From positions 11,927,832 through 11,991,831 of the forward strand of contig OZ316897.1 in NCBI GenBank assembly GCA_973895155.1: DNA of 64,000 nt. Reading direction: 5' to 3'. Each line of letters starts with the position of its first letter. Position 1 is the stretch's first letter. The position numbers were made by a program, and so were the translations under genes. The notes below the pieces were generated by a model. That model saw nothing but the letters and a program-made list of their open reading frames with translations, made no database searches and had not been told where the DNA came from. The stretch is from Marsupella aquatica (taxonomy: Eukaryota; Plantae; Marchantiophyta). This document shows positions 1-64,000 of the stretch, in pieces.

Positions 1-1450
1 AGCTCAAATGATTGAGCATTGTCATGGCAGTGGTAGTCTTTTCCAATGCTCCCATCCCTGCTAAACCCACTATCCTTGCATCGTCCGACTTGCCCATTAC
101 TTCTTGCACTTTACCGTTGACACTTATACTTTCTTCGGGCAAATGTTGCAAGTTCTGTGGACGAGCCTCTTCCTGATATTCCAGCAATAGAAGATATTTA
201 GTCAAACAAAATTGTCACTTGAGAGATCTAACTGGGGCAGTAAGGACGAAGTAGAACGCGTACTAAAAATTAAGAACAGAACAGTGACCAACTATGAGCA
301 TCGGCACATTCTTGAAGCATGAGAAATCAGCCAGCGTACCTCCGTCTTTGCGGCAACCTTATTCAGTAGGTTCGTGAGGGCATAGAACCTCCTGTCTTCC
401 TTACTAGGTGGCTGACATACTGAATTTTGATCTGCTACAACTATGTTAAACACCTCCCCGTCTCTTGAAGTAGCCTCAGCTGCCACAGCATCTTCAAACA
501 GTCCCTGTGCAACAAAGATGCGCCAGGGAATTAACAAGATTGCCCCAAGATATAAGAATAAATATTCTTTTTGACCTCTTACTTTTAACGAAGGCAACAG
601 ACTTTCCTGTCATGTCAAGGAGTGCTACAATCAGTGCATCGACTCCAACTCCATATCGACTAGACAAGCAACTTACACTACAACAATGTGCTTTAGATGC
701 CAGAAAGCTACAGGAATCCAAAATCACCAAAAACAATGTGTAAATTAATGCATTAAAGGATTACTTGTATCATGGACATGTCACTAAATTTGAATAGGAA
801 CAATCCTCACAAACTTAGACAAGGAACAAAATTCACGAGTACCAATTGTGTAGGGAGACTTTCCCCAAGTCCATGCACTTGCACCGGATATGATCTCAGG
901 AAGTCAGCAAACTTTAAATCCAATCGTGCTGCCTCAGTGTTTGAAACCCTGAAGTAGTTGAACAAAGGGACACCTTCAACATCAGCAAGAGGAGAGCTCC
1001 CACGATGAGGTGTACCATAATAAAAATCTCCTCTCAAGTTGTTAAGAAAGGTGCCAAATTGCTCCTTCACCCTCTGGGAGCTGTTACTAGAATACAGCTT
1101 CGCAGGTAATTCCAAGCATATCTTCTTGATGATCAAGCCCCCCAAAAATTGCCCTACTAAATTAACTTGGCAATAGGGCACTTGCCCAGTTTTCCCATCC
1201 ATTAAATCGGCCATAAAGGTTTCTCCAACGCTAACATGTCCAACACCTTCATGATAAGATACAAAAAAAAATGAGCATGAGGAAAGTTCTCAACCAACCA
1301 GTCCTGAGGCCACGAAAGAGAGTCATCCGCAGATTTGCAGGTGCAAGTATGCCCATCAGAGTCGTCTGCCAATTGCAGGCCATGATAAAACAGGACCTGC
1401 ATGCTGGGAGCCCCCCCTGGTCTGTGTAGGTGATGCATGCTGTCGTTCAC
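1..1450 (-). pseudogene. Alpha/beta-hydrolase (SERAC1/DUF676-like) + NB-ARC NLR (HNL-type), degenerate, continues off the left edge
   Basis: Exons read by eye: 1450-843 (VLFYHGL, WPQDWL, VSY, LVGQFLGGLIIKK, FYYGTPHRGS), 504-340 (GLFEDAVAAEATSRD...ADQNSVCQP) and 172-1 (RIVGLAGMGALEKTTTA, a degenerate NB-ARC P-loop). Junctions are GT-AG and phase 0. A one-base frameshift lies in the A9 run at 1263-1271. Confidence 0.75.
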
Positions 1451-1627
1451 CTGGCAAGATCACCGATCAGAAACGAAGCAAGCGTTAAGGATACTCCGAA
1501 ATGTTGGGGTACATACCAAGTGATGTGGTTCGAAGTCGTCTATACTGAAAGAAAGTTTCATACATGGACGGATCACACAAGATCACCAACAGCAGACTCC
1601 AGCTCGAAGCGGACGGCATTTTGTCTC

Positions 1628-1903
1628 TCAGATTACATCAAGCCAGGGTGGAGATTCCACAATGTATTTCATTACCCCATGAGCGTCTAATTTCAATGTC
1701 CCAGACGCAAATACTCCTGGAGATTCGGAAGAGCAGCCCCGACCACCCTGCATTTTGTATTTCCTTGGAAAAATGATTTGATATCCAATCAAGTAACCTA
1801 GAACAGCAGAGAAGGCAACCCAAATGGAGAAACCACCATATCCGATAAAACAACTGAGAACAGCAGAGATGGCAGCCCAGGAAAGAGCACGAGATGCATC
1901 CAT
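1628..1903 (-). CDS. Possible first exon of the HNL-like gene, encoding a hydrophobic (transmembrane) leader
   Basis: ORF MDASRALSWAAISAVLSCFIGYGGFSIWVAFSAVLGYLIGYQIIF has two hydrophobic stretches and lies upstream on the same strand. The splice link to the exon starting at 1450 was not resolved. Confidence 0.35.
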   Translation of the reverse strand: MDASRALSWAAISAVLSCFIGYGGFSIWVAFSAVLGYLIGYQIIFPRKYKMQGGRGCSSESPGVFASGTLKLDAHGVMKYIVESPPWLDVI

Positions 1904-4060
1904 CTTGCTTTGATCCAAACTAGAAAGTCGCAAAGTGCGTGAGCCAGACGATCGCTTCGATAGATTGGGTCAAAAAGGACAGCAGTAACAAATCCGGAAC
2001 AGATTGTCCGGGTTTTCTTTCCTAGAAACCACAAAATCGAAACCGATTCATAGATCAGACATCCAGCATTTTCGAGTCTATCCTCATTGCCATCATTCAC
2101 AAATCTTCACAATCTCGAACAGATTTTCCAGCTTCTCTTCCTTGGAAAAACACAAAATCGAATCAGGTTCCTAGACTACACCTCCGGCATTTCCGAGACC
2201 ATCCTCTTTGCCATCATTCAATCAGATTTTATAAAACGGACAGCTACATTCACTTCACAGGATCTGGCTCGATTTCACTCTCTACAGAAGGGCGAAGTCT
2301 ATACTCGGACCCAACACAAAGGAAATCATCAAGACACTTCGTACTGATTCTCACATAATTATGCTGACCCATTGAGAAACAGGGGCTCAAGCTCACAAGG
2401 CCGTGCTTTCAGAATCCCGCCTAAAGGTATTGTTTTAGAAAATGATGCTCCCATGGTTTGCACCCATGTACTTCACATCTTTTACACTTCACTCATTGAC
2501 ATCCTTCTGGTTTCCAAATAGTTTTCAAAAGCAAAGTTTGGGCTTCAATATTACCCTGCATATACACCTTCATTGGCTCTTCTTGGGCTCTTTAGAAAAT
2601 TTTTGGAAAGATCTTTCTAACCAGTCTAGTATCTCTAGTTAATGGAGAGAGTTATGAATTTACAAAGATTATATATTTTCACTTGGTTGTTCACATTTAG
2701 CACTTCCTATTATTTTTTGAGTGGCTAGCTTTGACATTCACTATCTCCCTCCTAATGAATTTGATCAATCAGTTAGAATTGAGAGGCATGCAAATTTGCA
2801 ATGATGAATGTCTAGTTCTGTGCCACATTTCATTCAAATGTGTAACATGTACTATGAGCCTAGTGCCTGTTCACTGCATAGTTATTGTTGCCACCATATA
2901 GCATTTTGAAAATGTTGTTATAATAGCAAATCTGTGGTTACAAAATTTATTATCATTGCACAAAATGTGTGTTATTTGAATGTTATAAACATTAAAGCAA
3001 AAGTAGAGCATAGAAGGTGCAAATGGGTAGGGATAGTTGGACAACACTGCAAAGAACCCATCAAGAGCCATTCTTGAGTATTGGTGTCATCTCATTAATT
3101 AAGTGTAGGGGGCAATTTGTGACTCAAAATCTAGATCTTGTTGACATCTACATTCCACAGAAAAAACATCTAAAACAATGCATGTTTTCTAAGAAATCAC
3201 CAAAAACAATTTTAAGGCCAGGGGGAAGGGCAAAGTAGGAGATTAGAATTTAGGGCGGGAGAGGAAGTTGTGGCTAGGGGGTGAGGACATTGACTACCAC
3301 TCAATGACAAAATGCAGAATGTTGAGTGTCAGACCATTTCAAGGTAACCAAAGTTACTTTGTTTAACAGCAATGACAAAAATGCGTGGAAGCATTGGACT
3401 AAATTGTGCAGCTATTAATTGTAATGCAAAGATAAATTGTTGTGCCATAAATTTTCATGCATTTAGTATTCTGGTCAGGGAGTTTGGAGGGGCTGAATTG
3501 TTTCAGATTACTGTCAGTAAATCCGAAAAAATACAAATAGATAGAAACATATAGCTAATGGGAACCCATCCACAAACAATTTGCTCATATATTCCTAAGC
3601 TGACATCAACCATTACAATATCCAATCCCACCGCTCGGAGCCATGTTTCTGTACAAACTAACTTTCTTAGGCTTGATTTGGCCACCTTGTTAGCTTTTGC
3701 AAAAAAACAGAAACCATGCATTGCTTCACTTGGCCTTACAGTGAGCAATAGTGTAGAAGAGCTAGTGGGGTCCATTGAACAATTGTTTTGTATTGCATTG
3801 CATCATATTCATCCACTGGCAAAAGAGTTGCACTGAATGAACTTTCTATTGCTTTGCATCATACTGAATGAAGCAACCTGTTTTTAGTTCCACCCCCAAC
3901 ATTAGTTGTGCCCCATAAGCCCCATCTGGAGACTTCAATCTAGTCTAGACCATAAGTCCTTAATATTGCAGCTTTCTATTGCACCTTCTTAGATAAATAT
4001 AGTTTCAAGTCTTGTGTGCAAAAGGCTTTTGGGTATCTCAAACCTGCTCATTCCTGGAGG

Positions 4061-4348
4061 CTCGGGGGTCTCATTATATGGATGTCTCCCCATCACCTGC
4101 GATGTTTTTAGGCCTCGGACCCCCTAAAATGTAAAAAAAAAATTTCAACCCCTACAAAGTTAGAATATTTTTGGAATCATCTCAAACTTTGGTTATAAGG
4201 ACTCTAATGTTCTTATAAGTCTCAAAATTTGATTAAAAAAACCCTATTATTTTTCTCAGAAAATTCTTAAGTCTTCCCTTTGAATCAATAAAATGACCCT
4301 ATATTTAGTTGCATGTGATGTGCCATTTTTGTGGAAGTGAAACCCCCG
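4061..4348 (+). repeat. Dispersed repeat family C, copy 1 (probable DNA-transposon end)
   Basis: Shares collinear blocks with the reverse complement of 47053-47332: CTCGGGGGTCTCA, CCCATCACCTGC, TTTTAGGCCTC, TTCTTATAAGTCTCAAA, AAATGACCCTATA, CATTTTTGTGGAA. Confidence 0.75.
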
Positions 4349-4784
4349 AACCTGGAGGTTTCTTTTGACCAAAATGTTGCAGACCGGGTTGTGGACCAAA
4401 AAGGTGACCGTCAGTAACTTGGGCAGCCAGTGCACTGTCATCCGCACCAAAATTTGCTTTGCGCAATGTGCATTGGTGCCTTTCAAGAATCGTTCACGCC
4501 CTTTGAGAATTGTCAGCGACCATTCTGAAATTGCTGGCGCACAGTTGACCCACGGGAGTGTGTTGACCCCATCTCAACCCTGAAACCCTATGGATTAAGT
4601 TGGCCTGAATGTTGTATTTTGGTCTAGGTCACAGACTTATATTTCATAGAACAGCTGACTGAAAAAAAACAGGTATTGAACTTGCCCTATTGGGTTTCAT
4701 GTCCTCTGGATTTCACTCTGGAACGCAACGTTTCAAGTCTTTGGTGTGCATTCCAGGATGAGATCCCATAAATAATAAACCAAC

Positions 4785-4871
4785 TGGCTTTGGTTAGTTG
4801 GCTAGAGGATGAACCTAGGACCATGAGGTCACAGGTTCAATCCTCCCTCCACACATGAAGGGTGTGGAGGG
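4785..4871 (+). mobile_element. tRNA-derived SINE head or tRNA pseudogene fragment
   Basis: A-box/D-loop-like TGGTTAGTTGGCTAGAG and B-box GGTTCAATCC (4834-4843) at tRNA-like spacing. No intact cloverleaf. Followed by a 10-bp stem (4845-4854 / 4862-4871). Confidence 0.45.
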
Positions 4872-5099
4872 TATGTGTGTGTGGGTGAGGTGTAGTGATG
4901 GGAATATTGATTATCTCCCTCAGCCTTGGTTGTCCACTTTGGGTTCTGGTTTAATCTTCTTTCCCTCTTGGTCTGGTACCCTTGTGATTGTCCTACATAG
5001 AAATGCATGCTCCAAAACATGACGTTAGATAGGTCCACTTTCGATTTTCAAGTGGAAAAGAAAAAAATCCCATAAATAAATAAATAAGTGTAGACCTGC

Positions 5100-5895
5100 A
5101 TCACCCAGTGGCCGCGCCCGCGATTGGCCCCGGCCACTAGGCCGCAGACCCGGGCCCCGTCCCCGTACGTGGCGATCGCCTGTGTTGGCTCCTCGGCTCT
5201 CGAGCCCCGGGCCCAAGGAACAGAGCCGCAGCGCAGTACTGTACCTGTACCTGTACTGTACTGTACTCCTCAGGATCCCCTTACTCGACGGATAGATCAT
5301 GACTCCGCGCCTCTCTCCCCGACCACCTGTCCCTCGCGATCCTTGAAACCCGCTCGCTTTGTTCTCTCCTCTCCTCTCCTCTCCTCTCCTCTCTCGTCTC
5401 GTCTCGTCTCAGCGAAGCTCTCCTCTGCTCGAAGCTCCGTTGCATCTCAGCGAGCTCTCGTCGAGGTCCTCTCCTCTCCTCGCCTCTTCCCTCCCCTCCT
5501 CTCCATTACGGCGCATTCACACGGAGCTCCGCATTGTGGAGAGCTTTGATTGGGTGTTTTGGAATCGACCTCGACTTTGCGGGATTGTGTTTGGGTGTAT
5601 GTTGATTTCACACGGAGTCGGGGCATTTTGTGCGGGTCTGCAGAGGGTTTGTGGATCCAGATCGAGATCGAGATCCTGTGGGAGGTCGAGAAGGGGGGCA
5701 CTCTGAGGCGGTGGTCGAGGAAGGAGGAAGGAGGAAGGCGAGACGAAAGACGAAGAGGAGGAAGGGGTTAGGGATCGGAGCGTGGATCTGTCGAGAAACG
5801 AAGGACGCAGAGGAGGGCGGGTTTAGGGATCTGATCGTCGATCGATTGATTTTTTTTGGATTGGGAATTTGGGATTGTTGTAGACAGCAGCAACC
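5100..5895 (+). promoter_or_regulatory. GC/CpG-rich promoter and 5' leader of the V-ATPase A gene
   Basis: CpG-rich block at 5100-5350, CTGTA-type repeats at 5236-5267, (CTCTC)n pyrimidine tract at 5360-5500, and an acceptor-like TTGTTGTAG 12 nt before the ATG. Confidence 0.5.
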
Positions 5896-7767
5896 ATGCC
5901 GGGACTGTATGGAGATCGGCTTGTGTCGTTCGAGGACCAGGAGGATGAGGGGGATTACGGATACGTGAGGAAGGTTTCGGGGCCCGTCGTCATCGCGGAG
6001 GGCATGGGAGGAGCTGCTATGGACGAGCTTGTGCGGGTGGGAAGCGACCATCTCATTGGGGAGATCATCAGGCTGGAGGGAGATTCTGCCACGATTCAGG
6101 TCTATGAAGAGACTGCCGGGCTCATGGTCAACGATCCGGTGCTGCGAACTCGCAAGCCGCTCTCTGCGGAGCTCGGGCCCGGGATTTTGGAGAACATCTT
6201 CGACGGAATTCAGCGCCCCCTGAGGGCTATCGCCAAGAGCTGTGGCGATGTGTACATTCCTCGAGGAGTGTCTGTTCCTGCCCTGAACAGATCCAAGGCG
6301 TGGGAGTGGGCTCCCAAAAATGTGAGTGTCGGTGATGCCGTGACCGGTGGAGACCTGTACGGTATTGTTTATGAGAACTCCCTCATCGAGCATCATATTG
6401 GGCTTCCCCCTGGCGCTCTAGGTAAGGTGACCTATATTGCTCCCCCTGGTGAGTACACGATTACGGATGATGTCCTGGAGCTGGAGTTTCAGGGGAGGAA
6501 GAAGTCTTTCACAATGTTGCAGACTTGGCCGGTGAGGACGCCTAGACCGGTTGCTGCCAAGCTTCCGGCTGATACGCCTTTGTTGACTGGGCAGAGGGTT
6601 CTGGATGCGTTGTTCCCTTCTGTGTTGGGTGGGACGTGTGCCATTCCTGGGGCCTTCGGATGTGGTAAGACTGTGATTAGTCAGGCTCTCTCCAAGTACT
6701 CCAACTCACATGGGGTTGTCTATGTGGGTTGTGGGGAGCGAGGGAATGAGATGGCTGAAGTGCTGATGGATTTCCCTCAGCTGACTATGACTCTACCTGA
6801 TGGGCGAGAGGAGTCTGTCATGAAGAGGACCACTCTTGTTGCCAACACCTCTAACATGCCCGTGGCAGCTCGTGAGGCTTCCATTTACACTGGGATTACT
6901 CTGGCCGAGTACTTCCGAGATATGGGCTACAATGTGAGCATGATGGCTGATTCAACGTCTCGATGGGCCGAGGCTCTTCGTGAGATTTCTGGTCGGTTGG
7001 CTGAGATGCCTGCAGACAGTGGATACCCAGCGTACTTGGGAGCAAGATTGGCCTCATTTTATGAACGTGCCGGAAAGGTTCAATGTCTTGGAAGCCCTAA
7101 TCGCACTGGGAGTGTCACAATTGTGGGGGCTGTGTCCCCACCTGGTGGAGACTTTTCTGATCCTGTGACTGCGGCCACACTGGGTATTGTGCAGGTGTTT
7201 TGGGGGCTTGACAAGAAGCTAGCTCAGAGGAAACATTTCCCTTCTGTGAATTGGCTTATTTCTTACTCTAAGTACACGAATGCGCTTTCCACCTTTTATG
7301 AAACCTTCGACCCGGATTTCATCAGTATCCGTACCAAGGCTCGTGAGATTCTACAGCGTGAGGATGATTTGAATGAGATCGTGCAGTTGGTGGGAAAGGA
7401 AGCTCTGGCAGAGTCAGATAAGATCACTCTCGAAGTTGCAAAGCTTCTCCGTGAAGATTATTTGGCGCAGAATGCTTTCACTCCTTATGATAAGTTCTGC
7501 CCATTCTACAAGTCGGTATGGATGATGAGGAATATAATTCATTTTGGTACTTTAGGCAATCAGGCTGTCGAGAGAGCACCTGGGTCTGAAGGGCAGAAGA
7601 TTACCTACAATGTCATCAAGCAGAGATTAGGAGATATTATCTATCGGTTGGTGTCGCAGAAGTTTGAAGATCCTGCAGAGGGGGAAGAAGTTCTGAAACG
7701 CAAATTCCAGACATTGTATGATGACATGGTAGCTACTTTCCGAAATTTAGAAGAAGAGCATAGGTAA
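5896..7767 (+). CDS. VHA-A: Vacuolar H+-ATPase catalytic subunit A, single coding exon
   Basis: Uninterrupted 623-aa ORF with P-loop GAFGCGKT and the conserved motifs [26 protein letters not shown] and [10 protein letters not shown]. Collinear over its full length with plant VHA-A as recalled. Confidence 0.97.
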
Positions 7768-9338
7768 GGGGGAATCACTAGGGTTGAGTGTTTATGTGTA
7801 ATTTTTGTTGAATATATGTATATTTCCTGACCTGTTAGCAGCATCCGGCTTTCACATTATAAATTGTGGAAATTCTTAGAATGAGCTGCAGACGGAGCTA
7901 CGTAACTCACTTCCTCTCAGATCACTTTGAGAGAACTTAGTGATTGGAGAGGATCATGCCAGGAAATGGACTAGGATGCTCGATATCATTTGGGACTTTG
8001 CAAGTTCATTCAGGGGCGAACGATTTCGTGCATTGTTGTTTATGCACATGAATTGGAATCCGACACAAGATTGACCTGTTCTCTACGAGCATCAAAGTCC
8101 TTTAGGAGACTCATTCTTCTTCACCTCCTCCGTTTCAACATTTCAGTTCAAACTATGGCATTCAACTAGGGTGACAGGAGGAGACTGAAGAAAGTAGCAC
8201 AATGTATGGAAAGGCAATGAACACGATATCTCACATTGAAGTTCATTACAGTTTAACGTCAAACATCTTCATGTGTGAAGAAGGCAAGCAACAAGCTCAT
8301 TACTGGATTGAATGCTCTTTAGCGTTCTTTAGCCCTCGGGCAGATCGCGTCCTCAAACTACTTCAGATATCGTGTGACTCGAGTAACAATTATTCTGCAT
8401 ATGAAGGAGAATAGCCCTGTTTCCCGGGAATCTCTTCCGAAAAGGTATCTAAACCGAGCACTTCATGGAATAGGAGAGGCTAGGTACATCGAAAAGTACA
8501 TTGGCGAAAGATGTGGCACTACAAGGAGGTCATTATCAAAAGACTTAACTCTAAATTTTATGAATGACTAATTAAGGAGACATGCACACCGAGACCAATT
8601 TTCAGGAGCAGACATACCTCAGAAACCCGAGTGTTTTGCGGATGGGTGGCCCTGGATCTTTGGATAACTCCTCACAGTTCGGAGGTAGAGATTGAGATGT
8701 ACTTGACAACAAGCACAAGGAGAACAGCTTAGAGACGATTTCGTTTTTCGTCTATGGTGCGGTAATGATGTCCGACAGTCCTTCGAGCGGTATTTTGCTC
8801 ATGGTCTCCAACACTTGTGGCCCCTGTTGCTCCCACGAATGTCTTCCACGTGGACCAGCATTGTGTCGATAAATTCATTCGGGCAACTACTATACTGAAT
8901 GCGCTGTCTTCGCACCCCCTCTGTTCTTGTGACTTTGGGTGTTTTTCCTGCGGATTGTCTTTCCCGTGGTTTTGGAAAGTTTCTCTTCGGATTCTCTTAC
9001 TTTCTATCTCTTACCGTGTGCCGGAGCCTAACACAAAATGACCTCTAGAAGGACACATGTGCAGTACATGTTTCACCATAAAATGAGGTAAGCAGGCACC
9101 GTTAGTACCTACGAACTTTGATGCCTACGCCTCTCTAGCATAAGATTGTCCAGCTTCAAGTATCAGTGGCACTACGGCAAGCGGAGCTGCAGATTTCCTA
9201 GCACACGTCTTTGGTTAAGTTTCCCACATGACAGAAGGCGCAAAGCACCAGCCCACTGAGACTTCCCAGTGTCGACACCTATTGGGCACGTATTATAATA
9301 GTAGGGCACTTGGAGCAGAACGCAAAAGTTCTCTGGGT

Positions 9339-9623
9339 GTGGTCCCACAAACGAAAGTGGTTTCCAACTGTATATGCAATGGGAAAGGACCTACCACCAA
9401 AAGCAGCCCAGACCAATGAAAACCGATCAGTACCAGTGTTTCCAACTGTATATGCAATGGGAAAAGAACTACCACCAAAAGCAAGCCTGGACCTATGAAA
9501 ACCGATCAGTACCAGTCTCTGTGATCCCACAAACGAAAGTGGTTTCAAAATGGAAATGCAATGGGAGAAGAACTACTACCAAAAACAGCCCGGATCTAAG
9601 GAAAACCGATCAGTACCAGTCTC
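9339..9623. repeat. Imperfect tandem repeat, 3 units of about 80-105 bp
   Basis: GAAAACCGATCAGTACCAGT occurs at 9418, 9497 and 9601. The intervening TGCAATGGGA...CTACCACCAAAA blocks are homologous to each other. Confidence 0.85.
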
Positions 9624-12229
9624 CGGAATGGTGAACTTACTCGGTTGGGACATAGTATAGGAAGTTCAACCTGAGTTGCTACGTGATCCGTTCACCAAAA
9701 GTAGATTAACAGCATTGTCTAAGGACGGAATTGGTTCCGTCAGATGTTTGCCTGGTGATGCCCAAACCTCGAGGGTACAAAAATCAATCAAAACTACTTT
9801 AAAGTCTGGGAAGCTATGTGGGCATTCCAGACACAATCATAGCGCTAGATGGCTTTCGAGAATGTACACAAGAATGTCTATGGAAGTACACGCCCAGGAA
9901 GAGGTGACGAGCTTATCCGCACTTTCGCGGTTCAGTTTAACTTGGGCCCATGAGCCTCGGCACAACTTTCAAGGTCTAGGGTAACATTCAGCGGTGACTC
10001 TGAACTAGCGTCAAACAGAGGCTTCACTCAAAAGACTACCCCGTCAAGTCTTTGTATCGTACATTCAGATGACGAGAGGCTGCCCTTTTTAGTGACAACG
10101 AGTTGTTGGTCGTCTGCAATCAAGGCACAAGGCCAGAAGACGAGAAGCATTTTCATTTTTCAGCTGTGCTGTTGAAACTGAGGCTAGGCTACATCACGAC
10201 GTTTTCACCAATCAAAAGGTTTCAGGGCAATCTGAATGCCTTTTGGGAATTTTAACCCTATCTAGTTTTGCTGACGGGTTATTGTACCTTGCAGTCTTGC
10301 AGGCCGGGCAGCCTTGGTATGTTCTACTTCATTGATCTATTGGGTCCCAGGAATATTCAATCATTTATCAATCCATTCATTCATTTATTGGCCATCGAAG
10401 GTTACTTGGGAAGTGAACGCGTTAAAGCCTGGGCCAATCCCCATTGGAGCAATTTCATTAACCTATCTCTTGCCGTGCTCGAAATCCGCCTCACATTATG
10501 TCGTCCACTATGGTCCACATGCCCCAGACACAATTTTCAGCACATCATGATTTAGATAGAGTATCGTCCAGATAGACACTTTCAAATTGTAGTCACAGTT
10601 ACGGCCTGTCCTAATAACTTATGCTCAACTGACACCTATGGTGCACGTAACTGGATGACCCCACTTGACGCACTGTGCCCGGAAATCTCTGCTTGTAGCA
10701 TCATCACTATGTTGATTCTGTTCGGTTTTTCGGATTTATTTCCATTTTAGCCAAAAAAATCGACTTGAAATCTATCAACCCTCTAGCCCTCCCACGCAAA
10801 GTTCTCGTGTCCACCAAAGGTGAAAACGATATGAGATGGGGAACTGAACTCAGGGTCCAAACTGGAAACCCTTCAAGCGAACAGAGAATATCTTCCGACT
10901 GAAGAAAACAGAAACCGCGAGGCAGAATAGACAAGGCTCGTAATTAGTGCCAGTCAATCTGAGCACAAATGCAAACACCAAGGTAAATGCACTTGAGGAA
11001 TTTGGCCTTAACCTGTAACATTTCACCTTTGTCGAGAGCCGTTGACTGTTGTACACATTACCATGGAGCAGACCTTCCCACCCATCAAAAATGTGATTGA
11101 AGACTCCTCTGAATTCATGAGAGCTTCGAACCGTGTACTTTGACTACTTCTCTGAATCTGCATTATGAACTGCAAGTCTTTTCCGACAACAGATTCAAAA
11201 CGCTGCGCACACCTACAGAAAATATTCGCTCGCCCAATCTCTATGTACACCGCATACTTAAGTTGGAAAATGCGGTCGTTGAGTAATGGCCAAGTCAGGG
11301 GTTTCTTGGGCGTCCTCGGATTTTTAAAGTTCAAGTTGCATCTGCTCAAACTGCAATTATTGCCAGTTGTACACCGCATATTCAAGATATCCTTGAAATG
11401 GTTGACCAACACTGCGTAGTACTGTTGGGCCAAACTTACTTAGTTCCTCATACGAGCAGAGCGGCCTTATTCATCTTTATGATATCTAGTCCACTTTCAA
11501 TACTCTGCGTTACAAAGGTACTGATGTCGAAGATTTCTGTGTCCAGTATCAAGCGGCTTTGGATCGATGTACCTCTCTCAGATTGGTATCCGGGATCGAT
11601 GTTCCAATTCATTCACGTTTTGGAATCTCATCTGCCATCTCGGGCTTCACATTAACCCGAACAATTTCGTCAAGATCCCAAAAAGCTCCCATCTCTTGAC
11701 ACAATCCTGCTTGAAGTTCGTGAGGAAACACGTCTCCTGCATTACCTCTTGCTCCAGTTGCTCTTGTTCAGTCATCCACTCAACCTATTGTCATTACTCC
11801 ACGTTAGGACATTATTCTAATGATGAGATTGAGGCAAACGTGGCTGGAGCTTCCTCTCCTCTGCAGCAAGATCATGGATACCAAGAATTTTGTTCGACGT
11901 TTCAAATGAGAAAAATGGGGGGTTCCTCCTCTGCGATTTGCTGACACCTGAAGCTGCTAAATGGCATGAGGCAGAACAGACCAAGCTACAACAACAACAT
12001 CTCCTTCATGTAGCACAATCTGGTTCCATTATGGCGTGTCAAAGTGTCAAAGCTCAGCTACAACTAAGGACATTAATAAGCTCAGCTACAACTAAGGACA
12101 TAAACTGCTTTTACGGCCAAGATATAATCACCATGGGAGACCAAAATATGTAAGCATTTTTCGTCCAAACATCCACAGCCGTAAGACTCTGCTTACGGGA
12201 GAACTTTGACACACACTATTGCCTGTTGG

Positions 12230-13106
12230 GGCGCCAGGCTGGGCGCACCTTCTCCCATAAAAATGGGTCTACAATATCAAACACACCGTCCTCTATAAGC
12301 AAGGTTTGTGGGTCCGCGATGACAAACAGAGACCCGGTGAGTATTATCATGACACTTTTGCCTCAAACGTACACTTGAGACTTTTCGTGTCCTTGTGGCT
12401 ACTACCTCTATACATAATTTGGAGACTCATTTGTGGGATATTGTCACAGCTTTTCTTAATGCACTCATTCAAGATGGAGTGCATCTCTATGTTCAACCTT
12501 CGCCTGGCTACGAGATTTATGATGCTCAAAGTAATCTTCTGGTTTGGTTATTATTACGTGCACTCTACGGTTTAAAATAGGCTCAATCTAGAACTATCAA
12601 GAACTTAGTACTTTTCTTGAGTTCAACTCATGGATATCATCCTCTGCCATCCGATCCATGTGTATTATAACAATAGGTTGGTGATCTGACTGTTTTATGG
12701 ATGGCCAACATTGTAGGGATTGCCCCTACTTTAGCTTGCATCCACGACATTTATCAGCTTCTTCATCCCCTTATGCACTTTGTGGGATCTAGGGGATTTA
12801 ACTGAGTATTTTGGTTTGTCCATAATTTGTGATCATCCCAATCGTTCTTTATTGTTGAGACAACATACACTGAGAAAATTGTTGAAAGTTTTCATCATTC
12901 TACAATCTTGTCTGCTTGTTACATTTCCAACCACCGAAGTTAACATTTTCCCTATTACTTGTTCTGATCTCTCTCTCGGGCAGCACCATAACTACCAGGC
13001 TATGCTTGGTTTTGTGATGTATCTTGCCAATTGTACCTGGCCGGACATAGCTGAAAGATGCTCTAGGCTCAGTCAATTTGCTCATTGTCTTGCTCTAGAA
13101 CAGTAA
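12230..13106 (+). mobile_element. Degenerate Ty1/Copia reverse-transcriptase (RVT_2) fragment
   Basis: Motifs across frames: KWVYNIK, KQRPGEYYHDTFA, LWDIVTAFLNA, LLRALYGLK*, PSDPC, WDLGDLTEYFGL, YQAMLGFVMYLANCTWPDIA. Several stops and frameshifts. Confidence 0.88.
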
Positions 13107-13579
13107 ATACTAATTAATCCTTTTAAAAGGTCATGGGGCAATGGTTGGCCCTGGCTTAGTGTGTTAATTCAAATAGTTTTCTCATTCATTGGATTAATAA
13201 TTATATTTTTTTTTGGCTGCTTGTGAGGCAACCAATGAGCTAATTTGGCTACGAAGATTGGTGAGTGATCTAGGTCTTTCACCTGAAAGACTGGTGCTGC
13301 TATCTTTGCTTTTGCCTAGAGACACATGACTTTGTGATAGCTCACTTGAGTAGAGATTGATAGGTTTTGGGTTAACTATTGTGGCTGACTCTTCCTTTTC
13401 TGTGGGGTTTCATAGATTTTCCATTTTAAAAAAATAATTAAATTAAATTAAATAGAAGGAAATTAAACAGATTATGAGGTGCAAATAGGACAAACACTAA
13501 AAATAATAATTCTAGAGGGGATGGGCACCCCACACACTCGATTCTTCACAAACAACTGTAAACAATAAAACTAGCTGTG

Positions 13580-14265
13580 AGACTACTGCTCTATGGTGGG
13601 AAAAATTCTCCCTATCCTGTCTTATTAGAAGTGATGGACTATGTATTTTTATATACATATGGTCTAGTCCATGGTCTAGTCTATGCTTTACTTTACATTG
13701 ATTTGAATTTTAGCTATTTCTTCTACCCCTCTAATTTTTCAAGTCCTCATATTAATAATTAGGTTTTATTAGATAGTTAGAAACATATATTCATATACTA
13801 AATTATTTTCTTCCTTAATTAATTATTTTTGTCTGATACTATTCATTACTAGGTGACAAGGTTCATCTCATGCACCAGGCTCAACATGGACACAACAGAA
13901 AGATGCATTGTAGGTTATATATTCATATATTGGTCCAAACATTTCCAATGTTTATATATACACCAACAAGTGTCACTTAAAACAAGAGCCTCTCAAACTA
14001 GAGTAAAAAAATAGCTAGAATACAACATTATCTTATTTCTCTTTTTAATCACATATACCATACCCCTAAGGTACAATTCAATTTAATGCTTGTCTATCAC
14101 CCAGAAAGTAGGGTTGGTACCTCTCCTTGCATTTTTTTCATTTTCTTTTTCAGAGTCATTGTTTCAATATATACATTTGAATAAGAAAGGATAGCTTTTA
14201 TTTCATAACTAGTTAAACTTATCCCTACTCTAGATAGGATACAATGGCATGGTCTTATAACAGCT
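13580..14265 (+). repeat. AT-rich dispersed element family B, copy 1 (about 0.7 kb, non-coding)
   Basis: Shares collinear blocks with 50411-51118: TGTCTTATTAGAAG, CTAGTCTAT, ATGCACCAG, TTGTAGGTTATAT, GTGTCAC, ATACCCCTAAGGTAC, TACATTTGAATA. Confidence 0.65.
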
Positions 14266-15799
14266 TCATATTGTTCACGAACAACTTTGAGCAATAAAAC
14301 CAGTATATAGCAAACCGAAATCCAAACTGGATCTACACGTACTTATTACAAACAGCAGAATTCAAGTGAGACCCTTACATACAGTGAAAACCACCGAGTT
14401 TACGTGCAAGTGCAACCATTCTCGGTGAAGATTGGCATACCAGGTTTTCTAATTGGCCTCATATTGTAGGGGCTCCTTGGTTCACATGCATGTATTCCAG
14501 GATTAATTCGAAACCCTCTGCAGATTGTCTTTTGTCACATGTGTTCAGTTCTATTAATTTACTACTTCCCATTGGATTCCCTACATTGCAATGCCCGCAA
14601 CAAGACTTTCGATTTGATTTATTGATATGCAATGCCCGTCCCAAGGCTTGCTTCCATTCTTGTGACTCAGCTTTCCCACTGCTGCCGTCTCATAAGATTC
14701 GAGCCTACATGCCCACACAAAAATATTTTTTTTTTAATAGGAAAATGCACCCTGAACACTTCAACGTATCTGGCCTTATTTTCAGGTGGATCTTTACCAT
14801 CGGTGGACGGCGGGGAAATGATTGTATCCCTGACTGTATTGCCCTTCTCCAGTTCTCCTAGGCGATATGTTCAGTTCTATCAATCCGTCGGATTCCTTGC
14901 ATTCCAGTCCTCCAGATGTCAGGAATCTCAGCCACCTATTTTCTACGATGCCACATAAATATAAATGGTACATATATCCCCGGCGGAGCTCCCAGCGTTA
15001 TTCCGGATGACGCCAATTGAGTTGGCAAAGAATTAATTACCAATCAGGATCTATGGAATATATAAGTTTATCAGTTCTATTCCCTCTCCATTCGACCTAC
15101 CAATATAATTAATCTTGTCGAAGTACAGAACCTGAACCCGGCCTCTATGATGTAATTCATCGATCGCCATGCCGGCCACGGCCTAGCAAATGCTGCGACA
15201 TATATCACATAGTAATAATCTGCCTTGTCCAGCCATGGCAATCAGAGAGAGCGAAGGAACCCGCGTGGGAGCAGCAGCCAGGCCCGGGACTAGACTTAAT
15301 TTCGACAGATTAACAGCACGCCTCTAGCTCGCTGGGAAGGAACTGACTGCGCGCTCAGCCTTCGCGCGTTTAAGAAGCTGGAGTTCAATCTGAAATCCTT
15401 GCGGCCTTCAAAACTTGGTGAGCAGCACTTCTCTACCTTAGCTGCTATCCACTCCCGCTCTCTCGCAGTAGCTGTACGCGTGCGGTACGTTCGTCTAGCT
15501 TTCTAATCGTTCAGCAGGGGTCTGGTGCTATCTCAGATTCTCGTCATATACGTTCTTCCATGCGAGCGTTGATTGGGGTTGGCGAGTGATCTATTTGTCT
15601 CGGAAGTATAGACAAATAGATCCCGAAATATATATGGTAAAAGCTCCTCTCAGGAACAGTAGGAAGATTTGTACCCGGTGTTCGATCAATCTTCAGGACC
15701 GTCATTGCTTCCATTACTGTGGCATAATGATATGTATGGATTGGGCTGCAGGCTAGGTGACAAACCCACAGGTCCCCCCGGAATTGAGTGAGGACCACC

Positions 15800-18196
15800 A
15801 TGACAGCAAATATGGTCTACACCAGAATGATCGACAATTTGGCATTATTGAGCCAATTCGGGTTCGTTGGTTACAGCAGGAAGAAGGTTGGTGATGCATC
15901 CAGGAATCCAAAATCAGATAAATTACAAACTTCATCTATCCTCCAGCCATGCATCAAGACCTCTTGTACATATTACTTCCTTCTCTTCCTTGTCATAGAG
16001 AAATTCTTCAGGCACGTTTCTGGCCAAACCGGCATCACCTTCGAATTCACAAGCATTAATGATTACGATTGTTCGAGCAATATCATCTGCCGTGTTGGTG
16101 CTCACGTGTACACAGGGGTTCCAATCAGCCAAGTCCACTCTGGAATGTTGTCCTTAACGTATGAGAATCCATCGGCTTCGAGAAGTGGAGGTGGACTCGC
16201 ATTTTACCATGAAAAAGTGAGGTTCAAGGACTCTCAAACAGGGCAGTCGGCTTCCTTCAACACGAGCTTCACAATAGCGCAAGTCATGGAAACCGGTTTA
16301 AGTGGGGATGGCATGACCTTCGTGATCACTTCAAATAACTCACGACATGGTGGTATTGGGGAATTTTTCTGGATATTCAACGCAGATAACAGTACTTTGC
16401 CGGACTTCAAAGCCGTCGTCGTGGAGTTTGATACGTATTACAACCCCGATTATCCCGCTTTGGATATAAATGGAAACCATCTAAGCTTCGACCTCAACTC
16501 GAACCTTAGTTACACTCTAACTCAAGACGCTGCAAAAGCGGGCGTGAACCTGAGTGACCCAAATTATCTGACGTACGCGTGGGTGGAGTACAGCGGCTCG
16601 ACCAACCAGCTGGAGGCGAGAGTAAGCCCCAACAACTCTAGACCCGTCATTCCCCTGCTGAGCTACACACTGAACCTTTCCAATCTGTTGGACGAATACA
16701 TGTGGGTGGGTTTCTCGAGTGCAAATGGTGGCGCCAAGAGCAACTTCTATGTCGGAAATTGGGCATTTGGATCATATGGGATCCTTCCATTTAACCCAGC
16801 TCCATCGAGACCAGCTCCATCCAGCCCAACTCCATCCAGCCCAGCTCCGTCCCGCCCAGCTCAGTCCAGCCCAGCTCTGTCCAGCCCAGCTCCGTCTCCA
16901 CATAAATCACGAGGTACAAATTGGGGCCTTCTACTTGGAACAGCTGTGGGAATACCTGTTGGTCTTCTCGTAGCTTGCATTTACGTTGCTCTAGTTTTTG
17001 TGCAAAGAAGAGCTGATGGTAAAGGAAGATACAGGGGCGGTCTGCTAGGGAAAAGATCAAGTATTGAAGAAGATTTACCCAAGGAATTTTTAGAAGGAAT
17101 GCCCGAGAGATTCAGCTACAAGGAGCTCAGTGCGGCAACTCGAGGCTTTAGCGAGGAAACAAAACTGGGGCAAGGAGGATTTGGGAGTGTATATCGAGGA
17201 GTTTTAAGTTCGTCTGGTAGGGAAGTAGCAGTGAAGAAAATCGATGCTGACTCAACCCAGGGTCAGAAGGAGTTCATGGCTGAGGTTTCAATCATAAGCC
17301 AGCTCAGACATCGAAATCTGATCCAGCTGTGCGGATGGTGTAAGGATGCATCCAAAGCGAAATTTGTGATTGTGTATGAGCTAATGCTAAATGGAAGTCT
17401 GGATAAGGTGTTGTTTCAGCCTGCTGTCCAAATGAAATTGCCTTCTCTGTCATGGTCCCAAAGGTTCAAGATTGTGACTGGCACTGCAGCTGCCCTGGAC
17501 TACTTGCACCAAGGTTGGAAGCAACAGGTCATCCATAGGGATGTCAAGTCCAGCAATATCATGCTCGACAATGAATGGAATCCTAAGCTGGGGGACTTTG
17601 GCCTTGCTCGTTTGGTGGATCATCAAAGGGCAGCGTCCACTACTCTCGTAGCTGGAACCTATGGGTACCTTGCTCCAGAGGCTGCCTTTTCGGGCAGATT
17701 CACAGACAAAACAGATGTGTTTGCTTTCGGTGCCGTAGTTCTGGAGGTTGCTTGTGGGAGGAAAATTATCTTACATAGAGTCCCAGAAGAGGAAGTCCTT
17801 CTGGTGGATTGGGTGTGGAAGAAATTCAGTGAGAACAATCTGCTTAGTACGGTGGACAGGCAACTAGAGGGTGAGTATGACACCCACTGGATGGAGGTGG
17901 TGTTGACTTTGGGGTTGCTTTGTTCTCATCCAGACCCAGAATCTCGTCCTTCTATGAGACATGTCGTTCAGGTACTCGCTGGAGAAGCTCAAGTCCCTTC
18001 GATTCCCACCTTCAAGCCAGACTTTGTGTGGAGGTCGACAAGAAGAGTACCGTCGATCGGCGACAACTCTGATTTCTCTGCAGGTATGGAATCTTTGGGC
18101 ACATTTGAATCTAGATCTGGGCCGATATCCCTTGCTTCTCCGAACATTTGTGACTCAATTCGAGAGAATCGCTGGGAAGACAATATTAACCGCTGA
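15800..18196 (+). CDS. L-type (legume) lectin receptor-like kinase, intronless
   Basis: Lectin motifs ASFNTSF, GDGMTF, VVVEFDTY, AWVEY and YMWVGFSSA; a transmembrane segment; an RD kinase with LGQGGFGSVY, VAVKK, HRDVKSSN, DFGLARL and GTYGYLAPE. First in-frame ATG is at 15800 (ACCACCATG); the true start is uncertain. Confidence 0.95.
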   Translation: MTANMVYTRMIDNLALLSQFGFVGYSRKKVGDASRNPKSDKLQTSSILQPCIKTSCTYYFLLFLVIEKFFRHVSGQTGITFEFTSINDYDCSSNIICRVGAHVYTGVPISQVHSGMLSLTYENPSASRSGGGLAFYHEKVRFKDSQTGQSASFNTSFTIAQVMETGLSGDGMTFVITSNNSRHGGIGEFFWIFNADNSTLPDFKAVVVEFDTYYNPDYPALDINGNHLSFDLNSNLSYTLTQDAAKAGVNLSDPNYLTYAWVEYSGSTNQLEARVSPNNSRPVIPLLSYTLNLSNLLDEYMWVGFSSANGGAKSNFYVGNWAFGSYGILPFNPAPSRPAPSSPTPSSPAPSRPAQSSPALSSPAPSPHKSRGTNWGLLLGTAVGIPVGLLVACIYVALVFVQRRADGKGRYRGGLLGKRSSIEEDLPKEFLEGMPERFSYKELSAATRGFSEETKLGQGGFGSVYRGVLSSSGREVAVKKIDADSTQGQKEFMAEVSIISQLRHRNLIQLCGWCKDASKAKFVIVYELMLNGSLDKVLFQPAVQMKLPSLSWSQRFKIVTGTAAALDYLHQGWKQQVIHRDVKSSNIMLDNEWNPKLGDFGLARLVDHQRAASTTLVAGTYGYLAPEAAFSGRFTDKTDVFAFGAVVLEVACGRKIILHRVPEEEVLLVDWVWKKFSENNLLSTVDRQLEGEYDTHWMEVVLTLGLLCSHPDPESRPSMRHVVQVLAGEAQVPSIPTFKPDFVWRSTRRVPSIGDNSDFSAGMESLGTFESRSGPISLASPNICDSIRENRWEDNINR
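16796..16898 (+). repeat. 15-bp coding minisatellite forming a Pro/Ser stalk (PAPSS-like, about 7 units) in the LecRK
   Basis: CCAGCTCCRTCCAGC-like units encoding PAPSRPAPSSPTPSSPAPSRPAQSSPALSSPAPSP. Confidence 0.85.
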
Positions 18197-18712
18197 GATC
18201 ATTCCGGTTCATACTTTCTTTCGGTGACCAGGTCAGACAGCTCCGCTCGAAACCCGAAACCAGGCTTGCCGACTTCTAGACCAACATTTGGACAGGCTAA
18301 GTAAATATCTCGCGCATGCCGCTACTCACATTGTGGCATCTGATTGGGTCATTGTGGTTCGCTACTTTGATGACCGAGACATCCTCTTAGACTATCATTT
18401 GGACCAAAATGACCCTGCAACATTGGACTGGGCATTGGATTGGATATACGCTTGCAAGCAAGCTTTCTTAGATGTCACAACATTTACGTTACAGCCATCT
18501 GAGACAATTGGGCATCACCGGCCTCACATTCCCAAAAGTGGAGCGTGGGCTGTTTTGGGGCTGGAAGGAAAATGATTCAAAAAAGCACTGCCAAGCCTAA
18601 CTAAGAGTACGTGAATGGCACAAGTGGCAGAACACTAGCTCACGTCCAGCGTCCCCAATGTGATCTGTGATAGGCAAGGCATTAGAGTAGATATATGTGG
18701 GTATCTTTGTAA

Positions 18713-19555
18713 ACAGCTTTCTTGGCAAACGTCAAGGGATTCTTATTGTATGCAACTCCTCATCATGGATCACTGTTGGTGGAATCCAACAAGCATTCCG
18801 TCACAGGGCCGCTGATCACATCGTTAAGATCTCTGGAAGTAGAAACAGCCAGAATGAACGAGGATTTTCGTCATCAGCTCCGCAGGTCACAAGGATGGAG
18901 GACCTTTGGGGTCGTAGGACTGCTCCCCGTAAAATTGGTAAGGCTTTTGCGTTCAACTGTAGTATTGCGTTTCTGCAGATTGATTTAAGAAGTCCTCTTG
19001 GATTCAGAACTAGGATACCGATGAATCTTACTGTCCATCGCAAATTTGCACTGAATTTCAAGTTGAGGTTACTACTGTGGACCTCTCCAGCTCCTGCCGG
19101 ATCAAGTGTGGACTCCTAGCACTCTATTATATATCCTTTCATTACCACCTTATAATTGTGGCACTGAGCGAGGTAATCAGGATGCACTCGACTCACACTC
19201 TCCAAAACCCTCAACATTCTCGTCGGGTTGTGGATGCCTGATATAGATCAAAAACTAAGGTTCCGACGGTCCACTTAGTCCAACAACTTCTGACCAATTC
19301 TGTTTAGGGTTGATTCGATTCTCAAAGATATTCAATAGGGATGTGAATTCTTAAATGCTGATGTTCCTGTTGATCATACTCTGATGCTGACAGAAACTTT
19401 TCGAGGGCATTGTAGTCCCGGAAGCATCAGCAAGATCCGATATGGACGACTTCTATGCAGCTGCTGTAGACCATTACAACATATGTCGACCTGTCAACAA
19501 GCAATCAAGCACCTACCAACTTCTAGTGGATTTCGCCCATCGGTTTGTGACGGAG
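18713..19555 (+). pseudogene. 5'-truncated alpha/beta-hydrolase (HNL-type) gene relic
   Basis: Exon ~18713-18937 (FLANVKGFLLYATPHHGS...ETARMNEDF...GLLPVKL then GTAAGG) and exon 19394-19555 (KLFEGIVVPEASARSDMDDFY...VDHYNICRP...VTE then GT). Intron positions match the copy at 340-1450. Confidence 0.75.
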
Positions 19556-21240
19556 GTACAGGCAACTACTCCCACCTCAGAACTGTAGTTCGAATTAACA
19601 GTAACAAATTGATTACTGTTAGTTGAGCCCATTGTAACATATTTCCTCCACAAGTTTGCACAATTGAATTGATAATCCAACTTTCAGCCTCGATCCAATG
19701 CATGTCAAAAAGTGCGCTCAAGTTCTTTTCAGGTACATTTAACAGAGCTTAGGGAGTTGAGACGACGACTCTAGTCTAGTTCTCGTCTTAATAACCTTGA
19801 CTTCTGCATCTTGTCACAATCCAAAGATCCTGTTTAACTCACCAATATTTTCTTTCAAGGCTTGTCAAATGATTCTTCACGCTCATTTCAGACTACTTCG
19901 CAACTATGGTGAAAATGTGTTGAGCTCCTCTTAACCAAAGTACGACTCTCAATGACCAGAATATGTGCCCAAAGGAGTGCACAGCAACTGCGATGCTCCA
20001 ATCTAATCATCATTAGTAATCACCGTTCCTCAACATTTCAGCAGCGATCCAATTTCAGTGTCCTACCCATGAGAGCTACATGACAACGGGATTGGAGAAT
20101 TTGACTGATGGGCACAATCCTCGAGCAGAATAAACACCTCTGGACAATTATGTAACGTATTCAGGGACGAGTACTAGAATTAAAGACTCGTCACCCCAAC
20201 TTTGCTCACTGAAAATATTTCACAAATAAGCACTTGGGATCTAGTTTAAGTATCCTAAATAGCACCAATGATCCTATTCGTATCCAATAAATGCCAATCT
20301 GGTCCTTCTGAGACCTTTTATAACAGGGCTGTGACAAGTTACATAATGCATCGTGAAGAGGAAACAGGTCAAGAAACCACGCTTCCACCTGTGGATGAGG
20401 TGGTCATGTGTTTGAATAATTGAAAGATTGACTTACTGTGGAGATACTTCTTGTCTACTAGTGATCCCTCTCCTCTTATTGCTATTGAAGCTAGGCACAG
20501 CAGGTCTAGTGAAACAGGCTGACAGTGGACCAAAGCTTTTGATGTGAAGGAGAACGCCAGTTCAAAAATGCAATGAATGAATCTCGTTGTGGGTAAGAGT
20601 CGGGGAGGGTCCTCATGACATTGCGGTATTGGGGTATACAGCAGGCAGAAATTGAATGCACACTACGAGCCATTATTTGTCCTTATTTGCAAAACTTCGC
20701 CAACTTCCACCTTTTTGTAGGAGGGCCAGCTAAATGTACATAGGAAGAAAATTGAAAACAGAGAAGTTTTCCGTCACAGTTTGCCCTTGGCTAGCACCTA
20801 GTAGGCGAGATCGAACAGCTTTCTGTATTTTTGTGCAGATCCAATTGCAGGCCATATATATAGCTGACAAAAATTCCCGATACCCATGACCTAGTAGCCA
20901 GAGTCTCCTTCCTCCACAGCGCAGTAGCCACAGTGGCAATTCAGAATCCTTTGCATTTTACACAGCCCCGAGCATTGTGCATGGCGAGTAGTGACCCACG
21001 TTCCAGTTCTGTCTGTGTCTTTACTCTTCCATGGTGGTTTTTCAGTCCTCTTCAGTCCTTTGTCCGCATGTCTGTTGAAATGCTGCTAAAATGCTCTCTG
21101 CAGACTCTGGAGATAGAGTTCGCATATGTTTTTTTACCTCGTGCAAGAGAAGGATGTGATTACATTTTGGGAATGTTCTCGAGTGATGAGACTGACTAGC
21201 TTGCTGCTCGAGCCGAATTGGTGTCAGGTCAGAGTTGTCC

Positions 21241-24200
21241 TCAAATATTGTAAACCATGCCCACTCCAATGAGCCGGTGGGTCGGTACGTTCAACAAGTT
21301 TACATCGGATCGGCAACATTTACTCAACACATTGTAAGCAACGTTTATCAAGAAGCGCTTGTACCACCTAGACCCTGCCTTCGCTCGTACATCTGAGTGG
21401 CTCATGACATAGACAACCCCTTTCTCCTTGGCGTCATACAAATAGGCTAATTCTTCGATAGTTCTGGCCTGGAAATTATTGGACATGGAAGTACTCTCCT
21501 GTGTGCGAGGAGAGCGCGGAGGGCTTTGGCTGAGGTTTGTCAGCTCTGTTCCACTTGAGGTTGGCATCCAATGTGGCTTGGGAGATGGAGTTTTGACTGA
21601 TGATCGAGATCGTTTGATCTTGTCACCTGTCTTGTTGATGCTGCCTGATTTGATCCTCTGAGCAATCTTGCTGATGATGAGGTCATCAAAGTCTTCGCCT
21701 GCCATCGGCACTTCATTGTACCCATAGCGGATCACAGCTTGATAGACGCCCCTCACTGCCAACGTTCTTAGGAAAACTCTTTCCTCAGGGAGAACACTCG
21801 TCACAGGCGCATACTTGATGCATACAAAGACCAGGATTCGGTGTAAAGCAGGAAGATTCTTGATGAAATGGGAAAAGATCGGTGGGATACCTTTGTGTGA
21901 AGTAGTGTAGAAGAACCCTATGCCTGGTACTCGACTCAAGCGAGTATCATCAACCGCGTCAGCAATAACTTCCTCTAAGTGATCCATGCCCACCATATTT
22001 TTAAGGTCGAATTTGTGTATCTCTAGTGTGCCATACTGCCACACACACATGATGGACAGAATCGCAGCTGCAATAACTAGTGGGACCCATCCTCCAAATG
22101 TTATCTTGTACAAGACAGAGCTCAGGTACAGACCTTCTATGCTTCCAAAGACGCAAAGGAACAAGAGCGCTATCGGCAGGTTGTATTCCCAAACCACTAT
22201 AATGACGAGCGTTGTGAGGCAGGTTGTTATGAACATCACGGACACAACTGCGATTCCTGCACACGTGAAACAAATCCAGAAGGTACGCTTTGTCAAACAG
22301 TGCAGTACATGCAGTTGTGACAGGGTAGTAAGGGTGTGAGAACGGGTAGGTTGGTTAGATCTTTTCAATTTTAACGAGAATTGTAAGTTAACGGCGAGGC
22401 TTGAGTCACTCATAGTTGGCTATAACTAAATCATGAATCATGCAGATGTTGCTTCCGTGTGCTATTTGATGATTTGTCTTTCCTTTCTCGCCATGGCTTA
22501 TTGTTCATGCTCACCGCTATAAAGATGAAGCGATTGACAGTGAACTACTGGGCGAGTACTGAAGCCAAAGATGTGCGTCTCCAAAAAACAAAATTAGAAT
22601 ACATCTACTTCAGTCCAGGAATCCATTTCCAGTAGGAAGTTAAATGTCCACTGTAGGGGAAGAGCGTACCGTACGCATTTCCAATGGATGTTGTTTTTTT
22701 GAAGCCAAGTACTATGGCAACGGCCGCAATCATGAGTGTATAATTGACTGTTGGAATGAAGATCTGCCCCTTGTGCGTCTTAGAGGTGTGAACCACTTCC
22801 ACTCTAGGGAAACAACCAAGATTTAGAGCTTGATTGATCACAGAAAAGGATCCCGATATCATCGCCTGGCTGGCAACAATAGTGGCTAGAGTGGCAACCA
22901 CAAGCATTGGCCAAAACATTGGCTTCGGCGTGGACATAAAGAAGGCGTTCGCAACGTTCTCCGGATGAACTGTCAAATATGCGGCTTGTCCAAAGTACGC
23001 CAGCACAAGGCTCGGGTAAACGACCCCTGCAAAAGCAATCTGCATATCAATGACAATGATCTCAGAAGGGTAAATAGTAATGAATGAAAATAATCTTTTT
23101 GTCAAGGCACACACACAGTCGGCCACTTTGCTTCAGCCACATGGATACTAAGTGAGCCTGATCTTGTGGGCGGTAGTGTGATCATATTAGCTTCTAACCT
23201 GAATGGACCGCGCGTTGAAGTGACCCAAATCTGCAAACATGGCCTCGGTGCCTGCAGCTTGGACAATCGTGTTGCATTTTGTTAAGTGAGACCTGTATTC
23301 TATTTCAATCGAAGCTGTGATCTTGAGGGACATCATCTTCTGGAAGACATCTTATTGACTCCGTACACGGCTTGAACTTCTTTAGCTTTGGGCAGTTTCA
23401 ATGAAATTCTTGAAACTTGAAACAAATGAACCTGACTTGTCTATTTGGAGATTCAAAATGTGGACCTGTAATGCAGAGTACAATTCCCCCGAGCATAATC
23501 CATCCCTTCTTTTTGTTGCGAACTAGAAAGAGAATTCCATAATGGGGTGAACAGGCTTCAAATATACTTGGTCTATACGCGGCGATGTTGTAAATTCCAA
23601 TTCCAGCAATGAGACCGAGCCACACCACGATCACAGGTGCGAATAGGAAACTAACTTTACCCGTACCAAATCTTTGGAGAGTAAATAGTGCAATCAGTAT
23701 TGAGCAAGTAATCAACAGCACTGTATCTGCATCAACCAAATTTGTCACATGTTGAGAAGAGTGATTTCACCAGAACTAATTGAGCTTCGGATGAACATTA
23801 GCATAGAATAGCTCCCCACCCTAACAAGTAAATTTCCAGATTATAAACGCCTAGGGATAGTTGAATGACTGAACACGGAAGAGAGTCGGTGAGGACAAGT
23901 GAAATGAAAAAGCATTTGGATTCCCAATTCTTGAGGGCACTAAGGATACAAAGTTTGTGACTCGTGAGGATGAGGCACTCGACGCAGTCAACAAAGTAAG
24001 GCCCATACCAGGGCTGCCTCTCTGGATCACTCTAATACTGTTATCGCTACTGTTATACAAGCATGGTCCCAGGTTTGTTAGTAGGAATGCGGTTGTGTTT
24101 CATGAAGCCCTAGTTCTGTTCAAAGCAATTCTTGAACATGAACTGTTCAAATCTAAGACTCAGCTCTTGCCCATTTATTTAACAGCTCTTCTCTTGGTAT

Positions 24201-26526
24201 TTCGCCTAAGCCAGTTCGATGGATGAGAGAATGCAATTAATTTAGACCTTACGTTGTCTATCTGTCCCAAAACCGAGGAGCTAATTCCTGATTGCTTCCA
24301 ACATGCATCCTCATCATAGGAGACGGTCCAAAGTATACCTCCTGCCAATCTGGATGTAAGAAAAAATATGACTTTCAAGAGACCATTGGCGTTTTTCACG
24401 AGTATCCAATGTTACTGTGAACGAGGACTAGGGAACAGGATAGGAGCTGTAGACCTTCCGAAAAGACGGGAGAAACACATATTTTGAGTAGACCAGAGAG
24501 AGCTGAGAGCTTACTCGTTTTCAGATGGGTTGCGACCACTTGAATGCCCTCAACTGCTGACAAAACTGCAACGCAACAGCTGCTGCTTTAACTTCCAAAG
24601 CCAAGGATGCTCAAAGCTGTCAAAAGACACTTTTAAGGGTCTCATGCATACATCCGACAGTGCTTTCTTGAAGTCACCCTATTCCCAGCGGTGTGGGGGT
24701 TGTACAGGTAGGTCATCAAGAAAGTAAACATTCAACAGCAACACTTCTCTCCAGCCAACCAAACAACACTGGGGGGTCCTCAATTCGCTCCTCTATACGA
24801 GTGTAAACCAGGCCAGGACCAGCATGGTCGAGTAATGACAGAAACGCTCATTCATCTTTGACGGTGGAAATCTATGTATTTATCACTGCGCTACCCCTTC
24901 AGATATAGATCACTCAATGGTGATTCAGGTCCTGGCAACTGTTTCTCAAACCAAACCCTTGAACAATGCTTTGTTGACAATCAATCATGCCATGGTCCTG
25001 AACTTTTACCGTGAAAATCTACCTGAAATGGCAGGTGTCAGGATACCATCTCCTATTACCATACAGCTGCCAGCCATGACCAACACCAGCAGCAATTTTT
25101 TAATTGCCGGAGAACCTTCGAGGGCTGCCTTGCACCTTGCAACGAAAAGAATCGGTTTTACATTTGTTTGACTTTGAATTCTTTTGTAGTTCTTCAGCCT
25201 TGTATCCGACTGGTGCTGAGAAATAAGCAGACTTATCTTCACATGACGGCACAGCAATGTGTATATTGAGGAAGTACCTCCTGCAAGTCTATTGAATTGG
25301 CTAGTTAGATCCCTTTTACTCGTTTTTAGTACCTCACAATTTGGACTCAACCTACAAGTGTCACACTACCTGGGAAAATTCTCTTTCTAGTAGCTGAAAA
25401 AGTCCTCGGCCTGTAACGACCGCAAATTCTGGATTGCTGGATGTCTGTTACTACTCTTCCTTGACAATCTTTTCTCCTCACGTGATGCAGCAGCAGCTTT
25501 AAATAAATGAGCACACCAAAGACTGCAAAACTCTTACGGTGGCTGAGTTCCATGTATGCGTGTACTCTCTAAATCTTGTGATCGACAAGTAAACAAACAG
25601 GTTGGAATTGAGATTACCTTCTCCGTTGTCGTCAGCATTCATGACAATTAACACATATTTCACGACAGCAACCATAGTAATGGTCCAAAATATCAGTGAC
25701 AAAGACCCCACCACATCACGTTTATCTGTAGGGGGAGTGAGAAAAGTCGACGAGAAAACATAGAGAGGGGATGTTCCCATGTCGCCATAGATCACTCCCA
25801 AACTCGAATATGATGCTTTCAGAAGCTCCACAAATGTCAGCGGAGCCTGTACTCATCCCAAACCCCAAACCCCCATCAAGGTGCGTCAGTCCAATTCAAT
25901 TTACTGGGGAATGCACTCCCTGTTCGGCCCAACTAAGCACCCATCATGCTTCTCAATTGGCAGTATCACGTTTTACGCTGCCCAAATCAATCACCCAAGT
26001 CTTGAGCGTTCGGCCAGATGGACTTACCCACATGGGGCAACCTATGGGATTTCTGAATTTTGGCCAATTGCCTTGGATCAAAGGAAACAAGGAACGAAAA
26101 CATTTGCGAAAGCCTGTTTGTAACCAACCTTCTCAGAGTGCATGTGAGAGAAATCGACGGTCCTAATTAGAGCTTTTTCAGATGAACATACTCGTCGGGA
26201 ACAACCTTCGACAATTCTGAGCATTGTTGTCAAGAATTCTACAACGATCAAACGAAAGGAGGGAAGAAACAAAAAAGGAACTCATGATTGTAACCAACCT
26301 TCTCAATCGTCTCGATAGAACCATCAAACTCGGACATGTCAGAAGTTGTTTCCTCCCCAGCTTTGAGCGATCTTCTACCAAGGTTTTTGCTCCTTGGTGA
26401 CAGAGATTTGGATGAAAGGGACCTCCTTGGTGAACTTATTGTGGGTGACATGTATCTGGGGGACGTGGATCTTGCTGACATGTTCACGGGTGAAACACAA
26501 CGAGAAATTCGCCGTGGTGATTCCAT
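21241..26526 (-). CDS. KUP/HAK/KT potassium transporter, 8 exons
   Basis: Exons 26526-26299, 25846-25618, 25280-25023, 24565-24515, 23726-23466, 23251-23199, 23039-22670 and 22256-21241, all GT-AG and in frame. Motifs LGVIYGDMGTSPLY, GDGILTPAISVLSAV, GTEAMFADLGHF, GNAYG, RVPGIG and VGMVYNI*. Confidence 0.93.
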
Positions 26527-29500
26527 TGTTTATATTGTAGGTCAGATCCAAACGCACGCTCTAACCTTGCTTGTGTGTTGATCATATCTCAGCATCATAC
26601 TGGCTTCACTTGGAGTCGCATTTTGTGAACAGTTGAGGTAGAGTGCGAAGGTCATGCTTAGGAAACGTTCCCAAAAGAACTTAAAGCAATCTGAAGAGAC
26701 AAATCATATCTTGCAAAGACTGTTTGCCTTTCTACCCCTACGACAAATATTCCCGCAAATATTATTAACATCCGCTTCCTCGTTTCGCTGCCAGAGGTTG
26801 TCGATCGGCAGAAGAGATAGATTTCCTCATTTTGGTAATAATCCGTATCCAACAATTTTTTTACAATAATATACGACAATCCAATCCTCAGTCTGGAGAA
26901 GAGTAAGATATGATTCTGATCATGCATTCTGCAAATTGATTTCTCGGGTATTGAACCTCTCACAATGCCTCATTTCTGCCATGAACGTCCGAAAGCAAAA
27001 TAAATGATTCTGTAGACCTCCGTTGGATGTAAACCTATATACGTGGTCAATGCATCATCCCTAACCTAGAGGTGGGATACTCTAAAATTCACTGCCCTAT
27101 ATGGTCCTAGGGTCGATATAAATCCTCGTCTTCATCATGGAATGTCATTACCGCAACCCATTTGGTGGCGTAAGAAGAAATAGTGCGCCTCTCGCACGCT
27201 TTTCTGGGGATTGACTATCATTCTAGCATGATCAATTCATTTCTAGCTCTGCTACATATGGACCGATCATCAAGGCAAGCAGAGCAACCACTTGGGCCAT
27301 CAAAGCAAAAACCTTTCTCTACAACATCAAGAAAGAAGAAAGAGAGGAGTAGGGACCAAGTTTATAGGCGCAGCTCACTTTGGAATAGTGCAGAGTCTCA
27401 TCACTTAAAATTTTGCTGGGAAGTGCTCCAATTCTTCCCAAACAACTTCCTATCGAGCCAACATCAGTGATTCTCATCCCCGGCCCAATTCTTCAAGCTT
27501 TGCACAGTCCTTGAGAAAATATGCCAGAATACTAATTCTTAGCCCCCAATTCTGCAAGCTTACACCTATACGGAGGAGGGTGCCCTAAGGGCAAACCCAA
27601 CCTCAAACCTCGAGAGTAAAATCGGTTCTTAAACTTCCGTTTCCTCATTTTCACATCTCGGACATTCTAAAAATTGGATCACAGAACTCTTATACAAGAA
27701 TACGGTGTAGATGCCCCAGAACATACATACGATAACTTCTATACACGACAAATACCAGGTCCGTGACAACACTTTTGTCAATAGACGATACAATGAATCT
27801 TTCTCGCCCTCCTTTCTGCTTCTTGCTAGGTTCTTCACTCTTTCTCAGGCTGTCTTTTATTCAGTTCTGACCCTTATTTTTCCTATTACTATCACAGGCG
27901 CCGCAATACATGTTGAACGCGAGACGGTTTGCAAAGAGAGGCACTGATAGGTCTTGGACGTGAGGCAATTCGTTATGCTTACGCTAGAGGCGTTCCTGAC
28001 TATAAAAAATATCTGCTGTCATAGCTGAGAATACTGCTCTCCTGTGTGTACAGTAACAGCCTATCACCAGGGACATTGGCATCATGAAAAGGCTTTAGGG
28101 TGCTTGAAACCTGGCTCAAAAATTTTCTTATTTTTCGAATGTTTGGTAGCTTAAAACCTGCCCATAGCATTCACACCCGAGCATTATATCGGATAACTGC
28201 ACTGCAAAGTACAATGAAAAGGTCCGGGGAGAGCCTTAAGAAGGTAGGATGGTCGTAATATTCCCACCTTAACATGCCCTATATGATGAGTTACAAGTTG
28301 ACAAATTCGGATCTGATAGTACAAGAGGGCTGTTTTCCTTTATAAAATATGACCTTAGGGGCGGTCCTAGTAGGTGGGTCCCTTCGATTTTTCGTCGTCC
28401 TAGGAGGAAGGACACGACGCCAGCAATTCCTTGATCGGGAAGGAACGAATCGGATGAATCTCTTTACACCGAAATTATCTGAAAATCCATGTGGAGACGA
28501 AGTTGAGTTGGATGCAGCGATAGCACCTAACTAGGAAGGGGGGCACTTTCGTCCTTGCGTGGAGAATCTATGTTCACGTGTAGAGGCTCAATTTGTTTTG
28601 AATTGCCAAGTAAGAGAATCCAGGATCCCTTTGAGTAGAGTTGTTGTTTTCTCAAATTCGTTATTTTTTTCCATTATGTTTCGGTTCCCTTCGAGAGCAC
28701 ATTGAATCATCCCTATCACTCATACATTGTGGAGCATTGGGTATTGCCATGTAAAAAGGACTGAACCCTCCTGACTCCAACGACTGCCAGTAAGGTAAAC
28801 AAGAGGCGGGAAAAGCTTTCACAACAACAGGAGGACTGTACAGCTTCGAGACAACTCCTTAGTAAGAGTAAACGAATTGTCCGTGTTGGCATTGAACATA
28901 AATTAATGGACTGATAAATTTAGAATCAGAAGAGATAGTGCACCCTACCCAAAGGCGGTTTTTGAGACTTGGAGGGTAGGTCAATTATCACCTTCTAAAC
29001 AAAAATGATGCAGCTAAGAAAACATGGTGATGAGGTCTGCAGCGAGTTCAAAGGAACTTGCACAAACTATTATCAATTGATTGAATATAGACCGGCTCCT
29101 TCCGAGGATAGGTCTCTATGCACTTGTATGGCGAAAATGAAGTGAATTTCTCCTTCTGCTCTTGTAATGCAGGACATAAAAGTTAAATTTTACAAACCCA
29201 TTTGAAAGGGTTGCGATGATGAAAAACTCTGCCATGGCGAACTTGGAAAGACTGAGTCGCACTAGCATCTCATCATAATGCCACAGAAGCTCTCACGTCT
29301 TCATGTAGTAAGATATCACTCCTTACTGATCCAACAATGTCGAACAAGCTCCACCGAGTTGATCTCTTGGGTAAATTTCTGCTTAGAACTCCGACAGCCA
29401 TGAAAAGGAACTGAAGTAGGTTACTGAGAGAACATAGTTCTTTATCATGTGACTTTGGGAGCCTTTTCTAGTATTTTGATGCACGATCCTTTTCCCGGAA

Positions 29501-29670
29501 ACCCTTGGCGACGCAGGCATCTCCTCGAGACCAAAACTCATTACTGATGACGGGTCTTTCCAAGCAATGTGTGAGCGCAAAATAAAGGTTTCAATATGGG
29601 AGACTCAAGACAAAAGAGCTGATGTACAGTTTACGGAATTGTCAACTATCTCTTGTCACCCCCGCAGTGC

Positions 29671-32600
29671 TTAATCAAACAGCTGCTCTCCGGTTGAAAA
29701 TACGTTCCAAACAACTGTTCCAAAGAGATACAGACCGACTGCAACCTTAAACACATCATCCCATGAACCTGCAAAAGTAGGCACCCAAAACTTCGTGAGA
29801 AACCGGATAGAAGAAATTGACCAAGTTTGTAACTGTAACAGCAAGATCGGACGATGACAAGAAGCTGCGAGAGCTAACCATGTTGAAGAATGTAACCAGT
29901 TGCAGCTGTACCAAAGACTCCAGCCAGCACACCTGCTGTGTTGGAAAGACCCAGCAGAATACCCTGCACAATCACAAAACAGCACCAATTTTATAGAGGG
30001 TAAGAGGCTGTTGAATACAACCATAGTCCAGAGAAAACTCGTCACCTACGACTCACAGCAACAACAGTAGATGGATTGAGAAAAACGCAAAAAGCACGTA
30101 AGATAGGATACCCACTTTCAACGCACCCTGACTCTGACCCTGACTTCTAAAGACCAGCTCTAAAATCACCTAATCTTTTCTATCCAGGATTCAATTAGTG
30201 CAAAGCACTCACTGAATAACGAGGACCAATGTCCTGATGATTGGAGTAGAGCCCCGCTTGAGAAAAGGCATCGGTTCCCTGTTAGAGATACCAGAAAGTG
30301 GTAAGGGTCAGCATGACCACAATGCATAACATACACCATGGAGCCTTGAAAGGAACCCAGCAGAAGAAGAGGAACAACCATTTGGTTGAGTTCACAAACC
30401 TGGGATGCCATCATACAAAGTACAGCCATTGGAGGTGAAGTGATATGGCTGAGCTGTGTAAGGAAAAATGCGGGTCCCAAAAATCCGATGCTTTGCATAA
30501 CCTGCCCAGAAACGTAAAATGTCAAAAACTCTATCATTCTATTCTCTAGCAGTACCTGTCGGGTCTTCTGCATTAGCATTACTCCAGCAAAAGGCAATGG
30601 AAGATAATTATGAGTCCCATAAAACTAGTTCCACAATCTTTTTAACGAAGCATTCTTTTCGAGAGGGAGATTCATGTTCCTGTAAGCTTCTGACAGGTTT
30701 AAGTGACAAAGAATATATAATGTTCTTTGAATCACTCATAATATAGACCAGCTATCTCTAGAAAATTGGCAATAAAATACGGGCTTCGTTACAGTACGGA
30801 CCTTGCGAACAATTGTCACTGAGTAACCTTTGCTCACTAAAGTATCAGCAATCCACCCCCCTATATTTGCTGATACTGCCATCGTTAACCACGGAAGCAC
30901 TGAAAACAGCCCTGATTCCATGAGGTTGAAACCCAACACCTGCAGCAAGCCAAAGCAAGTTAGATATCGAGACAATGAGAGAACAACACTTGTTAATCAA
31001 ACTGACTGACTGACAAGGTCGTGCAAATTGCTAAAGCCAGCTACTGAATTACAAATTAACTCACATGTTGACGGTAAATCTCGTAGTAACATTTAGAACA
31101 TTTGAAAACTTCATGGCTTACATCATTATGACAGAATCCTACCTGATTGTAGTATGTGGGCATCCATGTCAGCAGGATGAAGGTACCCCAGTTATGACAG
31201 AAGTGGCAAATAATCAATGCCCAGACCGGTGCTTTTGAAAGGATGAGACCCCAAGGAATTCTTTTAATAGGCTCTTTTGGCTTGTTGGTTCTCAGAATAA
31301 GACTTCTCTCTTCATCGCTTAGTGTCGGGTCCTCCCCTGGCGTGCTGTAGGCCTGAAAACAGTCACAGATTCCAAAACACAAGGATGTCTTATGAACATA
31401 GTACCCAACTAATCCTTACTCGACCCAGCCCCTTCCCTGCTTCCTGTGCATGGCTGAAATGGTAGACTTCAATTACCTTTCCTTGGCAATAAAGACAAAG
31501 TCCAAGAGACCAGTAGTTATTGAGAAAAACGAATTGCTGGTAATTGACTGTTACTGTTGTTTTTGTGTTTCATGTGATTTAGGCCCGAACTCTACAGAAA
31601 GTCATGAGAAATGTTATTTGTTCAACAGCAGACTATGATTGCAACATACAAGATCAACATGAAATAACAACTTACATATTGCTGCCACAGAGCAAACCAA
31701 ATTGCACCAATAGATCCGAAGACGAAGAACACGGACGGCCAACCATATCTTTGAATAAGAGATGGAGAGCAAGCTAATCCTGTTACAGAACCCAGATACA
31801 TTCCGCTATAGACGAAGGCCAACGATCGGCTTCTCTCTTCAACAGGAATCCACCTAGAGAGTAAATTGTTCATAGCTGGCATTGCCACTCCCTGCACAGA
31901 ATTGAGGAATATAACTCTCCACACTGTGTAAGTTGTTTCAAAGAATCGCGGAGCCTTCCCCTAGTCTGATAATCATCCTCGAAACGAACCCTATAGTCAA
32001 TAGGGCGTGAATCAAAATGCCAACCACTCAATAGTCTTTCACAGAATTTTCCCATGTTCTTTCTGAAACTGACGAGACACTGGCAGATGTCGTGAAGGAT
32101 CATGATAAAATACCTCTCCAACACCCATACAAGCTCGTACGAAAAATAAGGCGGGCAGCCCAATCTTGGCAGCGATTGGAGTGGCGATTGTTGCCAAAGA
32201 CCACCAAATCACACCAAACCCCAATACCTGCTTACCCCCAATGCTATCCGCCCATATTCCACCAGCAATCTACAACAATCAAGAGTCCGTCAATACTGCA
32301 TGATGTCTACTTGCATATAAGGTCATTGGAACTCCATAGATTAATCGACACGAGGAAGGTTTTCCGTTCACTGGCTAAAGGACTGAAGGACTGAAGGAGT
32401 GCAACGATTTAATTGACAGTGTAAGAACTGAACATCTGTATAGCCTAGCAAAACACCTACATCATATACAATCTCTACTTCGGCGGAAAATTACGATTCA
32501 AAATACAAAATCTCCGCTTCACTATCTGGCTAGTAAGGATTATAGTCAATTTATCGAAACTATTCATCTGGCTCGCTAATGAAAATAATCAATTATCGGA

Positions 32601-33956
32601 CGAAATAATGCATTCAATTTGCAGAGACTCTCAAAGTTCACCAAATAGCACGAGGACTCGTAAAATAATCTTTGCCAACACTTGAATGTTATCGAAGGTG
32701 CCCAACTACAGTGTTGACCATTCAGTAGTCACTGAACTAGTCAGCTGAGTATATTCGTCCCATTCTTCTGAATTCAATTGTGATTGCTAACCAATTCATA
32801 TAACCCCCATCATCTGGCTTTCGATTCTGTGCACTCTTCTGGACACTTTCTGGCGCAAGTTTGTAGTAAATTCCTTGTTTCATGTTTCCCTTAATATCCG
32901 TATCCATGGCCTTTCCATACCAACATCAGCAGACCAGGCCAACGGTGTGACTCTTTTCAATACAATTGGCAGGAAACAGCGAAAAGGGAAACAACAGAGT
33001 ACCTGTGTCAAGAGATAGCCCCAGAAAAAAGACGATTGCACGAGGCCCACGGTAGTCGGACTCCAATGATATTCGGAAGCCATTGGCATAATTGCAATAC
33101 TCATGTTCACGCGGTCCATGTTGCAAAGAAGAAACGCGAAAAAGCAAAGAATAACAATTGTCCAACGCTTGGGGATCCAGTCGAACCACGATGTTGAAGG
33201 TGAGGGTGATGATGATGATGATGATGATGATGTTGGTACTGGGGCTGGCGATGGCGATGGCATGGATTCTACCTCTACCGCTTCATCACTGCCACTAAAC
33301 GGTGCTGCTGATCTCTCACTGGAAGCATCGGGCATCCTAGCAGGTAGGAAATCGGTCAGCTCCAAATCCTCTCCTCCCAGTGGTCCATCCCCAGCATCAT
33401 CCAACCCCACATTGTCCAGCTTAAAATCTCCGACGTCCCAACTGTCGGAGTAAGGTTGCTGTTGACCTCTGCCTGTCCCCGACGGTGGCACCAGTTCAGC
33501 CCGTCCACTGCTGTAAGAGCCTCCCCTTCGGAATTCAGGAAAATGAATTTGTTTGCTGAATCTATTGGCGGCAGTAGCAGAAGCAACCCTTCTCCTTTTT
33601 CTCACTTGACTGTTGATACCGTGAAGACAATGCCATAACAATCCCTCAAATGCCTCACTGCCGTGTAAATTTGGGCCACTGCTGCCACCAAGTAGACCAG
33701 TGCTAGAGCTGCAAAACTGGGAGGAAGCAATCCGCTCAGACAAGCCACCCGCGTGTGTAATGGCGAGCCTGGCACTGCTCCCGTTTAGGACATGCTGGGA
33801 GGAGGACATACTCAGCTTCATTGCTCTCTTCTCCCATACTCTCAACCGAATGCTGGTGCAGCAAGACGATTGGGGTCCGAGAGGGTTCCTCAGGCGATAG
33901 GACAGCTCCACTGCCGCGTACTCTGCTCGAGCATTGCTGCTCCTCACCAAGGCCAT
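29671..33956 (-). CDS. Plastid PHT4/ANTR-family (SLC17-like) anion/phosphate transporter, PHT4;1/PHT4;4-like, 9 exons
   Basis: Exons 33956-33003, 32269-32114, 31891-31676, 31352-31143, 30939-30802, 30501-30400, 30278-30213, 29963-29879 and 29768-29671. Motifs FLLCNMDRVNMSIAI, SSFFWGYLLTQ, HFCHNWGTFILLTWMPTY, YSNHQDIGPRY and WNVFSTGE. Long Ser-rich transit-peptide-like N-terminus. Confidence 0.93.
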
Positions 33957-35065
33957 TTCTCTCCTTCCACCTCCTAAATCTGAAAGACCCAGATACGAAG
34001 CAAATGGTCAGACTCTAAACTGAAAATATGTGCAAATAGCTGCTCGAATGGATAAGAGGAGACATGTTGTGGAAGAAAGGCTGCATTGGCATTAACATCC
34101 ATTGGCCTCAAACAGGGGCGTCCGTCAACACAATGGGCCTAAATGCCAAAGTGCTGCGCAGAGAACAGCGGAATTTGGACGGGGACGCTGTGGACATGGG
34201 CCACACTTGAATATTCCTGCCGTTGCCATAGATAGATTGATTCGGCCAGAGTGGAATCTCCAGCAATCAGACACAAAACAAAAGAGAAAGGGGGGCAGCG
34301 TCTGCGATGGATGGTAGACGTCGGAGAAATCTTTTCTCAGTATTCCCTTCTAGCAGAAGATTGGGCATGACAACTACTAAAACGTGCCTACACTCCCATT
34401 CACTCACGTCGAGGCCAGTGTAGAAGATGAGCAGGTTCTCAGTCAGGTGAGTCGAAGTCATCCACAAAATGACCACAGACAGGACAGGGAAGAATCGTTG
34501 GGAGGAATCATTCCAACCCGCCCTGCCACTTCCGTTACCAGTTCAATTCCATTCTATGGCAATCCCATCTTTTCCCAGTGCAAAGGAGAACTCATTTTCA
34601 CGCGAAACATAGGGAGACACGGACGAAAGAGAGGAGAGCAACTCGCCGTTGAAATTACAAGGACTCGGGCAATGTGAGGCAGAAATTTGAATTCCACCTC
34701 CATTCCAGTGGGGTCTCGAGACAGTGACAGAGAGACTATTGATTGCGCCCACATTCCGATCCATTTACCACGGGAGAGCATAATACCTGCTATGGGAGCA
34801 ACGGAGGCGAGAAGAGCAACACTCGCCATAGATATTATCGACACTGTCAAACAGTACAACTCCGGGAAGTATTTATCTACTTCCTCCTCCCAGATCCCTC
34901 CGGCCAGCCAGCCTTGGCACGTCCGCCCAGATGCCTGGAGATGAGCAAGTCAACACACTACTGTCCTCGCCCAATCACACAAGTCCAGAGCAGCTGCACC
35001 CCAACTCACAGCTGCCAATTACTGCCACCAAACCCCTCTTCCTCGCGTCTATTCCTCAGCGCTGG

Positions 35066-35360
35066 GTAGCTATCCAGCCATGGCAGCAGCTGCACAGCGT
35101 CATTCACCGTTAGACCCACTTCCTGGTCCAAACTGCCCACAATCCCCCTTCCCTTCTGTCTCTATTCTTGAACGCTACGTAGAGTAGCTATCCAGCCATG
35201 GCAGCAGCTGCAGCTTCATTCAAGCTTGAGACCCACTTGCTGCTGCATACTGCCCTCAATCCTTTCTTCCTTCTGTCTCTCCTCTTGATTGCTACGTAGA
35301 GTAGCTATCCAGCCATGGCAGCAGCTGCAGCTTCATTCAAGCTTTTGAGACCCACTTACT
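35066..35360. repeat. Tandem repeat of about 117 bp, 2.5 copies
   Basis: GTAGCTATCCAGCCATGGCAGCAGCTGCA at 35066, 35184 and 35301. Confidence 0.85.
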
Positions 35361-36057
35361 CCTCTCTGAGGTTTTGCTTCCACCACCTCATCATCTCCTC
35401 CTCCCTTCGAGCTGCAGCAGCAGACTAAACATGCTTTTCACTGCAGCCAACTACTGGATGGCCACTGTCTGCCCATTGCCCTGCCTCGCCTCATCAGCCA
35501 TCATATCCATCGATGGAACACACAAACCCACAAAAGCCTAAACCCCGCCTTTTGCTCTATAAAATTATTATTCCTTCAATCTCTCCCTTCCACCAATCCC
35601 TCAAATCTTCGATCCGTCCTTCTCGTCCGACCCCTTTCTTCTTCCTTCATTCATTTCCCATCCATCCTCCTCTCTCTCCCTTCTCGGACTTGTGTAAAAC
35701 GGCGTAACGCTTGTAAAAGGCGTAAATGGATCATGTAAACGGAGTAAGAATGTAATCGAAAAGTTGGGGCACGTGGCGGTCCCTAAATGGAACCTCTTCT
35801 CCTCCTCTTTTCGAGTATTTACCCTGCATTTCTATATTGTGCCGTATCTCCCAAGGATATTCTTGGACTTCCAAACCGTCGATTCTGAGCTGATTCTTCA
35901 TCATGTTCTTGCATTCTTATATATATATATGTAAAATAATTTGATATTCCCATTTTCTCCTCCATTAAAAATTTGATATCTTTTTCACAGGCTTTGTCAC
36001 TAAAGATGTTCTAATTGATAATATTATCACTATTTTATTTATTTATTAAAATGTCTA

Positions 36058-36187
36058 CCTTTTGTACATGGATGACAAGTTCATGAAGGTCACAAGGGGA
36101 ACTATATAATGGCATTTTTCCCTTTTGTACATGGATGACAATTCAAGTTCATCAAGGTAACAAGGGGAACTATGTAATGGCATTTTT
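36058..36187. repeat. Tandem duplication of about 63 bp
   Basis: CCTTTTGTACATGGATGACAA...ACAAGGGGAACTAT...AATGGCATTTTT at 36058 and 36121. Confidence 0.8.
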
Positions 36188-36499
36188 GTAAATACCAAAA
36201 AAATAATGGCTTGTAAATTCAAAATCTTTAGTGGCAATGTATTTAAAAGGTGATATTTTTTATCATAAGTTTTAATAGGATGTCCATCCAAACCTTTGAA
36301 TTAGGATGGGATCTGGGAATTCTCATTATTGTAAGAAGATCCACTCTTAGGATAGTATATTGATGTCATCCTATATATCACATTGCCAAAACGATAGGAA
36401 CACTGAACCAGGGGACAAGAGCCCAAAGGCAAAAAAAGGCCCAATAAAGGGAGGAAAAAAGGGAAAGACCCCAAGAAGACCAAGAGGCCCAACAAACCA

Positions 36500-37290
36500 A
36501 GGAGTCCCCCACAATAAATGCCCGGGTAAATGCTGGGCCACCGATGGGATCACCCTAGCGAGTATGAGTCTTGGATAGAATGGTCATGTAGGATCCAGGA
36601 CTCAACCAATCAGGGTAGAACAAAAGGGTAGGGTTCCCATAGAAAGCACAAAGAAAAGGAATGCGGGATATCTCTCCCCCAACATCTCAAAGCTCCTCAA
36701 AATGGCCCGCCAAGAAATACTGTTGAATGCATTAGCAACGTCCAGTTGGATGACGGCCCAAATAGGGTGGAGATCTGTGATCGAACAAAGGTCATGCACG
36801 ACACTCTCACAACCCCCAAGGGTGCCCACCCCAAACTGATGAGGGGAGAAATGAGATGCAAATGGTGATCAAGTCTGAAGCCAAACACAACAGCCAACCA
36901 TCTAGTAAAGAACCTCCCCAATGACAAGGGGCCGAACCCCCACAGGCTCCTAAGCCATGACCAGCAGCCAACTAGCCCCTAAGAGCCAGGAGGCAAATGG
37001 AGGGATACAGCCACCCGCAACATGAGCACAAACCTGAAAAAGCTGAGAAAACCCTTAATATGCATAGTCGTAAGGAAAGAAGCAGTTATGCACATGCTCA
37101 AACATCATCCCAGAGACACCAACAGCCAAAATGCACACCAAGTGAAGGAAAACAGAGGTGAAATAGTTCCCGAAGAGGGACAACTCAAACTCAGGTAAGA
37201 AACTCCCCACAAAGCCAGGGACCTCAATGGGAACTAGGGGATGAAGGGACCAGAGGGGAGCAACAGTCTCCTCCAAAGAAGGGCTCTAGT
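36500..37290 (-). mobile_element. Degenerate non-LTR retrotransposon reverse transcriptase, CRE/early-branching type
   Basis: Translates as GVRPLVIGEVLY*, HFSPHQFGVGTLGGCESVVH, VIQLDVANAFNSIS and TR*GDPIGG. These match RT domains 1-4 of the GG.EA..H / D..NAFN / RQGDP type. Stops and frameshifts present. Confidence 0.75.
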
Positions 37291-40200
37291 ACTTGTTCTT
37301 TGGCCATTGTTTGGTACTTTGGCACTTGTTAGCTAGAGGACTTTTTGGCTCTTGGGTGTTCCAGGTTATTTTCCTTTGTTTCTACTCTGTTATTGGGTTT
37401 CTCGCCTTTTGGATCCTGTCTCCTTGTAAGTTCTTTTTTTGTTCTTTGCAGTTTTATATAATTATATCAATTGAAAGTAGATTCAACTTACTACATCATT
37501 CAAAACTCAATACACAACACAATGGATGAGCAAAACTTTAATAATTTTGTTTACTTTACTTTAATTTAATTTATTTTGTAATTTCCACAAAATCTAGAGA
37601 AATTCTGGGAAAAGGGAAGCCGTAATTACAAAATAAATAAATTAACAGAGCCATAAACTTGGGTGAGGTCTCATTCAACCACTAACAATTATAGCCCAAC
37701 ACAAAAGCACGATGAATGCCAGTATTTTTAGACCAAGCAACTTGCCTGCTGAGTCAATTCATGGGCTTGATTGTGAACTCATCTTGCTGATTGCTGGAAA
37801 TGTTTGGCTTGAAGCTAGTGTCACCAGATGACATCAAGACCTGTGTAATAAGGTAAGAAGAAAGTCTGTGTGATTTACATCTGACTGTGGTGAGACAAGG
37901 GAGCCACTCTTGGAAAATGAGCTCCAACAACCTTTGTTATAGAACATCATCATTAGTTTACTCACAAGTATTATAGCAGGAGTCCCCAAACTAATTAACA
38001 AAAATGCTTAGAGCCAAATTCAATGTAAAGGAGGACTGTGTGACCAAATATACTTGGGTCACAAGAAAACCTTCCTCCTTCCCCTTCACATAACATCCTC
38101 CACACTTCCTTATTAGATTAACCTACATGGTGTGGCATAAAAGACGTCAATGAATGCATAAGATGCTATTAATATGCAAAGATGTCAATGTGTAAAAATG
38201 CATGTTGTTGCACAAAAGATTTCATTGCATAAAAGAAGTTGTTGCAGAAAAGATGTAGTTAATGTCATGGAGGAAAAAATGTTATTACATAACAAAAGTT
38301 GTTCGGAAAATTAAAGAGATACTTGTGTAAAAGATGCCATTACGTACAAAAGAGATTAGTATGTTTAAGATTTCATAGCGAAAAAAGTAGTGCATGAAAG
38401 ATGTTGTGCAAAATGACATGAAGAAACAGACATTGTTATCTATAAGAAATTGTTGCGAGGTCAAAGGCAGGCACTTGGGCATAGGCTAATGAGAGGCTAT
38501 ATTTGGCCTTCAAGAAGAAAACGTGGAAGATTGGCCCACATACTTGACTCTCAAAAACTAATTCAGTTTCAGTTTGTGGCAAATGTCACAAACAGAATAC
38601 TTGTGATTAACATATTTGGATGGACCACTTTTGGGGCTTTGTATAATTGGTAGCCTGACAGGTGGACATATGGGGGAGGACCAATCCTCCTTGATGCTCC
38701 CCCTCCATTTGTCCTTGATCTCTCTTTTTTTCCTTTCCTTTTTCCAGTTTTTTTCTGGTCTCTTCCTTGCTTTAGTTCCATCCAAAAATAATGGCAGTGC
38801 AAATTTCTAAGACGACCATGGAAAAGTAGGCAGGACCCTTGTATTCTAGTTGTTAATATTTCGAACAGTCCTGGCCCCTGTCGTTTCCTTGTATATTCTC
38901 CTATGTGGTTGTATTATTCTTGAGTACTCTACTTTTAGATACAGGTTCGAGTTTGGTGAGCCCAGAAGTAGTGACATCACTTTGTTCAAAAAAATGATGT
39001 TCCCATGGAAACCAGGCAACAACGTACCCACCATGGAACAGTAAGGAATGTTAGGTCTCTGTGACATTGTGACCAAATGGGCTCCATCCTAGGTGCAAAA
39101 ATAAGTGGGCTGCTGTTGCCAAAACGTAGATGTGCCATTCATCCAGGCTTCATTTTCCTGTGCTTGTTTGTGTTTGGTATAAGGGTAGCTTTACAGGACG
39201 GTGGGCCACCATTCATTGTTTTCAGTTCCTCTAGGATTAAATCTGGATCATGTAATTAATGAAAATGGACTGAGGCATTCAAGTATCTTGTCCGCGTGTC
39301 CAAAGAAATACTAAAGTGGAGTGCTTTTATCTAGAAATGCAAACCACAATGACACAGATGTTCTGAACTTTGACTCCGTCATTGAAGGGATTGCATTTAA
39401 TATTCAATTCATTTTTGAAAAGATTTGTGGTCTAGTCTGTCTTTAGAAACAAGAACTGTACTTCGAGTTTGCCTTGGTTTTAAAATGTCACAAATAGTTA
39501 ATCCGTTTAAAGCCACCCTAAGATACGTACAGTACATAGCTTCCAGACGATTAACATTTAGGGAGAAAAAGGGCTCCGATTTAAGAAGCGTAGCTGTATG
39601 TGTTGGCGAAGTACTCGACTGAGAAGTGGCCTTTTATAGAGGGACCGGTTGTGTAGGAGTAAACTACGGGCATTATTTTCATCCCGCGCTTCTCTTTACT
39701 CTCTTCAAGACGTACTAGTCGCACGTGCTTTGATTGAAGGCATATGGTGGTAGCAGTTTTGAGTGGCGGCATGGCCGCTAGAACGACAATAAAGATAAAT
39801 ACCTTCACATTGTTAGATCCTAGACCCATCCATAAAGGACTGAGGCGTTGCGAATGAGTGAAGTACCTCATCACCCGGTAACGTTGGGTGTATACGGTCG
39901 CACTCCGGATTTTTCTCGACTGCAACTCCTTTCAAATTGAGTGTAGTCGAGGAGAAATTCTTAGTTTGTCTGTTTTGTCCTCAGGGGTTCCCATGCAATG
40001 AGCAGGCGTTTGCAGATGAATGCAACGATGAAATTGTACATTTTCAGGCTTTGTATTGGTGTACTGTAAATGTAATTGGGCTGATGATATCGTTGCATCA
40101 CAGGTATCCGTTCCTGTCCATGAGAACTGAGAAGAGTGTCCATGTATTCATGTCATTCACGAGAGTCGATGAGGTCAACAACACTCCCATTCCAATCCGA

Positions 40201-41016
40201 AAACTTATGGGGATTTTTCACTTTAGAAGAGATTTCGGAGAGGACAGGTACAGTCATCAAAAAATTGAAAACTGCGAATTTCAGTTAGAAGATGGCGAAA
40301 CAGTCTCGAGAACAGTCTCGACACCACTTGAAGGAGAGACAATCAAATTTTCTAATTCTCCTTGAAAATCAACTACGAATGACTTACATACCCGGGAACG
40401 CCTAGCTGCGGTTCCTAGCGACTGATTCTCATATCCTTCTCATGTCCACGTACAAGCCAGGCTCAGACAGGCCTGAGCTTCAAAAACCAGAAGGGGTCAA
40501 AATGCTAGTTGACGGTTTCTACAAGTTTTGTGGTGACTCCTAGCCTACCAGGTAATAACGCGTCGATCAGCAGTTAGTTGATCCTCTATCACACTGCTGC
40601 CTGTATTCATTCTCCCTTGCCCCACACCGGAATCACAAATACAGTTACTTCTCTTTGAAGGTGATGCTCTTGTATTTGCCGCTGCTGTAGGGCGATTTCG
40701 ACACTCCGCACAGACGTAAAATCTGCATTTCAACCAGGAAATGATAGCAAACTTAACATGGTAGCAACACGGATTCTTGAATGATGTCTAGCAATGCGCA
40801 AATATGGCCTAGATTTAGAAAAGTGCAAATGAATCTGGTGATCAGGTCTTCGAGCCAAATTCGCTAGTAATGTCCGCTAAATGGATATAGAAACCTCGAA
40901 TTGCCTTAATAAATCAAGTCAATCTGCATCCTCTAAGCAGGTCCTCCGACGGATAGTGCCACTTAGTATCTACCCATCCCGGGCCGGCAGTGAAGGCGAT
41001 GAGAGATGGTGAAAAA

Positions 41017-41496
41017 TCAACTCACTTTGCGTTTCAGACCAACAGTGCTGTGATAAGTTTGGTGAGCCCGAAATCTCTTAGCACTGTCAAAGAGAGTTCG
41101 CGAACATCGCTTGCTCTTCTTGGTAGGAGTGGATAAGGCTCGCACACGCAGAAAGGAAGACGTTCTGTCAGCTTTGATAGGCGAGACGTAAGGAAGGAAA
41201 GCATCTTCTTCCTGGTAGCCGTCTTTAGAGTAGATGGATGGGTAGAGGATCGCCAGACTCCTGTCTGCGATCTGGTTGAAGCGATCCACAAGCTTCTTAC
41301 GCTTGGAGTGTGGCGAATGAGGGGGCCTCTTTCGGCGCAGCCGTGTCGGAGTTGGAGTGCACATTATGGCTTCGGGTATTGGAAATCCCTCTGACAAATC
41401 CGGGAACTTCAGTTCAATTATGGCAGACACCTCGGCGGGTGTAATAGTCATCGCCATTGTTTCCAATTGTCCGTCTTCAATCCTGTTCTTGAACAA
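41017..41496 (-). CDS. Hypothetical basic S/T-P-rich protein (possibly the last exon of an orphan gene)
   Basis: 159-codon ORF with CTPTP, KRKK, SPIK, TPTKK and RTLF motifs. No family recognised; upstream splice model doubtful. Confidence 0.35.
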   Translation of the reverse strand: MFKNRIEDGQLETMAMTITPAEVSAIIELKFPDLSEGFPIPEAIMCTPTPTRLRRKRPPHSPHSKRKKLVDRFNQIADRSLAILYPSIYSKDGYQEEDAFLPYVSPIKADRTSSFLRVRALSTPTKKSKRCSRTLFDSAKRFRAHQTYHSTVGLKRKVS

Positions 41497-44400
41497 AATT
41501 CAACACGACAGACTCATATTAGTAGCTGCATACCCGTCAAGGAAACATTTCTCAGGGAAGAAAGAGCAACAAGTGAATCCCACACCGAGCTCTCTGCACA
41601 ACTCGCCTTCGAGCTAGGAACGTCCATCTGTAACAACCTTCCCGTGGGCTTGAATTGCAGTAACAGTGCCTGTATTCACTTTTGTAACTACAGTAGCTAG
41701 CAAAGTCAAATCGAAGCTATGTACGACACTCCTTCGTTCCGTCGACCCTCACTCTCTAATAAAAGTATCACATGTTATTTGTCGGATGACCAGGTCTGCT
41801 AAGACAATATTAAACAATGTACCTCTTGTTCATTCAGCTTAAATATCCAAAGCATGACCAAATGTGGGCCGTTTCAGATCGAGGCACAGTGCACCAAACG
41901 AGGAGTCTAGAAAGACGCGGATGCTTATAGATCAAAGTCATATGCATTTACGTCGACACAAAACAAGACCTGACACTGCCTCCAAGGAGGCCCACATTCG
42001 GTCATGGTTTGGATAGAACCGAGGGAGCGAGACTTTGGGCTTCGTAATCGTGCTGTGAGCAGGGCTGTGATTGCACAAAAACGAGGATCCAGAGAAATCC
42101 TCGTAGATTTAAGCCAAATCCATGTACATTCACAAAACAAGAAAAGAAAAGACACAAATCTGTGACAATTGACAGGAACCTAAGCACAGATTCAAGATGA
42201 TCGTTTAACCACAGCCTTCTTCTCCAGCTTCATCACCCATTCACATTAATTTTCGAAAAGGGGCAAAGGCAAGTCAGTCAGCGGCAGTGTACTCACAAGC
42301 TAGCACTTTCTTCTGCTGTCCCGCCGCCTCCTCCACACTCCACGACCAGACACACTGCATAATCGACAACTTCTCAACTATAGAGAAACCACATCACTGT
42401 CTACTAAATAGAAAAATATACTCTAGAGTACGACATCAAACTTTCAGCTTGGTCAAATTAAATTGCTTATAACGCAATACTTACTTGCGACCAGGCTTCG
42501 GATTAGTTGGGACAATTCTCAACTGCACGGGCACGTCGTCAAGCTTGAAGCTGAATTCTGTGCAGTCCCTGGCAGCTCACGGTGAGCTCGCAGGGACCCA
42601 AAATTGAATCAATGAATCGCCAGAGTGACAGCAGTTGAAGCAACACGAAGATCTCAGTACACTCCTCGAATCATCCACTGCTACAGTGTCACTAAAAGCG
42701 ACAAGAGAGGCAAGCAACAGCAGCATAGCATACTATCACTGCGAGATTGTGAGCCTTTTAACGGCTACGAATTCACAGGCCTCCAACGCTCCACCATGTC
42801 GAACGATCAGTCCACGAGCAGAAACCTTCCTTCCTTCGCGGATGCTGCGAATCGAGTTGAACAGCTTTTACTGCCCCAGTCCGTTCAACATAGAGACGTT
42901 ACCTCGAGAATTCGCGAAAAACGAGCAAGCGACGAATTTTTGCATTGATTCTCCAGTGCGCCGTCTCAATAAATAACGAGTAGGATCCGGTGATAGGCTT
43001 GTAAATATATGTATAGTCCGTTGGTTCTTATCGAACAATGAGGAGACGGACCCTAAGTGTATGTAAAAGTCCGATGGTTCGAACACAGCAACGAGACAAG
43101 ACATTGCTCTTGTTGAACTTAGCACTACACACAAAGAAAGAGACACTCAATACGGGATGGTGTTAAAGGAGGCGTATGCTGAATACACCCATCCAACTTT
43201 TTCGGGTCTAGATAATTGCTTATCAAAATGTGTAAGTCATACATCCATCATACCATGATAAACTTTGTTATTTATGTACCCCACTAGAGGTCCCTTCCAA
43301 AATTCCTGACTCCACAGCGTGCCATGTCATCACGGCGCGCTACAAATAGAAACAGATTGGTTTCCACAATGAAATTATGCCAACATTCGTGTTTGCGACA
43401 AGATTTTGGTAAAATTGAGGATACCATGCCGTAAAGCTTGATGTAAAAAGTTATCAAAAATAATTGTTTTATTTACCCTGAGTAAGCTTTCAACTCAGTT
43501 TTATTTACCCCCTTAACCAACTGCCCACCCTTTTTTTTAATTGTAATTCAATTGTAATTAAAGTAATGAAGCAACACTTTAATTACATTGGCAGTTAAGA
43601 ATCCTGAGCATGGCAGTTAAGAATCCTGTTTCTGCAGCGCCAGAAGGTCATTTCTGTCTAGCACTCCTTCTCTAGCAATCTATCTTCAGGCATTGTCGTT
43701 TCCACGTGTCGTGCTCGTGGACAGAAGAATTATATGACGAACAGATTCAGCTTGTGAAGTAGGCAATTATTGAGCAGGAAACACCAAACATTGCTCCACA
43801 ACTTGATGCAGCTTAGTGAGCATTGCCCTACTTTTCGTGGAGTGAAGATCCGAATCGGTAACAAACGAAAGAACATAACAATTTCATAAGGACGAAACGA
43901 GCACACTGACTGCACCATCGCTCTTGTGGGTTCTTACAAATCCAATCTATTACACAGGCTCGTATTTCAGGAGTTCATAGAGGAGGCAGCTTGAAATCAA
44001 AGACCAGTCTGCATGTAGGACTTCAAATTGTATCTCCATATCTAGTTTTTGAAAGGGAAGAGCTGACCCAGTGCTCCATTGCACTAGACAGAGCTCGGCT
44101 TGATTTGGCAGTAAGAAATACTATCTAGCAATTGATAGACCAGGGCTCTACAAGTTTCTACGAGCACAGTCGATGCCTTTTCATGATCAAATTGAAAATA
44201 TTAGAAGTGAAGCTGATTTGAGAGATCACTTGATAAGGACGCGGATCATTATTGGAGCGAACAGAAGCAGTGACTCTGTCAAATGCATCGACTCTCAAGA
44301 GGCGCGTTTGCAAGAGGCTGTGGTAAAAAGGATTGTGTTTAGAGAGACGTTCAGATATGGATAAAGGATTTTGATGAAATCATCCGGGAGTTCCAAGGTG

Positions 44401-45908
44401 AGAGGTCAATGTGGTTATTGTGAGGAAGAAGGAACGGAAACTAAGAGATGAGGAACTCGGGGCGGAGGAGTAGGTTTGGCTGCTGAAAGGCAAAAAAGAT
44501 TGAAAGGTTCAGGTGACGATTAGAGTTGTTTGGGAGACAGTAGCGGGAATGCATTTGTTGAAGTTCAGGAGAGAAACGGTCGAATGTGACTTCTGTAATG
44601 AGAAAAATTGGATTGAAAACTGATAGATAATGTGAATGGGTCGTAAGGAATCGGGAAGTGTAATGGAGAAGATAGGGGTCCATGAACTAATTTCTTTAAA
44701 CCAATTAGTGCACACCCTATAATAACCCATTTTGATGTGTGATTACCATAGGCTATTTTTTCTTCCTTGATTGAACCCCAAAGTCCATTTGTTACCCAAT
44801 CTACCCACTCTCACAGTTTGGTACAAAAAGTACATGTATGCTGCACTATTGGGAGCATGAACCACAACTTACTGTCTTTAAGTTGTGGCCATTTGAGCAC
44901 ATGGTACCCCGACTTGAGCCCGTGATAGTTTGTACACCCTAGATCTTAATTATATATTTTAATTTACCATGTTGCTTGTTTTATTGTTTTGACTAATTTT
45001 TTCTGTTTTAACCAAAGTCAATTTCAAATCTACAAATGATTATAGTTGTCCCAGATCACAAATTGGATGACTAGGATTGCATGCAGCAGCCCACCTTTGG
45101 TAGGTCAAGGCCACACAATCAGAAAGTTGTTCAAAGGATTATTTACCCTATATGGCCTCACTCTTGCCATAGAGTACAAAGTGGAATTTCAGGGGTGGGC
45201 ATTCCATTCTCAAAGGCATAGCATCCAGATAATTTGACTGGTGTTAACAGACAAAGACTGAAATATCAAAGTGACTCAAGGAGCAAAATGTATTGTCTAC
45301 TTCTTGGCATTAAATAATTTATCTGTATAGGATAGTAGGCATGATTTTCAAATTGTGCAATGCTTGAAGTGCCACAGACTCTTGATTAATTCTCATCCCC
45401 AAACTTGATGAAGGTGATGTCAGGCTCAGCTTCAATCATCCCTACTTCCTTGAAGCTTGGGAATTGTTGGAACAACATCTCTATCGTCAGGTTATTAGCC
45501 CAATGGAGTAAATTATGTGCGAACAAGGAGTTGTTGGGGATTGCCAGAGAATGGAGCCAAAAGGTGCCGTAGAAAGCAAAAGCTATAGCCAAAATAAACA
45601 ATCATCTAGACCATCTGAGCAACAAAACTCAATAGACCAGAAGACAATGTCCGAGAGAGCTATTCTCCCGACAAGCATAGAGAGTAGCAAAACTATTCTC
45701 TACACAAACATACAGAGCAGCAGTCCTAGGGCCCAAACCCTCTCACATCTCCAATGAAAGTCATAAGAGCAGGGGGACCACACTGTTCCTAGAACACTAC
45801 AGAATCAGAATCACTATAATGCACAACCCCAATGAAAGTTATGTGGGCAACGTTCCTAGCTTACTAGCTAAAGAATCAGAGTCACTATAATGCCTTAGTT
45901 AGGAAAAA

Positions 45909-46194
45909 TCCAAGCTTTGTCTCTTCAAAGGCACTCTTTTGCATAGTATTCTGTTAGGCTCAAGAATAGCAACTCTTTTTTACACAGTATAATTGTGGAA
46001 ATAGAACTGGTCCCCCTTAACAATCCATGAACAATAACAATTCATACTATCTCCAAGCTTTGCCTCTTCAAAGGCACTCTTTTGCATAGTAGTCTGTTAG
46101 GCTCGAGAATAGCCACTCTTTTTTACACAGTATAATTGTGGAAATAGAACTGGTCCCCCTTAACAATTCGTGAACAATAACAATTCATACTATC
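45909..46194. repeat. 143-bp near-identical tandem duplication
   Basis: TCCAAGCTTTG(T/C)CTCTTCAAAGGCAC...AACAATTCATACTATC at 45909 and 46052. Confidence 0.9.
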
Positions 46195-47052
46195 TTGAGG
46201 GTTTTGGAGACCGTAACAAATGTCTGGGACCCCTAGGGTAACCCCTATAACTTAAATTAATGTAGAATAGGAGTAACTATGAAAGTTATAAGTAAATCTT
46301 ACACAATTAACAAGAAAATATGTAGAGAAAACTAAATTTTCATGCATCCATTTGTAGGGAGTAAGAGTAGTGAAAGTGAACTGGACCCTAGTCAAGAGGG
46401 GAGTCATGCCATCCTGCCATCCTTGTATGTAGCCAAAAGAGATATCACAAAGGGGAAGAGGAGTTACACTCTAGATAAGTGGAGGTGGGAGCTCATGATG
46501 GACAAACTTAAACCCAGTAAATCCAAAGCTCGTGATCATGTTGAAGCATGCCCTCTCCTTGAAAATCTGCAACTCTATGGATAACAGTCGGGTATCTTTT
46601 ATGGGCACTAGAGTCCCATCAAAGCACTTCCAATTCAGCTATGCTAATCCACATTTTCAATCTGCTACAACATAGGGAGACTGCAAGATGATAGACCACA
46701 TAACTTGTCAGAATTAAGCGCAAACCAAGGTTATGGAAAATCCCTCACCACCATCTTTCTATCAAGGACAAGAGTGAATACTCTCTCATCTTCCTCATCA
46801 CAATAATTCACTCCCTCAGTCACCAGAGGAATATCAATCCCCACTCAAAAACCCTCAATCCGACCCCAAGGAGCGTCATCAATTTACTCCACTTTGTTAT
46901 CATTGTTGAGGTGTTGTCAACTCCCAGCCCACCATTGTGTGATCAAAAATCGTTCTCACCTAAACTCCCACAATCATCACTTCCACTTGCTCCTCCACCA
47001 TCTTCTTCAGATTGCTCAAGGTCATAATTCCCAGATAAATCAAAGCTCTTCC

Positions 47053-47332
47053 TTGGAGGTTTCATTTCCACAAAAATGACATATCACGTGCGATGAAGTA
47101 TAGGGTCATTTGATTGGTTCCAAAGGAAGAATTAAAAATTTTCTCAGAAGAACAATAGGGTCTGTTAAATCCAATTTGAGACTTATAAGAATTAAGGGTT
47201 TTTTAATCAATTTTAGGAATATTTCAACTTTATAGGGGTTTAAAAATTAGAAAAAATCTTACATTTAGGGACTGAGGCCTAAAAGCGTTGCAGGTGATGG
47301 GAGCCCTCCATAATTATAGTGAGACCCCCGAG
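47053..47332 (-). repeat. Dispersed repeat family C, copy 2
   Basis: Reverse-complement homologue of 4061-4348. Confidence 0.75.
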
Positions 47333-49163
47333 AGTTCCTCCTAGGTAACACCTGATGATAGCCCTTATGTAAAGCCCAAAACACACCTACTGATATCAAA
47401 TCAAGTCGAACACCTTGTAAGAATGACGGGACTTGTGAGAAATCCTTAATACCCACAAGTGGCGGAGGTCCCATAGGTAGTGTTGCCCTCCTAAGGGGTA
47501 TTCAAAGATTGACTTACCGATATATATACTAGTTGCAAGCAAAGAGGGTGAGTAATTTTAAGATAGAAGATTGGTGAGTAGAGAATCAAGAAGAGCCTTT
47601 GGACCTCTTAATCCTTCTTAATAAACACAGACAAAATGATGGGGGTGTAGAGCTCGGTGTATAGTAGATGAAATATAAAAAAAAGACACCAACACTATCA
47701 CAAGGATCAAATTGCACTAGATAGCTTGAATGTGCTTTAGCCACTTTGTTATCAAACCAAATATTAGTGTCCACGTACCGATATGCAAATTGGTTGGCCT
47801 TTATTGGGAGAACCCATGAGAAAAATTTGATGTGACTTCAGCGGAGAGACTTTGTTCAACTCAAAGGGATACGTAGTGCACTATTTGCAGAAATGTCTGA
47901 TACGTAAGGGATTCATGATTTGAACACACATTGACCAACATAACTCCATGTGTCACATCAAATCTCCATGAACACTCAAATCTAAAAATTAGTGTGCTGC
48001 AAATCCGTGGAGTCGTAGTGATTAGAGTTTATGGAGTGCCAAATGTGTGTCAGGGGGTGGGCACAATGTTTTGTGCTCATTGCTTGGTCGAACACGATAG
48101 AGACTCTCTCAAAGAGGTGGGGGAGGACGGGCCCATTTCTAGGGACAATGGCCTTAGGATTGATCGAAAAGGGCAAGAGACAGACTCTCTCAGTGCGGCT
48201 GGCGGTGCAAACCACCAGAGTTGCTGACTTTTAGTGCAAAGAGGTGTAAGTAATCAGTACATTAGGCAATTAAAAAGAAATAAAATTATGTAACTTTTTT
48301 GGAGTAGTTAAGGTGATGAAACACCAAAAATATGATTTTACACCTTCAAGGGTTTATGCTTAGGGACCTCCACGCTTATACGTTTACATGGGAATAAGCT
48401 AGTGATACCTAACTCTAGCACCTGGTTAGGTTAACTAGGTGAAAACTAACCATGATTGTGATATAGTAGTTATTCTAAGATGGGTGTAAAGCATAAAAGC
48501 TGGAATTCTGAAAACTTTTTAGACCTTACGGGAGTTTTTTAATGTCATTCAATAAGCTTCTAAGCTCCTGAGTTTAAGAGAATCAAAAAGCCATGGACAT
48601 CAATGATGTTCTTGTGTAGATACGGTTGGGACATTTCAGTTGTGGCAACCTTACTGAAGACGCTTCAAGATGGCAAATGGCAAAAATTAGGAGAAGTCTT
48701 TAACGTCCCTTTGTGAGGACGTCTCAAACTTCAAGTTTCTAAGGACCAAGACTTCCCCGTGCTTAAAATTGACCCTGATGGCAGGAACAAGATGTCTTGG
48801 ATGTCCCTTTTGAAAGACGTTTGGGATGTCCCCTCACCCGAGTACTTGAGAGTCTGGACAGCCCGATAACCTTTCGCGGACATGAAACGGCAAAACAGAG
48901 AGAAGTCGTTGACATTCCCAAGTGAGGACGTCAACTTACCCAAGTATCGGACTAGTTAGTAACCTCAAAAGGGTTAGTTAGCTTCTATATATATGTATGC
49001 TCTATGTGACAGATTGTCAACTAGTACGGCTTAATTCTAGTTAACTCTAGTTACACAGGGAAATTCCCTCATAAAGATACATATGGAGAATAAAATGTAA
49101 GTTGCTAGGTAGTTAACTCAGGACTAGAATTTAGGGTATCTCTAGCGTATCTAAAATCTCACA

Positions 49164-49340
49164 GGAGGCAAAACAAAGAGATTTGAAATACCCTATTCAT
49201 TTGTAACTTTACTACCTAGTCACTACTACCTTTACAGTAAAGTTGTCCCTTTAGAATAAGCGCCCTCCCATGGTTAGTACTAACTTTATTGTAAGGCGTC
49301 TCAAATCTTGCCCAAAAGTATCAGTTTTTGTCTCTGGCCA
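49164..49340 (+). repeat. Repeat family A, partial unit (full unit about 250 bp)
   Basis: GAGGCAAAACAAAGAG...TGTAACTTTACTACCT...CAGTAAAGTTGTCC...GCCCTCCCATGG...GCCCAAAAGTATCAGTTTTTGT, also present at 50040-50410 and partly at 51596-51710. Confidence 0.8.
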
Positions 49341-49341
49341 G

Positions 49342-50020
49342 TTCTAAGACACACCTATTTTAACTTATTCACAATAAAATATAATTTATGCAACACAAGC
49401 TATCATATCCTATTCAAAACTATTGAAACAATAATTATAAAAAAGCACATATCATTAAAGTGAAGAGATGTACCACACTCTGTGCGTGACACAAGTAAAA
49501 TGTACAAGTCAGTATACCTTGTAGGTCCAATATTTTGTGGTGAAAGCGAAGTAAACTAATTTTGTACCTTTCTAAAATTTGGAGGGCTCTCTATTTAGGT
49601 ACGGGCTCTGTTTAGTTGACATCTATTAACCTATAAACCATAAGCATTGGAAATTTTAAACTGGGCATCGTCGGATGGTGTCCTACAATAGTCTGTTGCC
49701 TGATTGAGTTTGGAGAGTTTACCTTATCAATGAATTCTCATGAAAAGGAGGAGTGCCTATAGCATAAATAAATAGTTAAACTAGAGGAATATGTTAAGGT
49801 GTCATAATAAAAAGATTATTAGAAATTTAAGCAACATACTTAAAACTAAGTACTTGAAAAAATTTAAGGGGTTGCCTGGAAGAAATCACTAAATTCAGAA
49901 AAATACAAACAAAAAGCATAGAATAGACCAAATTGACATAAAAATATGTAACAAACAATTCTAATAAGACAAGATAACCAAAGTGTGTCTCGCCACATAG
50001 CAGCATCAAAAAAATAGGAC
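49342..50020 (-). repeat. Family B copy 2 (inverted relative to copies 1 and 3)
   Basis: Starts TTCTAAGACACACCTATTTTAACTTATT, the reverse complement of ~51089-51117. Ends TTCTAATAAGACAA...GCCACATAGCAGCA, the reverse complement of ~50420-50470. Confidence 0.75.
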
Positions 50021-50039
50021 ACAAACATCAAGTGTGTGG

Positions 50040-50410
50040 ACAAGATGTTTTGTGTCTGGTCACAAGTGTGCAGGCAAGACTTTTTTCTGGGAGAGTACCC
50101 TTTCACCACCACCGGAGGCAAAACAAAGAGATGATTTGAGATGCCCGAGTGTAACTTTACTACCTTTCCAGTAAAGTTGTCCATTTACAGTGAAGTTGTC
50201 CCTCTACAATAAGAGCCCTCCCATGGTCAGTACTTACTTTATAGTAGGGGTCTTAAACCTTGAGGTCCCAAATAAAATCTGGCCCAAAAGTATCAGTTTT
50301 TGTTTCTGGTCACAAGTGTGCGGACAAGAATTTTTTCTGGGAAAATACCCTTTCACAAGTAGAGGCAAAACAAAGAGGATTGAGATACCCTAGTGTAACT
50401 TTACTACCTA
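50040..50410 (+). repeat. Repeat family A, about 1.5 tandem units
   Basis: TCTGGTCACAAGTGTGC and GAGGCAAAACAAAGAG each recur about 250 bp apart. Confidence 0.8.
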
Positions 50411-51118
50411 CCTATTTGTCTGCTGCTATATGGCAAACACCTTCTACCCTATTTTGTCTTATTAGAAGAATGAGTTCTGAATTTTCTTTTAAATCGAGCC
50501 TAGTCTATCATTTCACTTTGGATTGGTTTTGAATTCATCAAATTTTCTAACCCCTTTAATTATTTCAAGTACATTATTTTCATTTAATATGTTAGGTTTA
50601 TTTACTATGATAGCTTATCATGTATTTGATGAGATGAGATTACTATTCTGTCATTCCTTCTCTATGGCATGGCAAGGTTAGACTCACCAAGATGCACCAG
50701 TACAAAAACCAGCAATGCCTTGTAGGTTATATCTCCATTGATGAAAAACCTCCCAACCCTTATGGTTTAGAGGTTAAGGGTGTCACCTAAATAGTGAATC
50801 TCTCAATAGGGCCTAAAAGTAGAGTACAAAGCTAGAGTACAAAGCTAACATACTTCTCTGTCAACCACAAAGTGCTATACCCCTAAGGTACTTTGACTTA
50901 TAAATTATGTACTTGTCTTTCACCTAAAAAGTAAGATAGTTTCTTCACTTTTAAAGGTGTGCATTTTTATTCCATTTATTTCTTTGAATCACTATTTTAA
51001 TACATTTGAATACGATCCTATAGCTGCTATTTGATAAACTATTTAAATTAATTGATAGTTTACATAGGGTACAATTGACATTATTGTCAATAAGTTAAAA
51101 TAGCTGTGTCTTAGAAAG
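50411..51118 (+). repeat. Family B copy 3
   Basis: Homologous to 13580-14265 (direct) and 49342-50020 (inverted). Its end lies in a ~41-bp tandem duplication at 51103-51185. Confidence 0.75.
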
Positions 51119-52359
51119 AACATGCTATATATGTAAGTACCAGGCTGTGTCTTAGAAAGAACATGCTATATATGTAGGTACCAGGCTCTACTAGGCTTTT
51201 GCTCTACCAGACTTTTCAGTTTACCTCCAAGTAGGGTTGTTTGTTTGTTGTTTGCTTCTTAGTTTTTTGGTTTTTCTAGGTTATTCCTTGACTTGTTGGG
51301 CCTTCCCCCCTTTATTGGTTTCTTTGGCATTTGGTACCATGTCTCCCCATTTGGTCGTTCCTGTCTTTTTGGTATATATATATATGAGGGATCCTACTTG
51401 TTTTTTTCGTCTTTTGTCCCAATACAAAAAACTCATGGACGGGAAAGATCAACAGCCATTGGATTTGATTAGTTGTTTCCCCTGATCATTGATGAAAAAA
51501 ATGTGCACCCCTAACATATATGTGCTTTCAGCTGCCCCATAAATGCCTAGGCCCTACTCCCTATGGGTGGACCCTCCTTGTTGCACGGGCATAGGGCTAA
51601 CTTTACTAACTTGTACTAACTTTACAGTAAAGTTGTCCCTCGTCCTACTGTAAATCAGTACTAACTTTACAGTAAAGTTGTCCCTTTACAGTAAGAGCCC
51701 TCCCATGTTACTGGACCCGGCCCGATAAGAATGCCCCACCGCTCGCTTTCCTTCGTTTCCTTCGTTCGTTCCTGATCGATTCGATATCGTCGTTTGTTGC
51801 TCTGCTTCTCTTCTCTCCTGTGTTCCTTGCGTTCATTCTCTCGCCTCCGCGTTCATTCTCCTCCCGTCTGTAGTTTGCGTATGATTGTGCGATGCTTCGG
51901 CGGATTCGGGACCTGTCACTCGATTTGGGTCTGGGCTCTCTGCGCATGCCTCCGCGTTTATGCTCATATCCTGTTCCCTCGGACGTCATGCTCGCGCAGG
52001 TGTTTGGATGAGAGCCCTTTCGGTCCTCGTTTTTCTCTCTGCTTGTGTCCTACGCCTCCTTGAGCGAACACCTGCGGAGTGATTCGTGCGTGCGTGCATT
52101 TCAGGCTTCTCTAGTAGTTGTTTTGGTGCATGCTGCGTGTGTGTTCTCGGTGGTGCATTTGTAGTGCTGCCGGTCCGATTTTGCTTTGTTCGCGTCGCCG
52201 GGTGTGTCGGTACAGTGCGGAGACGGGGAGCTCCGGTTCATTGTGCTCGGGGGAGGGGAGGGGGTAACCCGTGCGTTCTGCTGTTGGCGCTAGGTGTTTG
52301 GAGCCCTGCGGCAGCCCGAGGCTTCTTCGTCGAGGGAATCGGGCTGAGGAGCGGCGGTG

Positions 52360-55300
52360 ATGATTTATACTGCTCTCGATACTTTCTACCTCACAGATGA
52401 GCAGATTTCAAATTCGCCTTCACGGAAGGATGGTGTCGACGAAGAGACGGAGACGATTCTACGCCATTATGGCTGCGAGTTGATACAGGAGGCTGGCATT
52501 CTCCTGAAATTGTATCCTCTGAAATTTGGTATTTACTAGGCAGCACTTGTCGTTGTGCATTCTTGCTGAGATTTGATCTTCTCTCTTGTTTCTCAGGAGA
52601 TGCGAGCGATAATTTAGGGTTAGTGTAGTTTTCCGATTCTCTCGTGTTGTACAGACCGAAATTTAGGTGTCTCTTAGAACTATTAGGGCTACTTTCTTAT
52701 TTCTTAGGGCATGGATTATCCTTGACCTTCCTGGTTTGAAGGCCGCAAGCGGTGATGGCCACTGGACAAGTTTTGTTCCATCGGTTCTACTGCAAAAAAT
52801 CTTTTGCTCGATTTAATGTCAAGGTTCGTATGTGTTGTTCGTATGACTTGTTTCTTTTCCTGCTGATTCCTGAATGAAATGGTCGTTCTAGGTATTTCGA
52901 GGCATGGAACGATCATTGCCGTAGAATTGTTTTCTTGCCCTTCAGCATTCATGGAATTGAAATCGGTTGGTATTTGTGCTTTAAGCCCGATGCTGATGGT
53001 GTGCAATATTTGATGTTGCAGAGGGCGGCAGCGAGTTGTGTCTGGTTGGCAGCGAAGCTCGAGGAAAGTCAACGCAAAATTGTTGCTGTTCTCAATGTTT
53101 TTCACAGACTGGACCGCAGGCGCGAGGGTGCACCTCTCGATTTTTTGGATCCGAAGGTATGCACAATATCCCTCTACTTCTAGTCAGTATCGGTGTAGTG
53201 CGTCGGTAACAAGATGTCGTTTAGTGACTTAACATCTTATTGGAATTCCACGAGTGGCAGTTCGCTTTTGGCGTTAGGTAGTGGAAGGCTCCAGGTGAAA
53301 GAGATCCTATCTCTGCTTCTTTCCACTGCTGTTTGGTACTTAGTCTTACACTGGAGGTGAAAAATATAATTGGAACAGCTGTAACCTGGTTATGCTTACG
53401 TATCAAGACATGAGTTAAAGCATAATTTTATGCTACCATTTTATAGTTCTAATTTTTATGTCAAGGTATGATTTAGTTCATAATTCCATGCCACAACACG
53501 ATTTGCTTTACAGTTCCTCCACTCCAGAGCATGAGTTTGTTGATGCTACAGCTTGCTGTAACTTGTCATTGCAAGTCACAACAACAGTTAACTTATAATA
53601 GTTTTCCTCGACAAGGGTTCATGCTCCTGCTTCCATACACTACATAGGCTACTTTTTAGCCTGCTGCACAAAGTCCTTCTCGAGACTACCCAGGTGGAGT
53701 TAAGAACATACAATGCTGTACTCGAATGTTTATGAAGTCTGAAGTTTGAAGACATCATGTATCATGTACCATTTTTGCAGTATGGAGAAGATCAAGAAAT
53801 GAAGACTGTGACTTTCATTTTTGCAGAAGTACGAAGAGATGAAGACTGAGTTGATCACAACTGAACGGCATCTCCTAAAGGAGATGGGATTCATTTGTCA
53901 TGTGGAGCATCCCCACAAATTTGTCATCAATTATATTCTGCAGCTAAACGCTGACCAGCTCATGCAGGACGCCTGGAGCATGGCGAATGACAGGTACCCT
54001 GTGGAATGCAACGTATAAGTGCTCACGCTTTGGTTTGTTACAATTTCTTTTGTCACCGTGACACAATTTATTTTGGGGTGGTCGTCTAAGTTGATGTAGA
54101 ATTTTGGTGAAACATTTGCATAACGCATTGAGGTTAAGACAAGGAACGAAGGATCGATTGTGTGATACCAAGAGGTTTCGTGGCAGGGTGTGGACCTGAT
54201 CTGATTCTTGTATCCAAATACTTCTTGGTCCTTGTTATGCAATTTACCCAGTGGATATGTATGGTGCTTGGTTTTACAGTTTGCGCACAACTCTTTGTGT
54301 TCGATACCGAAGTGAGGTAGTCGCCTGTGGTGTTGTCTATGCTGCTGCACGAAGGCACCTGGTTGCGTTACCCGAGAATCCGCCTTGGTGGGAAGCATTT
54401 GACGCAAAAAAGCCAGATATTGATGAGGTCTGCAGAGTTCTTGCAAATTTGTATCAGCAACCGAAAGCGAGATACGTTGAAGTAGGAAGAGATGTCAAAT
54501 CTTTTGTGTTGACCAGCCGAGCGTGGGACCCTCCGCGCGATGTAAAGGTAGGTGCTTTCTCTTTACGGCAATCGATTGACATTGACCTTTACGATTTGCA
54601 TTCGTTGATGAGACGGCTCCTTCATTGAATATTACTTGCAGGGCACTAACTGGGAAGTTTGTGTGAGCAGGAAAGTTTGTTGAGAGCAGCAGCCAATGGG
54701 GCAGGTCATACTTCCAATTTGCCAACAAGCTCAAGTGTGGATAGAGGGTTGCCCAGTGATGCTGCTACTGCTGCAGCAAAAGGAGTTGCTGATAGGAATA
54801 GGATCTCTGGCATTAAGGAGGCTAGTAAAAGTATGGATGAGGCTCAAGTGCCGTCAACAAACGGTGATGCGAAGGATCATGCATCAGCTGCCAAGTCGAA
54901 GCACGTAAATGATCGAGAAGACACAACTGGAGAGAAGAATAGAGACAAAGATAGTGATAGGGCAGTGGATCGAGAACGAGAAAGGGAACGAGATTGGGAC
55001 CGTGGAAGGGGGGAGAGAGAACGGGAAAGAATACGAGAAAGGGACCGTGAGAGGGAGCGTGAAAAAGAGAGGGAACGGATTAAGGAAAGAGATTATCGAA
55101 GCAAAGACAGGAGTAGAGATTCAGGTGAGTTGCCGATCTTTAGATTAGTGCGCCTGTTCTAATATTTTCCTGCTTTGAAACTTGTGGTCGTTCAGTTCTT
55201 CCTTGAGTCGACTGCTGTCTGGTGGTTGTAGGGTGAAAATTTGAAGCAAATCTTATGAACATTCTGTGTTTCTGGTGGCTTGTTAGTATATTGATGATTT

Positions 55301-55564
55301 GACGGAACATTGTCTTGCAGGCCATTCAGACAAATCTCGACATCTTTCATCCTCCCGAGGTTAGTGCATTTGATTATCATTTGGTAGGATTTAATTCAGA
55401 TCAGCACAAACGATGAAGTTGCCGTATTCAATATCTTCAATCGATCGTTATGGCCCATTTCCTGAAAGCTCCCCCTTCTGTGTGCAGACAGAGATTTTCA
55501 GAGTTCTCACTCAGCTACGCGAGACAAGGACCGTCATCGGCATCGGCATCACCCTTACGCGTGA
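52360..55564 (+). CDS. CYCL1: Cyclin L1 (MOS12-like) with C-terminal RE/RD/RS region, 8 exons
   Basis: Exons 52360-52511, 52742-52823, 53022-53156, 53827-53993, 54280-54547, 54671-55124, 55321-55359 and 55488-55564. Motifs MIYTALDTFYLTDEQ, SPSRKDG, LPQAVMATGQVLFHRFY, LAAKLEE, GFICHVEHPHK, NDSLRTTLCVR and PPWW. Confidence 0.93.
52512..52741 (+). other. U12-type (minor spliceosome) GT-AG intron
   Basis: 5' site GTATCCTCT. Branch TCCTTGAC at 52719-52726, with the A 16 nt before the 3' end. No strong polypyrimidine tract. Splicing restores LKL/PQAV. Confidence 0.8.
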
Positions 55565-58500
55565 TGGAGGAACACAACATAGATTTGCAAATGTTGTATT
55601 GCATCCGTAGCAATTTAACAAGGATCTGGCCACTGAGCAGATCCATGCATTCAACTCTAGCTGCATGTTGCTTAGTGGCTGGCTTGCCGATATAGATTCG
55701 GCTTGTGCATATCACTTACTTCCTCTGAGAATTGCTTGTAGGCTTAAGTAATTTCTACCAAGCTGCGAGATGAAGGTGCAACGGTGTTGGAGAGGATTTC
55801 GTGGCCACAAGCAAAAAGTGGAGGGAGCCTTTCATCAACTTCCACGGTCGGTCTCTGGACTCACGTGCCGTGTCACTGGAAGAGTAGCTGTGGTTTGGTG
55901 ATTAGTCTCTGCATGATTGTTGATTATTGGATCCTGCCAAGCAGCAACATGTTAATCTGACTTGTCTCTCAGCAAGGTGGTTAGACTTCAGTCGATGCCA
56001 TGTGCATTTTTCACTCATTTGTCAGGTCGGGGTTCCAGACCTGTCTGATTTATACTATCGGTGTTTTACACAACCAAATGCGTTGGGGGTCTAATAAGAG
56101 ATTGTCACATGGCTTCTAGTAACAAAAATAGTACTGGGGAACTAGTTTGCAGACCAAAAATATGTTCTGTGTACTTCGGCTATATTCTGTGCTTTCAATC
56201 TGAGATGGGTCTTTGTCCACAGCCATGGATTTTTCTGAAGTGGGGTAATATTTCTTCTGAATGTTCGCTCCCGCCTGGTTGCATCATATCTCTTGTGGAT
56301 TCCCCTTCTCATTTGAAGGCTGTTGAATAATTTGGTGTGTGCATCTTACTAATCGCAAATGTGCATGCATGTGCACATTACTGTAGCAGCCCCTTGTTAC
56401 AACGAAGCACTTTGCTCAGGGCGTGCATCCTCATTCTCTAAGTTGGTGGTAAGTGCGGGATGGCAGTTTGTGCTGCTATACCATCACTGCAGCAGGTACT
56501 CCTAACAGACCCCAGGTTCATGAGCTGTGGAAACGAATCTGCAAATCTGTGGGTTACTTAATTTTTAAATAGGAGATAGCTGCAAAGATGTTTTGTGTAA
56601 TTTCTCTTGATTGCATACATGTCCGCCTAGTCGCTGGCCCACTGAAAAGGAGGTCCCCTTCGCTCCAGTCTCGAAGCATTGTCTCCCAATAGCTGTCCTC
56701 TTCAATTCAATATTTGAACTCCTTAAGTGACCTGATGCTGGCCTAGATGCACATTAATGGAACCTAATTCCCTACGTGGTGTGCGGTCTGAGAATGAGCA
56801 ATTGTAAGAGCACGAGCTGGTTGGTGGGGACTATTTATGAGCAGTTGTTTCTAGTTGTGGATGGCTGGAAAAGAGGGGCAAATGTCTCTGGAGTTTTTGG
56901 TGTGCATCGGCAACTGGATCATCTGCATCGGGATTTTAACAGGCAGGTTTCTTGATGCCATAGATATCACCATTTTTCGCAGTTAGATCAGGAATTCTAC
57001 AGTGGTTTTATTCATAGCTCAATGACAAAAGTAACTCGAACTGTCAGTTGGATGACAATCTCCATTGCAGACAGCGTATTTTGAGCCATCTATGTAATGA
57101 AGACAAATTTTCAACGACTTTTGTCTCGTCTTTTGTCTGTAAAGTGATTCATGGAGAAGTATACCCTCGTGTTTCGTCCAAGTTTTCCCACCATATGCGT
57201 TGTGGACCTTTTCAAGCTGTCGCCATGTGACCCAAGGGTATTGATTGTTCAACTCTTCAGAGCAGTTTTGGAGTCGTGCAAGAATGCCGTCTTTTGAGTG
57301 AAAAGTAATGATCATGTGCAGGAATCCTTTGTGGTGGGAGTTCGAAGATTGTTAGTTTGGGCTACCTCATAGATGAAGTAAGCAACTTGGGGATCTAGCC
57401 TACGGCATGGTTCCATGTGTGTTGGCTCATTTTGATCGTACTTTTGGGCTAGAATTTTGAGACTGAGGGGCTTGCTGGTGAGTGGAGTAGTTTTGGAGTG
57501 TGAAAGTCTCTTGAAATGTCCTTCCAACTCAAGAGTTTGTAGAAATGGTGCCGTCTTTTTTTTAAAAGTTTGTTGAGATAGTTTCGTTGCAGGCGGTGTC
57601 TGAGATATTTGCATTAGCTGGCAAATCCTTCATTGTGATGCCTGTAAATTGGTGATGGCAGCAATCTTTACTTGTTTTTGTTTTGTTCTTTGCATGGTTG
57701 TATGGCTAATCTTGACGCTCTGGTAGAAGTATCCACATTTTCCTTGCCACAGGCTACGTTGAAGGTAGACAGCCTTATTCCCGATGAATTTAGTAACTCG
57801 CAAATGACGTTTCAGTCAACATCTTAGTTGCAATTGTTTTCAGACAGCAAATCGATGGATTGAACTGGCCATTCACTTTTACATTGTGTAAGCAGACTCT
57901 AAGCGGTTCGTAACATCAGGTGAGTCCTACATTCAGCTCCGCGCATACTGTGTCAGCTGATCAGTCTGGTTTACCCTATGCCTAGTTGTGTACATTCCTC
58001 TGGATTTGAATTGAGGGTTGTGGGCACTGTGTTTATTGTTGTGATCTTTGCTAGGGTAGATCTTTGCTGGAGATGGATTATATTAGATAATTTACTGTAC
58101 TTGAAAGTTGGCAAAATTCAATATGCAGAATTTTGCAAAGTGCTTTGGATGGGGATAGGTACAGTACATGGTGTTTGCTCTGACCCAAAACAAGAGCTCC
58201 GTTGGGTCGCAGATATCTGGAAAGATAGAATTGTAACTGCACATGAACAGGAGCACATCATTGTAAGTAATCACGCAGAGAACATTGCTCTGAGAAAGTA
58301 CCTTCGGGGAAGAAAGCTTTAAAGCTCTAACTGTGCGGGCTTAAATGTTTTTAGCAATCAAGGAAATAAATATTGAATCTGTTGATGACATTGCAATATA
58401 CCTGGTCTAAGAGACTTTACGGAAAACCTAAGAGGATCCGCGTTCTCAAGTTTTAGGTGAATTCGGCTGGCATTGTCGTAACACCCGCAAATTTCAAAAC

Positions 58501-61047
58501 GTGAAGGCTTCAGTAGTGTAGAGACTTTTCAGGATAAGTTTTGATTTGACAATGCCGATCATGTGTTTGCAATTGTGGGCATGTTTAGCCTATGGAGGGA
58601 CACATTAATAGCTTGCTAAGTTTTTGGTCATTGCACACTGTACGTGTTTCCGTTGCACTTTTAAAGAGAGACCCGTTTTGTGGCTGTCAAACTTAACCAG
58701 GTAAGTGTTTCGAAACAGTGACTACCCATTGTCTGAGATAATTGTCTGGACAGTCCCTCCAAGCACAATGTATGTGTTCCAGGTTGTAAGGAACGTACGT
58801 TGGTATATGCCAAACACTGGACAAATAACATGTTCTGGCCGCATTCGGTCCGCATTTGGTCGCCAGGCTGACATAATGTACCCAAGTTGTAAAAAGTTCA
58901 ATATGTCTGAGATTTTGCGACGACCATATACTTGAAACTGACCGGGCTGTTGGAGTGAGATTCATGTCCTTGGAGGAGCTACCGATTCCAGCATTTCAGT
59001 TCTTGTATTTTGCTCCTTTTCGGCAAGTAACAAACTTTGAAGCTGATTCCCTCGTCTACGTTTTGCGTCTCCTGTGACCTCGACTGTTGCATAGGTTTAG
59101 CGTGTATTCAGGTCTCAACTCTAAAGATATTTGGAAAGGGTAGGTTACGACATTCTGTTGGATTTCGTCTTGGGCCACACCAATGTAGTTTCCATCCTGA
59201 AATTAGACCTCGACCTCTTTGCCCTTATTATTAAACTGTTAACTTAGAAGCTCGTTCTGTTGCAGTTGGACAAAATAGCCGCAAATTCATAACGGTTTGT
59301 ATTTCTGAAATTGGTGGCAAACAATGTGCATGAGAATTTTATAGATTGTCGCAAAGCAATAGAAAGTCTGCACTGTGTTAAGTAAATATCCCAAGAAGTG
59401 TATATATTTATCACGCAGATTTTGCCAGCATTAAAACTGTGCAGTCACTGGGAAGAGTTTTGGAACAAAACAATTTCGTTGAAGGCAAGAGTTCTCTGGT
59501 TCTACGACTATGGGGCGAAGGCTTTCTGTACCTGATTAGGAGTATGATGAACGAGATTAGTACTAGTCCAGAACAGGCTGTTAGAGTGTGCCCTTCCTAC
59601 TGTAGATGAATTTGACTTATACTTAAAAATCTTTCAGAAAACCTTGCAGTTTTTTGTGATTTCAGAGCACGCTGGCATCTGGTGCTCGAAAATGTGATTA
59701 CTACCAGGAGAAACGGACGGTATCTGGGGTTTGGTTCTACACTTTTTGACTTATTCTTATCTCAGACATTTCCGTTACGCCGAAATGGTACATGGGATTT
59801 TTGCTGAATCATGGTGGTGCGTCTTGTTATTTTCCACCATGTCCTGTTTACGCGTTTCATGCTCATATGTGATTGATCATGGTCTTCTCTTATCATGGCC
59901 TTCTCTCACTGTTGTCACAATTCCCTCACTTTCCATTTCACACCTAAAGCCACCTGAATGTTCCCCGCACAAATTTCAACTGGTCTTCTCTAGGATCGCG
60001 TGTAGATCATTTCCAATCGTCGCTTCCAATCATGGTGGTGCGTCTTGTATATCCAATACTGTAGGCCAATATATTTTACTCGGTGTTGTAATTTTTTTGC
60101 AATAATCTAATCTATATTCAATAGACATCAACATTATCTGAATTGACTTGGTGGTGAAGGTGCGGCCAGCAGTGAGCTAGCATTGATGTGATTGTGATAT
60201 ATCACAAAATTCATTGTGTCATTTTGATTTTCATTTAATGTGAATTTTGATATTTGTTTGATGTCATCCTTCTCATACCCATCAATTATGTTCACTTACA
60301 ATATTGAATATACAATCACATTGGAATTAAACATATATACATTAACAAACGGCAATATCCAAAGCACTTGTTAATTTGGTATATATATATATATATTTAT
60401 TTATTTATTTATTACATTTACAAATATAGCTATCAAATGGATGTAAAACTCAGTTTCATGATGATTATAGTGAACTATCCAAATGCCTCTGTTGAACAAC
60501 ATGAAATTTTGTATTATATGATATTAGATATAGTTCAAATTCTTTGTGTAAATGTGCTTGGATCAAGTTTAGCATGAACCAAAATCTGTCAATAATCCGA
60601 GCTATAGTGGGCCTGTGCTTCCAATAGACAAGCAGCTTGGACCCTGCGCTCATACAGCCTGGATGTAATGGTCAAACATTTGGCATAACCTTCACTTGTT
60701 GGAGGGGCCAGTGTAATTGAAACTAATTTTTGTTTTAAATTCTTGAACGTTTGAAACTCCATCCGCCATTTTGGGTCATTTAGATGTCTATTGAATGTAA
60801 CTTGGATTAGTATTCACTCCCTTCATAGTGTCGGATGACCAGGTTTCTTAGATCTGTCACTTCTTGTATGTGAAACATAGAAGAAGGATCTAGTGTATGG
60901 AAGTTCAAATTGAAAAATGTCATGTATATATATGATTGGCTTAAAGCCACTTATTTTAAAGCTGACATTAAGTGCAGCTAAAACTAAACAAAGCTCTGAT
61001 TGGCCAAAAATACAGTAGCAAAGTGGGGGAGTCCATCCCTCATCTTC

Positions 61048-61331
61048 CATCCCTCATCTTCCATCTCCTCATTTTTATCTCCTTGTTTATCATCACAACC
61101 GAGTGTGTCCTTACTCTCCTACCAGAAGTGACTTACACATCTTTCATCCCTCATCTTCCATCTCCTCATTTTTATCTCCTTGTTTATCATCACAACCGAG
61201 TGTGTCCTTACTCTCCTACCAGAAGTGACTTACACATCTTTCATCCCTCATCTTCCATCTCCTCATTTTTATCTCCTTGTTTATCATCACAACCGAGTGT
61301 TTCCTTACTCTCCTACCAGAAGTGACTTACA
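61048..61331. repeat. 97-bp near-perfect tandem repeat, about 3 copies
   Basis: CATCCCTCATCTTCCATCTCCTC...AGAAGTGACTTACA at 61048, 61145 and 61242. Confidence 0.92.
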
Positions 61332-61483
61332 AGTGATGGAAAGGGGTTTTAATTTTTTCGTTGTAATTATTTGCCAAGAGTCAAGGGTCCAGATTTGACC
61401 ATACAGAAATCTAGCAGTCATAATGTGACCATACAAACCTTTTGCTAAGCAAAGGTTTCTCAATGCACCATAGGTATCACCTG

Positions 61484-61700
61484 CCCAAAATACGAAAAGA
61501 AACCCCCATTCCTTCCCGGCCCTCATTTCTGTCCGTCAATGGCTCACTCCCATATTGGCCCTCTTCCGCTTGGCGCCACGTGCTTTTCCACCCTTGTTTC
61601 CATCCGTTAAGGGCAGTGGGGTTTTGTTAATGGCTCTCGGCTCACCAGAGCTTGCCACGTATGTCACTTTATACTTCATTATTTGGGACCGTATTTTGGG
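61484..61700. mobile_element. Possible degenerate MITE
   Basis: 11-bp inverted repeat CCCAAAATACG (61484) / CGTATTTTGGG (61690) enclosing GCCACGT and CCGTYAA motifs. No target-site duplication identified. Confidence 0.3.
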
Positions 61701-62006
61701 TGTATTTGTATGCATGCTCGTTTATTGGTACAGCTTGCAGTTTTTTCAAAAACTGAAAATCTTTCATAGGGAGAAATCCCGCGGAGGAGATAAAAATTTA
61801 TTCATACGTAAAAACGATTTACAATTGAATGACTCAAATCAAGTCTAAATCATATGAATGTTTTGGACACCAATGAATGTCCGCTAGCTGTGTGTAATAG
61901 TAAGAATATCTGCTAGCTGTAATAGTAAGATTGTCCACTAACCGTTCTCATCTATAATCTATAGTATCTATAGTCTATATCTACAATCTATATCTACTAG
62001 ATTGGC

Positions 62007-63992
62007 CTAAGGTATTGCCAAGCCTGATGCGCCTCCATCTCCGCCTCCTCCAGGTCCTCCACCATGTGGGCCAAAATTAAGGCTGAAGGTACAACCATTC
62101 ATCGTGCAATTGGTCAAGGCTTTAATCTTATCAAACACAGTGTTGGTGACAGGGTTAATAACAGTCAGACTTGGCCGAGGAGCCATGCCCCTAAATCCAG
62201 GTTGAGAACTCAATCCATCCCAATCAAGAGACTCCAAGAAAAACTTAAAGTCATTAAACTGTGGCTCTGAAGAAAAATGTGGCTCTGAAGAAAAATGCAA
62301 AGGAACATTGGAGTCTAGCTCCTGTAGGGACGCGTCCACAGTCTGAGCCTGAACCTCAGCTCGAGTAACAACCTCTGCCTCTGTTCGCACCACCTCCTCA
62401 TTGGACTGAACTACTTGCACTGGGACGCTTAAGTCAGCAGACTCGATCCTAGACGGCAAGCTTGATTCAGCAGACTCGGACACTACACACGTACACCACA
62501 AAGATAACTCATTATTCCATACAAGATAACAAGTTAAAGAGTCATACAAAACTTTCCAAGAAACACATAACTCATTTAGTACCTTCAGATAGTGCTTCAT
62601 CTTTTGATCTCTTTACCTGTGGTTCATCCACAAAAGCAGCAAGAGCCTCCACTAGTTCTTCGCATGTACCACCATCAATGAGCACTCGCTTCCCCTTCGT
62701 TGTTTCCAAACTCATCGTTGAAGAGTAAGGAGTGCCGTCAGTGGCAGATCTCTCTGCAGCACGTACTTGAGCCTCTGAACTGCGATTGTATCTTTCATAA
62801 GCACCTTCACTCTTGTGGCCAGAAATTTTCATACCAACCTTGGTGGGACACCCTCGGCCCCCATTCGTGAGATACAAGTCGTCCGTCCAGTTTTATTAGA
62901 GACACCTTCAGTACCAAGGCCAGCCTCTTGGTGCAGAACTTTTAAACAAGAGCCGAGGGTTTTCTCACCAAGTCTCGACGTCGAGTACCATGCATGCGTC
63001 CTGGGGTGGTCGATGCATTGGTAAAACAGAAAGGTGGCACTCACTGGAAGATGGTGGATCAAGCTCCTCAATGTCTCGACCACATCCAAGTCATAGTTAA
63101 TCACAGCCGGCCTGAAGTGTTCTTCTTGATATCGATCCATACTTATTCTATAGTTCTTACTAAACCTCTCGTCGTACTTAACAAAGTTACCATGCACATC
63201 AGTTCCACAAATAAAGTCACACTTCATTAGATTATACAGCTCCTTACCACCACAAATGCAAAACCAGTTTAGTAAAAAGAAAATTGCCCTTCGCTGCAGG
63301 CCTCGCGAATGTGAAATTGAGGTGCTTGAATGAGCCAAAATAGTGGCTTCATCAGCGAATGTGATTACAGAAGCTTTCTTTCGAGGTAAGTTAGCCCCTG
63401 CATTCCTCGACCGCTCCATTGCCAGCACACATGCAATAGCTACCGGCTTGAAAAGTGGAGAAGACCGCATGTCAAAAACTACCTCTTCCTTACCTGATAC
63501 AACGATGCGCTTCTCTTGCTTCTTCCTCAATATATGGTGAAATGCACGGTAAAGGCCCATCAAGGTTTGGGATGGATAGACCTTACCATCCTTCTTGCAG
63601 ACCTGCTCAAAGAACTTGGTCAAAAGCAACACACAGTCGCGGCCAGACATATCCTCGAGCGGAATGGCAGTGTTCCATGACTTAAACTCACGGAACTTGT
63701 CAAGGCGGTTCTTTGCCCACTGATCAACGGCTGCGCTTGGGTTGCTCCCACCCTCGGCAAGGGTACATTGGAACTGCGCATCTTCAGGTAGAAACTCACA
63801 TGATGTGCCATTCGGGAGATTAACTGTTAGATGCTGCGGTACCAACGATTCAAGAAATATATCGGGGTCGCCATTCAGGTTCTGAATTTCAGACTCTAAA
63901 CAGGAAAACGAATCTGCACCGGATGTATTTTCGATCAAAGGCTCAGATGCAGTTTCGCTCGAGTCTGCAGCAGTCGTTGTCATTATTGACAT
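62007..63992 (-). mobile_element. Crypton-like tyrosine recombinase gene (DUF3504-type), frameshifted, with one intron
   Basis: N-terminal WAKN..F...LEDM...L.KFF.QV(C)KKDG.VYP..TL, then GLQRRAIF, FCI(C)GGKE..NL, ERFSKN, WYS..RLG..TL, SNKTGR and ISGHKS..AYERY. One-base deletion near 62845. GT-AG intron 62582-62483. C-terminal NCTMNGCTFSLNF. Confidence 0.8.
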
Positions 63993-64000
63993 CCCAAGGC

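Follow-up and report, generated by a model that had tools for sequence, protein, structure and literature searches.

At the right end of the window (the whole 64,000-nucleotide stretch of Marsupella aquatica DNA analysed here) lie the pieces of a predicted tyrosine recombinase (YR) gene, and they raise the question of whether this liverwort gene belongs to a transposon, and of what type, or to the host. The gene is laid out as follows.

62829–63998, 62572–62892 and 62007–62612, reverse strand: raw recombinase pieces in the list of open reading frames
62841..63998, reverse strand: coding piece 1, which encodes the core-binding and the greater part of the catalytic domain and is still open where the window ends
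62583..62840, reverse strand: coding piece 2, bearing the catalytic His and Tyr
62483..62582, reverse strand: predicted intron, 100 nt, GT–AG, frame-keeping, 32% GC
62007..62482, reverse strand: last exon, with a low-complexity tail and the family motifs LDW and INPV..NC..CT

The initial annotation had joined the three pieces into one protein through a frameshift and a 100-nt GT–AG intron, and reading the break near 62840 as X and removing 62582–62483 does give a stop-free protein of 631 residues, in which all of the motifs then quoted (ICGGKE, ERFSKN, NKTGR, SGH, AYERY, KKDG.Y and NC..NGCTF) are found. GC content is 32% in the intron as against 46–49% in the exons, and the last exon has motifs common to the relatives (E of 1.6e-6 to P0138). 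The intron counts as inferred, since no public RNA runs with this stretch are listed. A stronger-looking donor 34 nt upstream was set aside because with the same acceptor it would shift the frame. The first open reading frame is open at the window edge, its first residues being LGMS at 63998; relatives open with M..P.FSLG ahead of LGMS, so the true start probably lies a few codons past 64000. No second copy of the gene was found within the 64-kb window.

Searches with the window's own pieces identify no family. The DUF3504 or phage-integrase match expected for such a protein did not appear in Pfam, which gave only two irrelevant weak matches, and PDB sequence searches returned no match for the window pieces or P0001 and no recombinase for a plant-only profile. 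The assignment therefore rests on relatives. Seven close relatives, two of them from Calypogeia fissa, are 52–78% identical to coding piece 1 (among 2359 candidates). DUF3504 is present weakly in five of the seven, under the curated cut-off (best 4.4e-5), and Phage_integrase weakly in three, also below cut-off; P0074 alone among family members passes the DUF3504 (PF12012) cut-off, with 31.7 versus 29.7 bits. A profile built on the seven relatives matches 1840 proteins at E≤1e-3. DUF3504 is above cut-off in 16 of the 36 profile matches scanned, and QRICH1 in 15; the DUF3504-bearing matches align over 300 positions at 1e-18 to 1e-23. The top three Atlas clusters are DUF3504/integrase (0.98). PDB matches to QRICH1 and XerA were discounted, as the query profile contained canonical DUF3504 rows and was hence not independent.

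The predicted fold of the family is that of Cre and the integrases, with a core-binding and a catalytic domain, as modelled for relative P0007, which is 58% identical to the window core. The model (pLDDT 77; built on 59 aligned rows, including 14 canonical DUF3504 proteins that may help the fold along) matches Cre with a Foldseek E of 4.4e-8, and Cre/Tre with a Z score of 19.9 and an rmsd of 3.0–3.2 over 294–297 residues. Searches of JGI metagenomes, IMG/VR, prokaryote genomes and phages, which reach close relatives only, gave no related loci.

A tree was built from 48 cores picked for length, with short fragments excluded, and rooted on the canonical set; its rows include no CryptonF, CryptonS, CryptonI, DIRS, Starship or labelled Glomhopper sequences. 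The 33 plant-like rows, so labelled mostly by kinship, are split from the 15 canonical rows by a branch with SH-aLRT 100, and the window sequence groups with P0004 and a C. fissa protein. Canonical DUF3504 proteins are only 23–26% identical to the plant family; transposon copies from liverwort and fern are 40–42% identical to one another, and the named relatives come from one liverwort and two ferns. The window copy belongs to a genuine branch of Crypton-like recombinases in land plants, one that has been little described and is a possible member of CryptonA proper.

The catalytic positions and lesions of the window copy, all on the reverse strand, were placed by alignment to relatives and by comparison with contigs from public sequencing runs.

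63252..63254, reverse strand: first catalytic position, a Cys codon (TGT); from alignment to relatives and run contigs
63156..63158, reverse strand: catalytic Lys (RFSKN), by alignment
62883..62894, reverse strand: K-x-x-R motif NKTGR, with Lys where the HxxR of canonical DUF3504 proteins and Cre has His
62839..62840, reverse strand: one-base deletion that breaks the frame; from run contigs
62815–62817, reverse strand: catalytic His, by alignment
62788–62790, reverse strand: catalytic Tyr, by alignment

The ICGGKE motif had been taken for the site of the first catalytic Arg. The motif is there, but the Arg is not: the position holds Cys, as against Arg in 56 of 71 related rows, so the first catalytic residue is gone from the window copy. 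Contigs of all four public runs have the letter of an Arg codon at 63254, and those of three of the four have one more base behind 62839 (the fourth run is without cover there), which puts coding pieces 1 and 2 in one frame. The R-H-R-Y tetrad is incomplete in the window copy, its first Arg being Cys, its His being Lys and its frame broken. With a frameshift and the loss of the catalytic Arg, the copy is dead and is itself an ordinary pseudogene.

Counted over all aligned rows, the family keeps R in 56/71, K in 65/72, R in 65/72, H in 57/59 and Y in 51/54. At the place of the HxxR His it has Lys in 65 of 72 rows, Arg in five and never His; the canonical group, in which P0154 is counted after a check of its placement, has His in 16 of 17. 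Lys at this place also occurs in topoisomerase IB and in protelomerases. Where relatives have lost the first Arg, its place is most often taken by Gln, Cys, His or Trp, which would fit C-to-T decay of CGN codons. Of the 22 differences listed for the coding pieces, a subset of more than 500 rows, 10 are silent and 12 residue-changing, and they give no clear signal of selection.

The window stretch is found in five public runs, four of which share 60–79% of its words. In run X4 the flanking contig is identical to the window over 56001–60370 at a depth of 13.6, and depth over 61341–64000 is 2.2–8.8 times that of the flank, summed contig depth not being equal to copy number. Depth steps up 5.0–7.0-fold at about 61370 in X2, X3 and X4, and contigs have loose ends at 61386–61387 in three of four runs, whose letters have TTATTTGCCAA-like sequence in common before they diverge. 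Depth step and loose ends place one end of the element at about 61365–61387, so that the element repeat stops about 640 bp past the recombinase stop codon. Many run contigs lie at 80–99% identity to the element.

61365..62006, no strand assigned: non-coding 3' arm of the element, with the repeat boundary at about 61365–61387; from depth step and loose ends
61484–61494 and 61690–61700, no strand assigned: 11-bp perfect inverted pair bordering the two deepest blocks

The joint between flank and element is bridged without differences in X1–X4 (four runs from two studies) and is therefore not a mis-join; a second, diverged haplotype also bridges it in X2 and X3, so it does not mark a fresh insertion. 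Over 60700–61422 runs X2 and X3 show two haplotypes, of which one matches the window exactly and the other differs by about 5%; both run across the element end. No empty site was seen at the joint among contigs of X1–X4. A wider profile gave 16 matches, all from Adiantum, of which nine are from A. capillus-veneris on seven chromosome-scale contigs; four A. capillus-veneris copies on four contigs are 95–98% identical and another pair 95%, which fits recent dispersal. Raised depth, diverged contigs and dispersed Adiantum relatives together give the picture of an interspersed, multi-copy sequence. The initial reading of the locus as a decayed copy of a multi-copy tyrosine recombinase related to Cryptons and DUF3504 is borne out by the lesions, the repeat depth and the relatives in liverworts and ferns. 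It also predicted intact relatives in the genome; less damaged copies do occur in data from the same species, although repair is shown at two positions only.

Within the 3' arm, the 11-bp inverted pair is a possible, weak candidate for recombinase-binding sites and no more than a lead (an equal length was reached by 10 of 300 shuffles). At 61659–61701/61707 other copies repeat a 43–49 bp unit in tandem (joints go back 43 and 49), a possible candidate for a subterminal binding array. On neither strand is the predicted folding of 61350–61720 better than that of shuffled sequence (z of −0.60 and −0.90). About 35 bp outside the element end are three 97-bp tandem copies (61041–61331) that are 98–99% alike, of which an X3 contig skips 222 bases, and at 60272–60342 there is a short separate repeat with about 14 times flank depth in X4, loose ends at 60281 and 60342, and no match to the 3' arm. 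The preceding 4 kb or so (56000–60270) is at single-copy depth with short frames only and no Pfam match, and is perhaps an old decayed repeat. The earlier observation that reverse transcriptase (RT), RNase H and gag sequences are absent downstream of the recombinase holds, with no match for any of the 21 open reading frame pieces tested between 56049 and 61845. Elsewhere the window has plant-type host genes for V-ATPase subunit A, an L-type lectin receptor kinase and a HAK potassium transporter, as well as an MFS transporter and a cyclin-like piece. The V-ATPase subunit A gene (5884–7767, forward strand) is a single frame of 627 codons in which all four Pfam domains are found; as VHA-A genes of plants are usually split by many introns, this one is possibly a retrocopy.

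We consider it highly probable that the locus is a dead copy of a multi-copy gene for a predicted Cre-like recombinase, likely the sole gene of a Crypton-type transposon of liverworts and ferns. The gene anatomy, the two lesions, the repetitive state, the one boundary, the dispersal in ferns and the Cre-like model are the observed parts of this reading. By analogy with Cre and Cryptons (parts of PMC3212892 and PMC9977147), intact copies would make a recombinase with an R-K-K-R-H-Y set, Lys replacing the usual His, that would bind both element ends and cut the strand pairs one at a time through a 3'-phosphotyrosine; the element would leave as a circle, which would then recombine with a short matching target at another site. 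The window copy would no longer be capable of this, its inactivation probably being due in part to C-to-T decay. In a vascular-plant ancestor, a non-functional derivative of this recombinase was likely joined to the end of a PAXX head and has since been retained by the host as a gene of its own.

Several other origins can be weighed against the dead Crypton-type copy. The recombinase could be the last gene of a DIRS/Ngaro-like retrotransposon, with gag and RT beyond 64000, which we regard as improbable. In DIRS elements the YR does come after gag and RT, the upstream side of the gene lies beyond the window, and two Adiantum nelumboides models join the recombinase to an RT (P0055) or to gag (P0160, PF03732). 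The nearest named kin, however, are DUF3504/CryptonA proteins whose elements encode a YR alone (PMC3212892, in part), the gene is likely intron-bearing, and the fern models have unrelated partners (PPR twice, O-fucosyltransferase, RT placed after the YR, and gag; models P0014, P0162, P0158, P0055 and P0160), a pattern likely due to chimeric gene calling where copies have inserted. Nor does anything point to the larger cargo-carrying element that the initial annotation had floated. A Starship-like element has a DUF3435 captain followed by cargo, and weak DUF3435 scores are seen in two canonical outgroup proteins (E of 0.001–0.004); the window pieces and close relatives have no DUF3435 match, the repeat stops some 640 bp past the stop codon, and the next 5 kb are at single-copy depth except for short repeats, which leaves a Starship-like leader gene a very improbable reading.

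A probability just as low attaches to a pseudogene of a small, domesticated and immobile host gene family. The insertion is on two haplotypes of organism B and also in organism A, and so is not recent here, and this recombinase family has likely been domesticated at least once; yet its relatives often lose the catalytic Arg to Gln, Cys, His or Trp, near-identical copies are scattered across fern chromosomes, and the repeat has a sharp non-coding boundary. Glomeromycota, which are rich in DUF3504 Cryptons and associate with bryophytes (PMC13465315, in part), could in principle have contributed the segment as a contaminant (e.g. a mycorrhizal fungus with Glomhoppers), or it could be a mis-join. 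Neither is credible to any real degree, as the joint to single-copy flank is bridged in four runs, the named close relatives are all plant proteins on chromosome-scale contigs, and canonical DUF3504 proteins are only 23–26% identical.

Outside the window, a search with P0047 (7993 candidates) revealed 13 proteins of 534–749 residues that combine a predicted PAXX-fold head with a catalytically dead piece of the recombinase (P0047, P0065, P0041, P0168, P0169, P0170, P0076, P0163–P0167 and P0171). Six have named species, namely Selaginella moellendorffii (two proteins), Diphasiastrum complanatum, Adiantum capillus-veneris, Taxus chinensis and Cryptomeria japonica, and among the 7993 candidates searched none is named from an angiosperm or a bryophyte. 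Against the transposon profile, their C-terminal domain gives an alignment of 296 columns (probability 100, E of 4e-50). The first Arg is absent in 13 of 13, and the YR part ends ahead of the KxxR, His and Tyr motifs. Atlas places the N-terminal part as XRCC4/PAXX-like. In a model of P0065 (mean pLDDT 55, about 80 in the head), the head, i.e. the first 150 residues, matches Arabidopsis PAXX (PDB 8p26) with an E of 1.3e-7, a Z score of 19.4 and an rmsd of 2.1 over 145 residues, the next best Z being 11.2. Residues 287–410 match QRICH1 (9hjt; Z 10.3) and the N-terminal domain of Cre (Z 9–10).

The YR part of the fusions is 51–66% identical (10 of 10 pairs), versus 26–54% for the head and 16–35% for the linker, and in the fusion subtree the lycophytes lie outside, with fern and conifer groups at 99–100. 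The constancy of the YR part and the host-like subtree are in keeping with a gene passed down vertically, and under constraint, ever since lycophytes diverged some 400 million years ago. A dead YR, conservation in distant hosts and a gene tree that follows the host tree are thus found together, and the fusion is likely an ancient domestication of a Crypton recombinase in plants. Nesting of the fusions inside the transposon group proved insecure: a tree that holds the 23 transposon-like rows together is not rejected (p-AU 0.55) and has a slightly higher likelihood. In our reading, the dimeric PAXX head would bear two putative DNA-clamping domains that help to hold or recognise DNA at breaks.

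If correct, the plant branch, missed by standard profiles, would mean one more transposon group for those who annotate bryophyte and fern genomes, a source of site-specific recombinases that are adapted to plants and have an unusual active site, and material for testing the proposed excision circle. The fusion, if true, would be an ancient case of a transposon gene turned host gene within the central DNA-repair machinery of vascular plants, and the first plant case of Crypton domestication, parallel to ZMYM/QRICH1 in animals; going by paper titles, ZMYM2 and ZMYM3, both animal DUF3504 genes, are reportedly tied to double-strand-break repair. We lean, by a modest degree, towards the broader proposition that land plants own an old, recently mobile Crypton lineage with a Lys-for-His site, and that a fusion of a disabled copy to PAXX, a scaffold of DNA end joining, was made before the lycophyte split and has been retained as a repair factor that binds DNA.

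Cryptons are listed from fungi, animals and stramenopiles (PMC3212892, in part) and from a green alga (PMC9977147, in part). No description of land-plant Cryptons was found in the open literature, as distinct from Repbase, Dfam, subscription journals and supplements. Like the animal CryptonA/DUF3504 Cryptons as described in parts of PMC3212892, the window family has a single YR with a QRICH1-type core-binding and a DUF3504-type catalytic part, no extra C-terminal domain, a short N-C-rich tail motif, and no long terminal repeats at the one element end tested. Unlike CryptonA, it is 23–26% identical to canonical proteins and on a separate branch (SH-aLRT 100), has Lys for the HxxR His (65 of 72 rows, versus His in 16 of 17 canonical rows), falls mostly below the DUF3504 cut-off, and is hosted by land plants, of which Table 1 of PMC3212892 has none. 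The Glomhoppers, CryptonA elements of Glomeromycota, share the DUF3504-type YR and occur mostly as truncated copies in intron-bearing and intronless forms; unlike the window family they are fungal and are described as retaining the catalytic His and Tyr, and PMC13465315 names no plant members, with liverwort, Marchantia, Viridiplantae and Streptophyta all absent from it. CryptonF-1_cRei of Chlamydomonas is likewise a Crypton of the green lineage and a precedent for the mechanism, its terminal CACCG recombining with a CAYCG target and its excision being clean; unlike the window family, beside which it is set by description, it belongs to the CryptonF group and to an alga (parts of PMC9977147).

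For the PAXX–recombinase fusion no description was found in the open literature, supplements lying outside that scope; in the main text of bioRxiv 10.1101/2023.05.26.542399, 'recombinase', moss, fern, gymnosperm and Marchantia are absent. Unlike the plant PAXX of that study (in part), the fusion carries an extra YR-derived domain and has 534–749 residues. Like ZMYM2/3/4, QRICH1, KCTD1 and KIAA1958 (PMC3212892, in part), it has a host domain followed by a retained but dead Crypton YR; unlike these animal DUF3504 genes, it is found in plants, derives from another Crypton branch, has a PAXX-fold partner, and has a YR truncated ahead of the HxxR, His and Tyr motifs.
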